Source: Nitrosopumilus sp.
GTDB lineage: Archaea; Thermoproteota; Nitrososphaeria; Nitrososphaerales; Nitrosopumilaceae
Assembly: GCA_965205675.1 (NCBI GenBank)
Contig: OZ242186.1
Location: forward strand, 864,001-928,000
Length of the DNA: 64,000 bases
Reading direction: 5' to 3'
In this document: positions 1 to 64,000 of the stretch, in pieces
How positions within the stretch are numbered: the first letter of the stretch is position 1
How the letters are laid out: each line of letters opens with the position of its first letter
Position numbers and translations under genes: made by a program
Notes under the pieces: model-generated
What the model was told of the DNA's origin: nothing
Databases searched by the model: none
Seen by the model: the letters and a program-made list of their open reading frames with translations, nothing else

Positions 1-2300
1 TGGCTCTCCTAATACCATTACAATAACTCTGACTGAAGGACAGCGACAGCAAGTAGTAGCTTACACCAGTACTAATGCTAACAGTGTCTTGCATCTGGAC
101 ATTGCAGCAGGTGCCGTACAAGACACTCTACAAAATGACATTGAATCTTCTGAGGATAACGAGATTACAAGTGTCAGTGACGGTGTGGCACCAACCTTTG
201 TCTCAGGTGTGATGGATGAGGGCACAGGCATTCTCTCTGTAACCTTCTCAGAGGCAATTGACTCTGATGTTACAGTGGATAGCTTTACAATATCTGATAC
301 TGTGACTGGCAACGCACTACCACCTGTATCCCTTGCAGGTGCAACACCCGACATTGATTCTACCTCTACTGATACTCTTACAATAACTCTGACTGAAACA
401 CAACGACAGCAAGTAATAGCTTACACCGGTACTGGTGATAACCTGCATCTTGACATTGCAGAAGGCGCCGTACGAGACACTGCACAAAATGATGTTGCAG
501 CTTCTGAGAATAACAATATTACAAGTGTCAGCGATAGTATCGCACCAACCTTTGACTCTGCTGTAGTACAAGAGGGCACAGGTGTACTGTCTGTAACCTT
601 CTCAGAGGTAATTGACTCTGATGTTACAGTGGATAGCTTTACAATCTCTGATACTGTAACTGGCAACGCACTACCACCAGTATCCCTTGCAGGTGCAACG
701 CACGCCATTGATTCTACCCCTACTGATACCATTACAATAACTCTGACTGAAACACAACGACAGCAAGTAATAGCTTACACTGGTACTGTTAACAACAATG
801 ACATAAACTTGCATCTAGACATTGCAGAAGGTGCCGTACAGGACACTTCAGAAAATGATATTGCGGATTCAGAGGATAACTCATTTAGAAGTGTTGGTGA
901 TAGTATCGCACCAACCTTTGTCTCAGGTATGATGGAGGAGGGCACGGGCATTCTCTCTGTAACCTTCTCAGAGGCAATTGACTCTGATGTTACAGTGGAT
1001 AGCTTTACAATATCTGATACTGTAACTGGCAACGCACTACCACCTGTATCCCTTGCAGGTGCAACACACGCCGTTGACTCTGATACCATTACAATAACTC
1101 TGACTGAAACACAACGACAGCAAGTAATAGCTTACAATGGTACTGTTAATAACAATGACATAAACTTGCATCTAGACATTGCAGCAGGTGCCGTACAGGA
1201 CACTTCAGAAAATGATATTGCGGATTCAGAGGATAACAATATTACAAGTGTCAGCGATAGTATCGCACCAACCTTTGTCTCAGGTGTGATAGAGGAGGGC
1301 ACAGGTGTACTCTCTGTAACCTTTTCTGAAACAATATCTTCTGATAGTATCATAGTAGGTAACTTTACAATATCTGACACTGTAGGTAACAGCATACCTG
1401 TATCCCTTGCAGGTGCAACCCGTATCATTGACCCTGACTCTGATACCATTAGAATAACTCTGACTGAAGTACAGCGACAGCAAGTAATAGCTTACAATGG
1501 TACTGTTAATAACAATGACATAAACTTGCATCTGGACATTGCAGAAGGCGCCGTACGAGACACTGCACAAAATGATGTTGCAGCTTCTGAGGATAACAAT
1601 ATTACAAGTGTCAGCGATAGTATCGCACCAACCTTTGTCTCAGGTGTGATACAAGAGGGCACAGGTGTACTGACTGTAAATTTCTCAGAGACAATATCCC
1701 CTGATAGTATCATAGTAGGTAACTTTACAATATCTGACACTGTAGGTAACAGCATACCTGTATCCCTTGCAGGTACAGCATCTGCCATCGACCCTATCTC
1801 TGCTCATACCATTACAATAACTCTAAATGAGCAACAACGACAGCGAGTAATAGGTTACACCGATACTAACTTGCATCTGGACATCGCAGAAGGTGCCGTA
1901 CAGGACACTTCAGAAAATGGCATTGCAGCATCAGAAGACAACCCACTTGAAATGGTCGATGATACCATTGAGCCAACCTTTGTCTCAGGTGTCATACACA
2001 AAGTAACAGGACTGCTAACTGTAACCTTTTCAGAAACAATAGACCCTGATAATATCACAGTTGATAGCTTTACAATATCTGGCACTACAGGTAGCAGCAT
2101 GTCTGTATCCCTTGCTGGTGCCATACATGCTAGTCCCAACTCTGATACACTTGAAATAACTGTAACTGAGCAGCAGCGAGAAGAGATAATCTCTTACATC
2201 GCTAATAGTAACAGTGATGACTTGCATCTGGATATTGCAGCAGGTGCCATACGAGACACTGCACAAAATAACATTATATCCTCAGAGAATAACCTCATTA
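1..2300 (+). repeat. Tandem coding repeat, period about 345-366 bp
   Basis: LHLDIA codons recur at about 89, 443, 809, 1166, 1526, 1871 and 2222, with long identical DNA blocks between units. Confidence 0.9.
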
Positions 2301-3142
2301 CTAGTACTGGCACTCTTCCCCCACCCCCCACATCCTCTAGTGGCGGTAGCGGCAGAATCAACGTGGCAGTATCTGAAGAGTCCCACGCTGAATTCTTACA
2401 CAAAGATATCAACAAATCCAGTTGTGACTCTAAGGGATTTGGAATGGGCATCTCGCTTCGAATATTCAGTATAGGATATGACAGGGAAACTAGCACTGTC
2501 AATGTGGAACTGCTCTCTACATGCGGACCTGCATCTGTCTCTGTCAACACTGATGCAGGCGTGCACCTGGCAGCATTGTCTCTGACATCTGAGCAGTCAC
2601 CACAGTCCTCTGCAAATGAAGCAGAGAAACAGCACCTCGTATACTCTGCCACAATTAATTCTGATGCAGACTCTTTTGCAGTTACAGCAAAAGACAAACG
2701 AGACACATTTACTCAGACCATAACGCTAAGTGATGACTTTGTTGAAAAGAAATACCATCATCGTACAGGGTATACTAGCGAACAGCAGAGTTCACTTGAT
2801 ATTCTAAATGCAATAGAAGATGATCCAAGACCCATAGCAGACAAGGCTGTTCAAAAAAATACTGATCCTATACCTTTGTGGATAAAGTCTGATCTAAAAT
2901 TGTGGAATGGAAGTCCTGCACGTGACATATTCTTCTTTAATTCCATTGACTATCTAATTGATAACCACTATATTGTCTATGAGGACTGGGAAAAATCAAA
3001 AAGCCTGCAAGATATCGATACCTATCCACAGTGGCTGCTTAATGATGTAGGTAACTACACTGATGGCAATCTCACTGATATGGAATTCACCGAACTCATT
3101 GAGACTCTCATAGAAGAGCGCGTCATTAGAATTGCAAAATGA
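2..3142 (+). CDS. Large acidic repetitive surface/secreted protein (5'-truncated by window edge) with about 7 Ig-like repeats, a Pro/Ser linker and a thaumarchaeal C-terminal IPxWIK-type domain
   Basis: Frame is open from position 2, upstream of the listed 89 start. Units of about 115-122 aa (APTFVSG..EGTG.LSVTFSE...LHLDIA.GAV.DT), then PPPPTSSSGGSG, then IPLWIKSDLKLW..FFNSIDYLI. Confidence 0.85.
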   Translation, partial: GSPNTITITLTEGQRQQVVAYTSTNANSVLHLDIAAGAVQDTLQNDIESSEDNEITSVSDGVAPTFVSGVMDEGTGILSVTFSEAIDSDVTVDSFTISDTVTGNALPPVSLAGATPDIDSTSTDTLTITLTETQRQQVIAYTGTGDNLHLDIAEGAVRDTAQNDVAASENNNITSVSDSIAPTFDSAVVQEGTGVLSVTFSEVIDSDVTVDSFTISDTVTGNALPPVSLAGATHAIDSTPTDTITITLTETQRQQVIAYTGTVNNNDINLHLDIAEGAVQDTSENDIADSEDNSFRSVGDSIAPTFVSGMMEEGTGILSVTFSEAIDSDVTVDSFTISDTVTGNALPPVSLAGATHAVDSDTITITLTETQRQQVIAYNGTVNNNDINLHLDIAAGAVQDTSENDIADSEDNNITSVSDSIAPTFVSGVIEEGTGVLSVTFSETISSDSIIVGNFTISDTVGNSIPVSLAGATRIIDPDSDTIRITLTEVQRQQVIAYNGTVNNNDINLHLDIAEGAVRDTAQNDVAASEDNNITSVSDSIAPTFVSGVIQEGTGVLTVNFSETISPDSIIVGNFTISDTVGNSIPVSLAGTASAIDPISAHTITITLNEQQRQRVIGYTDTNLHLDIAEGAVQDTSENGIAASEDNPLEMVDDTIEPTFVSGVIHKVTGLLTVTFSETIDPDNITVDSFTISGTTGSSMSVSLAGAIHASPNSDTLEITVTEQQREEIISYIANSNSDDLHLDIAAGAIRDTAQNNIISSENNLITSTGTLPPPPTSSSGGSGRINVAVSEESHAEFLHKDINKSSCDSKGFGMGISLRIFSIGYDRETSTVNVELLSTCGPASVSVNTDAGVHLAALSLTSEQSPQSSANEAEKQHLVYSATINSDADSFAVTAKDKRDTFTQTITLSDDFVEKKYHHRTGYTSEQQSSLDILNAIEDDPRPIADKAVQKNTDPIPLWIKSDLKLWNGSPARDIFFFNSIDYLIDNHYIVYEDWEKSKSLQDIDTYPQWLLNDVGNYTDGNLTDMEFTELIETLIEERVIRIAK

Positions 3143-3245
3143 TGATATTTTGAGACTTGTGATGATGATTTACAAAAATAAAATTTTAGGTGATTATCAA
3201 TTATTTACCCCCAACATATAATCAAGTAATACTGAGAAAGTATCT

Positions 3246-3552
3246 TCATCTCCGTTGTTGTATCTCCATTTCTTTGATGTACAACAGAAACTTTCCTGAG
3301 CTTACTCTGTGCTTGTAACCATTGAAAATCAACGAATTGTATCCTCTCCACTTGTCCGTATACCAAATGTCTTTTTGAAAATGATTCGTTTGATAACTGT
3401 GATGCAAATCTGTTGGAATTGAACCCAAATCTCTTCGTTTTCAGGGAAGTAAATGGGGAAAAATTGTTCTATTTCGTGTTGGCTTGTAATTGTCACAGAA
3501 TGTGACTGGTTTTTAGTTTGGGTTATTTCTGAGAAATCTTCTCCTGTTGACC
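3246..3552 (-). pseudogene. IS1595-family transposase remnant, internally deleted
   Basis: Fragments YTDKWRGYNSL..GYKH and KFLLYIKEME resemble IS1595 DDE motifs. Ends are approximate. Confidence 0.6.
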
Positions 3553-3652
3553 ACACTTTTTTCATTTTTCTTATATTCATTATTTACCATTATTTGGTTT
3601 TCATTACCATTTATTACCAATACTATATATACTCGAAATATTGTGTTGAGAT

Positions 3653-4066
3653 ATGAGTACCCAATCTCAATCAAGTGATGCATTTGCAATGTACAAGCAA
3701 AATGTACAAAAACATTTTGAAAATATTTCAAAACTAACTTCACAATATTTTCAATCTGCTACACAATTGCAAGATGAATGTATGAAAACTTGTCAAAAAA
3801 CAATTGATGCTACCGTGTCAATGCAACAAGAATTTGCAAAGAAAACTGGATTAAACACTGAAATTCCAGATGTTGCAAAAACTGCAATCGTTGATACCAA
3901 CAAGCAAATTGTCCAGGCAAGTACCGTAAATAATCAATTGGTAAAAACAACCCTTGATGCAACAGTACAAAATTTCAAAACATTCAATGACAATGTTAAT
4001 GCATTTGCTGAATTAAACAAAAACATCATCCAATCTTGGATAACTCCTTTCACACAAAAAAACTAG
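3653..4066 (+). CDS. Conserved thaumarchaeal helical (phasin-like) protein
   Basis: 137 aa, Q/N/T-rich amphipathic helices; followed by a T-rich terminator-like tract. Confidence 0.7.
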   Translation: MSTQSQSSDAFAMYKQNVQKHFENISKLTSQYFQSATQLQDECMKTCQKTIDATVSMQQEFAKKTGLNTEIPDVAKTAIVDTNKQIVQASTVNNQLVKTTLDATVQNFKTFNDNVNAFAELNKNIIQSWITPFTQKN

Positions 4067-4201
4067 TGTGATTGATTTTTCTTTTTTTATTATTTTATCA
4101 AAATAATTCATAGAATTTGATGATTTATCAAACTCCATATGTGTTACGTGCTCTGTGTTGCAAAACTCGTATGTGACACTGATGGGTAATTTATCCTTGA
4201 A

Positions 4202-5302
4202 TTATCTTAGATGTGCGACGCCTCTATTTGTCTGATAACTTCCAACAGAACTTCCTATTGCAGTAGCATACAAGTCTTTAGGGTCGATACCGGTCTGCTC
4301 CGTAGGTGTTTTCCTATTTTTTCTGTCACTCCATACAAAGAATCCTATGGCAGCGACAATTCCTATGCCTGACATTGTATACATTATTGGAACTTGTGTG
4401 TATTCTACGCCTCCTGTTGTTGGTGCCTCATCTGTAATTAAAAATACCTCTGTTCCTTTGATGGTGCCTTCTTGAACATATCCGTCAATTATTATAGTTC
4501 CGTCATCTTGAGATTCAATGAAACGTATGGTGTATTTTTCTCCGTTAATTTCAAATGGCTCTGTATGGTCTTTATCTTGACAAAATCCGATGTATATTGT
4601 ACAAATTCCCATGGAATAATTTGTAATTACTGTGCCTGTAAATCCATATTTTTCAGGTTCACTCATTTCTGAAGTAGGATCAAACATTGACTCCCATTTT
4701 GATAATGGCAATTCAGAGAGTCCGTTGGTATCTATTAGTTTTAAATCTAATACTCTCATTGCCGCAGATCCTGAAAGGTATTCTAATAATTGAGGTATTA
4801 CAATCAAAGCCGATTGGGGTGAGTTGATATCATATGTGCCATACTTTGTCTCTATTGGAATTTCTTCAAGAATTTCAAATCCTCTCCATTGTGAATCCAG
4901 TGTAGAGTCTGAAATAAAGTGTCCCTGTATGGTAGGACGAATAATTATTTTGTATTCTATACTGACTGATTCTTTTTGTGGTGAAATTACTGCAGAGTAC
5001 ATTCCATCAATGTCAGTTACTTTGGTAAAAGATTTCTTATACAATTCAGCGTTTATCTTCTCTACTAGTATTCCTGCATTCTCTGAATTTATGTTAAATT
5101 TCACTTTTTGTTGTACGTCTCCAACTAGTTCTGCTAGATTGCTGTCTGCAGAAAATTGCATGGTTATAATTCTTGTAAACTGAAAAGTTGGAACAATCTC
5201 TTCAGAATCCCTAGGAATTCTCACATCTAACTGAACTGCATATGCAGGGATTATTCCAGATATAATTATTAGTGTGGCAATTACTGCAACAACTTTTGAC
5301 AT
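4202..5302 (-). CDS. Secreted, C-terminally membrane-anchored hypothetical protein
   Basis: Signal peptide (IIPAYA) and C-terminal TM helix GIGIVAAIGFFVW. Confidence 0.8.
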   Translation of the reverse strand: MSKVVAVIATLIIISGIIPAYAVQLDVRIPRDSEEIVPTFQFTRIITMQFSADSNLAELVGDVQQKVKFNINSENAGILVEKINAELYKKSFTKVTDIDGMYSAVISPQKESVSIEYKIIIRPTIQGHFISDSTLDSQWRGFEILEEIPIETKYGTYDINSPQSALIVIPQLLEYLSGSAAMRVLDLKLIDTNGLSELPLSKWESMFDPTSEMSEPEKYGFTGTVITNYSMGICTIYIGFCQDKDHTEPFEINGEKYTIRFIESQDDGTIIIDGYVQEGTIKGTEVFLITDEAPTTGGVEYTQVPIMYTMSGIGIVAAIGFFVWSDRKNRKTPTEQTGIDPKDLYATAIGSSVGSYQTNRGVAHLR

Positions 5303-5402
5303 GTTTGATATATTGTAATTATTATATAAAACAAAACCAAGAAATTATTTTCTTTGAGAAAACGACTTTGTTTTTTTATATTATATTTGCAATTGTTCTC
5401 TT

Positions 5403-5705
5403 ATGCAAAAACACACAATCCTTGCCGGATTCATTTTAGGTGCATTAGTTGCTATTTTAGTACAGCAGCCTGCTTTTGCACAATATGATGTTTTAGACAA
5501 GGGGCTATACCAAAGAATGGAAAATTCAAAAGACAAGGTAGAGATTGCAACAAAAGAGGGAGCAGTTGGTTCTGGTACCCCCTACTTTGCTGCTGATGGT
5601 GTACTTGGTGCATCTCTTCTCTCTGCTGGAATATTTGGAGGAATTGCTGGAATGCTGTTCATTCGAGGTAAAAAAGGAAAATACGCTGCAATGGGTCGTG
5701 GATGA
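5403..5705 (+). CDS. Small secreted/membrane protein
   Basis: Signal peptide (QPAFA) and C-terminal TM helix. Confidence 0.7.
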   Translation: MQKHTILAGFILGALVAILVQQPAFAQYDVLDKGLYQRMENSKDKVEIATKEGAVGSGTPYFAADGVLGASLLSAGIFGGIAGMLFIRGKKGKYAAMGRG

Positions 5706-5808
5706 TCCCCTTTTTTTATGCCTAGTTTTTCTCAATTATTTAAAGAAATTTCCGTTTCTTAGAAAAAGGAAAAAGTAGTATTTCTTAAGTAATATTCTGA
5801 CATATTGT

Positions 5809-6324
5809 ATGGTGATGCCAAACCAGTTCTCTCAATTATTGTGCATAGATACAATAAGAAATGCAAATAATCATCTTGAACCAGGACAGCGGACTATGCT
5901 TGCTTGTGAGAACAAGCTTCCAGAGTCGCCTGTAACTGCTGCATTAACGATCTTAAAAGATCATGATTATGCGTTATGGATTGAACTCCATGAACATAAT
6001 CTAGCTGAAAAAATTATTGGAGTATATTCTGATCCAGTAAAGCGTCACATTCTTTTGTTAATAGACAGTCCTATTTCAAAAGATGAATTGCTTAGTCATT
6101 GTGGTGCTTCTCAATCTTCAGCTTATCGAAAGTTCAATGAATTGTTCCGAGATGGTTTTATTTTGCCTGTAGGGTATACAAAAACTGCAAAACGTGTACG
6201 TCTATATGACAAAATAATCACAAAGGCTGAGTTTAGCGTTTCTACCAAAATAAGTCAAATACGACTTCAGGTAAATCTGTCGCGTTTGCCAAAACTTCCA
6301 ACAGGGGAGGCCATTTATCCATGA
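5809..6324 (+). CDS. Winged-HTH (ArsR-like) transcriptional regulator
   Basis: YSDPVKRHIL...SQSSAYRKFNELFRDG pattern. Confidence 0.65.
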   Translation: MVMPNQFSQLLCIDTIRNANNHLEPGQRTMLACENKLPESPVTAALTILKDHDYALWIELHEHNLAEKIIGVYSDPVKRHILLLIDSPISKDELLSHCGASQSSAYRKFNELFRDGFILPVGYTKTAKRVRLYDKIITKAEFSVSTKISQIRLQVNLSRLPKLPTGEAIYP

Positions 6325-6905
6325 CTTTGATGGAAACTCTCCTTGCCACTTCTTTTGAGAAAACATTTTCAGATAACGTGGGCCCTGATGAAATAACTAA
6401 AATAAAAAATTCTGTTTTTGAACAATACAATATGACATTACTTTCATCAATCAAAGATTTTGAAAAATTTGAATTGATCACAACACAGGTCTTGGGTGAT
6501 TGTGGAACTCCATTAATTAAAAAAACACTAGATGCCATATGTCGTTTACAATCAAAATCTGAACACACTATAGAAATTAAAGACGAATACTTGAAAAATG
6601 CAATTTTAAAATCTTTTGATGATAATACTAAAAAACAAATTCTAAATATTGCTTTTGATTACCCTCTAACTCTTTGGGAGATTGCATCTAAAGCCAATAT
6701 TGAACCTGCCATTGTTTCTGAAAATGTATCTTATCTTATCTTTCATGGATTACTTGCAACAAGTGATCTGAAGGATTCAGAACATAATAAAAAATACTGT
6801 TCTACAATAGATAATTTTTCTGTCAAAATTGAAGGTGATGAATTTCACATGTATGTTACAATTAATGAAATTGCAAATGTTGATCCTCTGAAAATTATCT
6901 CTTAA
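6321..6905 (+). CDS. Thaumarchaeal winged-HTH transcriptional regulator
   Basis: ILKSFDD..KKQILN..PLTLWEIA; ATGA-coupled to the upstream gene. Confidence 0.65.
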   Translation: MTLMETLLATSFEKTFSDNVGPDEITKIKNSVFEQYNMTLLSSIKDFEKFELITTQVLGDCGTPLIKKTLDAICRLQSKSEHTIEIKDEYLKNAILKSFDDNTKKQILNIAFDYPLTLWEIASKANIEPAIVSENVSYLIFHGLLATSDLKDSEHNKKYCSTIDNFSVKIEGDEFHMYVTINEIANVDPLKIIS

Positions 6906-7437
6906 TTTACAAAGACCTTATTTCTAACTTGTATGAGTTTGATTTGAATTCTTATTGTAAAAAACTATTGAGGAATACATTTCAAAAAAACCCATTAAAG
7001 GAGAATCTGCTAAAGAATGTCTCTCTCTAAAGCAAAAAGTGACAAAAGCCATCAAAAAGAACCTTGGTTTTTTTCTGATTCTAAGCCTAAATCATAATTT
7101 TCTGAATCCTACAATACGAATTATCTTGCAACATCTAAATCTGTTGAAAAATAAGTAATATGTTGAAAATCCGTAAAAATGATCTGATGATTTACAAATG
7201 AAATTATTTAAGATATTGTTGACAAATTGATAGAGCATAGCATATCCATTAAATTAAAAAATTAATTTACAATGAGTTTATTATTAATGCATCCAAAGCA
7301 TGAGATGCAACAAATATTTCTCAAAGATAACAACATGAATCACACAAAAATAATTCTAATGGCTTTGTTTGCTGTGATATTTATCATTGTAACAGGTATA
7401 CTCCAAAGGTTGCAACAAAGAGATTTGTAAAATCAAT

Positions 7438-7655
7438 AGGCCTCTTGCGCAATTAGACATATTTTACCATATTACACAAATTCATTCACACCAAGATCCA
7501 AAGCTAAGAACAACCTAACACATTTCATGTTAACATACAAGCAACTCTCAAAAAAGCCAAGATCCTTTCTCTCTTTTACTGGAGTGACTAGGCAACAGTT
7601 TGATGTGATTCTAAAGGATGTCAGAAAGAATCACCGTACAGAAGAAAAGAAGAGA
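7438..7655 (+). mobile_element. Truncated left end of ISL2-like element C
   Basis: Near-identical to 30070-30287, starting with the TIR aggcctcttgcgcaatta. Confidence 0.85.
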
Positions 7656-7770
7656 GATGTTACACCAACTCCTCTATAGTAAGTAATTTAGAAATAGTGA
7701 TGCCTTTAGTTTCACTGAATAAATAACATTTTATCTAGTTATTTATTCAGGTTAGTTTTACAAATATTTC

Positions 7771-8010
7771 ATGGGACTATTGTACACTAAATTTTATATG
7801 GATTTTGAGGATGATGAATGGAAACAAATCTCAAATAATCCTATAATCTTTCAAACTATTAAAAATGATGTAAGTGTGGAAATTGAAGATGATTCTCATA
7901 AATCATACAAGCTTGAATTTAAAAAAGGGGGAAAGTTACACATGTTTCGAGTTACTGGAAAATTCCGTTTAACTTGGGATGATGATGATTTGTTAAACTC
8001 TATAAGATAA
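7771..8010 (+). CDS. Conserved hypothetical protein
   Basis: 79-aa ORF with protein-like composition. Confidence 0.65.
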   Translation: MGLLYTKFYMDFEDDEWKQISNNPIIFQTIKNDVSVEIEDDSHKSYKLEFKKGGKLHMFRVTGKFRLTWDDDDLLNSIR

Positions 8011-8023
8011 CAATGGATGGTAT

Positions 8024-8266
8024 TTGATTATTATCATGTCTTTAGAATCTAAAGTCAAAGCAATTCTAGCTGATTTTGAACATACTCCCCCGGAGAAAAT
8101 TCTTGAAATATTAACTCAAATCGAATCTTTTTTTAAAAATGAATTAATTCGAGAATATCTCCAAGGCAAAACCCAGAAAATTCAAGATTCTACAGATGAA
8201 CAAGAAAAAAAGAAACAATGCAAGGCACTAATGCCTTATTTTGATTGGTATCTTCAAGGTCTGTAG
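8024..8266 (+). CDS. Hypothetical protein (likely start at the ATG near 8036)
   Basis: ORF; operon-like spacing after the upstream gene. Confidence 0.6.
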   Translation: MIIIMSLESKVKAILADFEHTPPEKILEILTQIESFFKNELIREYLQGKTQKIQDSTDEQEKKKQCKALMPYFDWYLQGL

Positions 8267-8267
8267 G

Positions 8268-8693
8268 TTATTCTGAAAACTGATTAATTTTCCCTAGGGC
8301 TGTTTTGATAGTCTCTATGTCTTTTCTTCCTTGTACCATATCTCCAACTAGCTTTACAAAGTATTCATGTCCTGTATCCTCTGCTTTGTGTATGTCTGAT
8401 TCATAACATGATAGGGATTTTTCTAAAAATGACACTTCGTATTCTAACTCTTTTCTAGTATTCTTATCGTTTAGACTGGTGTGGATTTTTTCAATGACTT
8501 TATTTATTTTTGGAATTGTTTTTCTTGCTTGTTGATTCAAAACTGATGCAAACATTGCAGCTGACTCTTTTAACTCTGGGCTTTCATTGAGTGTTTTTAA
8601 TCTACTTTTGTAGTGATTTAATGCCTTTAGAATTATTTCATATCCTCCCTCATCTTTAAGATATATTCCACCTAACCAAACCTTTTCAGCCAT
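8268..8693 (-). CDS. Conserved hypothetical helical protein
   Basis: 141-aa ORF. Confidence 0.7.
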   Translation of the reverse strand: MAEKVWLGGIYLKDEGGYEIILKALNHYKSRLKTLNESPELKESAAMFASVLNQQARKTIPKINKVIEKIHTSLNDKNTRKELEYEVSFLEKSLSCYESDIHKAEDTGHEYFVKLVGDMVQGRKDIETIKTALGKINQFSE

Positions 8694-8978
8694 TTCTCAT
8701 TATCTTTTTCTTGTGTTATTATAATTTAGTTCTTAACTCATGATTAGTCTTAGTTCTACCTGCTTTCTAATACATCAGAAAACACTACTATGAATAATAT
8801 GTCTTAATAATGACTTTGGAATAGTTAAGCTTGTTGTAAATTGCGCTTTTTTTCAATATGGAATTATTTTGATATGTTGTGAAATGATTCCTACAAAGAT
8901 CAAAGCATTACCAAACAAAGAAATATTCTAGGTGATTGTAAATCTATTAGATGAATGCAAGGAATTGTTATTCCAGTC

Positions 8979-9203
8979 TTAAACGTCAGAGTGTTCTTTA
9001 ACTGTTGGTTCATTTTTACTAATCAAATATAGTAATACTCCTGCCAAGCTTACTCCCATTCCACTGATGCCTACAAATGTGCCTATATTTTTGATCAGTC
9101 TTAACATCTCTTTTGATTCCCCTAATTCTATTGAATAAAACATTATGAGTCCTGCTATAAACATGCCAATTCCTGTAACTGCTATCCCTATTGACATCTT
9201 CAT
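8979..9203 (-). CDS. Small two-TM membrane protein
   Basis: Two hydrophobic segments. Confidence 0.65.
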   Translation of the reverse strand: MKMSIGIAVTGIGMFIAGLIMFYSIELGESKEMLRLIKNIGTFVGISGMGVSLAGVLLYLISKNEPTVKEHSDV

Positions 9204-9407
9204 ATTACAAGTATTTTTATCTAATTAATAAACAACAACGAAATATGTGTTCTGATAAATAATGTCCCATTTTAATTAATTCCAGGTCTGAGATTGTAAA
9301 TGATTTACTTGTTTTTTCATCTATTGTATTTTTACTTGTAATCCCATTATCCGTTGAGATTTTTGCTCAAACAAGTTACGGTGTAAATACTCCTACAGAA
9401 TATGCTA

Positions 9408-10482
9408 TAGCGACGATCAAAAGTTCATGAACATCTTTGTAGGATTTCTAAAGGTGTAATTTGCAATATCCAGTTTGAATCTTGTCGTTCTAAAATATTT
9501 TGACACTGCATCATTCATCATCGTAAACATTGCATAATATTCTGAAACCAACAACGCATACTTGCTTATCTTCCAGCATTGTTCTATCATGTTCAAGTAC
9601 GGTGATCCTTTTGGCAGCCATATTAGTTTGACATCAGGATTATTTGCAAGATATTCTTTTACTTTTTTTGATTTGTGAACTGATGCTCGGTCTAGCATAA
9701 TTGCAATCTTGCCGTATTTCCAGTGTAACTCTTTTAGATATTCTACAAATCTTCCAACATTGAATCTATCATAGACTCTAAACAACTGACTGTTATTTTC
9801 CGTAATTGTTCCATATACTGCCAAGCTTTCATGATTGCCTGTGTATGGAAGAAATATTCTCTTGGCAACTGATGACTGGGTATTTTTTTCCTGTTTTTGT
9901 ATTCCTTAGAAAAAATGCCTCATCAGCCATTGCAATGATAAATCCGTTCTTTTTTAGGCGTAAAATTCTCTTTCTGATGCGTTGCTGCCAGCTTCGCACA
10001 GCAGATACACTTGCATGGTTGATGTGATATTTTTGTGCAGTTTTTGCAGATATCATACTGTGCATTATCTTTCGGATGTGAGTGATATGAAATTTTACTC
10101 TAGTGGAATGAAAGATACTTTGCTGTAGCATCACAGATGTGAACAAAGTTAGCATTGCCTTTGAGATGATACAGTTCATTCTGGTCTGGGAGATTGTTCT
10201 TGGTCTTCCACTCCTTGGATGGTCGTAGAGGCCATCGATTTCAAAACGATTCACTCATTTTCGTACCCAGATTGTGCAGCGGTGCAATGTCTTTGCAGTG
10301 TGTTCTATTTCCTTACCATCTTTTAGAATCATCAATACTGCCAAGCATTCTTACTGCAACTTTTGAATTTTTTGTAATGCTGCTTTCAAGGGATTCTAAC
10401 TTCCATGTATTTTGTTGTGTTGACTGATCAAAAGGTTTTTTGTTTTGGAATTATTTAGTTCACGAACTTTGTCTTTTCGCTA
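9408..10482 (-). mobile_element. IS630-family element D, copy 1 (frameshifted transposase)
   Basis: Imperfect TIR of about 25 bp (tagcgacgatcaaaagttcatgaac / gttcacgaactttgtcttttcgcta); TA on both sides; DEA..LDRASVH..SPYLNMIE motifs split over ORFs 9829-10254 and 9417-9824. Confidence 0.9.
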
Positions 10483-10627
10483 TACCATTTATTTTAAAAA
10501 AAATGTAAAAAGATAGAATCTTAAATTAAAATAAAAAATTAAAAGCTGAGAAAAACAATCAAAATCAAAAAAACAAATTGTTCAAAAAAACAAAATTAAA
10601 ACTTTCAAAAAACCCGCTAAAAAATGA

Positions 10628-11245
10628 TTATCTTATTTTTATTGTGATCTCCTCTCCGTTACCTATTGGAGACGTTATTGTTACAAGATTAAGATTTGTT
10701 TTTAGATTTTCTGAAAATTTCTTCATTTTTGTCCTGTATTTTTCTGGATATAACATATTGTCTGTAATTATCACTCCTTTTATTGTAACCATTGGAAAAA
10801 TTAAATCAAAATATTCTTTGATGTTTTCTTTGTCTGCATCAATTAAAACAAAATCAAAATAATTTTGATACTTTTCTTGTTTGTTTAGTTCTTTTAGAAT
10901 TTCTAATGCTTGTCCTTCTCTGATTGTGACTGTATTTGCAATACCTGCTTTCTGAAAATTTTCTCTTGCCCTTTTGGTTTTTTTCGAGTTTTGCTCTATT
11001 GTGATTATCTTTCCTGCGTTATCTGAAATTGCATCTGCACACCAAATTGTTGAATATCCTACTGATGTACCAATCTCAAGCATGTTTTTAGTATTATTTA
11101 GGCGCAAGAGAATGTTTAACATCTCTCCTGTCTCTTTTGTGATTGCAAGCATTCTATCTACTGGCATAACGTCTATTTTTCTTGTTTTTTCAAGCGTAGA
11201 CTGTGTTTCTAATTCATTTAGAATCTCTTGAACCCTCTCTTTCAT
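10628..11245 (-). CDS. SAM-dependent O-methyltransferase (family 3)
   Basis: LEIGTSVGYSTIW, FDFVLIDADK and IITDN motifs. Confidence 0.9.
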   Translation of the reverse strand: MKERVQEILNELETQSTLEKTRKIDVMPVDRMLAITKETGEMLNILLRLNNTKNMLEIGTSVGYSTIWCADAISDNAGKIITIEQNSKKTKRARENFQKAGIANTVTIREGQALEILKELNKQEKYQNYFDFVLIDADKENIKEYFDLIFPMVTIKGVIITDNMLYPEKYRTKMKKFSENLKTNLNLVTITSPIGNGEEITIKIR

Positions 11246-11347
11246 CTGATCGGAGGTGATCTTGAATTAATTTAACTCTGTCTTACCACATGATCTTTAT
11301 AAAAAAAATTTGATAGCTTATATTTGCCAAATATTTTTTTAAAATAG

Positions 11348-11722
11348 ATGGCTACAAAAATAGATTTACTTGATATTGTTCAAAAAATTCTCAAATTAGA
11401 CAATAAAATGAGATTTGCTGCAATCATTGATCCTAAAGGCAACATTCGTGAAGCCATTATGAAAACCGGCAAAACTAACTTGAAAAATCAAAAAGAAGAA
11501 GAACATTTCTGTAAACAAGTAGCTCAAAGACGTTCTATGAGAAAAGAATTTGATAGATCCTTAGGAAAAGTACGATATGTTCATGTAGAAAGAGAAAAGG
11601 TTTCTCAAATGGTAATTTACACAAAAAAAAATATTGTATATTTTACAATGGAGCCTGAAATGCCAATTAACACTAAAATCAGATTAATTACAAAAATCAA
11701 AAAAATCACTACTAGTCTTTAG
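11348..11722 (+). CDS. Thaumarchaeal roadblock-like protein (DUF6659-type)
   Basis: MRFAAIIDPKG...RKEFDRSLGKVRYVHVEREKV. Confidence 0.75.
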   Translation: MATKIDLLDIVQKILKLDNKMRFAAIIDPKGNIREAIMKTGKTNLKNQKEEEHFCKQVAQRRSMRKEFDRSLGKVRYVHVEREKVSQMVIYTKKNIVYFTMEPEMPINTKIRLITKIKKITTSL

Positions 11723-11752
11723 ACTTTTTTTAATAGCCCTTTATTTTAGATA

Positions 11753-12109
11753 TTGATGGTATTTCAAAAATATCTCGGCGATTCTAAAATGTTTGAATAT
11801 GATAAATATTATCATGATTGTCAACAACAAAACAAACCCTTCATCAAAGCAAAAACAAATCCCCTTCATGGGAATTATTATGTCCAGTTGGATTTGATGA
11901 CGTGTGATTTTGAATTATCTGATAAAATACAAAAACAAATCTATGAATTACTCCTGTCTGAAATTCAATACGTTAATGATACTTTGAAATATTCTTTTGA
12001 ATGTTTCAGTATTGATAAGGAATTATCTTGGTTTGATGGCATTTCCTCTGAACATGTTGATAGTTTTTGTAATTCATTGTATGATATATGTACTGCAAAT
12101 CATGATTAG
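11753..12109 (+). CDS. Hypothetical protein
   Basis: ORF; start uncertain. Confidence 0.6.
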   Translation: MMVFQKYLGDSKMFEYDKYYHDCQQQNKPFIKAKTNPLHGNYYVQLDLMTCDFELSDKIQKQIYELLLSEIQYVNDTLKYSFECFSIDKELSWFDGISSEHVDSFCNSLYDICTANHD

Positions 12110-12312
12110 AATCGTATGAGATTTTTTAAAATTTTATCAATTACTTGAACCTCTTCTTTTCTTTCTTTAATTGTAGTTTGATTCCATTGCTTTGCAAATT
12201 CTGAGTGTCTGTCCATTTTTTCCAACATTTCAATATACTTTAGAAGGTGAATTTTGTAATCCTGAAGCAAGTCTAGGTGTTTGTTGTGGTTCTTTTCAGT
12301 TGATGTGGCCAT
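12106..12312 (-). CDS. Small hypothetical coiled-coil protein
   Basis: ORF overlapping the upstream gene. Confidence 0.6.
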   Translation of the reverse strand: MATSTEKNHNKHLDLLQDYKIHLLKYIEMLEKMDRHSEFAKQWNQTTIKERKEEVQVIDKILKNLIRF

Positions 12313-12529
12313 TCCATTCCGCTTCTGTTATGTCTGGAAACATATCTCGTATCCTTTTTTTGTCTTTCTCCATTGCATCTATTCTGTTATCCAGATGACT
12401 TTTGATTGCATGTTCTCCCTCCTTCTCCCTTTCTTTTTGAATTTCTGATATTGTATTGTCAAGGGATCTATAATATGAAATATGATTTTTTTTAGATTCT
12501 TCTGACGTGTCTTCTTCTTTTACATCCAA
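12296..12529 (-). CDS. Small hypothetical protein
   Basis: ORF. Confidence 0.6.
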   Translation of the reverse strand: MDVKEEDTSEESKKNHISYYRSLDNTISEIQKEREKEGEHAIKSHLDNRIDAMEKDKKRIRDMFPDITEAEWNGHIN

Positions 12530-12613
12530 TATCTTCTATAGTATTTTGGAAAATAAGTACTTGATCATCTCATCTGTTTACACTAATATTACAATTACTA
12601 TATGTGATAATGT

Positions 12614-12886
12614 ATGAAAATTCTCATTGATGAAATGGATGATGGTTGGGATGATAAACTCAAAGAGTTGGGCTATGATGCTTATAGTGTAAAGAAATTA
12701 CGTACAGATGGCCACAAATTACGAACAGACTATTCTGTAATTAACTATGCCAAAGAAAACAATATGGTGCTAGTTACTCGTGATACTGAAAGTGGTCAAG
12801 CCTGTGAAGAAAATGGTTTGCCATACATTCTATTAGATAACAATGAAATTTTCAAGATTGTTGTAGAAAAATTAAAAAATTCTTAA
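12614..12886 (+). CDS. DUF5615/Mut7-C-type PIN-like protein
   Basis: MKILIDEM...LGYDA...D..VI.YA.....LVTRD. Confidence 0.8.
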   Translation: MKILIDEMDDGWDDKLKELGYDAYSVKKLRTDGHKLRTDYSVINYAKENNMVLVTRDTESGQACEENGLPYILLDNNEIFKIVVEKLKNS

Positions 12887-13449
12887 TTCACATTCTTTGC
12901 ATCCGTGTGCAAAATTCTTAAATTTGCAAGTATTTCGTTGAGAAAATCCTCTTCTGGTTGATGTGAAATGCTATTCATTATTGATTCCCAACAATCATTT
13001 ATCTTTCTAATAATTTGAGAATACATTTTATCTTTTTTAAAACTTGGATAGTATGACAATAATTTCATTATTCCATCCGTTGATTGAACTATGTGTATTT
13101 GATGAATAATTGATCTTAATCTTTCATGATATGAAAAATTCCCTGTTTTTACTGTAATCTCAAAATTCATAATTTCTTCAAAAATAATCTCAATTTCCTT
13201 GTGTAGATTTTTGAGTTGATTGTTTACTGATTCTGAAAGGCTGATCAATTCGTATTCAATATGTGATCTACTGTGTACTCTTTTTTCAATATCCCCTGAT
13301 TCTACAAGTGCACTAATTTCCCTGTATACTATTTTCTCATTGCCTACTTTTTCTATTGCTCTTTTTGCCAATTCCGTACCTCTTATTCTTCCATTCTCAT
13401 TTAGTATCCTGATAATTTCGGTTTTGATGATTTCTGAATTTTTATCCAT
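12883..13449 (-). CDS. Winged-helix domain protein
   Basis: N-terminal wHTH-like IIRILNENG..TEL...VYREISALVESG. Confidence 0.6.
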   Translation of the reverse strand: MDKNSEIIKTEIIRILNENGRIRGTELAKRAIEKVGNEKIVYREISALVESGDIEKRVHSRSHIEYELISLSESVNNQLKNLHKEIEIIFEEIMNFEITVKTGNFSYHERLRSIIHQIHIVQSTDGIMKLLSYYPSFKKDKMYSQIIRKINDCWESIMNSISHQPEEDFLNEILANLRILHTDAKNVN

Positions 13450-13465
13450 GATTTTTCTCTAAAAT

Positions 13466-13699
13466 TTATTTTTGATATTTCTCTATTGTTGCTTTTTCTC
13501 CGTTATTATTGATTTCTAAAATTAGTTCTTCTAATATCTTGATTCCTTTTTTAATTGGTCCTTTTTCTAAATTTTTGTACTCTAGTTTTTGTTTAAGGAC
13601 CATCTTCTCATTGTTTACAAAGCTCAAAAGTGGAACATTTTCCCCCATGTTTAAATTTATGAAAAAATCAATGTATTCTTTAGTTGATTTTATTGCCAT
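13466..13699 (-). CDS. Hypothetical protein
   Basis: 77-aa ORF. Confidence 0.6.
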   Translation of the reverse strand: MAIKSTKEYIDFFINLNMGENVPLLSFVNNEKMVLKQKLEYKNLEKGPIKKGIKILEELILEINNNGEKATIEKYQK

Positions 13700-13805
13700 G
13701 ATTTACAATAATTATTCTCGTATTTGTTAAGTTATTCATACTAGGTTATTTACGATTTTGATTGTACCTGATTATAGATAGTTGTGATATGCATATCGGT
13801 ACGTA

Positions 13806-14568
13806 TACCTCGGAGCATAATTCTTTGCAATTTTTCAAAACAAATAGCAATACTTTTTGATCAGTAGTTGGAAATAATTCCATGGACATCACAAATGACG
13901 AGTTACTCCAGGCCTACAAAAAAGAAAAGTACGGTAAGAAAAAGGAAAGACTGCATGCAATGTGTATAATTAAGATCAACGAATCCACAATTGCTGAAAC
14001 TGCCAACCAAATGTTTTGTACCTACAATTCTGTAAGGAATTAGATAGATTCATTTGAAAGATATGGATTGGAGGGTCTGGAGGACCCCCCCTCGTTCTGG
14101 CCGTCCACCATTAATCTCACACAAAAAATTACAAAAAATAGAGCGTACATTTAAGAAAATTTCAGATGGAATGACTCCAAAAAAAAACTGATACAATTCA
14201 TATTTTACAGAACACGCATTACATATCATATCACTCATGTGCGTCGTTTGATGCACAAATGGAATCTAAAACCAAAGGTTCCACAAAAGGTACATGTGCG
14301 AGCGGCATCCAAGGATGTGTGCCGCAAGTGGAAAAACCGCATCATTTCACGCATAGAAAAGGCAAAAAAGAAAGGTTTTACAGTATTTATCCAAGACGAG
14401 TCTGTATTTGTAGACGATGTACGTCTTGGTAAAAAATACTGGACAGATGCACATCAACGAATGATTGTACGTTGGAGAGGATCGCATCAAAGATTTTTGG
14501 TTTATGGAAATGATGATAATCAAAGTTTTTTTAGATCGTATGAAAAATTTAATTCAATTGCATTTATA
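13806..14568 (+). mobile_element. IS630-family element A, 5' part (pseudogene, truncated by element C)
   Basis: Starts TA|tacctcggagcataa like 19745; co-linear with 19745-19907 plus 21055-21650; contains a stop and frameshifts. Confidence 0.9.
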
Positions 14569-15548
14569 AGACATCTTGCGTAATTACAAACAAAATCTTA
14601 TCTTTCATTGAATTTAATTTCAAATAATTTCTAATCTTATGGAATCACAACAAACTCTTGCTTCCATCTTGTCTTGAAATTCACAATTCCACATACGATG
14701 TCACTTATTGCATCATACCTGCACAATCTGTTCCTAAATGTCTCAGAATTAATCCTAAACTTTTTGATTTGAGAGATAATATGTTCTACTTTTATTCGGA
14801 TTCTTGACTGTATCTTGTTCCATTCCTTTTGATGTATGGTCAGTTTTTTTCCTTTCTTTTTCTTGTATGGTAGAATGCTTGTCTGTTCTGGAAAATCTTT
14901 TTCCACTCCCAAATACCCAAGGTCATAAAATATCATCACATCTTCGTGTAGTGCAGGATACTTTATTTTCAGTATGGCATAATCATGTTTTTTACCTGGA
15001 GAATGTGGGGGTTTGTGGATTATCTCACCTTTCTGGTTTACGGTGTTTGGTTTTTTATTGTGTGTTTTTTTGCCTGAATAGTGAGTCTTTCTTTTCTTTT
15101 TGTTCTGGGGTCTTGGGATTTGCTGCTCTGTCCCATCAGTCATTGCAATTAATTCAGGAAAGAACAGTTGGAGTTGCTGTACATCATTTATTTTTTTAGA
15201 ATCAGAGTATAGTTTTGCAGGAATAGGAACTGTTTTTCTTACTGCCGGCTCTAAATCTGATGTTTCTGTAGACGTTGCTCTGGTCTAATCCAAACAGATA
15301 TCCTGTCAATTCACATGTCAGGTACATCCGATAGTAAACAAACAACATTACAAGCTGGTCTTCAAGACTCAAATCAAACTTTCGCCCAGCTCCGATACTT
15401 CTTTTTCTCTTTGCTTTGGATAGTCTCTTCTTTTCTTCTATACGGTGATTCTTTCTGACATCCTTTAGAATCACATCAAACTGTTGCCTGGTCACTCCAG
15501 TAAAAGAGAGAAGTGATTTTGGCTTTTTTGAGAGTTGCTTGTATGTTA
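14569..15548 (-). mobile_element. ISL2-like (IS5-related, DDE_Tnp_4) element C, left end removed at the D insertion
   Basis: TIR agacatcttgcgtaatta at 14569; ORFs 15202-15561 and 14637-15143 (DGTEQ..RP, DLGYLG, RIKVEH); matches 30070-31147. Confidence 0.9.
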
Positions 15549-16640
15549 TAGCGACGATCAAAAGTTCGCAAACATTTTTGCAGGATTTCTAAAGATATAA
15601 TTTGCAACATCAAGCTTGAATCTTGTCCTTCTAAAATATTTTGACACTGCATCATTCATCATCGTAAACATTGCATAATATTCTGAAACCAACAACGCAT
15701 ACTTGCTTATCTTCCAGCATTGTTCTATCATGTTCAAGTACGGTGATCCTTTTGGCAGCCATATTAGTTTGACATCTCTATTGTTTGCAAGGTATTCCTT
15801 GACCTTCTTTGATTTGTGAACTGATGCTCTATCCAGCATGATTGCAATCTTGCCATATTTCCAGTGTAACTCTTTTAGATATTCTACAAATGTTACAGCA
15901 TTGAATTTATCATGTACTCTAAACAGTTGACTGTTATTTTCCGTAATTGTTCCATATACTGCCAAACTTTCATGATTCCCCGTATATGGAAGAAATATTC
16001 TCTTTGCAACTTTTGACCAGTATTTTTTTCCTATTTTTGTATCCCTTACAAAAAATGCCTCATCAGTCATTGCAATGATAAATCCATTCTTTTTTAGGTG
16101 TGAAATTCTCTTTCTGATGCGTTGCTGCCAGCTTTTCACAGCAGATACGCTTGCATGATTGATATGATATTTTTGTGCAGTTTTTGCAGACATGCCATAC
16201 TGGTGCATTACCTTTCTGATGTAAGTGATGTGAAATTTTACTCCAGTGGAATAAAAGATACTTTGCTGTAGCATCACAGGTGTAAACAAAGTTAGCATTA
16301 CTTTTGACATAATAGCATCTATTCGAGTCTGGGAGATTGTTCTTGGTCTTCCACTCCTTGGGTGGTCGTAGAGGCCATCAAGGCCATCTACCTCAAAACG
16401 ACTCACCCATTTTCGTACCCAGTTTGTGCAGCGATGCAATGTCTTTGCAGTGTGTTCTATTTCCTTACCATCTTTTAGAATCATCAAAGACTGCCAAGCA
16501 TTCTTACTGCAACTTTTGAATTTTCTTTTTTGTATGCTGCTTCAAGGGATTCTAACTTGTTCATGTATTTTGTTGGGTTAACTGATCAAAAAGTTTTTTG
16601 TTTTGGAATTATTTAGTTCACGAACTTTGTCTTTTCTCTA
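15549..16640 (-). mobile_element. IS630-family element D, copy 2; transposase ORF 15558-16487
   Basis: Same TIRs as 9408-10482, TA flanks, HTH plus DDE (DEA/LDRA/LNMIE). Confidence 0.92.
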
Positions 16641-17191
16641 TAGTACTGTTTTTTGATTTTGATTTTATTAAAGAATGGTTTGGCAATTTGTCATATCTTG
16701 GGATTAGATGTTTGTCAATTGCTACAGTAACTGGTTGTTCCAATACTCCCAGTTCTCGTAATTTTGATACTGTACTATCTAGTGACTGATGTAATTGAAT
16801 TTGCATTGTTTTTTGTGATATTTTTGATATGATTTTTCTCAACCATGAACCAGTTGGAGAAGCATTATCTGATTCCATTGCCAGTCTCTTTAATCCAGAT
16901 TCAGAATATGAATTTCCCAAACACAATGACATGATAGAATTATGTGCATCTGCATTGTGGAACCGTGAGTTATTTTTACTAGAGCATGGAAACAACAAGA
17001 TATTGTACATTATTTTAGTGATAATCTCAAATGCTTTAGATAGTATCACGCCTTGGTGTGTCATGGTATCAAATGAATTACAATTCACATTTGATAAAAT
17101 GACACACTATCATCAAGCTTTTTCTATCTGAATAGATTGATTGAATAATTGATAGTTTTTGATCTAAATTGAGTTACTTTCCCATCTACTG
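16641..17191 (-). mobile_element. ISH3-family element E, 5' fragment
   Basis: TIR cagtagatgggaaagtaactcaa ends at 17191; near-identical to 25718-26269. Confidence 0.9.
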
Positions 17192-17267
17192 ATTATATTG
17201 ATTGTTTTTTCCAATAATTACTCAAAAATAGTTGGTGGTAATAGGTTTACAATCACCAAACTATATT

Positions 17268-17327
17268 TTATTGCCCCACATTCGCATAGGATCACTACGT
17301 GATCCTATGCAAACGTAGCCAATAAAC
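17268..17327. promoter_or_regulatory. Long inverted repeat upstream of abiEi (candidate operator)
   Basis: Perfect core gcataggatcac-tac-gtgatcctatgc (17284-17310), with imperfect extension to tttattg/caataaa. Confidence 0.55.
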
Positions 17328-17389
17328 ATTTTTGAGCACCAGTGTGATCGTAATGTTTTTACGTATATTCTTTGTACAATTTATAACAT

Positions 17390-18235
17390 ATGTATGACAC
17401 TGAATATACACAAAATATACGTACAGGTATATCTGGAAGAGAAGCATATCTTCTTAGCTCTCTTGCTGGCGAAGGAAAATCCACTATAACTTTACAGGAT
17501 ATCTCTAGGATATGGGGAGCTACCTATTCAAATGCCAGGGTAATTGCAAACAGATTACGTAAGAAAAAATGGCTTATCACATTGACTGCAGGAAAATATC
17601 TTATTGCGCCATTAAGTGCTGGTGTGGATTCTGAATATACTGAACATGAATTTATTATAGCATCAGAACTTGCTAAAAGCAGACCTTTTTACATTGCATA
17701 TTGGTCTGCATTAAATCATTATGGATTTACTGATCAAACTCCATTTACAGTATTTGTCGCAACAACTGCAAGAATCAAAAATTCTGTCCTTCATGATGTA
17801 AAATACAAATTTGTTACAATAAATAAAAAAAAATTTTTTGGTATCAGGAATAATTTTATTGGAAATAAAAAAATTATAATTTCTGATAAAAACAAAACAA
17901 TTGTAGATGCATTAGATCATCCTGAATATTGTGGTGGTATTGCTGAAGTTGCAAATTGTTTATGGGCTGCAAAAAATGAATTATCTTTTGAAAAAATATT
18001 TGAATATTCTCAAAAAATGCAAAATAGTACTGTAATCAAAAGACTTGGATTTTTAATAGATGTTCTTAACATAAAAATCTCACCTTCACTTTATGATGAT
18101 ATGTGTAATTCAATAAATTCTGGACGTTCATGGTTAGATCCATATTCAACAAAAAATAAAAAATCAAATTTAAAATGGAAATTATTTGTAAATATTCCAA
18201 TAAAATCTATTTTAGAGGCAAAGACAATATCATAG
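17390..18235 (+). CDS. abiEi: Type IV TA antitoxin / transcriptional regulator, AbiEi family
   Basis: N-terminal wHTH (L.KKKWLI.L..GKY), YIAYWSALNHYG.TDQ.P, SDK.KT.VD.L..P..CGG, KRLG.L. Confidence 0.85.
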   Translation: MYDTEYTQNIRTGISGREAYLLSSLAGEGKSTITLQDISRIWGATYSNARVIANRLRKKKWLITLTAGKYLIAPLSAGVDSEYTEHEFIIASELAKSRPFYIAYWSALNHYGFTDQTPFTVFVATTARIKNSVLHDVKYKFVTINKKKFFGIRNNFIGNKKIIISDKNKTIVDALDHPEYCGGIAEVANCLWAAKNELSFEKIFEYSQKMQNSTVIKRLGFLIDVLNIKISPSLYDDMCNSINSGRSWLDPYSTKNKKSNLKWKLFVNIPIKSILEAKTIS

Positions 18236-19054
18236 GTGATTAAAATTCTAACAAATGATCAAATTCGTGTATATGCAAAACAATTTGGAAAACCTGCAGG
18301 AGTAATTGATAAAGACTATGCTTTAGAATGGCTTTTGTTTGGAATATATCATAATGAATCTCCACTCAAAAATGTTCTAGTTTTCAAAGGGGGAACAGCA
18401 ATTCGAAAAATCTTCTTTCCTGAAACATGGAGGTTTTCTGAAGATCTTGATTTTACAATAATCTCTGAGACTGAGCCTACCGTAATTGTAAATGGGTTCA
18501 AAGATGTTTATGACATTATAGAAAATGAATCTGGAATAAAATATGAAGGTGATATCAACGTTCCACAAAGTGGATTAGCAATTTTTGGCCATGTTCATTT
18601 TACAGGTCCTATAGGACAGAAAAATAAAATCAAAATTGATGCTTCACGTGTAGAACAAATGATGGATTCCGTTACCGAGCAAACTGTTACTACTTCGTAT
18701 AGTGATCTTCAAAATTTCTCTATTGTTGGATATTCTCTTGATGAAGTGATTGCAGAAAAAATTCGTAGTTTAATGCAACGTAGTAAAGTTAGAGATTATT
18801 ATGATATTTGGAGGATGTTTGGGCAAGAAAATAATTTTGATCAAGAAAAAATTGGCAAAATGGTTGTAGAAAAATGTACTAAAAATAATATTGATTATGT
18901 TCCTGATACAATCTTTGATTCTCAACGACTAACTGGTTTAGAAGAACATTGGGAAAATGAATTAGGCAGACTGGTTATAGATGATTTGCCTGAACCTAGA
19001 GCTGTATTTACTGAAATTGAGTCAATTTTGACATTCCTTCCAACTATCAGGTAA
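18236..19054 (+). CDS. abiEii: Type IV TA toxin, AbiEii nucleotidyltransferase (DUF1814)
   Basis: DKDY, LVFKGGTAI, RFSEDLDF, AEKI, KVRDYYD motifs; directly abuts abiEi. Confidence 0.92.
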   Translation: MIKILTNDQIRVYAKQFGKPAGVIDKDYALEWLLFGIYHNESPLKNVLVFKGGTAIRKIFFPETWRFSEDLDFTIISETEPTVIVNGFKDVYDIIENESGIKYEGDINVPQSGLAIFGHVHFTGPIGQKNKIKIDASRVEQMMDSVTEQTVTTSYSDLQNFSIVGYSLDEVIAEKIRSLMQRSKVRDYYDIWRMFGQENNFDQEKIGKMVVEKCTKNNIDYVPDTIFDSQRLTGLEEHWENELGRLVIDDLPEPRAVFTEIESILTFLPTIR

Positions 19055-19250
19055 TTGAGACATGGGCATAACCAATTCTAATTTTTGAGTCAATTCTCAA
19101 ATTATTCAAATCAAAAAAGCTAAGGATCTTATCATGTTTTGTTCATTGGAATGATGTGGCAAATTCTAGTGATCTGTACAACAAATCATGAAATGTGAGT
19201 CTTTTTACAATTATCTTTATATTGAAATTTCTTTGTGACACGATTAGAAC

Positions 19251-19744
19251 ATGAATAAGCTAAAGTATAGACGTCTTGCGTAATTATTTCTAGGCGTGAA
19301 TTTTGTTGCAGGATTTTTCAAATTGGTTGAGAAATTTGAATTTTCAGGTATGAATTCTGTTAAAATACAAAATTTGAGAAAAAATCTCTATAATTACGCA
19401 AGAGGTCTTATGCAATACTATTCACTCTAATATTAATTCCTGTAGCAATGGGTGATACTTTGGCTCAAAGTGTCAATGATGATTTTGCCATATCAAATAG
19501 TACCTTGTCTGGATTTATTTCTGATGATGAACCGATAGGCCCTGTAGGCATAGTCAGCGAACTGTACAAGGTACACAGTGATGTTACTGATGTAATCATC
19601 GAGAACACACTTGCAATAAACAGTGTAGGGTACGTAGATGAGCAAGTATATCTTGAGGGCACGTGGGTTGATGAGGCAAAAAACAAGCTAGTCTTATTGC
19701 TAGACCCGGTGCAGGCCCTTGATCCTTTAGACATTGGTGACATA
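19251..19744 (+). pseudogene. Secreted-protein gene interrupted by a MITE in its signal peptide and truncated by IS630 element A
   Basis: Removing the MITE and one TAT restores MNKLKYAILFTLILIPVAMGDTLAQ in frame with ORF 19448. Confidence 0.8.
19269..19408. mobile_element. 140-bp MITE with element C TIRs, copy 1
   Basis: agacgtcttgcgtaatta...taattacgcaagaggtct with TAT duplication; near-identical to 60443-60582. Confidence 0.92.
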
Positions 19745-21980
19745 TACCTCGGAGCATAATTCTTTGCAATTTTTCAAAACAAATAGCAATACTTTTTGAT
19801 CAGTAGTTGGAAATAATTTCATGGACATCACAAATGACGAGTTACTCCAGGCCTACAAAAAAGAAAAGTACGGTAAGAAAAAGGAAAGACTGCATGCAAT
19901 GTGTATATAGTTTAGGCATATAAATTTTGAACGAATTATCAACTATTTTAACCCAAAAGATCTAGATCATAGTTTATACTTACAGAATCATGTCAAAACA
20001 AACTAAAGCATTAATGGTATCTTCAGGAAGCCATTTCATGAAAGGAACAAGCATTAATTTTTTAAGAAAAACATGCCAGAATGAAAAAAATGCAAAAGCG
20101 AAGATAAGATTAAAGGCTGCAATACTAAGAAAACAAGATATTCCGTATTCTGTGATATGTGCCAGTTTGGATGTCATACCATCAACTCTGTCCTACTGGC
20201 TAAATCGAATGGATAAAGAGGGAATAACTGCATCACGCCGCAAGAAATATTCTGGCTCTAGATGTTTCTTAAATAAAAAACAACTAGTGTCATTAAGAGA
20301 TGATCTAATTTCAGGTCCAGAAAAGTTTGGATTCAATCAATTCATGTGGAGTACAAGAATGGTAATTACACATGTGAATAAAAAATACAACACGCTATAC
20401 TCTGCAAGAGGAATGCGTGAATTGCTGCACAGAATCGGATTCTCATCTAAAAAACCAAGACAGACTCATCACAAATCAGCCTCAAAAGAGGAACAAACCC
20501 GTTTTAAAAAAACGCAAAAAGGAGTATCAAAAAATATTCCAAATTGGGATACACCACACTATGTCTGGACGAGTCAACAAATAAAGTAGCACCCAACATA
20601 AAGCGCGGATGGTATCTTGCAGGCAATAACATTACCACACCAATTAATTACACTCGAGAAAAATTTCAATCATTTGGTGCATTGGGCAATAACGGTGTAT
20701 TTTTTTGCAGGTTCTATGATAAATCAAACACAGACTCATTTCTTGATTTTTTAGAATCACTGCAAAAACAATTTGGTAAGAAATTGTTACTGTTTGCAGA
20801 TAATGCATCATACCACAAAAGTGTCCGAGTAAAAGAATTTCTCAAAGCACCAAAAAATAAAGTAATAATTAGATATTTTCCTGCATACACTCCAGAACTC
20901 AATCCAATTGAGATACAGTGGAGAGAAGAGAAAAATGGTAATGCCAATACATTCTTTGCAAATGGAACTGAAATGAGAAAACACATGCAGAAGAGACTAG
21001 ATAATGGAGGGTTCGAGTTGTTAAAGTGTTCAAATATTTAATGCCTTAACTATAATTAAGATCAACGAATCCACAATTGCTGAAACTGCAAGCCAAATGT
21101 TTTGTACCTACAATTCTGTAAGGAACTGGCTTGATTCATTTGAAAAATACGGACTAGAGGGCATGGAGGATCTCACTCGTTCTGGCCGTCCACCATTAAT
21201 CTCACACAAAAAATTACAAAAAATAGAGCGTACATTTAAGAAAATTTCAGACGACATGACTCCAAAAAAACTGATGCAATTCATATTTTACAGAACACGC
21301 ATTACATATCATATCACTCACGTGCGTCGTTTGATGCACAAATGGAATCTAAAACCAAAGGTTCCACAAAAACTACATGTACGTGCCGCATCCAAGGATA
21401 CATGCTGCAAGTGGAAAAACCGCATCATTTCACGCATAGAAAAGGCAAAAAAGAAAGGTTTTACAGTATTCATCCAAGACGAGTCTGTATTTGTAGACGA
21501 TGTACGTCTTGGTAAAAAATACTGGACAGATGCACACCAAAGAATGATTGTACGTTGGAGAGGATCGCACCAAAGATTTTTGGTTTATGGAAATGATGAT
21601 AATCAAAGTTTTTTTAGATCGTATGAAAAATTTAATTCAATTGCATTTATAGATTATTTGGAAGCAGCTCGTAGAAAATTTGGAAAAATATTTGTTATCG
21701 TCGATAGAGCACCGCAACACAAAGCTAATGATGTAAAAAAATATCTGCGTAAAAACAAAGATGTCAAACTGGCATATCTTCTGAGAGGCTCCCCGCATTT
21801 GAGTATGATTGAAGAGATTTGGAGACAGTGCAAACATGTTAATGTTGAATCAGAATTTTATGAATCTATTCATGAAATGAGGCATACAGTTATGGAATAT
21901 TTTAGAACCCACAAATTTAATCTGAATATGTATCAGTATTTTGTAAGAACAGTAAATTGAAAAGACTTATGATCTGGGTA
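19745..21980 (+). mobile_element. IS630-family element A, full length, interrupted by element B
   Basis: Ends tacctcggagcataa / ttatgatctgggta with TA flanks; the ORF starting at ATG 19821 resumes after B as 21097-21960 (DES, DRAPQH, LSMIE). Confidence 0.9.
19908..21052 (+). mobile_element. IS630-family element B, copy 1 (orfA 19990-20589, orfB 20544-21041)
   Basis: TIR tagtttaggcat / atgccttaacta with TA duplication; the empty site tgtgtataattaag is seen in the A copy at about 13961; DES, DNASYH, PELNPIE motifs. Confidence 0.92.
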
Positions 21981-22196
21981 TACAAAAACGATAAAATCCT
22001 TGATCAATATCGTGAGATTGCCAAATCCCTGAATTTTGATTTTAAAAAAATTCATTGCATATAACAAAAGTTTTGTGGGCTATACTTTTGGAGAAAGTTG
22101 TTCATGATGAAATTCTCCCCCCAAGTTAACTTTCAAGTATTTGTGTCATAATGGTCATGATACTGGCAATCATAAAATTCCTAAAGTAAAAGAGTT

Positions 22197-23024
22197 CTAA
22201 TCTGGATTTATTTTACAACTTCCATCTAAATTTCGTAATTTTTTTGCCATTACATATGGAGTTACAAGTAATATTGGAATTGAAATCGAAATGAATAACG
22301 TCTGTAATTCTACTAATGCAATTGACAATGCAATTCCACTAGCTGTTCCAACAAATATTGACAAAAATGATCCTGCACAAGTTGGACATGCAATGAATAA
22401 TCCTACTATTGCTCCTACACTACTTGCACCTCTGCCTTTCTTTGAAATTGTATATGCATTTACTGCAATTGCTGCATTTAATCCTACCAGGTATGATACA
22501 ATAATTTGTAGTATTAAATTGATTGGAATTATATTTAATCCGATGTGTTCTGTGAGATATATGATAATCTGAGGCATATATCCTGGCTTTTCATCACAAC
22601 ATGGTGCAATAAAACCTGATGGGATTACAGCTCCGTAGTGATAAGAAAAATCCACTTCTGGTTGGTAAACCAGTGTTCCCGATACTAGTGAAAAAAATAC
22701 TCCATACCCAATAAATGTGGCAATAAAGATTTTTCGGGATTTGGAATTCCATGTTGTTAGCGCAATTATTGAAGAAAGATCTTTGTCTTTTTTCTCTACT
22801 TTTTCCCTATGGTATCTGTACATGCCTAATGCAATAGCTCCAAAAGATACTATCATAATCATATAAAATCCATAAGATATTCTTTGTATGATGTCAAGTA
22901 CACTTGGTGTTAAAAGCCCCGAGTCTTGATATCTGCTATACATCAAAAATAAAATTCCGATGGTAAGACCGCCTAGAATGATTAATCTTTTGCCTTGATT
23001 GGAACTCTTAACTTGCATAGTCAT
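22197..23024 (-). CDS. Conserved multi-pass membrane protein with Cys motifs
   Basis: About 6 TM segments; APCC and ACPTCAG. Confidence 0.75.
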   Translation of the reverse strand: MTMQVKSSNQGKRLIILGGLTIGILFLMYSRYQDSGLLTPSVLDIIQRISYGFYMIMIVSFGAIALGMYRYHREKVEKKDKDLSSIIALTTWNSKSRKIFIATFIGYGVFFSLVSGTLVYQPEVDFSYHYGAVIPSGFIAPCCDEKPGYMPQIIIYLTEHIGLNIIPINLILQIIVSYLVGLNAAIAVNAYTISKKGRGASSVGAIVGLFIACPTCAGSFLSIFVGTASGIALSIALVELQTLFISISIPILLVTPYVMAKKLRNLDGSCKINPD

Positions 23025-23054
23025 GATCTTTATTATAAGAAATTAAATCCTACC

Positions 23055-24905
23055 TTAACTGAGTTTGGGAACAAAAATGTAGATAATTGCAATTATTTCC
23101 AATCTGCCAAAAATCATCAAGAATCCCAACACTATTTTTGTTGCAGGATCTGTGTCAAAATCAATTACCCCTGCAGATAGTCCTCCAGTTGTAATCACAC
23201 CTGCTGCTTCAAAAAATGCATCTTGGAATGGAACGTCTTCTATTGCCGCAAGATGTAATCCTGTAATTGCTGAAATTGTCGGAAATAATGCCAAAATGAT
23301 TAGGGTGGAGATGAGTTCTTTTTTTGATTGACTTGAAAGTTCTGCCCTTTTTACTTTGTTTAGAAATGGTCGAATATCTCTTAGATGGAATAATCTAAAT
23401 ATCTTTAAACCTCCTGCAGTTGAAAATCCACAACCTCCCACAAACATCAAAATTACCAAAATCGTATGTGATATCCCGTTTAATCCTGCAAGGCTTTCTA
23501 TTTGTAACCCTGCCGTAGTACTAGCTGATACCGAATAAAATGCACTCTGCATTGGTTCTAGACCGCTAACTGCTATAAACAAAATAGTCGCACTGCCTAA
23601 AATTGCAAAGTATGTCAAAACTTCTTTTCCAAGTTTTGGTGAAAGGAATTTCTTTCTTACAAATGCATAGTGAAATGTAAATGGTAATGCTCCTAGTATC
23701 ATTGCACCCATCAAAATCACATCTTCTTGCCAAACTAGATTATCTAGAATTGTCGATGTCGGTGTAAATCCTCCTGTCGCCAAAGTACTCATCGCCAATG
23801 AGAAATTATCTATCATTGACAGTGAAAAAATATCTATAATGTTACCTTCTCCAAATATGTGCAGCAAAAATGCCACAATTATAATGTAAATTGCAAAGAT
23901 GACTGTAATAGTTAAGAATAACTCCTTCATATGTAGTGTTCTGCCAGAAATAAAACCACGCATTGATTGTAATTTTGATTCTGGATAGAATGCGGTAATC
24001 ACTAGATAAATGAAACTCATTCCTCCTACCAGTTGAGTATAGCTTCGGAAAAATGTAAAACTTTGAGAGAGTTGTTCTGGTTCATCAAATAATGATATTC
24101 CTCCAGTGGTAAATCCTGCTGCACTGGAGAAAAATGCATTACCAAACACTTCCACGCTGGTCTCGTCACTTGGGAATACATACAGATACGGGACTGTTCC
24201 AAACAATGATAGCAAAAAGAGGCTTGAAAATACTAAAATTGACGCCTGTTGCAAATTAAGACTTGATTTTTCACCATAAGAATTTAAAAAAAACCCTGTA
24301 ACTAGTAAAAGCACTGTTGTAAGATAAATTCCTGTTGCAGTTGTTGTATCCTCTAGAACGGTTGCAACTATGGCTGGAACTAAAAGTAAAACTCCTGCAA
24401 ATTGTAACACAAATCCAAGATTACCTAAAACTGCTTTTACTGGTGGACTAAGTAAACGAGGTGCTGTTGCAGTTGCATCTCTAATTACGTTTGCAATAAC
24501 TGTTTGAAAAATCATTCCGATTACTTGATTTTTCTTTGATATTACAGGAAGCTTTCTAATGTTATTATCTCTCATTTTGTGTAATGCATCTTGTAATGTT
24601 AATTTTTCATTAATTGTAATCAGTGGCGTACTCATGATATCTTTTAGCGTTGTAGCTTCTGCGTAAACTGTGACGTCACTCACTTTACTTAGAATGTCCT
24701 CGTCTGTAACAATTCCTACTGGGAGATTATCTTTATCTGTAACTATAATGTCATCTGTTTCATAGTGACGCAGCATTCTTGCAGCCTCTCTAGTTTGTGT
24801 GTTTGATCCTAGAATTAGCACATCATTATCCATGTAGTTTGTTACAGATTTACTAAGAACGTATGATACGGCACGTTCTGGATTAGTTGACATTAAAGCT
24901 ACCAT
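23055..24905 (-). CDS. trkH: TrkH-family K+ uptake protein with an N-terminal CBS pair
   Basis: CBS motifs (VGIVTDEDI, DIMSTPLITI); pore motifs GFTTGG, LATGGF, STTAG, ITTGG; C-terminal GRLEI. Confidence 0.85.
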   Translation of the reverse strand: MVALMSTNPERAVSYVLSKSVTNYMDNDVLILGSNTQTREAARMLRHYETDDIIVTDKDNLPVGIVTDEDILSKVSDVTVYAEATTLKDIMSTPLITINEKLTLQDALHKMRDNNIRKLPVISKKNQVIGMIFQTVIANVIRDATATAPRLLSPPVKAVLGNLGFVLQFAGVLLLVPAIVATVLEDTTTATGIYLTTVLLLVTGFFLNSYGEKSSLNLQQASILVFSSLFLLSLFGTVPYLYVFPSDETSVEVFGNAFFSSAAGFTTGGISLFDEPEQLSQSFTFFRSYTQLVGGMSFIYLVITAFYPESKLQSMRGFISGRTLHMKELFLTITVIFAIYIIIVAFLLHIFGEGNIIDIFSLSMIDNFSLAMSTLATGGFTPTSTILDNLVWQEDVILMGAMILGALPFTFHYAFVRKKFLSPKLGKEVLTYFAILGSATILFIAVSGLEPMQSAFYSVSASTTAGLQIESLAGLNGISHTILVILMFVGGCGFSTAGGLKIFRLFHLRDIRPFLNKVKRAELSSQSKKELISTLIILALFPTISAITGLHLAAIEDVPFQDAFFEAAGVITTGGLSAGVIDFDTDPATKIVLGFLMIFGRLEIIAIIYIFVPKLS

Positions 24906-25024
24906 AGTTATGGATTTTAAATAATTTGGGGTTAAACATGAGTGTTGATCGTTAAAAAATAATTTACCTATTCATGTTATTGAAATTGATCTTAAACTTT
25001 TTGCTATCTTTATAAGCACTAAAG

Positions 25025-25474
25025 TTGATATTCATGCGTAATACGATGAAAATTGATCAAGCACAAGAGCCTGATTATGACTCTGTAAAAATTAATTATG
25101 TTGGATTCGTTGATCCTTATGCCGTAGAGGGCATGGTTGTCCTAAAAGCTGATAATGGAAAAGAATTCCATATGAGAGCTTTTTCAGGCGAAGTTGCAAA
25201 ACACATCTCAAGTTTTGGCGAGACTGAAGGTAAAGTTGCTCCATCTATCTACAAAATGATTGAGGAAATCTGTGAGGAAAATGAATTGGTTTTAGTCAAA
25301 GTTAAAATCTATGAAAGCGGTGATGTGTTGCGTGCAAATTTGTATTTTACAGGCAAAAAAGACTTGGTATTGCGAAATTATCGTGCTTCAGACGCTATGG
25401 CACTAGGTGTATTTTACAACATCCCTATTCTTGTTAGAAAGAATCTTTTAAAAGAAAGCATAGAGGCTGAATAA
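25025..25474 (+). CDS. Bifunctional nuclease family protein (DUF151)
   Basis: V.KVKI...RASDAMAL....PI.V pattern. Confidence 0.75.
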   Translation: MIFMRNTMKIDQAQEPDYDSVKINYVGFVDPYAVEGMVVLKADNGKEFHMRAFSGEVAKHISSFGETEGKVAPSIYKMIEEICEENELVLVKVKIYESGDVLRANLYFTGKKDLVLRNYRASDAMALGVFYNIPILVRKNLLKESIEAE

Positions 25475-25717
25475 AATCGCATTTGATTAGAATGGTTTCT
25501 CTTTTATCTCTTTGACGGGAAATCCTAAATGAAGAAGAAATATCCATATATAGTTTAGGCATATAAATTTTGAATAAACTGTCAAGTATTTTAACCCAAA
25601 AGATCTAGATCGTAGAATCAATTAATGAAACCATGTCAAAGAGTACAAGACAATCCAAGGTTTCCTCTGGGAATCAATTCATGAAAGGTACAAGCATTAA
25701 TTTTTTGAGAAAAGCAT

Positions 25718-27037
25718 CAGTAGATGGGAAAGTAACTCAATTTAGATCAAAAACTATCAATTATTCAATCAATCTATTCAGATAGAAAAAGCTTGATGGA
25801 AGTATGTCACTCCATCAAATATGCATTGTACTTCATTTGATACCATGACACACCAAGGCGTGATACTATCTAAAGCATTTGAGATTATCACTAAAATAAT
25901 GTACAATATCTTGTTGTTTCCATGCTCTAGTAAAAATAACTCACGGTTCCACAATGCAGATGCACACAATTCTATCATGTCATTGTGTTTGGGAAATTCA
26001 TATTCTGAATCTGGATTAAAGAGACTGGCAATGGAATCAGATAATGCTTCTCCAACTGGTTTCATGGTTGAGAAAAATCATATCAAAAATATCACAAAAA
26101 ACAATGCAAATTCAATTACATCAGTCACTAGATAGTACAGTATCAAAATTACAAGAACTGGGAGTATTGGAACAACCAGTTACTGTAGCAATTGACAAAC
26201 ATCTAATCCCAAGATATGACAAATTGCCAAACCATTCTTTAATAAAATCAAAATCAAAAAACAGTACTACTCATTTTGAGAGTTACTGCACCATGCAGTG
26301 CGTTGAAAAAAGAATCAGGGCTCAATTAGGTTGCTATCCTTTGTATGACAACAAATCAAATGCCGATTTTGTGCGTAAATTACTCTCTGATGGCATCAAT
26401 AATGGAATCAAGATTAAACTATTGCTAGTGGATAGGGAGTTTTTCACAGCTGGAACAATTTCAGAAATAAAACAAAAGAATCTGAAATTTCTAATGCCTG
26501 CAAAAAAGAATTCTCGAATCAAAGATGCAATTGTACAATACGTTAATGGAGATAGAAAGTCAATCTCGCCATACACAATAAAATCATCATCAGGACATGT
26601 AGAATCATTTAATCTAGTTATTCTGCCAAACAAAAATGCAAGAAAAAAATCAGATATTATTGATCAGTATGTTGTGTTTGCAACAAACGTTTCACCAAAA
26701 GAAATATCATATAACATACAAAACATTCCAACTGATTACAAGAAACGTTGGGGGATTGAAACAGGCTATGCATGTGTGGGAAGGTTCAGACCAAAAACCA
26801 CCAGTTCAAACCAATCCATAAGATTGTTGTATTTTTACTATTCATTGATTTTGTACAATGCATGGATAATTGCTAATTTGATTATCTCAGAAGAAACTAA
26901 TGTACAAAATCACAAACCAATAATATCAATTGAAATTCTCAAATATTTCTTTGTAAAGATAATTATTCATTATTTTAGAAATAACAAAAATAATTATTTT
27001 CTAGAATGTGTAACTTGAGTTACTTTCCCATCTACTG
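25718..27037 (+). mobile_element. ISH3-family element E, full length (1320 bp); transposase carries a +1 T frameshift near 26060
   Basis: Perfect 23-bp TIR cagtagatgggaaagtaactcaa; 5-bp TSD agcat; AID..DREF..YKKRWGIETGY. Confidence 0.92.
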
Positions 27038-27878
27038 AGCATGCAAGAATGAAAAAAATGCAAAAGCAAAGATAAGATTAAAGGCTGCAATACTAAGAAA
27101 ACAAAATATTCCGTATTCTGTGATATGTGCAAGTCTGGATGTCATACCATCAACTCTGTCCTACTGGCTAAATCGAATGGATGAAGAGGGAATATCTGCA
27201 TCACGCCGCAAGAAATATTCTGGTTCTAGATGTTTTTTAAATGAAAAACAACTAGTATCATTAAGAAATGATCTGATTTCAGGTCCTCAGAGATTTGGAT
27301 TTAATCAATTCATGTGGAGTACAAGAATGGTAATTACACATGTGAATAAAAAATACAACACCCTATACTCTGCACGTGGAATGCGAGAATTGCTACACAG
27401 AATTGGATTTTCATCTAAAAAACCACGTCCCACACATCATAAATCAGCCTCAAAAGAGGAACAAACCCGTTTTAAAAAAACGCAAAAAGGAGTATCAAAA
27501 AATATTCCAAATTGGGACATATCACACTATGTCTGGATGAGTCAACAAACAAGATAGCACCTAACATAAAGCGCGGATGGTATCTTGCAGAGAATAACAT
27601 TACCACACCAATTAATTACACTCGAGAAAAATTTCAATCATTTGGTGCATTGGGGAATAACGGTGTATTTTTTTGCAGGTTCTATGATAAATCAAACACA
27701 GACTCATTTCTTGATTTCTTAAAATCCTTGCAGAAACAATTTGGTAAGAAACTGTTATTATTTGCAGACAATGCATCATACCACAAAAGTGTCAGAGTAA
27801 AAGAATTTCTCAAAGCATCAAAAAGAAATGTAATCATAAGATATTTTCCTGCATACACTCCAGAACTCAATCCAATTG

Positions 27879-29120
27879 TGGAGTGGACCCCTGTTTTTAG
27901 TACCACTTTTTGCATAATCTTACATACAGTCTGATTCATTTATGTTTTCATCTCCCATAACTCCATGAATTCATCAGGAGTAAGGTATCCTAACGCAGAA
28001 TGAATCCTGGAACCATTGTAATCGATTCGTGCTTTCTCTAGAGCAACTTCGGCTTCCTGATAGTTTGCAAACTCGTACCTCCACAAGTATTCCTTCTTGA
28101 GTGTTTTGTGGAATGATTCGACATGTCCGTTTTGTTCTGGCGTGTGGTGCCAGATGAATTCGTGTCTTATTCCAAGTAGAACAACTGCTTTTCTGAAATC
28201 TCGGCTGTTGTATTGCGAACCGTTGTCAGTTCTGAGAATCAGTTTTGTGCAATCAGGCTTTGCAGTAGCTACTGCATTAATGATGCTGTTAATTGCAGTG
28301 CTCTTTGGAGCTGCCACATCAAATGAATGCCAAATCCATTTCCTGCTAAATGCATCAATCACGTTAAAGCAGTAGCACCATCTGTCAACTCCACACCAGA
28401 CATAGGTGATGTCTGTCTGCCACAACTGGTTTGGTGCATCAGGCTTGAATAATGTTCTGGCAGATTTGATGATGTCATTTTTGGTCTTTTTAGGCTCAAT
28501 CCAGCCCAATTTGTGAAATATTCTTCTGATTTGTTTTCTGTTTACAGGCTTGTTCAGTTCCCTTGAGACTTGGGATGCCATGCGTCTGGTTCCATAAGTT
28601 GGCCTTTGTTTTCCAATCTTTTGAACTACATCAGTTACTGCAGGATCTGTCTGAATCCTTCTTGGTGACTTTGAGTAATACCATTTGGATTTTGAGACTC
28701 CAATTAATAACAATGACTTGTTCAAACTGATGTGTTTGTTCAGTTGATTCACTGCAGTCATCTTTTCTGGTTCTCCAACGTTTTTTTTAAAATGTCATTG
28801 GCAATTGTGATCTCGCCGATTAGTTTTTTGAGGGAATCATTTTCCTTTTGCAGATTCTTGCAGACATCTCCGTTTGGTGTGCCATTTAATGATGCCTTGC
28901 CACCTTCTACAAATCGTTCCCTCCATTGGTAGAATGTCTGTGGATGAATATTGTACTTTCTGCACAACTCTGCAGTTGCAATGTTTGTGTTTAGTGACTC
29001 TAAAACCACTCTTGACTTTTCTGCTGATGTGAATTTGCTCTTTACCATGAGGGTAAGCCTCCCAAGTTATCTGAAAAGTGTATGTATGGGACTGGTCCTA
29101 CTCTAGAGGGGACCAGACCA
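27879..29120 (-). mobile_element. IS3-family element (orfA 28758-29048, orfB 27940-28761)
   Basis: TG...CA ends with imperfect TIR; 4-bp TSD attg; HTH orfA; rve orfB (WQTDITY, TDNGSQY, NGHVESF). Confidence 0.93.
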
Positions 29121-29371
29121 ATTGAGGTACAGTGGAGAGAAGAGAAAAATGGTAATGCCAATACATTCTTTGCAAATGGAACTGAGATGAGAAAACACAT
29201 GCAGAAGAGACTAGATAATGGAGACGTTCGAGTTGTGAAATTATTCAAATATTTAATGCCTTAACTATATTTTATGTTTGATGAATCTAAAAATAAACAT
29301 TATCGTGCAAAACTCCTTTAGATCTATTATGATGATGTTTGAGTTTTGAACTTGTTAAAAATAAATTCTTC

Positions 29372-29602
29372 TTAAACTTTCAATCGAAATTTCTCATATG
29401 CTTCTCTTGATAATTTAATTTGCTTAAGAATTTCATTAATCAAACCTCTGCCTAATATCTCATTACCGTGCACTGGAACGACTGTTTTACGACCATCATT
29501 ATGAACATATCTTACATGACTTCCAACTTGATGAATTCTTGTAAAACCTATTTTTTCAACAATTTTACACATATCTCTACCAGAAATAAGATTGAGTTTC
29601 AT
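29372..29602 (-). CDS. hicA: HicA-family mRNA interferase toxin
   Basis: GF...HQVGSHV......VVPVH...GLI..ILKQ. Confidence 0.88.
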   Translation of the reverse strand: MKLNLISGRDMCKIVEKIGFTRIHQVGSHVRYVHNDGRKTVVPVHGNEILGRGLINEILKQIKLSREAYEKFRLKV

Positions 29603-29814
29603 TATGCTTGAATCTGTTGTATTCCCACAAATCTCAAGGGTTCTATATTCTCATCTTTGTTGCAAGATGATATTGCTTCTTTGATTCTCTCTGTTGCTTC
29701 TGCTACTGTTTTTCCTTGTGTGTAACAGCCTGAGATGTCTGGAACCTTTGCTACATACATACCATCTTCATCCTGTTCTATAATTACGGTGTATGTTTTT
29801 CCTTGTGTGCTCAT
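29602..29814 (-). CDS. hicB: Short HicB-family antitoxin
   Basis: YTVIIEQDEDG.YVA.VPDI.GC.TQG.T..EA...IKEAI. Confidence 0.88.
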   Translation of the reverse strand: MSTQGKTYTVIIEQDEDGMYVAKVPDISGCYTQGKTVAEATERIKEAISSCNKDENIEPLRFVGIQQIQA

Positions 29815-30069
29815 ACGATAGAATACTTTGATATTTCTTTAAACTCTTACGATCTATCTTTTGATTTTTTAGATGATTTTATGATTTGTCAGGCGTGAAT
29901 AAATTACGGATAACAGATCTCCAGAATACCGCCGAGGACACTCTTAATCGTATGTATCAAGCCTCACGTCTAGAATTTGTTTTTAGTTTCCATTTTTGTT
30001 CCTGATGGGATGGATGACCTTATTCATACTCTTAATCTTGTTTAAATCCATCTTTTTACCTTATACACT

Positions 30070-31147
30070 AGACCTCTTGCGTAATTAGACATATTTTACC
30101 ATATTACACAAATTCCTTCACAGCAAGATCCAAAGCTAAGAACAACTTAACACATTTCCTGTTAACATACAAGCAACTCTCAAAAAAGCCAAAATCCCTT
30201 CTCTCTTTTACTGGAGTGACTAGGCAACAGTTTGATGTGATTCTAAAGGATGTCAGAAAGAATCACCGTATAGAAGAAAAGAAGAGACTATCCAAAGCAA
30301 AGAGAAAAAGAAGTATCGGAGCTGGGCGAAAGTTTGATTTGAGTCTTGAAGACCATCTTGTAATGTTGTTTGTTTACTATCGGATGTACCTGACATGTGA
30401 ATTGACAGGATATATGTTTGGATTAGACCAGAGCAACGTCTACAGAAACATCAGATTTAGAGCCGGCAGTAAGAAAAACAGTTTCTATTCCTGCAAAACT
30501 ATACTCTGATTCTAAAAAAATAAATGATGTACAGCAACTCCAACTGTTCTTTCCTGAATTAATTGCAATGACTGATGGTACTGAACAACCAATCCCAAGA
30601 CCCCAGAACAAAAAGAAAAGAAAGACTCACTATTCAGGCAAAAAGAAAAAACACACAATAAAAAACCAAACACCGTAAACCAGAAAGGTGAGATAATCCA
30701 CAAACCCCCACATTCTCCAGGTAAAAAACATGATTATGCCATACTGAAAATCAGACATCCAGAACTGCCCGAAGATGTGATGATATTTTATGACCTTGGG
30801 TATTTGGGAGTGGAAAAAGATTTCCCAGAACAGACAAGCATTCTACCATACAAGAAAAAGAAAGGAAAAAAACTGACCATACATCAAAAGGAATGGAACA
30901 AGATGCAGTCAAGAATCCGAATAAAAGTAGAACATATTATCTCTCAAATCAAAAAGTTTAGGATTAATTCTGAGACATTTAGGAATAGATTGTGCAGGCA
31001 TGATGCAATAAGTGACATCGTATGTGGAATTGTAAATTTCAAGACAAGATGGAAGCAAGAGTTTGTTGTGATTCCATAAGATTAGAAATTATTTGAAATT
31101 AAATTCAATGAAAGATAAGATTTTGTTTGTAATTACGCAAGAGGTCT
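30070..31147 (+). mobile_element. ISL2-like element C, full length (1078 bp), frameshifted transposase
   Basis: 18-bp TIR agacctcttgcgtaatta / taattacgcaagaggtct; ORF pieces 30216-30509 and 30777-31079; no matching TSD. Confidence 0.92.
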
Positions 31148-31330
31148 AAGATACAATTCCATAATGAAATATACGAGTTAAAAGTTAATCATAAAGATGA
31201 TATTATGACTGGAAAACTCTATGCAAAGTATCGATTTTTAGAAGGAGATAAAATCATAATTATCAAGAAAAAAGATGGTCAATACATGTTAGAAGCACCA
31301 GACACAAAATTATATCCTGAATTAGATTAG
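31148..31330 (+). pseudogene. 3' fragment of a hypothetical gene cut by element C
   Basis: Open frame KIQFHNEIYELKVNHKDDIMTGKLYAKYRFLEGDKI...ELD* begins right at the TIR. Confidence 0.45.
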
Positions 31331-31776
31331 TCGTATTAGGTCACTAACCTTTCCATTAGAAAACGGGTCACTGTAACTTACCAGTCCCTTTTTACTGCAT
31401 ACTGGGTCTTGGTACTTTACATGAAGATCCATAGTTGAAGTCTCATAGATATCATACTGTCTGGTTACTGAAAAGGTAGAGATTAGGCGTAAAAATCATA
31501 ACCCTATGAAATAAAAAAAGCGAAACCCTGAGATTAATGCTGATTTTAAAACAACTAATATTTTTAGAGAATTATCTCCAAGAATTATTTGGGATTTGTT
31601 TACTCGTCATCAATCATAATGTATTGGGATAAATTCCATACGATGATGTCATAAAAACAAGAAAGTTACTCTATCAAGTATTGACTTGGAATTGTCATCA
31701 AATGTGTTTGATTTTTGCTTTAGTTTCATTGATGATTTTCTGGGAAATCTGTTTTAGAGTGTCTCTTGAGTTTTTA

Positions 31777-32799
31777 CTATGCAATTTTTGTAGAATTTAC
31801 AAAAACACCTTTTTTGGGAATTATTTGTCCAATCTCTTGACTTGAGATCCTGTGTTTTTTGAAAATTGATTTTATTCTTGTTGCTTGATCTTTTGGTGCA
31901 ACCACACAAAATCCTACTCCCATGTTGAATGTTTTGTACATTTCTTTTGATTTTACTCCCCGTTCTTCTATTAATTCCATTATTGGTGGGATTTTTGGTA
32001 ATGAATCTATTTCATAGCCTATGCTTTTGAGACGTAATAATTTTGTAAATGAGCCTCCTGTTATGTGCGCAAATCCATTAATCTTGCATTTTTGATTGAT
32101 TTCCAGAACTGGTTTTGTATAAATCTCAGTTGGCTTTAGCAAGGCCTCTCCAATAACTCCTACTCCTCGGACTTTGTCTTTGACTGAATATTTTCTTAAT
32201 ATTGCTTTTCTTGCAAGTGAATATCCGTTTGAATGAATTCCTGAACTGCTAGCTCCGATAATTACATCCCCTGCTTTAATTTTGTTTCCTAGAACCATCT
32301 CTTTTTTATCCAATATTCCTACAACCATCCCTGCCAAATCAAATGCAAATCCCTCTCCTTCAATTACATCTGGCATTATTGCAGTTTCTCCCCCCACAAT
32401 TGGCATTGCTGATTTTCTTGCACCTGTTACTAATCCCTTCACAATTTTTTTAAATATAGTTACATCATTTTTATTTGCAGCAATGTAATCTACAAATGAT
32501 ATTGGTGTTGCACCAATACATATTATGTCATTAACATTCATTGCAACACAATCAATTCCTATGGTGTTGTATTTTTTCATCATGTTTGCAATTACAACCT
32601 TGGTTCCGACACCGTCTGTATGTGTAGCTAAAAGTTTTCCTCCTGGAATTTCTACTATTCCTGCATAATGGCCAAATCCGTGTGTTATCTTTGCTTTTTT
32701 CTGGAGTTTGTGAGTCGATGCAATTAGTTTTCCAATAGCTCTTTGACTTTGTTTAATTTTTGAGATGTCTATTCCTGCTTTTTTGTATGTTAAAGCCAT
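31777..32799 (-). CDS. purM: Phosphoribosylaminoimidazole (AIR) synthetase
   Basis: TYKKAGID, TDGVGTK, DCVAMNVND, GGETAIMP, SGIHSNGYSL, AHITGG, TFNMGVG; start reassigned to MALTY. Confidence 0.97.
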   Translation of the reverse strand: MALTYKKAGIDISKIKQSQRAIGKLIASTHKLQKKAKITHGFGHYAGIVEIPGGKLLATHTDGVGTKVVIANMMKKYNTIGIDCVAMNVNDIICIGATPISFVDYIAANKNDVTIFKKIVKGLVTGARKSAMPIVGGETAIMPDVIEGEGFAFDLAGMVVGILDKKEMVLGNKIKAGDVIIGASSSGIHSNGYSLARKAILRKYSVKDKVRGVGVIGEALLKPTEIYTKPVLEINQKCKINGFAHITGGSFTKLLRLKSIGYEIDSLPKIPPIMELIEERGVKSKEMYKTFNMGVGFCVVAPKDQATRIKSIFKKHRISSQEIGQIIPKKGVFVNSTKIA

Positions 32800-32848
32800 A
32801 GTTTGTTGCGTATCTGCTGTGAATAAAAGAATTTGCTTGCTGTTTCGA

Positions 32849-33574
32849 TCACATGTACATTCCAGATGTCTCTTCTCTATGCTCTGCATATTTTTGAGAT
32901 AACTCGCTAAATTCTGAATGAATTCTATCTTTTTCTTTTTGTAGTTCTGTTGTATTTATTTTCATGTCATAAAATCGATTCAGTGCTTCAATGAGGGTAG
33001 ACGCTGCTTCTGAATCTGGTGCATCTTTGTTTGCTTTTGCCAATAGGGTTAGACCCTGTATCTCTCGTACTAGGCACTCATTTAGTATGCCCCCTGGTAT
33101 CCCTGTGATGAATCCTTGTGGAATCATACTGATATCTTTGTCTGCCATTATTCTTACTAGATCCTCCTCTGCTGCACAATATGCTTTATCGTCATGTTCT
33201 GTACTTGCTACTCCGTCTAAGATTACAATTTCTTTGCAACCTTTTTGCGCTGCCCAATCTAAAATTGATGCCACTAATGTGTATAGTCCATCGAGCTTTA
33301 GTGTTATCTCGCAAATTATCGCACATATTGTTCCTTCACTGTTTGCATAAAATCGAAATGGGTGTCGTAATCTACCTCTCATAAAAACTGTTGATGGTGG
33401 CAGGTATTTTGATCTCATCACTGCAATTTCTTCCATTTCTAATTCTGTAATAATGTGGTTAATTGCAACTGGTCCTACCAACCCTGCACCAACAAATCCT
33501 GCAAAAATTATCGGATTCTTTAATTCTGTTTCTTTGATCTCAAAGACTTCAGCTTTTGGAAATTCTTTTTGCAC
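32849..33574 (-). CDS. PAC2-family proteasome assembly chaperone
   Basis: IFAGFVGAGLVG, LPP, GIPGGIL, PDSEAA. Confidence 0.85.
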   Translation of the reverse strand: MQKEFPKAEVFEIKETELKNPIIFAGFVGAGLVGPVAINHIITELEMEEIAVMRSKYLPPSTVFMRGRLRHPFRFYANSEGTICAIICEITLKLDGLYTLVASILDWAAQKGCKEIVILDGVASTEHDDKAYCAAEEDLVRIMADKDISMIPQGFITGIPGGILNECLVREIQGLTLLAKANKDAPDSEAASTLIEALNRFYDMKINTTELQKEKDRIHSEFSELSQKYAEHREETSGMYM

Positions 33575-33596
33575 AGTTTACGTCGATTTGTCCTGT

Positions 33597-33941
33597 CTAA
33601 TTACCTTTGTTGATGAAGAGATTCAACATAACTCTCCCTTTGTCTGTTATTGTGTAGATCCTGTTTGCCCCCACTGCTTCTTTCTTGATAAAATTGTAAT
33701 CTACACATAGATGTAGATAATTTAAAAATGATTTTTTCATTCTGATCTTTGATTTTGAATATAGATCTGAAAATGTCATTGGATTCCCTTTGAGTTGGTA
33801 TAACAATTTCAAAAGTGATAATGTGCTGTAATCTCTTGTTCTTGCTTTTACTGCTCCGAGAATTTCTTCATCTCTTTTTATGATAAAATCATCAAATTGT
33901 TCTGCCACTTCTAGTGGTACATATGTCAGTCTTGCTCGCAT
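33597..33941 (-). CDS. Winged-HTH transcriptional regulator
   Basis: MTFSDL...SFLNYL...YTITDKG. Confidence 0.75.
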   Translation of the reverse strand: MRARLTYVPLEVAEQFDDFIIKRDEEILGAVKARTRDYSTLSLLKLLYQLKGNPMTFSDLYSKSKIRMKKSFLNYLHLCVDYNFIKKEAVGANRIYTITDKGRVMLNLFINKGN

Positions 33942-33943
33942 TA

Positions 33944-33960
33944 TACCGTATAGTACGGTA
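33944..33960. promoter_or_regulatory. Palindromic operator candidate
   Basis: taccgta-tag-tacggta, starting 3 bp upstream of the regulator start codon. Confidence 0.55.
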
Positions 33961-34115
33961 CGTTACTTTATTAGTCTTTAACTTGAGCTTTATTGATCTT
34001 TTAAGATGGTTTTTTTACACCTGATCGTGCCTAAATTCTCTTTTTCAGAATTAGCTTGAATTGTGAAATTATAGTATATCATCTGATTTAAACGACTACA
34101 GTCCAAAATCAATTT

Positions 34116-35078
34116 GTGGAAATTGCAACAAGTGCGATATTGACTGTAGTTGGTTTAGTTATGTTATGTTTTGGTGGTAGTTGGTTAGTTAGTGGTAGTG
34201 TTACGATTGCAAAGAAATTCCGTATCAGTAATCTTGTAATCGGGATGACCATTGTTGCATATGGTACTTCTGCCCCTGAACTAGCCGCAAGTATTGCAGC
34301 AACTGGTGAACACAGTGCAATTATTTTGGGAAATATTGTTGGTAGTAACATTGCAAATGTTGGAATGGTAATTGGCATTTCTGCTTTACTTGTACCTCTA
34401 GCTGTACGTAGCTCTGTTTTAAGAAAAGAAATTCCAATAATGTTGGGCGTTTCGCTACTTCTCATTTTACTTTCTATTGATGGTGAACTTTCTCATTATG
34501 ATGGAATCTTTTTGCTAATTGGATTGGGTGTGTTTGGATTTTATACATACAAAGATGCAATGAAACAAAGATCTAAAAATATAGAAACAATTGAATCTAC
34601 TAAAAATATAGAAACAATTGAATCTACTAAAAATAATGTTTATTTAAAATCTGCAGGCTTGATTACAGTTGGCATTGTTCTCTTATATGTTGGTGCTAGA
34701 CTTACAGTTGATAATGCTATAGTTTTAGCCGTAGAGTTTGGTTTATCTGAAAAAATTATTGGTCTAACTGTTGTGGCAATTGGAACTTCCCTTCCAGAAT
34801 TAATTACATCCATAATTGCAATCAGAAAAGGCCATGCTGATATTGGCATAGGCAATATCATTGGAAGTAACATCTATAATATTTTGATGATTATGGGAGT
34901 TGGTGCGGCTCTTGGCGGTGTACTAGTTGGAGTTGATGTTTATGTTGATTATGCAATTATGATTGTCTTTAGTTTATCATTACTGATTGCTTTAAAGACA
35001 AAGTTAATTGGCAGGGTTATGGGGGGTTGTCTGACTACAGGCTATGTTGCCTATCTGATAATCATATTTTTCAAGTAA
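34116..35078 (+). CDS. Calcium/sodium antiporter (YrbG/CaCA)
   Basis: GTSAPE and GTSLPE alpha repeats; GNIVGSN. Confidence 0.92.
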   Translation: MEIATSAILTVVGLVMLCFGGSWLVSGSVTIAKKFRISNLVIGMTIVAYGTSAPELAASIAATGEHSAIILGNIVGSNIANVGMVIGISALLVPLAVRSSVLRKEIPIMLGVSLLLILLSIDGELSHYDGIFLLIGLGVFGFYTYKDAMKQRSKNIETIESTKNIETIESTKNNVYLKSAGLITVGIVLLYVGARLTVDNAIVLAVEFGLSEKIIGLTVVAIGTSLPELITSIIAIRKGHADIGIGNIIGSNIYNILMIMGVGAALGGVLVGVDVYVDYAIMIVFSLSLLIALKTKLIGRVMGGCLTTGYVAYLIIIFFK

Positions 35079-35381
35079 TTTATGCCTGACTTTAGGTGGA
35101 ATTTACTGAAACTTTCTCTACTTTTAATGAATGGGGATTAATAGAAGAGATGCTTCACCAAATGATATTTTTGATTATTGCTGATATCTAAAATATTTTT
35201 CATCATTGTTAGAAGACTGAATTATTTTAATCTTGAAATTTTCATCAAAATTGTATTTGATCTCTACACTCCTTGAATCTGTTATTCTGGCAGTTGTAAT
35301 TTTTTTCTTAATTTTGATAATGACTCTTTCATCAATTCCTACTTTTCTAAATGATTAAATGCCTTTCCCAGGCCCTGATAA

Positions 35382-36644
35382 TTATTGCTTTCTTGGATTT
35401 TTATAATTAAATTTATTTATCTTTATCAATTCTACATAAGATCCAAACTGGGTATCTGTAACATTGTCTAGTTTGTCTTCTATTTTGTTATCTTTATCAA
35501 ATTTTTTCAAAATTTTATAATGTGTATTTCTTTCAGCAGGGATTCTTCCAATCTCTTTTGTCATCCTTCTAATTTCTCTTGGTTTGAGTAATTGACCATA
35601 CTCTGAACCTGCTGATGTTGAAATACTTTCATTTATTAGAGTTCCCCCAAAGTCATTTGCTCCCCAATTTAGTAATAGCTGAGACATCTTTTGTCCTTCT
35701 TTTACCCATGACATCTGAATATTGTCAATTGAATTGTTCAACATTATTCTTGCAACTGCATGAGTAAGTAAAACGTCGTTTCCGCTTCCTCCTTGTCTTA
35801 TTCCTTCATATAATTTATGTTTGTACATTGGTGCTTCTGTATGTATAAAGTTTAATGGTACAAACTCTGTAAATCCTCTTGTTTCTTTTTGAATGTCTCT
35901 TAATTTTGCAATATGTTGTATTCTGTCTTTCAATGTTTCCACATGTCCAAACATCATAGTTGAGGTTGTCTTGATTCCCATATTGTGGGCACTTTTGATT
36001 ACTCTCTCCCAATCTTTTACACTAATTCTTCCTGGGGATATTTTATCTCTTAATTTTTGATCAAGTATTTCTGCTGATGTACCTGGAAGTGTATTTACTC
36101 CTGCCTCTTTCAATCTTTTCAAAAATTCCTCAACTGATACGTTTGAGCAAGTTGCCCCGTATAGTATCTCTTCGGGAGAAAATCCATGAATATGAATATC
36201 TGGAATCTCTTTTTTGATTTCTCTACAGATATTTTCATACAAATCCCCTTTCATGTCTGGTGGAAGTCCTGCTTGAATGCATACTTCTGTTGCTCCTAAT
36301 TGATGTGCTTCTTTTGCTCTGCGTACAATCTCCTCAGTTGGTAAGAAATATCCTTCCTCCTCTCTAAAATCTCTACTAAATGCACAAAAACCACATTGTT
36401 TGATACAGACATTTGTAAAATTGATGTTACGATTAACTACATATGTTACAGTATCTCCTGCTCTTCTTTTTCTTAGTTCATCTGCCACCAGCCCAACTAG
36501 ATGAAAGTCTATTCCTTGAACATTGAATAACTCTAATCCTTCTTTTACAGATGTTTCTTTCTCTGATAAAGCATTGTTTAGAATTTCTGTTATTATGGGA
36601 TCTGCATTTCTGAAAAGCGAGTCTATGTTTATTGTCATCTCCAA
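35382..36644 (-). CDS. cofH: FO synthase subunit 2 (radical SAM)
   Basis: VNRNINFTNVCIKQCGFCAF, PGTSAEIL, SWVKEG, GANDFGGTL. Confidence 0.93.
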   Translation of the reverse strand: MEMTINIDSLFRNADPIITEILNNALSEKETSVKEGLELFNVQGIDFHLVGLVADELRKRRAGDTVTYVVNRNINFTNVCIKQCGFCAFSRDFREEEGYFLPTEEIVRRAKEAHQLGATEVCIQAGLPPDMKGDLYENICREIKKEIPDIHIHGFSPEEILYGATCSNVSVEEFLKRLKEAGVNTLPGTSAEILDQKLRDKISPGRISVKDWERVIKSAHNMGIKTTSTMMFGHVETLKDRIQHIAKLRDIQKETRGFTEFVPLNFIHTEAPMYKHKLYEGIRQGGSGNDVLLTHAVARIMLNNSIDNIQMSWVKEGQKMSQLLLNWGANDFGGTLINESISTSAGSEYGQLLKPREIRRMTKEIGRIPAERNTHYKILKKFDKDNKIEDKLDNVTDTQFGSYVELIKINKFNYKNPRKQ

Positions 36645-37804
36645 TATTGCTCCTTTACGAATCCTTCCTCATTTCCAATAACTGATATCTTATCTCTTAA
36701 CTCTTTGCTAAGAAACGAAAAATATTCTGGATATGCTGGAAACCTGCATTTTAAATCAAATCCTGCTTTCTTTGAATTCTCTTCCACTTTGCCAATTTCT
36801 GGCCAAGAAAATTCTGGATTTACAAAATCTAATGTAAGCGGTGATATTCCTCCCCAATCATTTATTCCCACTGTTAAGAAGCTTTGATATGACTTTGGGG
36901 ATAAGTTTGGTGGAATTTGTATGTTCATTTGTGGCATGATGATTCTAGATAGTGCAACAACTAGTTTGAAATATTTTTCATCAGCTGATGGTTCATCCTT
37001 CATTGGTGTATCTGGTTTTGGCTGAAAGTTTTGTAAAATTACTTCCTGAATGTTTCTATGTTTGTCGTTAAGTTGTTTTATGGCAAACAATGAATCAATT
37101 ATCTCATCCATAGTCTCACCGATTCCTACAAGAATACCTGTAGTCATCGGGATGCCTAATTTTCCTGAATTGTCTAGGATGCTCAATCTTGTTTTTGGTC
37201 GTTTACTTGCAGCCAAGTAGTGTGGCATTCCTTTTTCGGTTAATCGCTCACTTACATTTTCAAGCATTACTCCCATTGACACATTTGTTTTTTGTAATTC
37301 TTTCATTTCTTCATAGCTTAGATTTCCTGCATTTGTATGTGGAAATAATCCCATCTCTAATGCAAGTTCTGAGCAATGAATTAGATACTCTGCTGTGGAT
37401 TTGAATCCGTTTTCTTTTAGCCAACCTCGTGCTTCTTGGTATCTCTGTTCTGGTTGCTCTCCTGTAACAAAAAGTGCTTCTGTACATCTGTATTTTTTTG
37501 CTAGTGTTAATAGCTCAATTACTTGTTGGTTTGACATTAAAGAAAGTTTTCTCTCTCCTGGTTCAGACTTGTAAGTACAGTAAGAACAGGTATCTTTGCA
37601 TAAATTAACAATATTGAAAAATGCTTTTTTAGAAAATGTTACTGATTTTTTTTTGAATTTTTTCCTTAAACTTTGTGCAGCTAAAAACAGGTCATCAGGA
37701 TTCTTTGATGATTTGTGATAAATTTCAATTGCATCTTGGCGTGAAATTGGTTTATCTTCTAAAACACTATTCAAACTCTCTGAATCAAAGACAAGATTGT
37801 TCAA
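36635..37804 (-). CDS. cofG: FO synthase subunit 1 (radical SAM)
   Basis: CKDTCSYC, PHTNAG, TTGILVGIGE, QIPPNL, DWGGISP. Confidence 0.93.
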   Translation of the reverse strand: MNNLVFDSESLNSVLEDKPISRQDAIEIYHKSSKNPDDLFLAAQSLRKKFKKKSVTFSKKAFFNIVNLCKDTCSYCTYKSEPGERKLSLMSNQQVIELLTLAKKYRCTEALFVTGEQPEQRYQEARGWLKENGFKSTAEYLIHCSELALEMGLFPHTNAGNLSYEEMKELQKTNVSMGVMLENVSERLTEKGMPHYLAASKRPKTRLSILDNSGKLGIPMTTGILVGIGETMDEIIDSLFAIKQLNDKHRNIQEVILQNFQPKPDTPMKDEPSADEKYFKLVVALSRIIMPQMNIQIPPNLSPKSYQSFLTVGINDWGGISPLTLDFVNPEFSWPEIGKVEENSKKAGFDLKCRFPAYPEYFSFLSKELRDKISVIGNEEGFVKEQYWR

Positions 37805-37846
37805 TAGAAGAATTCCTTATTATGAAGTATTTATGCTTGTATTGAC

Positions 37847-38992
37847 TTAATTCTCATTAGGTCTTTCTTGTAGTACTATTGTGATATCTGTAGTCCTTCC
37901 ATCTCTTAGAATTTCTAACGTCATTTCGTCCCCCACTGATTTTGCTCTTTGTAGATGGATCAAAATATCGTCAATTTTTCTGACTTCGATCTCATCTACT
38001 GCTAAAATGACATCTCCTCCTATCGGATAACTAATTCCGTCAACTTCTATAGTTTCTTCTGAGCCAATCAATCCTGCATGAAATGCTGGACTGTCTTCTA
38101 CTATTGTAATTACTAAAAATCCTACTGCTTCTTTTAGATCCAACACTTCTGCCATGTCTGGATCAATGTCTCTACCTGAAATCCCAATCCATGGGTGCTT
38201 GTACTCTCCACTTTCAATTAATGTTGGAACAATTTTTACAACTGTTTGCGATGGTATTGAAAATCCCACCCCTGTAAACTCTCCTGTTCCTGATTGTATT
38301 GCGGTGTTAATTCCAACTATTTCCCCTCTCATGTTGAGTAATGGTCCTCCTGAGTTCCCCGGATTGATCGCTGCATCTGTTTGAATTACATCTGGAATCT
38401 GATAGCCTGCATCTGATGATGGTAACAGTCTGCCTAGTTGACTAACAATTCCTGACGTCATGGATCCTGACAATCCAAATGGATTTCCAATTGCTGCTAT
38501 CTGCTCTCCCACTTTGAGATTGGATGAATCTCCTATTGACAATGGTTGTAATAAGGCCAAGTCTGCGTTAACTTTGATTATTGCAATATCTGTATATTCA
38601 TCTATTCCAATAACCTCTGCATTATATGATCTTCCATCAAGGAATGTGATGATGACCTTTGTTGCATCATCTATCACATGTGCATTTGTAATTATATGTC
38701 CTTTTTTATCAAAAACAAAACCTGATCCCACACCTCCTCTTGTTTCTTCTGATTTTTCTCTTTGAACATTTACTCTAACTACTCCTGGCTCTGTCTTTTC
38801 AAAAATTTCAATTAATGATAGGTTCTGATAAAATAATGGAGATGTTTCTACAACGGCTTGTTCGATTTTATTATCATTTATACTGGTTTCTGCTTTTAAT
38901 GCTTCTGGCGGTGCAATGAATAAGACTGTAACAATTGCTAATACTATTCCAGCTCCCCCAATTGCTCCTACAGATAACCCTGATTTATCCAT
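37847..38992 (-). CDS. HtrA/DegP serine protease with PDZ domain
   Basis: GSGF, TNAHV, QTDAAINPGNSGGPL; N-terminal TM helix. Confidence 0.93.
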   Translation of the reverse strand: MDKSGLSVGAIGGAGIVLAIVTVLFIAPPEALKAETSINDNKIEQAVVETSPLFYQNLSLIEIFEKTEPGVVRVNVQREKSEETRGGVGSGFVFDKKGHIITNAHVIDDATKVIITFLDGRSYNAEVIGIDEYTDIAIIKVNADLALLQPLSIGDSSNLKVGEQIAAIGNPFGLSGSMTSGIVSQLGRLLPSSDAGYQIPDVIQTDAAINPGNSGGPLLNMRGEIVGINTAIQSGTGEFTGVGFSIPSQTVVKIVPTLIESGEYKHPWIGISGRDIDPDMAEVLDLKEAVGFLVITIVEDSPAFHAGLIGSEETIEVDGISYPIGGDVILAVDEIEVRKIDDILIHLQRAKSVGDEMTLEILRDGRTTDITIVLQERPNEN

Positions 38993-39030
38993 GAGATTTT
39001 TTATTCTTTATTTTCTATCTAAAAGGCTTA

Positions 39031-40239
39031 CTATATCTTGATTGAATTTTGAGTATGATCTTTCATTGAATAACTTCTTCCTCTCCATGTAACTGATGAT
39101 TCTCTTTTAGCCTGTAGTAAACCACTTAGGAATCCTAAAATCACTACCAAGCTTCCAAGTGGTGCAAATATTGCATATTCTAGTTTTAATTTTAAACCTA
39201 TTTTCACCTCAATAATTGTTCCAATGTAAATTAAGATTGAAGCAATTGCTGATGTAATACATAATATCTTTCCTGATATTGTTTCTATTGGCAGTGCGGC
39301 TGAAATTGCAAATATTGGAAATGGAATAAATAACAAGAACGTTACTGCAAAAAATACCCCTATGGCAATCTTCCCACTTTGAAGATAAAGTGGAACCATT
39401 AGTCTCTTTAATCCATTCCATAATGTACTCTTATCTCTGGCCCATATTGCATCTACGAGATGTTCGCCACGTACCATTTTCATTTTATATCCTGATTCTT
39501 TTACCTTACTTCCCAATGCCCCATCTTCAATGATCTCTTGTTTGACTCCCTCATGCATGCCTATCTCTTCGTATGTTGTTTTTTTCAAAATAAAAAAACT
39601 ACCAAAAAAATATCCTGTTTTTTTAGATGGGTTGTTTACATTTAATGCTGAAAATCTAGTGTGTAAAAATGTTGAAATCATTGGAAGGCTGATGTTTGTC
39701 CAAAAATCAAATGTAAGCATTTTTGGTATTGCTGATAGTGCATCTAAACTAAATGAATTCAAATGAGACACTGCTAATGTTATGATGTTCTTAGCATGTC
39801 TTGTGTCTGCATCTGTAAATAATAGCAACTCTCCCTTAGCTTTGTTATATCCTTCCATACATGCCCAATTCTTCCCCATCCATCCGTCTGGTTTTGATCT
39901 TGCAGAAACTAGGATTATGTTTGGGTATTTTTTTGCATATTCTGCAATAATTTCACTTGTTTTATCTTCTGATGAATCATCAATTGCAATTACTTCATAA
40001 TTCTCATAATCTTGTTTAGCTAGAGATTCTAGGCATTTTCCAATGAACTTTTCTTCATTTCTAGCTGGTAAAATTATTGAAACTTTGGGAGTTGTTTTTG
40101 ATGTGTTTTCAAACTTGTCCAAATATGGTGTTAGTCTAAAAGAGTCAAGCATTGATTTGAGTAAGAAAATCCATGCACCACACACTCCAATTAAAATTGC
40201 AGTTAATACATAATTGAAAATGTCTAAAACAAAATCCAT
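39031..40239 (-). CDS. Glycosyltransferase family 2, membrane-bound
   Basis: PARNEE, DDSSED, GK, FTDAD, ED motifs. Confidence 0.9.
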   Translation of the reverse strand: MDFVLDIFNYVLTAILIGVCGAWIFLLKSMLDSFRLTPYLDKFENTSKTTPKVSIILPARNEEKFIGKCLESLAKQDYENYEVIAIDDSSEDKTSEIIAEYAKKYPNIILVSARSKPDGWMGKNWACMEGYNKAKGELLLFTDADTRHAKNIITLAVSHLNSFSLDALSAIPKMLTFDFWTNISLPMISTFLHTRFSALNVNNPSKKTGYFFGSFFILKKTTYEEIGMHEGVKQEIIEDGALGSKVKESGYKMKMVRGEHLVDAIWARDKSTLWNGLKRLMVPLYLQSGKIAIGVFFAVTFLLFIPFPIFAISAALPIETISGKILCITSAIASILIYIGTIIEVKIGLKLKLEYAIFAPLGSLVVILGFLSGLLQAKRESSVTWRGRSYSMKDHTQNSIKI

Positions 40240-40244
40240 AAAAT

Positions 40245-40685
40245 CTATCGCTCGATCTCTTTTTTGATTCCTTGCATTGCTTGCTCTGTTCCGCTTTTGA
40301 TATGCTTTTTAATCATACCTGTAAACATTCTCATCATTCCTGTTAGTCTGATATCCCAATATGTTAAGAGCATTGTTTTTTCATTTTTTGCTGTGAGAGT
40401 GATTATTTTCTCTCCGTCGATAATCCCTTCTGTGAACCTTACCTCGATCTTCTCTTTTGGATGAATTTTCACTTGCTGTAAACATTTTTGATCTCTAAAA
40501 GCAATTGTAACTTCTCGTTTGATTGTATTTCCTTCTTTGGAGATGTTTCTGACTTTTTTTGTTCCCTTCCAAAATTTTGGTTCATTATCAATGTCTGAAA
40601 CAATTTCCCACACTTTGTCTACTGTTGCATTAATTTCCACTTTTACCTGAATTACAGTCATGTATATTCCCTGACAATTGCGCAT
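40245..40685 (-). CDS. SRPBCC/polyketide cyclase family protein
   Basis: INATVDKVWEIVSD...PKFW; likely start near 40661. Confidence 0.8.
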   Translation of the reverse strand: MRNCQGIYMTVIQVKVEINATVDKVWEIVSDIDNEPKFWKGTKKVRNISKEGNTIKREVTIAFRDQKCLQQVKIHPKEKIEVRFTEGIIDGEKIITLTAKNEKTMLLTYWDIRLTGMMRMFTGMIKKHIKSGTEQAMQGIKKEIER

Positions 40686-40705
40686 TAAATATAATATGTG
40701 GTATC

Positions 40706-41512
40706 AAAATACCGCATTATCAACTCATCCTAAAACAGATCATTTTGTAAACATTTGATGATAATGCAGATCTAACAATGATATCCTCAAATCTTTTGCA
40801 TGATTCATAAAGAAATCTCAGTTATTCAATGAAATACCATTGCACCACAATTACCAAACCTGCAAGATCTAGTAGACCAAGAAATAATGATAGAATGATA
40901 ATCAATGCAATATTGTCTGTCTTGACTAATTGCAGATGGGCAGACATGCCTACACAATACGGTTCAAAATCTACTGTTCATCTGAGATTTCAGGAACTGC
41001 AGCAAAGAGGAATTTGGAAAAAGATTCTATCAAAACTAATCAAATCTGCACACAGACAAGAAAAGATTAATCTACAAAAGATCTTAGTTGACCCCTCTCA
41101 ATTAGTAATAAAAAAGGAGTGATTCTGTAGGATATGATGGATTTAAAAAGATTCTAGGAACAAAAGTACATTTGCAGTTGAATCAAATGGTCTGCCCATC
41201 TCAATTAGAACCAGTTCTGCAAATCAACATGATAGTACAAAATTCATTGATGTGTTAGAAAACATTTCAGAATTTTGGATGATGGTTCCATACAAGAAAT
41301 AGTGTCAGCATATGCAGAGAAATTGTACGATGCAAAATACATTAGAGATTATCTCAGATGTCATGAAATGGAGTTATTGTTTTTAGCTTTGGAACTTGTT
41401 GTGAAGGAATTTATGCAATGTCGTAAAATTGATCTAATTACGCAAGAGGTCCTGCTGGAAATAGCATAATTGAACTGAAAATAGGCTTGAAATGGATTTA
41501 ATGCGGTATTTT
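40706..41512 (+). mobile_element. Degenerate IS5-family element
   Basis: 14-bp inverted ends aaaataccgcatta / taatgcggtatttt; RMIINAIL..CRW.DMP..YG..ST and GTKVH/ANQHD fragments. Confidence 0.75.
41362..41451 (-). mobile_element. Diverged left-end fragment of an element C relative, inside the IS5 remnant
   Basis: Reverse complement gacctcttgcgtaattagatc...aaattccttcacaacaag aligns with 30071-30160. Confidence 0.75.
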
Positions 41513-41555
41513 TCTACAGCATATAATATATTAGATTCCTATCACATTTAAAATA

Positions 41556-41634
41556 GACTGTGATGGGTAACATGCCTAAAATCCGGAACATTAACTCCAG
41601 TTCCAATGGCGTTTGCCATTCTTCCGTCACAGTC
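41556..41634 (+). ncRNA. Candidate structured RNA (four-way junction); strand uncertain
   Basis: Closing stem gactgtgatgg/ccgtcacagtc with internal hairpins ggta/tgcc, ggaac/gttcc and aatggc/gccatt. Confidence 0.45.
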
Positions 41635-41653
41635 ACTTAAAATTTGAAATAAA

Positions 41654-41869
41654 ATGAAACCCACAAAATACATGCCAAAAATTGAAACATTCGACGGTGC
41701 TGGTTTTTGGAAAAATGCGTATGCTCATCAACGAGGAAAATTATTAAAACAAGTTAGTGTACCTGAGGATCAAATTATAGAGCTAGTTAATAAAAAATAC
41801 ATGGATATTCCTGCAGCTCTAAGATATGAGATTGAAACAAGTGGAATAACTAAAAAAGAATTACAATAG
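41654..41869 (+). CDS. Conserved small thaumarchaeal protein
   Basis: 71-aa ORF. Confidence 0.65.
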   Translation: MKPTKYMPKIETFDGAGFWKNAYAHQRGKLLKQVSVPEDQIIELVNKKYMDIPAALRYEIETSGITKKELQ

Positions 41870-41891
41870 CATTCGAAATTCATTTTAATGG

Positions 41892-42239
41892 GTGAGTTTT
41901 GTATTAATCATGTCTACAATATCTTATGATGATTTTACAAAGTTAGACATTAGAGTTGCAAAAATTATTGGAACTGAACCTATTGAAGGAAAATCTAGAA
42001 TCATTAAAGGTAGAATTGATTTAGGAACCGACGATCAACGTGATGTTATAATTGGTGGTGCTCAATATTATCAACCTGAAGACATTGTGGGAAAAACTGT
42101 AATCGTTATTGTAAATCTCGAACCTAAAAAACTTGCAGGTGTTGAATCAAATGCAATGTTGTTGGCAGCTGATGTTAACGATAAACCATTTTGGTTAACT
42201 GTTACTGGAGATGTTCCTTTGGGCAGTCCCATCAAGTAA
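41892..42239 (+). CDS. tRNA-binding OB-fold protein (Trbp111/CsaA-like)
   Basis: DDFTKLDIRVAKI, VNLEPKKLAGVES.AMLL; likely start near 41910. Confidence 0.9.
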   Translation: MSFVLIMSTISYDDFTKLDIRVAKIIGTEPIEGKSRIIKGRIDLGTDDQRDVIIGGAQYYQPEDIVGKTVIVIVNLEPKKLAGVESNAMLLAADVNDKPFWLTVTGDVPLGSPIK

Positions 42240-42314
42240 ATACTTTTAAATTCTAAATTATGATGTATGTTATTTAATTAAAAATTAATGAAAATAGGTT
42301 TTAGATTTATGATG

Positions 42315-42875
42315 TTAATCATAAATCATTAATTTTTTTTCTTCTAGTAATGCGTGTAAATTGTTCACAGAACGATATACATCTGGTTCTTGTTTAGCTC
42401 CTGTACAAACAAGTTTTCCTGATGAGAATAACAAAATGACTGTCTTTGGATCTAACATTCTATGAATGAGTCCTGGAAATTGTTCTGGTTCATACATACT
42501 TCGTGGCAGTGTTCTTGCAGCTTGTTCTAGATGGATTTTTCCACCTAAATTGATGGATGCCACAATATTCTGAATTGTAACTACTGCGTCTTTCTTCACT
42601 TTGATTCCTCCTTTCCGAAGTTTTTGTACTACTGTTTTTACTGCTTTTCTTGCCATTTCTTCGGATTTTGAACCCGTACACACCATTTTACCTGAAGTGA
42701 AAATCAATGTTGCCGTTTTTGGGATCTTTAATCTAAAAACTAGTCCTGGAAATTGATCCGGATGATACTCTACATCTGGAAATGTCTTGGTAATTTCATT
42801 CAAATCCATCTTCTGCATTACATCCGCAGAGGCTACAACATTTTCTACACTTACGATGGGTTTTGTTTGTGCCAT
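42315..42875 (-). CDS. tbp: TATA-box binding protein
   Basis: ENVVAS, YxPxQFPGL twice, SGKxVCTG twice; start reassigned to MAQTK. Confidence 0.97.
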   Translation of the reverse strand: MAQTKPIVSVENVVASADVMQKMDLNEITKTFPDVEYHPDQFPGLVFRLKIPKTATLIFTSGKMVCTGSKSEEMARKAVKTVVQKLRKGGIKVKKDAVVTIQNIVASINLGGKIHLEQAARTLPRSMYEPEQFPGLIHRMLDPKTVILLFSSGKLVCTGAKQEPDVYRSVNNLHALLEEKKLMIYD

Positions 42876-43009
42876 TTTGGCTTTTTCTGTATTTGAACTA
42901 TATAAAAGCACTCGCTATAATTTAGTCTCAAAAACATTCCTTTTTTGACTCGATATGGGTTTTTTTCTTTGAAATTAAGACGAATGTTTTAATTTAGTTC
43001 TAAAAAATC

Positions 43010-44140
43010 TTGATTCTAGTGAATTTTACAAATTTTGATTTTGATCAATTATTTTCGATGAATGATGATTCGAATCCTTTAATAATGCTTGTTTGGATTC
43101 TTCCAATAATTCTTTTTGTATTTTATGGACAACAAATTCAGTTACTTGTCACTTCTCGAGAAATTAAAAAAGGAATTAAAAAATTAGATGGTTTCAGAAA
43201 AGAATCTAAAACTGAATTGCTTAATTATGTAAACAGTAATTTAAACGTAGAAAATGTTCCCCTAAAAAAAATTGATAAATTTTTAGATTATTTTACAATA
43301 TTGCCTGTGGATATGGATCCTAATGGAATAGTTGATAAAGTTCATCATACTATACGGTCTAGAGAAGACTATACTCGAGAACATGTAAAATCTCTTTATC
43401 CAGAAATGACTAGCGTTGAATTAACCAAAGTTCAAACTTTACTTGAGATTGCATCCTCTTTGCAAATGATTTATAAAATAATTAATCACATGTTCTTAAC
43501 TGCTAAAAAACAAAATAACTATCCGTTGATCTTGCCTCTACAAATGATTCTTCCATTCATCATGGAGCAAGCAGAAGCCATGAAAGAAGCAATCCCTGCA
43601 TTCAAGGCCAGTCAACCCGTTGGTGATGGCATTGGACCTATGATTGTGGGAAAAATGATGTTAGATCACAAAAAAAACACCGTTGCATTTCAAACATCTC
43701 TTGCAAAAACTGATTTTAAAAACAGAAAATTATTTTTATTAAAAGCTGAAGGTCCTGGTTCTACTGTTGGAAGGCCTGCTGATGGATTAGAAAAAATTGT
43801 TGGTGAGAATAAGATTGATGTAATAATCATGATTGATGCTGCGTTGAAAATGGAGGGTGAGAATTCTGCATCTATTGCACAAGGATTTGGTGCTGCTATT
43901 GGTGGAATTGGTACTGAACGATTCTATATTGAAGCTATAGCAACTGCTAAAGATATTCCGATATTTTCTATTGTGATAAAACAATCTGTTAAAGAAGCAA
44001 TAACTCTGATGACTAAAGATATTGCTGATACTGCAGAAATTGTACGTACTCAAATATTTGATATGATTCATGAAAATACTAAATCTGGACAATCTGTGGT
44101 GATAATAGGTGTAGGTAATACTTCGGGAGTGCCCCAATGA
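43010..44140 (+). CDS. DUF1512 family protein
   Basis: PVDMDPNGIV, PVGDGIGP, MIDAALKMEGE, GVGNT. Confidence 0.85.
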   Translation: MILVNFTNFDFDQLFSMNDDSNPLIMLVWILPIILFVFYGQQIQLLVTSREIKKGIKKLDGFRKESKTELLNYVNSNLNVENVPLKKIDKFLDYFTILPVDMDPNGIVDKVHHTIRSREDYTREHVKSLYPEMTSVELTKVQTLLEIASSLQMIYKIINHMFLTAKKQNNYPLILPLQMILPFIMEQAEAMKEAIPAFKASQPVGDGIGPMIVGKMMLDHKKNTVAFQTSLAKTDFKNRKLFLLKAEGPGSTVGRPADGLEKIVGENKIDVIIMIDAALKMEGENSASIAQGFGAAIGGIGTERFYIEAIATAKDIPIFSIVIKQSVKEAITLMTKDIADTAEIVRTQIFDMIHENTKSGQSVVIIGVGNTSGVPQ

Positions 44141-44319
44141 TCTTCTCAAAGAAAAAAATTACTACTGAATACACTGTAGAACAATGCACAAAATGTGGAA
44201 CTTTAACTAAGCGTAAATTTGATTCTGCTGATATTTTATTTGCAGAATTATCAAAATGTAATTCATGTGATGGCAGAAACCGAATTGAGAAAATTTTTGG
44301 TGAAACGCTTGAACAATAA
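44137..44319 (+). CDS. Small Zn-ribbon protein
   Basis: CxxC...CxxC; ATGA-coupled to the DUF1512 gene. Confidence 0.75.
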   Translation: MIFSKKKITTEYTVEQCTKCGTLTKRKFDSADILFAELSKCNSCDGRNRIEKIFGETLEQ

Positions 44320-44327
44320 ATTCTAAG

Positions 44328-44441
44328 TTATTTTGTTTTATATTTCACATTGCATGAAGGACAAAACCATGTTGCTGCTTCTCCTTGTTCTCTAAACATA
44401 AATCCTCCACATTTTGGACATGGTGCTACTTCGTCACTCAT
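44328..44441 (-). CDS. 37-aa Zn-ribbon microprotein (not in ORF track)
   Basis: MSDEVAPCPKCGGFMFREQGEAATWFCPSCNVKYKTK, directly downstream of map. Confidence 0.65.
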   Translation of the reverse strand: MSDEVAPCPKCGGFMFREQGEAATWFCPSCNVKYKTK

Positions 44442-44457
44442 GTATTTTCATATTGTT

Positions 44458-45366
44458 TTATTCTGCTCTAGTTGTTACTGTAACTCCGTTTTCATTTGGA
44501 ATGAATGTGTGTTCTGCTTGAGCCACTCTTTGTTCATTAACTTCAACTAATACTGGGTATGCCTGAACTGTTTTTTTCTTTATCAGAAAATCTAATAGTT
44601 CCCTTGCCTCTTTCTCTTCCCATTCTTTTGTAATCCATCTTAATGCAAATGGCAACATATTGCAATTCTCCCATATGAAATCAAGTAGATTATTGGCTTT
44701 ATCGTTTTTTGTTTTCTTTCTTGAATTTAATGCAAAAATATTTTTTATTTTCCCATTTCTCACAAATCCTCCCCCTTGCTCTGTTGTCACAAACGGCTCA
44801 CATGCATAGGCAGAATTTTCTGAAAGTGAAAAACCCCCAATTGACCAAATATTTGGAATTGATTTTCCTGCATGAATTGTATATTGATCTAATGAGTGAC
44901 CACTGAGATTTGCAATTGGTCTGAATCCCATCTTCTTAATTGTTGTTTCAATGGTTCTTCCAATGTCGCTTGCTTTGACCCCTGTTTTTATCATTGACAT
45001 TGCGCTTCCCAATGCTTCTTCTGCGGCTTGTACTAGTCCATCAAATTGTGCATCATAACAAACAGTGACGGCTGTATCTGCAATATATCCCTCAATTTGT
45101 GCACCCAGATCAATTTTTACTAAATCTGTATCTTTGATTGTAATCGGATCATTTGGCTCTGCTGTATAGTGAGCTGCAATTTCATTTATGCTGGCATTTA
45201 CTGGAAATGCACACTTTGCACCTCTCTTTTTAATTTCATTTTCAACTTCTTCACAAATCTCAAAAACTGTTTTACCTATCCAGTTTTTCCCTCTTACCAT
45301 TTCTCTTACTTCTGCTGCAATTTTACCTGCTTTGATGTATTGTTCTGGTTGCATGATTTTGTTCAT
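44458..45366 (-). CDS. map: Methionine aminopeptidase type II
   Basis: AFPVN, AAHYT, KIDLG, DTA, GH, EPF, QAEHT. Confidence 0.95.
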   Translation of the reverse strand: MNKIMQPEQYIKAGKIAAEVREMVRGKNWIGKTVFEICEEVENEIKKRGAKCAFPVNASINEIAAHYTAEPNDPITIKDTDLVKIDLGAQIEGYIADTAVTVCYDAQFDGLVQAAEEALGSAMSMIKTGVKASDIGRTIETTIKKMGFRPIANLSGHSLDQYTIHAGKSIPNIWSIGGFSLSENSAYACEPFVTTEQGGGFVRNGKIKNIFALNSRKKTKNDKANNLLDFIWENCNMLPFALRWITKEWEEKEARELLDFLIKKKTVQAYPVLVEVNEQRVAQAEHTFIPNENGVTVTTRAE

Positions 45367-46440
45367 TATTTTACCCTTAAAATGATTGCTTCAATTATTG
45401 CTCTGTGAATTATTTGATTATCTCCGGAAAACTAGTTCTCTTTAATGAATCATTTTGTATCCGTATCTTCAATCCTTTTGAGAATGTTTTATCTCTTAGT
45501 TTTTAATGCAATACTAGATTTTTAAACCCCTTTGAGGTTTTGATGATTCTAATCCTACTATTATTGAATTTATTAAATGAAATATGGTCTAAATAACGAC
45601 AATGGAAATAATGATGAAATTACATCCCTTACCCAAGTAGGAAAAACATTATCTCCGATAGAAAAAAAGCACAAAGAATAACTACAAAATAATTAAAAAA
45701 CAAAAAAATCATTAGGTTCCACCTTAGAAAAATATACAATCATTAGAAATGATTATTAGAAATGATTATTAAAAATAGATATTAGAATAAAACATTTGTA
45801 CTCTTTAGATAGAATTGGTTTTTATCTTTAAAAACTATTCAAACCTTTCAACTTTTTTTTCAAATCTACTATGTGATTATGTTCATTTATGATAATGTTA
45901 TTTGTCTAGTACAATTATATATTTAGATGTGACTTGATACCAACCCTAGTTGCTGTAAGTGATCTTCTTGCAACAAATGAATTCTATGATGTGACATATC
46001 TCAATTTTTAAACATAAATTATCATCCAAACTTTTGATTCAAAAATAAATCTATACAGAAAAAAAGTACAAGTTCGTCTTCTTTGTATTGATTTTATTGC
46101 TGATCATTTTGCTGTTGCTGTATGTTATCTGGAAAGTCATGATTTACAATCAATTTTACAATTGGCAGATATCCACTTTGATTATCTGGATTGAGAGTAT
46201 GTGGCATAAATCTGCAGAAAGTGGCAAAGTCTATTTTAGTAGAATTCACATCATTACACGAGACGCACACACATACAAATGACTATTTCTTAGTTGAAAT
46301 TAACTTTCACACAACTCTTGTTTTTTCATTTTTCTCTTTATTCGAATTTTATTTTTAATGCCATATTTGTTGAATTTTTAATATTTTTTGTTTCTGATTG
46401 ATTATGTGACTCTTAAATTGGATAATTTTATTGGTTTGTT

Positions 46441-46524
46441 GGGATTGTGGTCTAGCTTTGTATGATTCTGCGTTTGGGGTGCACTGGCGGAAATCCAAAT
46501 TTTCCCAAACCTCCCCCCGCACCA
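46441..46524 (+). pseudogene. Degenerate tRNA fragments: tRNA-Pro(TGG)-like 5' half and an unrelated tRNA-like 3' end
   Basis: gggattgtggtctagctttgtatgattctgcgtttggg resembles archaeal tRNA-Pro through the anticodon; ends ccccccgcacca; no T-arm and no acceptor-stem pairing. Confidence 0.5.
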
Positions 46525-46557
46525 TTATCTTATTATCGAATCATCTCATAGTATAAT

Positions 46558-46629
46558 TGCCGGACGATGAAGAAGAGTTAGAGTAATGACTTTGATATGA
46601 AGTAAACTAATTGGGTCTGAGTTCCGGCA
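46558..46629 (+). ncRNA. Candidate box C/D methylation-guide sRNA
   Basis: Terminal stem tgccgga/tccggca, box C-like ACGATGA, D'-like ATGA, box D CTGA at 46617, followed by a T-tract. Confidence 0.6.
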
Positions 46630-46653
46630 TCTTTTTATGAATTATCCTATTTT

Positions 46654-46908
46654 TTGGATTTATTGAAATTCGAAAGACGCGATATTGTGTTAATTGCTGG
46701 GATTTTTCTAGTTGTACTTGGAATCACACAATATGTCCCTTTTCAGTATTCTGTCTTGATTGGAATTGCAATATATTTTGGAATCAAAATGTATGTGACA
46801 AAAAGGCAGCGATCTATTGAAGATGCTGTTGGAGATGGAATATGTATGGAATGTGGTTCTAAAATTATTGGAGGAAAATGCTCAAACTGTGACTATTTTC
46901 AAGGATAA
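46654..46908 (+). CDS. Small membrane protein with C-terminal Zn ribbon
   Basis: Two TM segments plus CMECG..CSNC. Confidence 0.7.
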   Translation: MDLLKFERRDIVLIAGIFLVVLGITQYVPFQYSVLIGIAIYFGIKMYVTKRQRSIEDAVGDGICMECGSKIIGGKCSNCDYFQG

Positions 46909-47045
46909 TTCCTACGTGTATCTTAATAGTAAAAAACCCCGTTAATTTTTGATGGTTTTAATATATTGGACTTTAACAACTAGCTCAACTTTTCCTCAAT
47001 TCCATTCTAAAATGAGACTTTTAGTCAATCAAATCAGGAATCAAC

Positions 47046-50000
47046 ATGAATTATAATCTAATACTGATATTTTCTATACTTTTTTCTGTTGGAATTTTAA
47101 TTCCAGCTTATGCTCAAACTAGTGAAAATATTGTAATTAATGAAGTTGACATAAATCCGTCTGGTGATGATTCTGCATCTATATCTGAATGGATTGAACT
47201 TTACAATCCCGCTGATTCTGATGTTGATATTGGTGAGTGGAAAATTGCATCCACTACTGCCCTTAAAAAAACCCTGATTATTCCCTCTGGTACTGTTATT
47301 GAACCTGAGGAATTTCTAGTATTTTCATATCAAAATCTCTGGTTTACTGATACAAATGAGTCTGTAGAGCTATTAGATAGCAATGGCATTGTAATTGATA
47401 AAACTCCTGTCTTCTCTGATCCTGAAAATAGTTTTATTTCTTGGCAACGACTTTATGATGGATATGATTCTGATTCTGATAGTGATTGGAAATTTGTACA
47501 GTCTAGTACTGGTTCAACAAATGGGAAATTAATACAATCCAAAAATTCTGATGAAGTTGGTGTATCTGTATCTACAACCAAATCTTCTTATGTTTTTGGA
47601 GACTCTGCAATAATTAAAGGAAGCATTTCTAAAGAAATTGCTACTGTTCAATCTTATTTCTTACCTGTTCAAATTTTGGTAAATATATCTGGGCCAAATT
47701 TTGACACCGTTGTTCCTTTGTATCCTGATTTAAATTTGAATTATAAAACAACGCTTAGTTTACACCAAATTCTTGGTATCCATGAAGGTAATTATGATGT
47801 CGCTGTAACTTATGGTAATGCAACTGCTAACACAAGCTTCTCAGTAGGCTATGAAACAATTAAACAAGAAACAACACAAGATGCAGAACTAAGTATTGTT
47901 ACTGATAAATCTCAATACATTCCTGGACAGTTAGTTTCAATAACTGGGTTTACATCAGATGTGATCCCATATGAGGGAATGAAATTTACTCTTACTGATT
48001 CAAGCGGCAAATTAACTGCAAACGGCAACCTTTTCCCTACTGACGGTAAATTTTTGACTAGTGTTTTTCTCAATAATATTGATCCTGTTCTTGGTACTTA
48101 TAATATAATTGCTGAATATTCTGAGAAATCTGCTTCAACTAGTTTTGAAGTTGTCGAAGATGTAAAAGAAGATGTTCTCATTTCTCTCTGGACTGACAAA
48201 GCTGCTTATGGTACTGGCGATAAAGTACAAATTACTGGTAGGTTGAACCATGCTTGGGTTAGTGCTCTTGATTTAAAGATTGTACAAACCAAGCAATCAA
48301 CTGCAGGTTCTTCTTTGAATGGAAGTGATACTGGATTTAAAATTCTCGACGGTGTACAAGTTCTGGGTGATGGATTTTTCACTTATAGTTTTACAATCCC
48401 AGATCATATGAATAGGCTTGGTGATTACAGAATTAGCGTCTCTAAAGATATCGGCGCTGCTGATATCATTGTTTATGTAGTTGAAAATCCTGACGAGTTT
48501 GTTGTATCTGACATTCCTTTGACTGTTACATCTGATAAAGCAATCTATGACATTAATGATAAAATAGTTCTAAGTGGATTTGTTAAAGATTCTTTTGGTG
48601 ATTCTAGTTCCCAAAATAACCCTGTTGTAAATATCTCTATTTCTAATGAAGATGGTGCTCCTTTAGAAATTACTGCATTAGCTTCTCGAGATGATAGTGA
48701 TGATGGTAAATCTGTTGATTATGATTTTACAGCTGTTCCTGAAACATCTGGTCGTTATTCTGTACAAATCGATTTATCTCCGAGTATCTTCTCTGTAGGA
48801 ACATATGTGGTAAAATCTCAATATTTGGACGATGTTGCAAGAAGCACTTTCATGATTATTGATCCTCTTGATTTAACTGATGGTGCAATTATCACAACTG
48901 ATAAAGAAGTTTATGGTTTGGGGGAGACTGTTTTCCTTACTGGTGTTGTTCCTCCTACATCTATTCAAGGAATTGACATTTTTGTAACCAAACCTGATGG
49001 CACTGTAACAAAATCTGGAACATCTTTTGATAACCAACGCTTTTCATGGTCCTGGGATACGCCTAAATCTGAATCATCTCAGCACACTGACTCTGCTAAA
49101 AGATCTGCGCTGAAATCTAATTTTGGCATATACAAAATAACAGTGTATATGGATAGTTTCAGAGAAAATATCTTCTTCAAAGTTTCTGAAGATCCTGAAA
49201 ATGATTTCTTATCTGATGTTCCTCTCTTTATCTCTACTGAAAAATCATTATACAAAGCTGGTGAAAAATTAAAAGTAATTGGAAATGTTATCCAACATGA
49301 TCAAGGTGATGAAGGTCTACGAGTTCCTCCACGTGTAACTATTCAAATCTCTGATGATACTTTACCATTTAAACACATTCATGAATCTAGTGTTTATCCT
49401 ACCCAAGGTGGTGGTTTTACCGGTCTTTTTGAATTACCTGCCACCATCTTTTCTGAGGGATCATATACTGTAAAAGCGTCTTATCTTGGTGCCTCTGATG
49501 ATGTTTCTTTTAGTATTGTAAATGATTTTGCTTTTGGCGGTGATGACGATCTTGCTCTTTTGTTATCTACTGATAAATCTGAATATTATCCTGGTGATGT
49601 TGTACTGATTACTGGAAAACCAAACAAGTTAATTTATCTTAACGGATTTGATGTAAGTGTTACGCAAAAATCTGATGATGAGATAACATGTGGTTCTTTT
49701 GTTTGTGGTGTTCATGACAGTCCTTCAACATTTATTCGCCCAAGCTCTTCGGGTTCTTTTACACATCAATTTGCGATTCCTGATACCTCTTCTGCTGTAG
49801 GAACTTACAAAATAACAGTCGATGCTGATTTTGAGAAAAAATCCATTGAATTTAATGTAGTTGAAAAGCCACAACCTCTAAAACCTGGCACTATAGTTGA
49901 AAAAGTAAATAGGATTTCTGAATCTGCCATCCTTGTTGCTACTGGAGAAAAAATAATTGATGATATGCCTGTCATACCTCGAGTACTTTCTGGCTCTCTA

Positions 50001-50321
50001 TTAACTCCTGATCGTGGAGATGAATCTGATGTCAATCTCAAAGTTTTATCTGATTCTGGAATTTGTATTATTGGTCCTGATGATGATTGTTTAGTTAAAG
50101 AATCTACTAGAAAGCGTGGTCAAATCTATGACGTTGTTAATGTAGATGGAATTAATTTCAATGTTAGATATAGTGGGCCTGATGTACGTTTAGAAAAATT
50201 CAGTATTCTACCTGAATCTTTAGAATCTTTCTTGCCTGATGTATATTGGGTTGTTAAAGTACTAAAAGATGATCAAGTTTCACAATTTTATTATAAAATA
50301 ACTTACAAAATTTCAGAGTAA
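47046..50321 (+). CDS. Large secreted protein with a lamin-tail domain and repeated Ig/MG-like domains
   Basis: Signal peptide (IPAYA), IVINEV...EWIELYNP, repeated TDKxxYxxGD motifs. Confidence 0.85.
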   Translation: MNYNLILIFSILFSVGILIPAYAQTSENIVINEVDINPSGDDSASISEWIELYNPADSDVDIGEWKIASTTALKKTLIIPSGTVIEPEEFLVFSYQNLWFTDTNESVELLDSNGIVIDKTPVFSDPENSFISWQRLYDGYDSDSDSDWKFVQSSTGSTNGKLIQSKNSDEVGVSVSTTKSSYVFGDSAIIKGSISKEIATVQSYFLPVQILVNISGPNFDTVVPLYPDLNLNYKTTLSLHQILGIHEGNYDVAVTYGNATANTSFSVGYETIKQETTQDAELSIVTDKSQYIPGQLVSITGFTSDVIPYEGMKFTLTDSSGKLTANGNLFPTDGKFLTSVFLNNIDPVLGTYNIIAEYSEKSASTSFEVVEDVKEDVLISLWTDKAAYGTGDKVQITGRLNHAWVSALDLKIVQTKQSTAGSSLNGSDTGFKILDGVQVLGDGFFTYSFTIPDHMNRLGDYRISVSKDIGAADIIVYVVENPDEFVVSDIPLTVTSDKAIYDINDKIVLSGFVKDSFGDSSSQNNPVVNISISNEDGAPLEITALASRDDSDDGKSVDYDFTAVPETSGRYSVQIDLSPSIFSVGTYVVKSQYLDDVARSTFMIIDPLDLTDGAIITTDKEVYGLGETVFLTGVVPPTSIQGIDIFVTKPDGTVTKSGTSFDNQRFSWSWDTPKSESSQHTDSAKRSALKSNFGIYKITVYMDSFRENIFFKVSEDPENDFLSDVPLFISTEKSLYKAGEKLKVIGNVIQHDQGDEGLRVPPRVTIQISDDTLPFKHIHESSVYPTQGGGFTGLFELPATIFSEGSYTVKASYLGASDDVSFSIVNDFAFGGDDDLALLLSTDKSEYYPGDVVLITGKPNKLIYLNGFDVSVTQKSDDEITCGSFVCGVHDSPSTFIRPSSSGSFTHQFAIPDTSSAVGTYKITVDADFEKKSIEFNVVEKPQPLKPGTIVEKVNRISESAILVATGEKIIDDMPVIPRVLSGSLLTPDRGDESDVNLKVLSDSGICIIGPDDDCLVKESTRKRGQIYDVVNVDGINFNVRYSGPDVRLEKFSILPESLESFLPDVYWVVKVLKDDQVSQFYYKITYKISE

Positions 50322-50346
50322 ATTCCAAATACTCTGATTATTATCT

Positions 50347-50847
50347 TTGTTTGCAGTGAAATTACAAGTTTTAATGTTTTACCAAGACGATCCTAAAAAA
50401 TGCACAGCTGCTAAAATGATAAAATTTGGACTTGCACAAAACATCAAAAAAATTGGCTCAAATGGGTTGGTATTAGATCCTTTTTCTGAAAAAACTTTGT
50501 TACCTAAAGATAAATCTGTGATTCGTTCTATAATTGGTATTGATTGTTCTTGGAATCTTGCAGATCAGGCATTTTCTAAAAATTTTGCTGGAATTAAAAG
50601 AAAACTCCCTCCTTTACTTGCAGGTAACCCTGTGAATTATTCTAAATTAAATAAATTAACTACTGTTGAAGCACTGGCTGCATCCTTGTTTATTCTTGGT
50701 TGTGGGAATCAAGCTTTAAAATTACTTGACAAATTCAAATGGGGTCATACTTTTTATGATCTTAATGAAAATCTAATCCGAGAATATTCGAAGCTAGAAG
50801 ATGAGTCTCAAATTGAATTAATTTTAAAAGATTATAGACTGGGTTGA
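50347..50847 (+). CDS. tsr3: 16S rRNA aminocarboxypropyltransferase Tsr3
   Basis: DDPKKCT, IDCSW, RKLP.LLAGNPVNY, L.TVEA, FKWG.TF. Confidence 0.93.
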   Translation: MFAVKLQVLMFYQDDPKKCTAAKMIKFGLAQNIKKIGSNGLVLDPFSEKTLLPKDKSVIRSIIGIDCSWNLADQAFSKNFAGIKRKLPPLLAGNPVNYSKLNKLTTVEALAASLFILGCGNQALKLLDKFKWGHTFYDLNENLIREYSKLEDESQIELILKDYRLG

Positions 50848-53297
50848 TCTCTTTTTTTCAGATATATTATAATTCCAATAATGATAGCTATTGGAACTAT
50901 GAGTAATTCGTACTCTTGATTATTTTCTGAAAATTTGATATTTTCATATGTATTTTTTGGTAATTCTAATTGATTCTCTGTTACAATGAAACTTGACTCA
51001 TAAAAATCTGGTTTCAACACTGAATTTGACACTGCAAATATTTTGATGCTATTTGCTCCTGCCTCTAGTTCTTCTGTATGCTTAGAGTCTATGTTAATTA
51101 CATTGTTATTATCCTTAATGTCTAGTTTGTCTGAAATTATTTTCTCCCCTTGACTATTTGTTAAAAAATACAATATTGAGTCTGTATTCTTTGTTTCAAT
51201 TTCTATTGTAATTATATTTCCTCTTTGTATGATGTCATCTATCTTGATCTTTGTAATTAATGGAAATTTTGTGTTTTCAAATCCTGACCATTCTCCTTTT
51301 TTAAATGGATATGATTTATCTTCAAATGAATTAATCCTGATTGTTCTTGATTCTGGGGAATATTCTTCTAGATAAAATGGGCCATTGCTAATTATTGCAT
51401 GATTCTTTGCATCAATCCATTTTATTGATGCATCATATCTATTTTGATAATATTCTATGTTATCTTCATTTTCTTCTAGTGGCTTTGGAATGTGATTAAT
51501 ATTTTTGAATTCATGTAAATATTCTTTGATAATCTTTGCATCATTTGGAATAATCAATGATAACCAGTTGACATTTTTACTTACTGCCCCTGATCTTGAA
51601 AATGATACTTTTCCATCTATTACTGATTTTTCCATAGCTGCTGTAATTTCCCATGGCATTGGAGTTGTTATACTTGCCCAATCTGCAATTTCCCCCTCAT
51701 CAAAATGCCAATAGTCTACATATACTTCAACGGTGTCTTCGTCAATTGGCTTTATTCCTTTAATTGTTTGAATGCTTTGCGCTGCACGTGGTGTGAATTC
51801 TGTATCAAAAGTTTTATCATTCTCATCTTCTTGTGTTCCCCACTCTATTGTAAAGTATAATGCATACATGATGTCATTCATATCCATCTTTTCTCCGTTG
51901 TGCCAATTACTGAGTTTTACATCAAATGTTACTTTACTGGTGGCAAATGTACCTGCTTTGATCTTTTCCCATTTTTGTAATGTTGGGTCCCAAATTTTTG
52001 CATCTTGAGGAATTGCTAATTTGTTATTTGGTCCTGCTGTATCTACTTGCCAATCTGCCCTAATTGGGATGGTCTCGCCTGTAAATGGATGTTTGAATGT
52101 TGGAGGATCTGAAATTGTATTCCAAATTTGTACGCTGTAACTATCTGTCATCCCCATTACTGGATTCCATGCTCCTTGATAGATCTGCTTTACTCCAATC
52201 ACTAATTCCTCATGATCACTTTTTGCATTTATTGGTGTGAACCTGCTTGGAACCCCTGCCCCAAAATCATTTACCACTCCGTTGATTTTTTCATTTACTA
52301 CATATTGATCAATTTTGTTTGCAAGAAAGATTCTAACTGACTCATTGATTCCTTCTACTACTGCTTCTTGAATTAGCTCTACTCTTTGTTCGGATGTCTC
52401 AAAATCACTTGTGTATATCTTTTGAGTAATTGTATCTAATTTTTCATTTTCATAATTCCAATATGCTGGATCATTAAACCCTGGCATGTTTGAAAACCAA
52501 GGTGAATACATGTGTCCTAGCCCTGTAGAATCATATTTTACAAATGCCGAACGTTGCCATGCTTCTGTATATAAATTCCATTTCACATCTGATGGATCTG
52601 AACCATAAACTATGACAAATGCTTTATTCAAATCACCAAAATCTTTTTTGACTGTAAATCCTATTTTTTCTAGTTCTGTTCCTAGTATCTCCCCTATCGA
52701 TTTTCTTATAGGATCATCACTTCTGATAAAAATTGTAATTTCTATTGGTTTTTCTTTGATGTGCCATCTCCCTTCTTTTTTAATTGCTCCTTTTTCTATT
52801 AGTGAGTTAGAAATAATTTCTTTTGCTAACGTTGGATTGTATTTGAAATTAAACGTCTCTAATTGTTCAATTATTGTAAGGAATTCTGGACTTGTTGTGC
52901 CATAATATGAAATACTTGCAAATCCATATCCTCCCATTAACTCATTTACTATCAAATTCCTGTCTACTAGATAATTTAAGGCAAATCTGATATTCTTGTC
53001 TGAAAAAGGATTGAATTCTTCTGATTCTGCAGGGTTTACTAGTATGCTATAAAATCTGCTTGTTGCATCAAATACTTGCAATCCTTCTCGGTCTTGATGA
53101 TCTTCTAACCTTTCTGCAGAGATCGTATCATAATATATGTCTAGATTGCCGTTTCTTACTTCTTCTAATGCTGTATTCTCATCAAGATATTGAATAAATT
53201 TAACTGAATCAAAAAATGTGTTCTTTTCTGCAAATGAATCATAAAATCCTATCGATGTTACTAAAACAGCTAGTATGATAACTAGCATTTTTTTCAT
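50832..53297 (-). CDS. ABC peptide/nickel transporter substrate-binding protein (family 5)
   Basis: NPF...IRFALNYLVDR, WHNG..M...DI.Y, SNGPFYL; signal peptide and C-terminal TM helix. Confidence 0.88.
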   Translation of the reverse strand: MKKMLVIILAVLVTSIGFYDSFAEKNTFFDSVKFIQYLDENTALEEVRNGNLDIYYDTISAERLEDHQDREGLQVFDATSRFYSILVNPAESEEFNPFSDKNIRFALNYLVDRNLIVNELMGGYGFASISYYGTTSPEFLTIIEQLETFNFKYNPTLAKEIISNSLIEKGAIKKEGRWHIKEKPIEITIFIRSDDPIRKSIGEILGTELEKIGFTVKKDFGDLNKAFVIVYGSDPSDVKWNLYTEAWQRSAFVKYDSTGLGHMYSPWFSNMPGFNDPAYWNYENEKLDTITQKIYTSDFETSEQRVELIQEAVVEGINESVRIFLANKIDQYVVNEKINGVVNDFGAGVPSRFTPINAKSDHEELVIGVKQIYQGAWNPVMGMTDSYSVQIWNTISDPPTFKHPFTGETIPIRADWQVDTAGPNNKLAIPQDAKIWDPTLQKWEKIKAGTFATSKVTFDVKLSNWHNGEKMDMNDIMYALYFTIEWGTQEDENDKTFDTEFTPRAAQSIQTIKGIKPIDEDTVEVYVDYWHFDEGEIADWASITTPMPWEITAAMEKSVIDGKVSFSRSGAVSKNVNWLSLIIPNDAKIIKEYLHEFKNINHIPKPLEENEDNIEYYQNRYDASIKWIDAKNHAIISNGPFYLEEYSPESRTIRINSFEDKSYPFKKGEWSGFENTKFPLITKIKIDDIIQRGNIITIEIETKNTDSILYFLTNSQGEKIISDKLDIKDNNNVINIDSKHTEELEAGANSIKIFAVSNSVLKPDFYESSFIVTENQLELPKNTYENIKFSENNQEYELLIVPIAIIIGIIIYLKKRDQPSL

Positions 53298-53372
53298 ATT
53301 CTTTCTTTTAAAACCATGTACTAAAACCTATGTTATAACTTCTGTATTGCATTTCTTAAAACCTATATTTCC

Positions 53373-54029
53373 GTGATGAATCAAAAACTACAATTGAAAA
53401 TTCACCCTAAAATGATAACTGGTTTGCAAGGGATAATTCCTGGTGGCATATCTGTTGAAGATTTTTCCGCCGTTACCAAAATACATGATGATGAATCTAA
53501 GATAATTTTAGATGAATTCATTAAAAATAATATTGGTTTAGAACAAGAAGATTCTTACTATTTTGAAGATGGAGATAAGTTAAAAATTGCTGTTTCTTTA
53601 TTAGAAAAAGGATGTCCGATTGATGAAATATCTATCGCTTTAGGATGGCGAGATTTTGAGGGTTTAACTGCAGAAATTTTATCTGAAAAAAATTTTGCAG
53701 TAATTAAAAACATGATGCTCACGAAACCTAGGATGGAAATTGACGTTATTGGTATTAGACTTGGCATTGCTATTTTGATTGATTGTAAACACTGGAAATA
53801 CTATAGTTCTTCTGCTTTATCCACTGCTGTTAAAAAACAAATTGCGAGAACCCGACAATATGTTGCAAAAACTCCCGGAGCAGTTGCAGTACCTGTAATT
53901 GTAACGTTATACCAAGACAAAATTGATTTTATTCAAAATGTCCCAATAGTTCCTATTTTCCAATTTGCATCATTTATTGATGAATTTTATGGAAATATTG
54001 ATCAGATGGCTACTATAGGAACAAACTAG
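53373..54029 (+). CDS. Mrr/NERD-like PD-(D/E)xK nuclease-domain protein
   Basis: WRDFEGL, EIDVIG...IDCKHW. Confidence 0.8.
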   Translation: MMNQKLQLKIHPKMITGLQGIIPGGISVEDFSAVTKIHDDESKIILDEFIKNNIGLEQEDSYYFEDGDKLKIAVSLLEKGCPIDEISIALGWRDFEGLTAEILSEKNFAVIKNMMLTKPRMEIDVIGIRLGIAILIDCKHWKYYSSSALSTAVKKQIARTRQYVAKTPGAVAVPVIVTLYQDKIDFIQNVPIVPIFQFASFIDEFYGNIDQMATIGTN

Positions 54030-55761
54030 TTACAAAAAAGGCTACTCCTCCTATCACAAATCCCTTGGTGATTTTCAAGGAATTATCTAATGCTTTTGAA
54101 TAATCCTCGTAGATGCCCTGGCCCATCACTTTAACACTTGTCTCACTTTCTAAAATCTCAAATTTTGTGGTATTGATATTTTCTTCTGCATTTTCTGCAA
54201 TGGCAAAAAACCATTTTGCAAGTTTTTCTGCACTTGTAACTAATCCTAATTGATAATACCCATTTCTGTTTCTAGCTTTAACTGGAGCGTAATGTGTATC
54301 TGATGTGCAAATTTCTAATAATTGATAATTCTTTCTTGCAAAAATATCTGTGATTTTCTCTCTTACTCCGTTCTCCATGTTGTTTGCATCTGCCCATCCT
54401 AGAAAATATTTTTTCTGATTAATCCTCAGACAGATAATTCCTAATCCACCCATTCCCAAATCCTCGGTCCATACGTCCATGTCTTCTGTGTTTGAATACC
54501 CTAATTCTATTGGAAATCTTTCTTTTGAAATTAATGTGTCTAGACAAGATTTTGCAGCTTTTAACATGTCTTTCCCATCTTCTTTTGAAATCTCTTCGCC
54601 CATTGCATTATGACAATCAATGATCATTGTTCGTCCATAGTTTCGATTGTTTGCATATTGCTCAATCTCTGTTTTCATATAGCTTGGAATATCCTCCATA
54701 CCGTGTGGAGACAATGACAAAAATAATAGCGGGTTGTTTCCAAAAAGCAAGCCTGTAACTCGTGATTTATTTATTTGAACTGTTACTGGCTCTGTACATT
54801 CTACTCCTTCCTCTTTGACTTTACCATTCTCTAAATTTTTCAAATATTTTTCGACTTCATTTCTTGATGGGAGATTTAATGCATGATTTGATATGCTATG
54901 CATGACCATGGCTGATGATGCTAAATTCTTGTAAATTAGGTATGGAATATTACTTCCTCCTACTGGATGATATGGCCCCGGATGTATTCCCGGTAATACC
55001 ATGTTGAATTCTTTATCTCCTTTCTGTGTTGAGAATTTGATTTGTGATGTGGATACTTTGGTTTCATTAGAACGGCCTTCCATCAATTTTTCAGCGTCTT
55101 CAAAATCATTTCCTTGAGATGCCAGATATGCTTGAATTGTTTTATGTGTGCTCTCCATTGCCGGTCTTCCTGCTCTGTCTGTCAGTATTGACCATACACT
55201 TGCAATCATCATAAATGATATTCCATATGCCAACCCCGTAGGTTCAGTTAATATCAAAATCCATGATTCTTGTGGAATTAAGACTAGATACATTGCTAAT
55301 GGTTGAATCAAACAAATGGCCCAAGCTCTTTTGAGACTGACTCCTAATGTTGTTGTGTAAATCCCTATTCTAAAACTGGCAAATAATAATAATCCAAACA
55401 CTATGAAAAATAATTCAATATTTTTTGATAATACTATGCTTGATAAAATTCCCATTAACAATGTAACTGTCCAAAGCATGTTTGCAAAAAGTGATGAGTG
55501 TAAAGATTTTGAATATTCTTTCTTCATTGTAAATCTGGTGTCAAGTAATTGTGTTACATACAGCACTCCTAACACTAGTGGCAATCTGTACCAGTTATTC
55601 TCAAATCCTAATTCTGCTAAATATCCGAAATATACTGCAAATACTGTAACTGAAGCAACTACTAGTGAAACAACTAGTGAAAAATAATGTGATGATGGAT
55701 TCAGTAAAGTAAGGGAAAATCTATTGTGTATATTTGAAACATCATCTGGATCTTTTTCCAT
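54013..55761 (-). CDS. DUF2070 family membrane protein
   Basis: TM N-terminus, HPGP..GGS..P, DCHN, DANN, TSDTH. Confidence 0.88.
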   Translation of the reverse strand: MEKDPDDVSNIHNRFSLTLLNPSSHYFSLVVSLVVASVTVFAVYFGYLAELGFENNWYRLPLVLGVLYVTQLLDTRFTMKKEYSKSLHSSLFANMLWTVTLLMGILSSIVLSKNIELFFIVFGLLLFASFRIGIYTTTLGVSLKRAWAICLIQPLAMYLVLIPQESWILILTEPTGLAYGISFMMIASVWSILTDRAGRPAMESTHKTIQAYLASQGNDFEDAEKLMEGRSNETKVSTSQIKFSTQKGDKEFNMVLPGIHPGPYHPVGGSNIPYLIYKNLASSAMVMHSISNHALNLPSRNEVEKYLKNLENGKVKEEGVECTEPVTVQINKSRVTGLLFGNNPLLFLSLSPHGMEDIPSYMKTEIEQYANNRNYGRTMIIDCHNAMGEEISKEDGKDMLKAAKSCLDTLISKERFPIELGYSNTEDMDVWTEDLGMGGLGIICLRINQKKYFLGWADANNMENGVREKITDIFARKNYQLLEICTSDTHYAPVKARNRNGYYQLGLVTSAEKLAKWFFAIAENAEENINTTKFEILESETSVKVMGQGIYEDYSKALDNSLKITKGFVIGGVAFFVTSLFL

Positions 55762-55768
55762 GGTTTAT

Positions 55769-55936
55769 TCACGGAGCTAGAAATCTATCAATTACCCACG
55801 AAACAACAATTAAACCAATTGGGATCGATACTACGATTTTTGGATCTAGTTTGAATCCTTTTGTCTCATCTTCAAAGAATCTCATGAGACCTCCACTTGA
55901 TGCTGGGAGTGGCGCTGATTTCTTATTACTGCTCAT
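55769..55936 (-). CDS. secG: Preprotein translocase subunit Sec61beta (not in ORF track)
   Basis: MSSNKKSAPLPASSGGLMRFFEDETKGFKLDP followed by a TM helix. Confidence 0.9.
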   Translation of the reverse strand: MSSNKKSAPLPASSGGLMRFFEDETKGFKLDPKIVVSIPIGLIVVSWVIDRFLAP

Positions 55937-56688
55937 TATAATTCGAGATGACAGATTTTAACATAAAAACTTTATTCCTTGTGCAAAATTAGACTTTAAC
56001 TCCAATTTATTCCTGTTTTTATTTGATTTGGATTAGATCTGACATATTCATTCATTATTTGACTTTGTACCTGAATCCATTCGTATTTGGAATTCTTTTT
56101 ACCTAAACTCTTTTTTTAATCCTGTTTCTACTGATCTTTCTATCTTGAATTACTAGATGTGTCTTCCACAGATATTTCCAATATGCTTAAAATCTCTTTT
56201 CAAGATTTTTTACGAGTTCTCATTTGTTGACCTGATACGCTAATGTCTTTTATTGCTTTTATTTGTTCTTCAATTGATGCTGAATCTTTTTTTGATGCTG
56301 CAGCATTTTGTTCTGATGCTGTAGATATCTTTTGTATTCTTTGCCCTGTATTTTTTAATGCTTGAAATGATTTCTCTATCCTCTATATCCTGTTTTGATT
56401 TTTTTTGCTGATTCATCAATTCTAGTTGTTGTGGATTTAATTTTATCTTGAATTTCTCCAAATAAATTATTTATTTCTTGAGATGATCTGGCAGATCATT
56501 TTGTTAGTCTCCTTACTTTATCTATCATCACTGCAACAATGCCGCGTCCTACTCTTCCATACGTTCTGTCTTGATTGCAGTATTTGGCGCTAATAAGTTA
56601 GTTTTTTTTGCGATACTTCAAATAACTTTAACTATTGTGATCTTTTTACTTTTTTCAGATAATATTTGTATTTTATCTGAGAAATCTT

Positions 56689-57015
56689 TTATTGTTTTTT
56701 CACTTTTTCTATTGTTTCTAATAATGAATTAATTGTTTTCAGAATAATTTGTTGTTTTTCATGATTTTCTTCCTCTTCTAATTCTTTTGAGAGTAATTCC
56801 AATTTTTTTCTTAATGTTTTTTCTATTGGTATGTGGCTCTCTGATTGACTTGTCTGTGAAATGTCTCTTTTCTCTGGTTGTCTGCCACAACTAATGCATA
56901 GTGCTTGACCTTTTTTCATCACTCTGACTCCTTTACAATATGGGCACGGTTCACTAAGCAATGTGGCCCCTTTTAACAGCATTTCAGCTGCTTTTTTTGT
57001 AAGTTCCTCTACCAC
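56689..57015 (-). CDS. UPF0148 / Sjogren autoantigen p27-like Zn-finger protein
   Basis: AAEMLLKGATLL.EPCPYC....CISCG. Confidence 0.85.
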   Translation of the reverse strand: MVEELTKKAAEMLLKGATLLSEPCPYCKGVRVMKKGQALCISCGRQPEKRDISQTSQSESHIPIEKTLRKKLELLSKELEEEENHEKQQIILKTINSLLETIEKVKKQ

Positions 57016-57118
57016 TATCTTCTTTTAATTTTCTATCTAAAAAATCCGTTTATTTTCCCTTTTTCTTAATAACCAAACAAGGCTTAATAGTATGAATAAT
57101 CAAATTTAATTCGAACGA

Positions 57119-57427
57119 ATGGCAATAATTTGTAATACTTGTGGTCTTCCAGAAGATTTGTGTGCATGTGGCGAACTTGCCAAAGATAGTACTAAAATTA
57201 TCATCAGACTAGAAACTAGACGTTTTAAGAAAAAAGGCACTATGATTGACGGGTTAGATCCTAAACTGAATAATTTAGAAATTGTTGCAAAAGAACTTAA
57301 AAACAAATATGCTTGTGGCGGTACTGCTAAAGAAGGTTATATTTTCTTACAAGGTGATCACAGAGATACAATCAAAGACACTTTGATTAATTTAGGATTT
57401 GCAGAAGATACTATAGAATTACATTAA
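57119..57427 (+). CDS. Translation initiation factor aIF1 (SUI1)
   Basis: CGLPEDLCAC, LK.KYACGGT, LQGDHR. Confidence 0.95.
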   Translation: MAIICNTCGLPEDLCACGELAKDSTKIIIRLETRRFKKKGTMIDGLDPKLNNLEIVAKELKNKYACGGTAKEGYIFLQGDHRDTIKDTLINLGFAEDTIELH

Positions 57428-57433
57428 AATAAC

Positions 57434-58423
57434 TTGCAAAATTCAAATAAATTACTTCAATTAATTGGAATTCCTTTTACTGCATTACTTTCAGTGATTC
57501 TCGGTTTACTGCTAATTTCATTCCCTGTTGGGATTTATGTTATCTTTGAAACTGATGTTGGTGGTGATATCAACTATGAATACCCTTTAACTCATTTAGA
57601 ATTTTTTAAAGGAATTGATTTTTATCAAATTTTTACTGATGTGAGTGTTGGCGATGTCTTTGTTGTCTTGTGGATTTTTTATCTTGTTCTTTTTGTAATT
57701 GCTATTTTAGGACCACGTCGTGATTTTCTCAAAACTCTTTCTCTGATAATTTCAGTTGGGAAATATGAAACTCGAGTAAACTATATGATGGGAATCACCA
57801 AATGGTTTTCAATTTTAATTTTAGTTTCCACTCTGATAACTTTTCTTCAAAAATGGATAGGTGTTGATATTGTCCCCCCTTTAGTTGACAATGATTTAAT
57901 CCAATTTTTTTATGTTAGCTTATCTCCTCTGCTTGAAGAGTTTGGATTTCGTCTAATCTTGACCGGCATCCCGTTATTTGTATTATATTCATCAAAATCC
58001 TCTATGAGATATTTTATAAGATGTTTGTGGACGCCGGATGCTTTGGATATCTTTGATTCAAAAAAGGCCATTCTTCTGATAGTGTTTGTAGGTGTTCTTT
58101 TTGGATTTGCTCATATTGCGTTTGGTGATTCCTGGAGTGAGGGTAAATTTGCTCAAGCTGCTGCAGGCGGAATAATCTTAGGTTGGGTTTATCTTAGATA
58201 TGGTTTTGTTGCCTCTTTGTTGATTCACTGGGCTACCAATTATTTTGTTTTCTCGTATGCCAATTTTATTTCTCAGATTAATCGGATTTCAATCGAAGAT
58301 GCATTTTCACATTCGTTAATGTCTACTATGGAAATTTTGTTGTTAGCTGCAGGTTTATTTTCAATTGTTATTTTACTTGTCAATAGATTTTATTCTAAAA
58401 CAAAATCTACTCTAGAGGTCTAG
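57434..58423 (+). CDS. CPBP (CAAX/Abi) intramembrane metalloprotease
   Basis: PLLEEFGFR, FGFAH, HWATN. Confidence 0.9.
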   Translation: MQNSNKLLQLIGIPFTALLSVILGLLLISFPVGIYVIFETDVGGDINYEYPLTHLEFFKGIDFYQIFTDVSVGDVFVVLWIFYLVLFVIAILGPRRDFLKTLSLIISVGKYETRVNYMMGITKWFSILILVSTLITFLQKWIGVDIVPPLVDNDLIQFFYVSLSPLLEEFGFRLILTGIPLFVLYSSKSSMRYFIRCLWTPDALDIFDSKKAILLIVFVGVLFGFAHIAFGDSWSEGKFAQAAAGGIILGWVYLRYGFVASLLIHWATNYFVFSYANFISQINRISIEDAFSHSLMSTMEILLLAAGLFSIVILLVNRFYSKTKSTLEV

Positions 58424-59329
58424 TGCTATTTTCAATCCTTTGTATCTATTTCTGATTGTAACTTCTGTTACTCCGGCTGCTTCTGCAACATCTCTTTGTG
58501 TTTTATTTTCTCCATTGGTGACACATGCTACGTACAATGCAGCAGCAGCTAGCCCCATTGGATCTTTACCTGCTGAAATTTTTTGTTCTTCTGCTGTTTG
58601 TAGAATTTTTGTTGCTTTTCTTTTTGTTTTCTCAGATAATCCTGCTTTGCTTGCAATTCTTGAAATGCATTTTATTGGATTAACTACTGGCATCTTTAGA
58701 TTTAATTCCCGAAGTAATAATCGATAACATCTTGCAATATCTTTACGTTTGATGTTGCTTGCTTGACCAATGTCTTTTAGAGTTCTAGGCGTTTCTGTAT
58801 CTCTGCATGCTGCATAAAGTGCTGATGCAATTAATGCCGAGATGGAACGTCCTCTGACTAGTCCTTTCTCTAAGGCTTTTCTGTAAATGTAAGCTGCCTT
58901 TTCAATAACTGAATCCCCCACTGCAAGTTTATCTTTTAATCTGTCTAATTCACTAAATGCTTGTCTAAAGTTTCTATCCACTGGTTCATGAACCTGGCTT
59001 CTACTGTCCCATGTTCTTAGTCTTTCAATGGTGCTTTTCATTGCAGCAGTTAATGGCTTGCCTGTTGCATCTCTGTTTTGTGGATTGATTACAGTAGCTA
59101 GCCCCATATCGTGCATTGCAAGTGATGTTGGAACTCCTGCCCTGCTTTTGTTTTCACCTTCGTTTGAAAATGATCTCCATTCTGGGCCTGATTCTTCTAC
59201 TTTATCAGTAATGACAAATCCACACCTGCCACAAAAATTCTCACCTGTATTTGCATCTGTGACTAGGATTCCTTTTCCACATCTGGGACATTTGTCTTTT
59301 GGATTTGTTGCTTTAACCATTTTTTTCAA
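58412..59329 (-). CDS. tfb: Transcription initiation factor IIB
   Basis: CPRC..CGRCG Zn ribbon, GPEWRSF, cyclin repeats, VTEVTIRNRY. Confidence 0.97.
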   Translation of the reverse strand: MKKMVKATNPKDKCPRCGKGILVTDANTGENFCGRCGFVITDKVEESGPEWRSFSNEGENKSRAGVPTSLAMHDMGLATVINPQNRDATGKPLTAAMKSTIERLRTWDSRSQVHEPVDRNFRQAFSELDRLKDKLAVGDSVIEKAAYIYRKALEKGLVRGRSISALIASALYAACRDTETPRTLKDIGQASNIKRKDIARCYRLLLRELNLKMPVVNPIKCISRIASKAGLSEKTKRKATKILQTAEEQKISAGKDPMGLAAAALYVACVTNGENKTQRDVAEAAGVTEVTIRNRYKGLKIALDL

Positions 59330-59429
59330 AACCTTTTATGATAATATTTAACATTTTCTAAATTATTACTTATAAGTATTGTGGTCTTCGGTTCTGTGTA
59401 ATCTTCGAGACCCAAAATATTGATCTTCT

Positions 59430-60697
59430 TCAGATTGAATTTTCCTTATGTAGACTAGCATTTTCAATGATAGTTTTCCACTTGTTCTTACCGTCAATCT
59501 CAATCATTGAGGCCTCTGCTGGTGTTCTACCCTTTAATGCCTCATGTTTCTTTGTGAAATTATAGTAGACCTTCATTCCCTCGATAAGTGGCGTGTCTAT
59601 TCTCTTTAATCCCCTGAATACCTTTTCTCTGTCTCTAATAGTTCCATTGATTCGCTCCATCTTGTTGTTGTTATCACGATCTCTTTTACCTGCAATGTGA
59701 ATATGCCTAACGTGGTTTGTCTTCTTTCTAAAAACTTTCTTTGAGGATTTCATATATGCCTGTAATCCATCAGTTATGAAATTTCTTGGAGATTTCCCAG
59801 CTTGTCTTTTGGTCAATTCTAGTAAATTATCCGTATTATGATGAAACTTGTTATCTGCCATGTCTGAAGCCAACCAATATCTAGTATCATCATCCATTGA
59901 GGCAAATAGATAACACTGTTCACCATTTACCTTAACCCATACCTCATCAGCACGAAACCAGTTTCCAACTCTTGGAACTATGCAATTAAGATAAACTGAT
60001 GTTAGTTTGGAATATTGAGTTATCCAGTTATAGATAGTCTTGAATGATACATCAACACCCAACATCTCATAATGATCTGCAATTTTTCTAACGGACATTC
60101 CTGAATAGTACATCTGTAATGCTCCAGTTATGGTATTTTCATTTGACTGTTTTTTCCCAAAACCAAAGTTAGCAGTAAACCTACGTTTGCAGTCCTTACA
60201 CTTGAAAACTTGAACATCACCAGATTTAGTCTTACGCATACCCTTTTTTATTATCTTACCTGAATCACAGTATTTACACAGAGCTAGTTTGGAACGCTCT
60301 AAAATCTTGAAAGTATTGTTTTTCCTACATTGATTATTCTTGATTACATCTAAGACTATTTTGATGTGTTTACAGTCTGCTTTTCGGACTTGATGGTCTT
60401 TGCACTTACATCTTAACCCATTATCAGTTCTTGATACAGTATAGACGTCTTGCGTAATTATTTCTAGGCGTGAATTTTGCTGCAGGATTTTTCAAATGAG
60501 TTGAGAAATTTGAATTTTCAGGTATGAATTCTGTTAAAATACAAAATTTGAGAAAAAATCGCTATAATTACGCAAGAGGTCTTATAACGATTTTTTGGAT
60601 TCGTTTGAGAACGAACACTAAAATTATTTGAATCTAGTTGAGAACAATATCCTTTTGTTTCCATAATTTGTTTGGCTCTTTGTATTCTTGCGTTCAT
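59430..60697 (-). pseudogene. IS6-family DDE transposase with N-terminal SWIM and Zn-ribbon domains, interrupted by a MITE
   Basis: ADEVWVKV, ITDG, NN.MER.N; removing the MITE and one TAT restores a 374-aa ORF from ATG 60697 with CKC..CKH and CKYC..CKDC. Confidence 0.88.
60443..60582. mobile_element. 140-bp MITE with element C TIRs, copy 2
   Basis: Same TIRs and body as 19269-19408; TAT duplication. Confidence 0.92.
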
Positions 60698-60748
60698 GTA
60701 TAAAACCCCTTGAAAAAATAAATAGAACCAAGTGGGAAAAAAAGTACG

Positions 60749-60820
60749 TGGCTCAGATTGTACGATCCAATTTCGTCATTTCCCATGACGGATAAGAGGG
60801 TCACGGCTTCATCATTGCCA
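60749..60820 (-). ncRNA. Candidate box C/D / K-turn RNA in the transposase leader
   Basis: Minus strand tggca-ATGATGA...ATGACGA...CTGA-gcca with a terminal stem, internal hairpins and a T7 tract just downstream. Confidence 0.55.
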
Positions 60821-60938
60821 ATCATTTTTACTTGATTCATATTCTATATTATCCGTATGCTTATTTAATGCTTACTATTAACCGTATGCAAAACTAAACG
60901 ATCGGTTAATATGTATCTATGATGATTAAAAATATAAG

Positions 60939-61112
60939 TTGACTCGTTGGAAAAAAGACGAAACAAATTTTTCTGTAAAACTCTCTGATGATGGTAGACA
61001 TAGTACGATTTGCAGAATACCCAAACCGATCTTAGAATTCCTAAATAACCCTAATTCAATCAAATTTATAATAGATGGAAAAAAAATCATGGTTAGTAAA
61101 GGGAACAAATAA
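60939..61112 (+). CDS. 57-aa AbrB-like small regulator (TTG start, not in ORF track)
   Basis: MTRWKKDETNFSVKLSDDGRHSTICRIPKPILEFLNNPNSIKFIIDGKKIMV; ends 3 bp before the MTase. Confidence 0.65.
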   Translation: MTRWKKDETNFSVKLSDDGRHSTICRIPKPILEFLNNPNSIKFIIDGKKIMVSKGNK

Positions 61113-61115
61113 GAA

Positions 61116-61820
61116 TTGAGTGTTTTTTCGTCTACAAGAACATTGACTACGCCAAAAGTAACATTACCCCCACGTCTAAAAATCAACAAGAAATTAAAAA
61201 TGGATGGATTGAAATTTCTTTCAAACATACCTGATGATAGTATACCAGTATCTTTTTTTGATCCTCAATATAGAGGAGTATACGAACAAATGAAATATGG
61301 TAATGAAGATACTTCAAGAAATCACAAGCGAGTTGAAATTCCTCAAATGAGTAATAATACAATCTCTGAATTTATCTCTGAAATTGCACGTGTGTTGATT
61401 CCATCGGGACATTTGTTTTTATGGTTGGACAAATTCCATTTATGTACGGATCATAGAGAATGGTTTGAATCTACGTGCCTCAACACTGTTGATATGATAA
61501 CATGGAACAAGAAAAAGATTGGATTGGGGTATCGTGCAAGACATACTAGTGAGTTTTTATTAGTTTTACAAAAAGAACCTAAAAGAGCTAAAGGATGTTG
61601 GACATTGAGAAATATTCCTGATGTGTGGGATGAGAAAATCCCCCCCCCCCAACACAAAAAATATCATCATACAAAACCAATAGATTTACAGACACGACTT
61701 ATCAGAGCTGTAACCAATGAATTTGACTTGGTTGTTGATCCAGCAGCAGGTTCATTTTCAGTTTTAGAGGCTTGTAATACTGCTAATCGAAACTTTTTGG
61801 GTTGTGATATTAGAAGATAA
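61116..61820 (+). CDS. N6-adenine/N4-cytosine DNA methyltransferase, beta class
   Basis: Motif IV FFDPQY precedes HxxxKP and motif I VVDPAAGS..GCDI. Confidence 0.9.
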   Translation: MSVFSSTRTLTTPKVTLPPRLKINKKLKMDGLKFLSNIPDDSIPVSFFDPQYRGVYEQMKYGNEDTSRNHKRVEIPQMSNNTISEFISEIARVLIPSGHLFLWLDKFHLCTDHREWFESTCLNTVDMITWNKKKIGLGYRARHTSEFLLVLQKEPKRAKGCWTLRNIPDVWDEKIPPPQHKKYHHTKPIDLQTRLIRAVTNEFDLVVDPAAGSFSVLEACNTANRNFLGCDIRR

Positions 61821-62493
61821 AATGGTCAAATTATCAGATACAAAAATAAAGAAATGTCAAGGTGAGGCATATTTCAGATGTTTTGGGAATCAACAGTTAG
61901 CGTCTCTTTTGAGTAGAACTCAGTCATTGGTGATAAAAAATGGTAATGACCTTGAAGATATGATTTTAAAAAGAGTGAACATCATAGACAATCTTGATAA
62001 ATACCTTGAAACAACAAACCATCAAGGAATATCAGTAGTGCCTAAGACAAGTATTAAAAAATCAAACATCATCAAGTTTGATGGTGTTGAACCTGATTTC
62101 ATGGTGTTTGTAGAAAAGGATAACAAAAAAGCATGTCATTTGATAGAACTAAAAGATGGATGTGAATTTGATACAAAATCATCAAGTGCAGAAAAAGAAC
62201 ATTTGTATGAATTTATCAGAAAAAACGCACAAAAAATGCAATATACGTTTGATGGCCATATTTGTTGTTTTAATAAAACATCTCGTGAGGAAATAGTAAA
62301 AGGATTCAAGAATAAGATCACAAAAGACGATGCCTTGACAGGTCGTGAATTTTGTGAATTGTTAGAAATTGATTATGATGATATTGTCAACACTCGTAAA
62401 AAAGACAGAGAATCCAATTTGGATTATTTTCTTAAGGTTGCAATTATTGATAAAGAATTACATCTAAAACTAACAAGTTTACTTGCAAGATAG
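61804..62493 (+). CDS. Putative type II restriction endonuclease (PD-(D/E)xK)
   Basis: EPDF...IELKDG; overlaps the end of the MTase. Confidence 0.75.
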   Translation: MILEDKMVKLSDTKIKKCQGEAYFRCFGNQQLASLLSRTQSLVIKNGNDLEDMILKRVNIIDNLDKYLETTNHQGISVVPKTSIKKSNIIKFDGVEPDFMVFVEKDNKKACHLIELKDGCEFDTKSSSAEKEHLYEFIRKNAQKMQYTFDGHICCFNKTSREEIVKGFKNKITKDDALTGREFCELLEIDYDDIVNTRKKDRESNLDYFLKVAIIDKELHLKLTSLLAR

Positions 62494-62576
62494 CCAAACA
62501 TAACGTCTTTCCCTCAATCTGAAGAAGATCAATATTTTGGGTCTCGAAGATTACACAGAACCTGGTCTTCGGATTC

Positions 62577-63344
62577 TGTTGTTGTATCCCAAAATCAGTT
62601 CGTCCCTTATTTGACATCGTATTCTTCTCCTGTCTGCTCATCAATAACTCTTGTTCCTTTCCCTGGCATCTTTCTTGCATATGCCTTTACAGGGGTCTCA
62701 AGATTATCCCAGTCAAGTGACATGTGTGGCTTTATGTGGTTGTACCAGTGGACCAGCTCATCAATGGTGCCAAACCATTTCTGCTTTCTCTGAATCTCGC
62801 CGTGAAATCTTTCGAGCTTGCCATTGGTTTGAGGATGGTTCACTCTTGCCATGATGTGTTTTATTCCAAGTCTAACCAGTTCTTGCTCAAACTGTGATGC
62901 TCCTTTTCTCTTGTATTCTGATTGGTTTGCATAAAATTGGGAGCCATGATCAGTTAGAATTGATGCAGGCCTACCGTGCTTTGCAATTGCCTCATGTAAT
63001 ACTACAAGTGCGTTATCTGTTGTTGCCTCTGCAAACACTCCATGAGAAACGATAAACCTTGATGCGTCATCCTGGTAACACAGAAACCATCTGCCATCGT
63101 CTAACTGCTTCCAGTCAGTATGCCACATGGAGTTTGAATATGTCCTTTCATATCTAACCCACTTTCGCCTTCTCCTCTTCTTTGGCTGATCTTCTGCCAA
63201 CCCCTCATCTCTCATAATTTTGTGTATGGTATTGTGAGGTATGTGTGTTCCAGTGGTATCAATTATTTTCTCCAGGAATACTGCAGAACACCTGAACTTT
63301 TCAAATGTAGACTGGACAGTCTGTACCATCTGCTCTGTAATTAT
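62577..63344 (-). mobile_element. IS481-family element, 3' part (ORF 62607-63329), interrupted by IS110
   Basis: TGT terminus at 62577; WHTDWK, DDASR, TDHGSQF, PQTNGKLERF. Confidence 0.88.
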
Positions 63345-63545
63345 CCATGTGAATTGTTTTTATACATTTCCTCTCTTTCCATACATCAGGGCATGGCTTT
63401 CGCTAGAGAATGGTTTCAATCAAAAGATGGCAGACATGTATCCATACGAGACTATTCTCTCAATGCTATCTTCATCCTAGTTAGGATTGTTCGCAGTTAT
63501 TAGACGAGGCCTTGTCCCTCAATAATTACAACGCGACTTGCAGTC
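63345..63545 (-). ncRNA. Candidate IS110 bridge/seek RNA
   Basis: Predicted internal loop carries tgtaattat, the reverse complement of the insertion flank; a second segment atggata equals the element end/junction. Confidence 0.6.
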
Positions 63546-64000
63546 CTAACTATAATTTTGTACAAATTCTCTCCTCTCCTTTAACATCCAATAAATCACC
63601 CTCAGGATCTTTGATGCACCAGCTACTGCAGCTTTGGATGATCCTCTTTTCTTTTTAATGCGATTGTAAAATTTTGTAATGTCACTATCCTTGGCATGAA
63701 TTGCATGAGTGTGTATGCATTCTGTTAGAACCCATCTCAATGTCATGCTTCCCCTTTTTGTTATTCTGCCATGGTGTATTGTATCTGCAGAGTTTCTAAC
63801 TGATGGTACAACTCCTGCATATGCACACAGTTTGTGAGAATCATTGAATCTCTCAATATCTGCAATCTCTGATGCAATGACAAGCGAAGAATAATGCCCA
63901 ATTCCCGGAATCGAGTTTATCAAAATTGCATCAGGATTAACTTTTACAGCAGCATACACTTTGGAATTAATCTCTGCAATCTGTAAATTAAGGTGGCTGA
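63345..64000 (-). mobile_element. IS110-family element, 3' part; recombinase C-terminus 63546 to beyond 64000
   Basis: SIPGIG, EIADIERF, AYAGVVPSVRNSA, TKRGS..LR, KAAVA; about 200 bp of 3' non-coding DNA. Confidence 0.9.

Follow-up and report, generated by a model that had tools for sequence, protein, structure and literature searches.

An archaeal family of IS6-related transposons with restriction-modification cargo and insertion sites in a fixed register to host TATA boxes

We have described here a family of archaeal cargo-carrying transposons whose most striking property, missed by an earlier sequence-only reading of one of its members, is insertion at a set spacing from TATA boxes of the host. 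The pattern suggests a transposon family that finds promoters, settles beside them and leaves them unbroken. At the level of genome comparison, the unit structure of the elements, the exchange of their cargo, the 8-bp stagger at the target, the TATA register at real genes and the reuse of sites are all demonstrated. By analogy with known systems, the element resembles an IS6 enlarged into a transporter IS, with targeting similar to that of the retroelement Ty3.

One member lies in the window, a 64,000-nucleotide stretch of contig OZ242186.1 from the ammonia-oxidising archaeon Nitrosopumilus sp., where it occupies positions 59390-62562 (3,173 bp) and is the only copy in its genome (Table 1). 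The perfect 49-bp terminal inverted repeats and 8-bp target duplication claimed for it earlier are borne out, in that the two 49-nt arms are 100% complementary, the longest among 56 inverted pairs within 55000-64000 (the runner-up has 38 nt at 71%), with TGGTCTTC flush outside each. The same is true of the leftward transposase, which matches Pfam DDE_Tnp_IS240 (E 1e-13), and of the divergent rightward operon, in which AbrB-like, methylase and endonuclease genes were identified. The 38-aa and 336-aa parts of the transposase join in a single frame across the site of the MITE that interrupts them. This MITE is present in the genome in 27 full-length copies, 21 of them with a perfect 3-bp duplication, and a 1,077-bp IS5-like element at C1:1588789-1589865, whose ends are near-identical to those of the MITE, is its probable parent. 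Because the start of the SWIM domain is severed, and because the genome's only further near-complete family transposases show 31% identity and have different ends, it is plausible that the MITE immobilised the window copy. No MITE-free or excised form of the element was seen among the contigs, an observation that carries no evidential weight.

Table 1. Features of the window element and of the adjoining tfb promoter
Feature	Position	Strand	Description
Terminal inverted repeat, transposase 3' end	59390..59438	.	49 bp, starts GGTTCTGT, contains transposase stop codon
Terminal inverted repeat, cargo end	62514..62562	.	49 bp
Target duplication, left copy	59382..59389	.	8 bp, TGGTCTTC
Target duplication, right copy	62563..62570	.	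8 bp, TGGTCTTC
Transposase, 3' part	59430..60442	-	336 aa; most of SWIM finger, zinc ribbon, HTH, DDE (Pfam and alignment with intact relatives)
Transposase, 5' part	60583..60697	-	38 aa; SWIM domain start; intact relatives match it at their N-termini
MITE	60443..60582	.	140 bp, 3-bp duplication TAT, interrupts transposase
Small regulator, AbrB/MazE-like	60939..61112	+	57 aa; operon head, divergent from transposase (Atlas 0.90)
Amino-methyltransferase, beta-class, HhaII type	61116..61820	+	234 aa; DPQYR motif IV (PADLOC)
Type II PD-(D/E)xK restriction endonuclease	61822..62493	+	starts at ATG 61822 (PADLOC, homologue alignment)
tfb, host transcription factor B	58412..59317	-	NCBIfam PRK00423, E 1.5e-112
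tfb TATA box	59369..59376	-	CTTATAAG; 5 bp from target-duplication edge, intact after insertion

The methylase and endonuclease genes of the cargo are adjacent and both intact, as expected of a Type II restriction-modification (R-M) system, and the same pair is held by a Campylobacter plasmid. The 57-aa protein at the head of the operon belongs to an Atlas cluster named AbrB/MazE/SpoVT-like (score 0.90), has no match in Pfam or NCBIfam, and presumably controls the cargo operon. PADLOC assigns the methylase as a Type II MTase (E 2e-80), and DPQY stands ahead of FxGxG, which is the beta order; its gene contains a C11 tract at 61640-61650. The endonuclease is assigned as a Type II REase (E 2e-43), with P97-D98..K117 invariant over 40 homologues and E115 conserved in at least 90% of them. 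Sequence searches of the PDB with the endonuclease found nothing; the top fold match of its predicted structure (pLDDT 92.7) is EcoO109I (E 3e-4). The methylase shares its motif IV, DPQYR, with M.HhaII, for which this motif is given in PMC4190342. For the endonuclease, in addition to the PD-(D/E)xK motif, the Atlas points to the HinfI Pfam family (22% of one cluster), and on this motif IV and this lead the pair is probably of the HhaII/HinfI type. Since HhaII- and HinfI-type Type II R-M systems recognise GANTC, the window pair probably methylates and cuts this sequence; GANTC is not avoided in the element's own genome (O/E 1.15). Within the genus, the endonuclease occurs in one of 150 other genomes, at a locus that ends beside an IS6-like end, and a second genome has two short, weak fragment matches.

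The proposal that the window element belongs to a lineage of archaeal single-transposase unit transposons hung on finding siblings bounded by terminal repeats, and these proved abundant across relatives. The window transposase is matched in 54 of 121 relatives, and of the 240 transposase hits inspected, 108 are enclosed by IS6-type ends that have a perfect 8-bp duplication and represent 93 non-identical elements of 1,970-8,093 bp. The 8-bp duplication was first found with no filter on length or motif beyond 7-10 bp, and the end motif, a GG start with cTGT (IS6/IS26 consensus GGTTCTGTTGCAAA; GGTTCTGT in the window), likewise arose in an unfiltered repeat search. End positions 9-14 are unlike the bacterial consensus in this set, which was filtered on the end motif. 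The inverted repeats of the 93 elements have a median length of 25 and a range of 8-150, compared with 49 bp in the window. The family transposases are of about 370 aa and consist of a SWIM finger, a zinc ribbon, HTH and DDE; in all 114 intact examples the CxCxD..CxH motif, two CxxC pairs and the D-D-E residues (D202, D261 and E296) are invariant, and PF13610 is matched by every one of them, Pfam SWIM by 46. In a species-wide scan with 556 confirmed hits, the best 80 come from Nitrososphaerota, Bathyarchaeia, Asgard, Methanoperedens, one unassigned archaeon and two short contigs labelled bacterial.

Cargo is the rule in this family, with only five of the 93 elements having no further ORF of 100 aa or more. 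It is mostly situated upstream of the transposase and is headed by a small divergent ORF in 55 elements; two of 11 such ORFs scanned match Pfam MazE. R-M-type genes (types I, II, IIG or III) are present in at least 27 of the 93 elements, a lower bound in that scanning reached 48 of 58 and 96 of 106 of the larger ORFs and left out ten elements, and with the label of one element (L060) coming from BLAST clustering alone. R-M systems are the commonest recognisable cargo of the family. The earlier expectation of a lineage spreading defence-type cassettes holds in that the cargo is variable and R-M genes recur, although the greater part of the cargo is of other kinds. In four genomes, complete units of 2.6-5.0 kb occur at two loci with 99.96-100% identity, and thus the element moves together with its cargo. 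No R-M label attaches to the closest transposase relative (86%), and in genome G190 the same R-M pair terminates at a different end, from which it follows that cargo has been exchanged. R-M labels are dispersed over several clades of a quick tree (91 rows, with two elements omitted for short alignments) that we use descriptively only. A replicative cointegrate pattern fits both the good ends with unmatched flanks and the identical copies at two loci.

The assignment to IS6 made in the sequence-only reading has stood, given the PF13610 matches, the 8-bp duplication, the GG..cTGT ends and the NCBIfam IS6 model NF033587 (cut-off 125), which two intact relatives pass with scores of 125.6 and 125.9; a long-clade member (108.8) and the truncated window ORF (104.3) score below the cut-off. 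The transposase model also matches ISCth4 and retroviral integrases, via the DDE core only. The present family has the HTH-DDE organisation, ends and duplication of the IS6/IS26 family (IS26, IS257, IS240, and the long clostridial clade h, e.g. ISCpe7), but differs in size (2-8 kb, versus 0.7-1.8 kb for IS6), in its longer repeats (14-20 bp in IS6), and in having an N-terminal SWIM finger, cargo within its ends and a fixed TATA register. Because its size, repeat length and organisation depart from the compact and simple IS6 plan, we do not file it as an ordinary IS6. The best plasmid match of the transposase is ISCpe7, at 30% over residues 123-355; none of 3,515 plasmid records covers 80% of the query, and the SWIM finger is uncovered by the 30 matches listed. 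Transporter IS (tIS), such as those of the IS1595 family, also have one transposase and passenger genes between terminal repeats, although with another transposase family, the IS6 model scoring highest for the elements described here; we know of no promoter register for tIS. The transposase-free bacterial R-M units with inverted repeats reported in the text of Furuta et al. are similar in their R-M cassette, 26-65-bp inverted repeats and 8-bp duplication, but they have no transposase and no archaeal case survived the screen, whereas the window transposase lies inside its element.

The text of Varani et al. has only one IS6 member with a passenger on record (PMC7986276), and that of Harmer and Hall gives 37 archaeal IS6 in ISfinder as of 2019, of 671-853 bp (PMC6807381). 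The thaumarchaeal mobile-element survey of Krupovic et al. (2019) reports, in its account of these elements, IS with one or two genes in Thaumarchaeota and passenger-carrying composite transposons as undetected in archaea (PMC6563490). A 2026 survey of 17,237 archaeal genomes mentions neither TATA nor promoter nor passenger in its main text. We found no published description of the family or of the TATA rule in a search that lay outside subscription journals, supplements, ISfinder and REBASE, and a cargo-transposon family with a sharp promoter-landing rule is apparently unpublished.

The evidence for the register comes from a fixed motif, TTWWAW/TWWAWA, which together with its offset was settled after the discovery set and before the hold-out loci were scored; orthologous sites were counted once, and flanks that are another element's end were left unscored. 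This motif took the place of a TATA matrix trained by EM on upstream regions of the host, which slid towards a T-run motif and recovered just 8 of 30 sites at offset 5 (p 9e-4). The exact hexamer is present at offset 6 at 12 of 30 discovery sites (p 1e-11) and 17 of 44 hold-out sites (p 2e-15), statistics to be read with the non-independence of kin and the filtering of surviving insertions by selection in mind, compared with 2.8% of 2,913 control intergenic positions and none of 27 MITE sites. The hold-out peak is 3 bp wide, with 12, 17 and 10 sites at offsets 5-7 and four or fewer at any other offset. The hexamer favours the gene side (17 of 30 there, versus 4 of 26 opposite, p 0.002), and an ORF-opening ATG is situated 34-39 bp out at 14 of 74 sites but at only 34 of 1,825 controls (1.9%). 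Likewise, 11 of 43 TATA-positive flanks have an ATG at 33-40 bp, versus 5% of 11,228 intergenic hexamers in genome G000 (p 6e-6). Insertion orientation is free (22 versus 17), and TATA-positive sites are spread throughout the quick tree. The exact hexamer is absent from offsets 5-7 at 33 of the 74 sites (~45%). A long clade with TACACTGT ends has a single duplication-flanked site, which is without the hexamer but is too small a sample to weigh. Strict one-sidedness and a BRE signature were also considered as support, and neither cleanly survived controls: two sites have the hexamer on both flanks versus 5.1 expected (P 0.10), so that one-sidedness is not significant, and the BRE-like A two bases out (20 of 25) is raised on the non-gene flank too (0.54).

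There are several explanations to consider for this register. Insertion could be near-random, with the register arising solely from selection for harmless sites, and selection is at work in that ORFs are avoided both by family sites (12 of 63 inside them) and by MITE sites (5 of 27), in a genome that is 79% coding. However, selection would permit any upstream distance and not a peak of only 3 bp, and no comparable register peak is seen at the tolerated MITE (27) and IS481 (12) sites of the same genome; we regard this explanation as scarcely credible and as largely refuted by the narrowness of the register. Insertion could alternatively be targeted to resident IS6 ends, with the promoter neighbourhood inherited from a few ancient founders. 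Such behaviour is described for IS26-type elements, which insert in a targeted manner at resident copies in the account of PMC7986276, and 22 of the 93 elements adjoin another end across the same 8-mer. Nonetheless, 63 of the 74 distinct sites have no adjacent end, and 29% of their flanks have the hexamer at offsets 5-7, which makes this a quite unlikely source of the register.

Recurrent use of the same promoters is well illustrated by tfb. A TTATAAG, ATATAAG or TTATAAA box is present at the position of the tfb TATA box in all 29 relatives displayed, and in 22 of the 29 cofC directly precedes tfb, so the site is normally empty and the R-M genes of the window are not syntenic there. In genome G197 a different, complete element of 3,328 bp is situated upstream of tfb in the identical register and is followed by ordinary empty-site sequence, and IS6-like or decayed ends are found at the tfb promoter in four of the 29 relatives. 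In 10 genomes the radA promoter has an element in it, and the orthologous radA and tfb promoters have been hit repeatedly with differing 8-mers. Two other candidate targets were set aside: tRNA genes are ruled out as the main target, with a tRNA in only two flanks, and the target is not a mimic of the element's own end, the solitary flanks being unlike GGTTCTGT.

A comparison set of short IS6 from related orders, 25% identical and with neither SWIM nor zinc ribbon, bears on how the register is read. These have the hexamer at offsets 10-12 at 12 of 25 sites in genome G086 and at 16 of 27 sites of a hold-out (drawn from 69 loci) for which the prediction was fixed beforehand, with none at offsets 5-7, such that their register is 5 bp further out; the long elements set the hexamer 5 bp closer, and on real promoters. 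These sites indicate that the SWIM finger is dispensable to an IS6 core for reading an A/T tract at a set spacing. It is thus an appreciable possibility, although clearly short of an even one, that the transposase itself reads a bendable A/T-rich tract at a constant distance from the cut, unaided by any host protein, that TATA boxes happen to be the tracts best suited to this, and that selection removes insertions separating a promoter from its gene. Consistent with this, the short IS6 sites have 82-91% A/T on pooled flanks and show no gene-side bias (2 of 13 versus 5 of 13) and only a faint ATG signal (3 of 52), and among the long elements one-sidedness is not significant and both flanks have a raised A at offset 2. 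On the other hand, direct readout does not readily account for an ATG at 33-40 bp in TATA-positive long-element flanks at five times the hexamer background, nor for the radA and tfb promoters being hit in many genomes despite the 11,228 intergenic hexamers available in G000 alone.

We propose the following series of events. A single DDE transposase would act on two GGTTCTGT-type ends and mobilise everything between them, inserting with the 8-bp stagger that comparison of elements shows and probably through the replicative, cointegrate-forming chemistry of IS6. The cargo is mostly in a divergent operon with a small regulator at its head, and is exchanged freely. On the statistics above, the near edge of the 8-bp target falls some 5 bp upstream of a TATA box of the host, with the element in either orientation; with the TATA box and its upstream bases retained, the host gene keeps its promoter, and the same site stays open to repeat hits that give rise to stacks. 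The landmark may be a bent promoter bound by TBP, and probably by both TBP and TFB, recognised through either tethering or shape. For the window copy, the MITE would have disabled transposition, leaving the R-M pair stranded upstream of tfb. We consider the case for positioning that depends on TBP, with or without TFB, to be evenly balanced, and rank it above each of the other explanations.

A precedent for TBP-guided integration is provided by Ty3 at TFIIIB (text of bioRxiv 2021.07.27.453949). Both systems use a DDE enzyme at a fixed position relative to TATA and are harmless to the host gene; the Ty3 position is set by a TATA-bound factor, and the sites of the present family appear to keep a fixed TATA register. 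However, Ty3 is an LTR retroelement that docks in the interval separating TATA box and start site, whereas the present DNA transposon lands upstream of the box, and contacts of the CTD and chromodomain have been seen by cryo-EM for Ty3.

A more extensive version of the TBP-dependent model, which we advance tentatively and consider a little short of evenly balanced, is that the basal transcription machinery (TBP, with TFB or with TFB replaced) is the target selector and a prokaryotic counterpart of Ty3-TFIIIB targeting, that the SWIM and zinc modules shift the landing 5 bp into the TFB footprint relative to short IS6, and that defence and accessory cassettes build up at core-gene promoters as growing, integron-like arrays. 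The BRE is described in PMC2699501 as the nine bases upstream of the TATA box, so the target overlaps the TFB footprint, and the transposase would therefore need to contact or displace TFB. The register is +6 for long elements and +11 for short IS6. The family represents a common route for archaea to swap R-M systems of types I, II, IIG and III, and the landing rule, if true, would amount to a new safe-site strategy among prokaryotes and might be put to use for promoter-safe gene delivery in archaea. Growth of the arrays would follow from each insertion recreating its target, and the dnaG promoter is occupied by a stack of elements. Where the polarity of stacks can be compared, the quality of the repeats beside the promoter is higher in two stacks and lower in two.

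Two further long elements of the genome (L001 and L002) encode transposases of about 445 aa, have TACACTGT ends and bring in a Type II and a Type III restriction-modification system; L001 has an 8-bp duplication and sits within a larger inverted duplication. A decayed sister of the element (L003) retains a SWIM fragment, a methylase of Type II, an ORF of 362 aa and an AbrB-like gene 75% identical to that of the element. In a second genome (G190; L307 7760-7791), the element's R-M pair recurs in broken form and stops about 45 bp short of a different IS6-like end. The methylase homologue in G190 has C7 in place of the C11 of the window, and the methylase of the element is two residues longer than its close homologues. 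One base of the C11 tract is missing in one contig of another sample, which could reflect either phase variation or a homopolymer error.

Features of the element, its host genome and related elements
Feature	Location	Remark
C11 tract	window 61640-61650	within the element's methylase gene
TBP gene	window 42315-42911	
L001, long element	G000:C1:981548-985960	
L002, long element	G000:C1:1827040-1832921	
L003 2949-6258	G000:C1:1297949-1301258	decayed sister of the element
Proteasome-subunit-like domain	L048:12975-13784	unusual family cargo
RelA/SpoT domain	L219:1196-2464	unusual family cargo
Panacea antitoxin domain	L063:9249-9731	unusual family cargo
NurA domain	L156:5054-5887	unusual family cargo
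SIR2-like ORF	L308, tfb site of G015	unusual cargo, judged by eye to be SIR2-like

In relatives, cofC lies about 55 bp from the element's insertion site; here the roughly 5.6 kb separating the two (window 62571-64000, continuing on the contig to 932149) is filled with IS481, IS110-like and other IS genes. The host genome encodes several TBP and TFB paralogues.

Among short SWIM-less archaeal IS6 elements (667-782 bp; G086 loci L315-L344 and L346-L414), a TATA-like hexamer lies 10-12 bp from the 8-bp duplication in 12 of 25 cases, and in 16 of 27 in the hold-out; none in these sets has the hexamer at offsets of 5-7, and their sites are only weakly linked to gene starts. Two members of the long family (L205 and L229), both with TATA-like flanks, are on 4-6 kb contigs labelled bacterial, which are possibly mis-binned archaeal DNA.

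Follow-up and report, generated by a model that had tools for sequence, protein, structure and literature searches.

A putative box C/D-type small RNA between the promoter and the transposase gene of an IS6-type transposon in Nitrosopumilus

Introduction

What is the structured unit that lies just upstream of a transposase gene on the minus strand of Nitrosopumilus sp. contig OZ242186.1? The window analyzed here is the whole stretch of 64,000 nucleotides, and an earlier, sequence-only reading of it had singled out C/D-like boxes, an upstream open reading frame (uORF) and a T run, proposing either a transposon-borne small RNA or an attenuator of transposase expression. We favor, with a probability of roughly 0.6, the reading of this unit as a K-turn small RNA of box C/D type that belongs, in decayed form, to a cassette family borne by IS6-type elements of Nitrosopumilus and located between promoter and transposase start.

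Geometry of the unit

The RNA core comprises 72 nt (60749–60820, minus strand), delimited on the basis of its sequence, its paralogues, stem covariation and weak Rfam matches. Read along the minus strand, a 5' stem tggc (60820–60817) and a single spacer nucleotide a (60816) precede a C box AUGAUGA (60815–60809), a C' box AUGACGA (60779–60773), a D box CUGA (60756–60753) and a 3' stem gcca (60752–60749). After the stem come the nucleotides cgtac and, 5 nt past the stem, a T7 run (60743–60737). Each feature listed by the sequence-only reading is in place, and the minus strand reads as it described. The K-turn geometry is exact from 60820 to 60749 (tggc-a-AUGAUGA ... CUGA-gcca). As in archaeal C/D sRNAs, an RUGAUGA C box stands near the 5' end and a CUGA D box near the 3' end, and the tggc/gcca stem with its 1-nt spacer corresponds to a terminal-stem K-turn with a 3-nt bulge and tandem G.A pairs.

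In the window copy this stem has only 4 bp. A D' box is missing, CUUA rather than xUGA standing 12 nt past the C box, though the C' box AUGACGA is present. The spacers measure 16 nt from C' to D and 29 nt from C to C', compared with 12 and 12 in canonical relatives. The missing D' box and the non-canonical spacing had gone unremarked in the sequence-only reading, as had the tRNAs found in the corresponding slot of sister elements.

Two internal hairpins and a switch between two C-like boxes competing for one D box had also been suggested, and we rejected both. The hairpin arms (CCGTGAC/GTCATGG and ATTG/CAAT) are complementary, but they are not conserved in the paralogues, and the region as a whole folds no better than shuffled sequence (z +0.61; 140 of 200 shuffles equally good). 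The supposed competitor, ATGACGA, occupies the C' position of canonical relatives and, on inspection, has no stem partner adjoining the D box.

Conservation and covariation of the K-turn

Could the unit have arisen by chance in an AT-rich leader? Chance alone should yield one to three motifs of this kind per genome, and the Rfam matches of the window unit to archaeal C/D families are weak (17.2 bits for sR44 and 15.9 bits for sR1, with gathering scores of 45). A strict search (RTGATGA, 30–90 nt, CTGA, stem of at least 4 bp, 1-nt 5' spacer) found the K-turn geometry 16 times in the 2.01-Mb genome, compared with 3, 3, 1 and 2 times in four block-shuffled genomes; the window unit, two related sRNAs and three paralogues of the unit account for six of the 16 matches.

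Four diverged paralogues in the same genome keep the boxes and the stem, with 192 of 200 compared positions identical. Over the 10 pairs formed by the five genomic copies, identity amounts to 112/120 in the stem and C box and to 80/80 in the D box and stem, against 263/677 (39%) in the interior and 146/220 and 397/636 in the flanks. In an alignment of 13 related C/D units (A1), 90.5% of the stem cells pair, as opposed to 66.1% after shuffling (a value of 90.5% was reached in 0 of 500 shuffles) and 28–47% when the stem is slid. The terminal stem shows changes on both sides in eight of eight pairs, the covariation score is 0.647 versus 0.220, and RNAalifold, unaided, predicts exactly the 8-bp terminal stem. 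Over the 13 units the C-box core G/A and the D-box C, G and A are invariant, and conservation reaches 90% or more at most of the remaining box positions. The leader alignment that the sequence-only reading had put forward as a check came out in its favor, in the conservation of boxes and stem among paralogues as well as in the covariation of the stem.

This comparison shows purifying selection on the K-turn (terminal stem, C box and D box) and covariation of its stem. Rfam alone being weak, it is the comparative evidence that gives decisive support for a C/D unit beyond chance. Paralogue conservation, stem covariation and the canonical sRNAs in the orthologous slot of related transposons (described below) leave a chance motif with a negligible probability, and we regard that reading as already refuted as far as sequence comparison allows.

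The host transposon

The unit lies within an IS6-type transposon of 3,173 bp (59390–62562, minus strand), identified by its inverted ends and target duplication. The ends are 49-bp perfect inverted repeats (59390–59438 and 62514–62562), each beginning GGTTCTGTGTAATC, and the 8-bp target duplication is GAAGACCA (59382–59389 and 62563–62570). Terminal inverted repeats with an 8-bp duplication are what an IS6 element should have, and the view that the box C/D-type K-turn RNA is transposon-borne is upheld. In the related element L061 the ends measure 22 bp and the 8-bp duplication is perfect, and L050 likewise has ends with an 8-bp duplication.

The transposase belongs to DDE_Tnp_IS240 (E 1.2e-13, 51.8 bits against a cut-off of 27). 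In the window its gene, assigned from this match and from the reading frames, is a pseudogene (59430–60697, minus strand) in two parts, 60697–60584 and 60440–59430. Between them lies a 139-bp MITE with 19-nt inverted ends (60444–60582, no strand assigned; inverted repeat I2), which has 27 full-length copies in the genome at 94–100% identity. Judged by its reading frames, the transposase of the window element is dead, split by the MITE; broken transposases also occur in three of nine RNA-bearing relatives. A small conserved partner gene, ORF57 (60939–61112, plus strand), is divergent from the transposase, and its homologues adjoin transposase homologues in nine further places, each place counted once. 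No Pfam family was found for ORF57, which probably encodes a regulator binding the repeats. The cargo is a type II restriction-modification pair (61116–62493, plus strand), consisting of a methyltransferase (61116–61820; N6_N4_Mtase, E 1.5e-18; PADLOC MTase_II, 2e-80) and a restriction enzyme (61804–62493; PADLOC REase_II, 2.3e-43). Neither the MITE-broken transposase nor the 3.2-kb cargo transposon had been noticed in the sequence-only reading. DNA contigs of X1, X3 and X4 attest to the presence of the DNA and of high-copy repeats.

We also considered whether GGTTCTATTT at 60729 might be another inverted end, close upstream of the transposase; the RNA would then lie outside a minimal IS. This internal left end was rejected: local alignment of the right end with the −60..ATG segment of the same element gave scores at the mean of the shuffles in nine of nine elements.

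Members of the IS6 family such as IS26 and IS257 encode a DDE_Tnp_IS240 transposase, have ends that start with GGTTCTG and create 8-bp target duplications; classical members measure about 0.8 kb and hold one gene. The Nitrosopumilus elements have the same transposase domain, GGTTCTG ends and 8-bp duplication, but they are 2.1–3.4 kb long, with a divergent small gene, cargo genes and an RNA slot, and by inspection their transposases carry a SWIM-like N-terminal extension.

An RNA slot shared by related transposons

To place the unit in context, we surveyed 28 distinct upstream regions of homologous transposases; the slot classification covers homologues with a recognizable N-terminal match, which distant ones (~30–40% identity, most metagenome loci) lack. 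In 18 of the regions there is no RNA, and the promoter is followed at once by the start codon. A C/D-type RNA is present in eight, textbook-canonical in two cases, and a tRNA in two others (60.3 and 54.0 bits). For instance, the sRNAs of L032/L057 and L043 read gggc-t-AUGAUGA-12 nt-CUGA-7 nt-AUGAUGA-12 nt-CUGA-gccc in the same slot and reach 26.9 and 26.2 bits with Rfam sR1. Both the C' and the D' box are present in L032, L043 and own1336. L033 and L052 have a promoter in common up to ATGAAC, directly next to which the cassette lies in L052.

These relatives bear on the alternative that the unit is solely a cis-regulatory K-turn, a roadblock or attenuator that L7Ae would bind in the leader of the transposase, with no stable trans-acting sRNA being released. 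Such a role would fit a K-turn that lies inside a presumably translated, coupled uORF, as well as an interior that is free to vary and guides that are all orphan, and repression of translation through L7Ae and K-turns is already known (PMC5539422). However, the K-turn blocks are 93–100% identical in p816, p1284 and p424, paralogues with no transposase behind them, and the same sRNA family is found also apart from transposases and as tandem arrays. The canonical relatives retain all four boxes with spacers of exactly 12 nt, features that protein binding would not by itself require, and tRNAs occupy the same slot. We therefore consider an exclusively cis-acting element unlikely.

The bridging uORF, the promoter and the T run

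A 48-codon uORF (60694–60840, minus strand, from the reading frames) starts at a promoter-proximal ATG, crosses the RNA and stops at a TGA (60696–60694) that overlaps the transposase ATG (60697–60695), forming ATGA (60697–60694). In the window its frame contains no stops, compared with five and three in the other two frames, and P(open) on shuffling is 0.049. The uORF is open through the RNA in all 10 testable RNA-bearing copies (9/9 in the first set, and p424) and ends on the transposase start codon, except for one copy in which it ends immediately upstream; the other two frames hold one to nine stops, and the per-copy P(open) on shuffling is 0.017–0.137 (nine copies). This combination of overlapping stop and start with a conserved open frame is the pattern of a coupled uORF, and the overlap pointed out in the sequence-only reading is a conserved and selected trait of the RNA-bearing family as a whole. 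A Shine–Dalgarno-like AGGGG (60706–60710, minus strand, from a motif count) lies 8 nt upstream of the transposase ATG. Purine motifs of this kind occur at −18..−4 in 9/10 RNA-bearing elements versus 0/18 basic elements; the 16S 3' end is GGATCACCTCCT.

Might the 48-residue product itself be the functional entity, making the uORF a small protein gene? It stays open in all copies, and several differences among the window copy, p1284 and p816 are synonymous by inspection, so some coding constraint on the uORF is conceivable. However, searches up to E 5 gave the product no Pfam family, and covariation in the stem is a signature of RNA. Cassette families differ in how the reading frame is set against the conserved C/D boxes (AAT GAT GAA in the window; ATG ATG in L032, L052 and p424), which makes the peptides non-homologous where the RNA lies, and in L049 and L058 the ORFs span entire tRNA genes. 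A functional small protein is, in our estimate, highly improbable. A VKxIGNSxAVTIP-like motif had raised the idea that the peptide is an AbrB/MazE-like remnant; this was rejected for want of a Pfam match and because frames differ between families.

The putative promoter region (60845–60889, minus strand) was assigned from direct repeat family D8 and from repeat pairs in relatives. It contains a TATA-like TTAAATAA (60868–60861) between direct repeats at 60876–60889 and 60847–60860. In relatives, homologous repeat pairs flank a TATA-like box, and the repeats look like operator sites. The putative transcription start is placed from TATA spacing only. Oligo-T runs serve as transcription terminators in archaea, and the T7 run is likely a terminator or attenuator of this type. 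Although the sequence-only reading was correct in placing a T7 run behind the RNA, runs of at least five T directly behind the RNA were seen, by eye, only in the window copy, p1250, p424, L032, L050 and L049, so termination would not be family-wide.

Guide targets

Guides of archaeal C/D sRNAs pair with rRNA or tRNA and place their target 5 nt from the D box. For 24 guides, taken from the window copy, its paralogues and relatives, we found no convincing target in 16S rRNA, 23S rRNA or 42 tRNAs. The best of the 24 guides were matched equally well by 12/500, 29/300 and 30/300 shuffles, which is chance level, and the best matches of the window guides were equalled by 203/300 and 30/300 shuffled guides. 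The search of the inter-box segments against rRNA and tRNA that had been proposed with the sequence-only reading thus returned nothing beyond chance.

One may still suppose an active 2'-O-methylation guide with an unrecognized target, such as an mRNA, another mobile element or tRNA-Ala(UGC) at positions 44–55. The sRNP proteins L7Ae, Nop5 and fibrillarin are encoded in the genome (293.9, 227.3 and 89.6 bits, all above cut-off), with L7Ae at genome positions 218486–218758. Of the 12 nt that follow the C box, p1284 shares 11, and in the window copy this stretch pairs with tRNA-Ala(UGC) GGGGUCACGGAU at 11 of 12 positions. However, that match is one of those equalled by 30/300 shuffled guides, the p1284 substitution would disrupt the pairing, the D' box is absent and the D spacer has 16 nt where canonical relatives have 12. 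We give an active methylation guide little credence. The window copy is probably a decayed orphan guide whose guide function has presumably been lost, given the missing D' box, the 16-nt spacer and the absence of an rRNA or tRNA target.

Discussion

We propose that the basic elements make a leaderless transposase mRNA and that in cassette-bearing elements the same promoter would transcribe the small RNA first. The T7 run would stop most transcripts, yielding a precursor that would be trimmed to a particle protected by L7Ae, Nop5 and fibrillarin. On read-through transcripts, translation would proceed from the 5' AUG across the RNA, and ribosomes would stop at the AUGA and restart on the transposase, with the uORF acting as a translational bridge that keeps the transposase expressible. 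Assembly of the K-turn particle, or termination, might then damp transposase expression; damping through L7Ae or through termination is a reasonable inference.

A broader proposal, to which we would give somewhat less than an even chance, is that Nitrosopumilus IS6-type transposons have a dedicated small-RNA slot behind the 5' AUG of an otherwise leaderless transposase mRNA. C/D sRNAs and class II tRNAs would be housed there inside a translated bridging uORF, the transposon would be an autonomous vehicle that spreads and diversifies guide RNAs, and RNP assembly (L7Ae/Nop5/fibrillarin) or RNase P/Z processing would gate the transposase.

Archaeal C/D sRNAs in sense overlap with the 5' ends of protein genes are reportedly also a subject of the work of Tripp et al. 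in 2017. In Lui et al. 2018 (PMC6009581), sRNAs that overlap ORF 5' ends are described as co-transcribed and their guides as mostly orphan; in category 1 (sense overlap with the gene 5' end), 2 of 17 overlapping guides have targets. Like the window unit, category 1 sRNAs have C/D boxes with a terminal stem and mostly orphan guides, and co-transcription with the downstream mRNA would be a further shared trait. In the Pyrobaculum cases given there, the start codon falls within the C' box or the D guide, whereas in the window the whole sRNA lies within a separate uORF that is ATGA-coupled to the transposase of a mobile element. The same text describes MITE-like C/D elements of Pyrobaculum calidifontis that are similar in their conserved flanks, variable interiors and several copies per genome. 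Those are non-autonomous repeats without a transposase, whereas the Nitrosopumilus sRNA, from another phylum-level lineage, rides an autonomous type of IS6 transposon that has inverted ends and an 8-bp duplication. As far as the accessible text of PMC6009581 goes, these non-autonomous copies in one Pyrobaculum species are the sole archaeal precedent that we found. Literature searches combining box sRNA with Nitrosopumilus found nothing, those on box sRNA, L7Ae, transposase and archaea found nothing bearing on this arrangement, and the available portions of thaumarchaeal and archaeal IS surveys make no mention of RNA cargo.

In Sulfolobus acidocaldarius, L7Ae represses translation via K-turns in the 5' UTR or just behind the start codon (Daume et al. 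2017, PMC5539422). This is the same mechanism as proposed here, but those K-turns are minimal and not full C/D sRNAs, and the part of that paper available reports no link to a transposase or uORF. ATGA overlaps have been linked to translational coupling (Huber et al. 2019, PMC6728339). The coupled pairs of that study resemble the window in their ATGA stop/start overlap and upstream Shine–Dalgarno-like motif; the window uORF differs in that its product is unconserved and it encloses a structured RNA gene.

The RNA-bearing sister transposons suggest a way in which C/D RNA and tRNA genes could move between genomes, and an autonomous transposon with a C/D slot would give sRNA mobility a concrete vehicle that can be put to the test. 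The placing of a structured RNA gene within a coupled uORF suggests a new mode of transposase tuning. Such arrangements would be natural constructs with an L7Ae-binding K-turn inside an ORF, akin to synthetic-biology designs.

Sequence and geometry of the RNA unit

The sequence-only reading of the minus strand between 60840 and 60694 matches the sequence exactly. A 5' stem tggc (60820-60817) and a spacer a precede the C box ATGATGA (60815-60809) and ag. The arms CCGTGAC ... GTCATGG then lead through gaa to ATGACGA (60779-60773), and, after a further a, the arms ATTG ... CAAT lead to the D box CTGA (60756-60753), the 3' stem gcca (60752-60749), cgtac and seven T (60743-60737). The 48-codon ORF (60840-60694) described in the same reading is present in the ORF list, and its TGA overlaps the ATG at 60697. 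Formation of a K-turn requires a 3-nt bulge followed by tandem G.A pairs. The spacing of the unit (stem, one spacer base, RUGAUGA ... CUGA, stem) is, at the level of sequence, that needed for a K-turn.

In E-value mode, Rfam returned weak matches to archaeal C/D families at 60751-60819 on the minus strand (sR44, 17.2 bits; sR1, 15.9 bits; gathering scores 45), and the folding of the region was no better than that of shuffles (z +0.61). The genome contains 16 instances of strict K-turn geometry, versus 3, 3, 1 and 2 in four block-shuffled genomes, so that the motif alone is only suggestive.

Conservation and covariation of the stem and boxes

Four more copies of the leader occur in the same genome, at ~424, 816, 1250 and 1284 kb. 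All four paralogues retain TGGC-N-(A/C)xGATGA ... CTGA-GCCA, with interiors of variable sequence and of 69-92 nt. For all 10 pairs of the five copies together, identity is 112/120 for the stem, spacer and C box and 80/80 for the D box and stem, compared with 263/677 for the interior, 146/220 for the 22-nt upstream flank and 397/636 for the 62-nt downstream flank. On these counts, boxes and stem are conserved around an interior that varies freely, as is characteristic of C/D sRNA families. The stem has only 4 bp in the window copy, versus 6-8 in three of the paralogues. The transposase is no longer found behind three of the four paralogues (424, 816 and 1284 kb), and a deleted transposase remnant lies downstream of the ~1250 kb copy.

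We aligned 13 units, namely the five copies of this genome, a C/D sRNA at ~1336 kb related to those of loci L032 and L043, and seven units from relatives, and assessed pairing over the 8-bp terminal stem and the K-turn G-C pair. The stem cells pair in 90.5% of cases, versus 66.1% in shuffles (none of 500 reached 90.5%) and 28-47% with the partner displaced by 1-3 columns. At each of the 8 stem pairs both partners vary (TGGC/GCCA, GGGC/GCCC, ATGC/GCAT among other combinations), covariation is scored at 0.647 versus 0.220, and RNAalifold, run without a hint, predicted this stem only, with the interior unpaired. The alignment of homologous transposase leaders, which the sequence-only reading had proposed as a check, bore out the unit: the boxes are kept and the terminal stem covaries. 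That the motif arose by chance is ruled out by these comparisons, which show selection on a predicted K-turn RNA inside the transposon. Genes for fibrillarin, Nop5 and two proteins of the L7Ae family are present in the genome.

A 3.2-kb transposon carrying restriction-modification cargo

The window corresponds to positions 864001-928000 of a single 2.01-Mb contig. The gene starting at 60697 encodes an IS6-family transposase (DDE_Tnp_IS240, E 1.2e-13; minus strand) and is split into two pieces (60697-60584 and 60440-59430) by a 139-bp MITE (60444-60582; inverted ends of 19 nt, AGACCTCTTGCGTAATTAT...), which was identified by an inverted-repeat search. Across the genome, 27 full-length MITE copies occur (94-100% identity), bordered by short TA-rich duplications.

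The right end of the element, ...CACAGAACC at 59390, has a perfect 49-bp inverted copy at 62514-62562, and the final 8 nt of the transposase gene fall within these ends. Outside both ends lie the same 8 bp, GAAGACCA (an 8-bp duplication), and the mobile unit is therefore 59390-62562 (3,173 bp). On the plus strand this cargo transposon carries a 57-codon gene (ORF57; 60939-61112) and a type II restriction-modification pair, comprising a methyltransferase (61116-61820; PADLOC MTase_II, 2e-80) and a restriction enzyme (61804-62493; PADLOC REase_II, 2.3e-43). ORF57 has no match in Pfam, and it accompanies transposases of this family repeatedly, in divergent orientation. Between the two divergent sides, the direct repeats TATTATCCGTATGC / TATTAACCGTATGC (within 60847-60889) flank a TATA-like box. 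Relatives keep this arrangement with repeats of a different sequence, which would fit an operator specific to each element.

A second C/D-like match (Rfam SNORD83, 27.7 bits; gathering 35, E 0.036) lies antisense within the restriction enzyme gene (61915-61989, minus strand). Just beyond the left end of the transposon, positions 62580-62700 have a summed word depth of ~54,000 to 161,000 in a set of public DNA contigs, versus ~9 within the transposon. Its insertion site seems to be another repeat, of very high copy number.

An RNA slot between a probable promoter and the transposase

We drew homologous transposase loci from the genomes of relatives, together with 57 genome-contig and 57 metagenome-contig loci. 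A recognisable N-terminal match was found at 33 loci, and we kept the 27 upstream regions matching from residue 1, leaving out L139 (match from residue 2) and the exact repeats L037, L039, L054 (= L033), L057 (= L032) and L060 (= L059). With the window, this gives 28 distinct upstream regions. For 18 of the 28 (basic elements), the transposase ATG comes immediately after a promoter-like region, with a TATA-like box ~25 nt upstream and two copies of a short repeat around the box; several of these have a divergent ORF57. Eight have a C/D-type unit between the promoter and the transposase start (the window, L025, L032, L036, L043, L050, L052 and L055a), and two have a tRNA with a long variable arm in the slot (L049 and L058; Rfam tRNA 60.3 and 54.0 bits). 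The units of L032/L057 and L043 are textbook archaeal C/D sRNAs (gggc-t-AUGAUGA-12 nt-CUGA-7 nt-AUGAUGA-12 nt-CUGA-gccc).

The cassette-free L033 and the cassette-bearing L052 have the same promoter as far as ATGAAC. The RNA cassette of L052 comes immediately after it, and a second ATGAAC at the end of the cassette starts the transposase. That the slot is internal to the element is borne out by the ends and duplications of L061 (2,129 bp, 22-bp ends, perfect 8-bp duplication) and of the RNA-bearing L050 (3,355 bp, 7/8 bases duplicated). Downstream of the cassette, the transposase ORF has 373-376 codons in L032, L043, L049, L050 and L052 and 464 codons in L055, and is broken in L025, L036 and L058.

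At L055 (2117-2500), the cassette and transposase N-terminus are followed 270 nt on, in a single frame of 464 codons, by a second N-terminal segment; the 5' part of the gene is duplicated in tandem. The slot tRNAs (L049, 2257-2342; L058, 2246-2329) have long variable arms, yet their anticodons are UAU and GAA. The window genome has three more long-arm tRNA-Phe(GAA) calls (1261574-1261656, 1794331-1794418 and 1858414-1858502) besides an ordinary 75-nt tRNA-Phe; two of the three have flanks in common, as if within another repeat.

An open frame across the RNA

Nine RNA-bearing copies have a promoter-proximal ATG, and in 9/9 the frame is free of stops up to the transposase start, ending in a TGA that overlaps the transposase ATG in eight copies and directly precedes a GTG start in L049. 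The other two frames of these copies contain 1-9 stops. By shuffling, the probability of an open frame is 0.017-0.137 per copy, not counting the correct phase, itself a 1-in-3 chance. A tenth case is the 424 kb paralogue. Since the open copies represent about five lineages (the window's family; L025/L052/L055/L036/L050; L032/L043; and the two tRNAs), the joint chance is remote. Whole tRNA genes are also traversed by the ORFs. When the peptides are read by eye, the frame crosses the boxes as AAT GAT GAA in the window and L055a and as ATG ATG in L032, L052, L025 and the 424 kb paralogue. Judged by these frames, the kept feature is the open frame and not the peptide. A small protein as the functional product is contradicted by the frame differences between copies and by the stem covariation. 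The comparisons show selection for an open frame across the RNA, with its end at the transposase start.

At -18 to -4 of the transposase start, 9/10 RNA-bearing copies have a Shine-Dalgarno-like GAGG or AGGG, versus 0/18 basic ones; the 16S rRNA ends in GGATCACCTCCT. These counts show that the putative ribosome-binding motif is confined to RNA-bearing copies.

Guide capacity

The window copy has a C' box and no D' box, and its C'-to-D spacer is 16 nt, versus 12 in canonical relatives. The inter-box segments, which had been put forward for matching against rRNA and tRNA, yielded nothing beyond chance: for 24 guides (window copy, paralogues and relatives) compared with 16S, 23S and 42 tRNAs, no target exceeded the shuffled-guide level, and the best matches were equalled in 12/500, 29/300 and 30/300 shuffles. 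For instance, the first guide of the window copy pairs at 11/12 positions with tRNA-Ala(UGC) 44-55, one of these shuffle-level matches. Orphan guides, as in the window copy, are described by Lui et al. (PMC6009581) for sRNAs that overlap ORF 5' ends. A purely cis-acting K-turn would agree with orphan guides but would not explain why transposase-less paralogues retain the K-turn or why canonical relatives have four boxes and spacers of 12 nt, and we consider it unlikely.

Proposed control of the transposase

Oligo-T stops archaeal RNA polymerase. From the TATA spacing, basic elements would produce a leaderless mRNA; in RNA-bearing elements the same promoter would transcribe the RNA first, and in the window copy the T7 would end most transcripts. 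On read-through transcripts, translation would begin at the 5' AUG and ribosomes would restart at the AUGA; PMC6728339 connects gene pairs overlapping as ATGA with translational coupling. A particle assembled with L7Ae on the K-turn would obstruct this translational bridge. L7Ae represses translation via K-turns in the 5' UTR and just behind start codons, according to PMC5539422. For tRNA cassettes, the analogous brake might conceivably be cleavage by tRNA-processing enzymes.

Each component has a precedent: C/D sRNAs within 5' UTRs, sRNA copies resembling MITEs, repression by L7Ae through K-turns, and coupling through ATGA. The literature accessible to us held no account combining them within an autonomous transposon of the IS6 type that has tRNAs as an alternative cargo.

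Distribution of related sRNAs

Within the genus, canonical sRNAs of this family are found sporadically, in 7 of 81 genomes including this one. Away from transposases it is found at ~1336 kb in this genome (1336238-1336307) and in the relatives G007 (L168), G070 (L167) and G082 (L169/L171). The copies of G007 and of this genome are syntenic, with different guides, and lie next to palindromes of type TATCGCGTAATTACGCGATA. Tandem arrays occur as ~260-bp repeat units in G082 and as two adjacent genes in G070. This distribution fits that of mobile, fast-changing guide genes.

Just left of the window, at genome positions 856995-857063 (minus strand) and 841656-841717 (plus strand), lie two more C/D candidates with strict K-turn geometry, neither of them related to the transposon family. 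One has a 7-bp stem and D'/C'-like boxes, and one matches Rfam sR20 at 27.4 bits. Both may be sRNA genes of the host.
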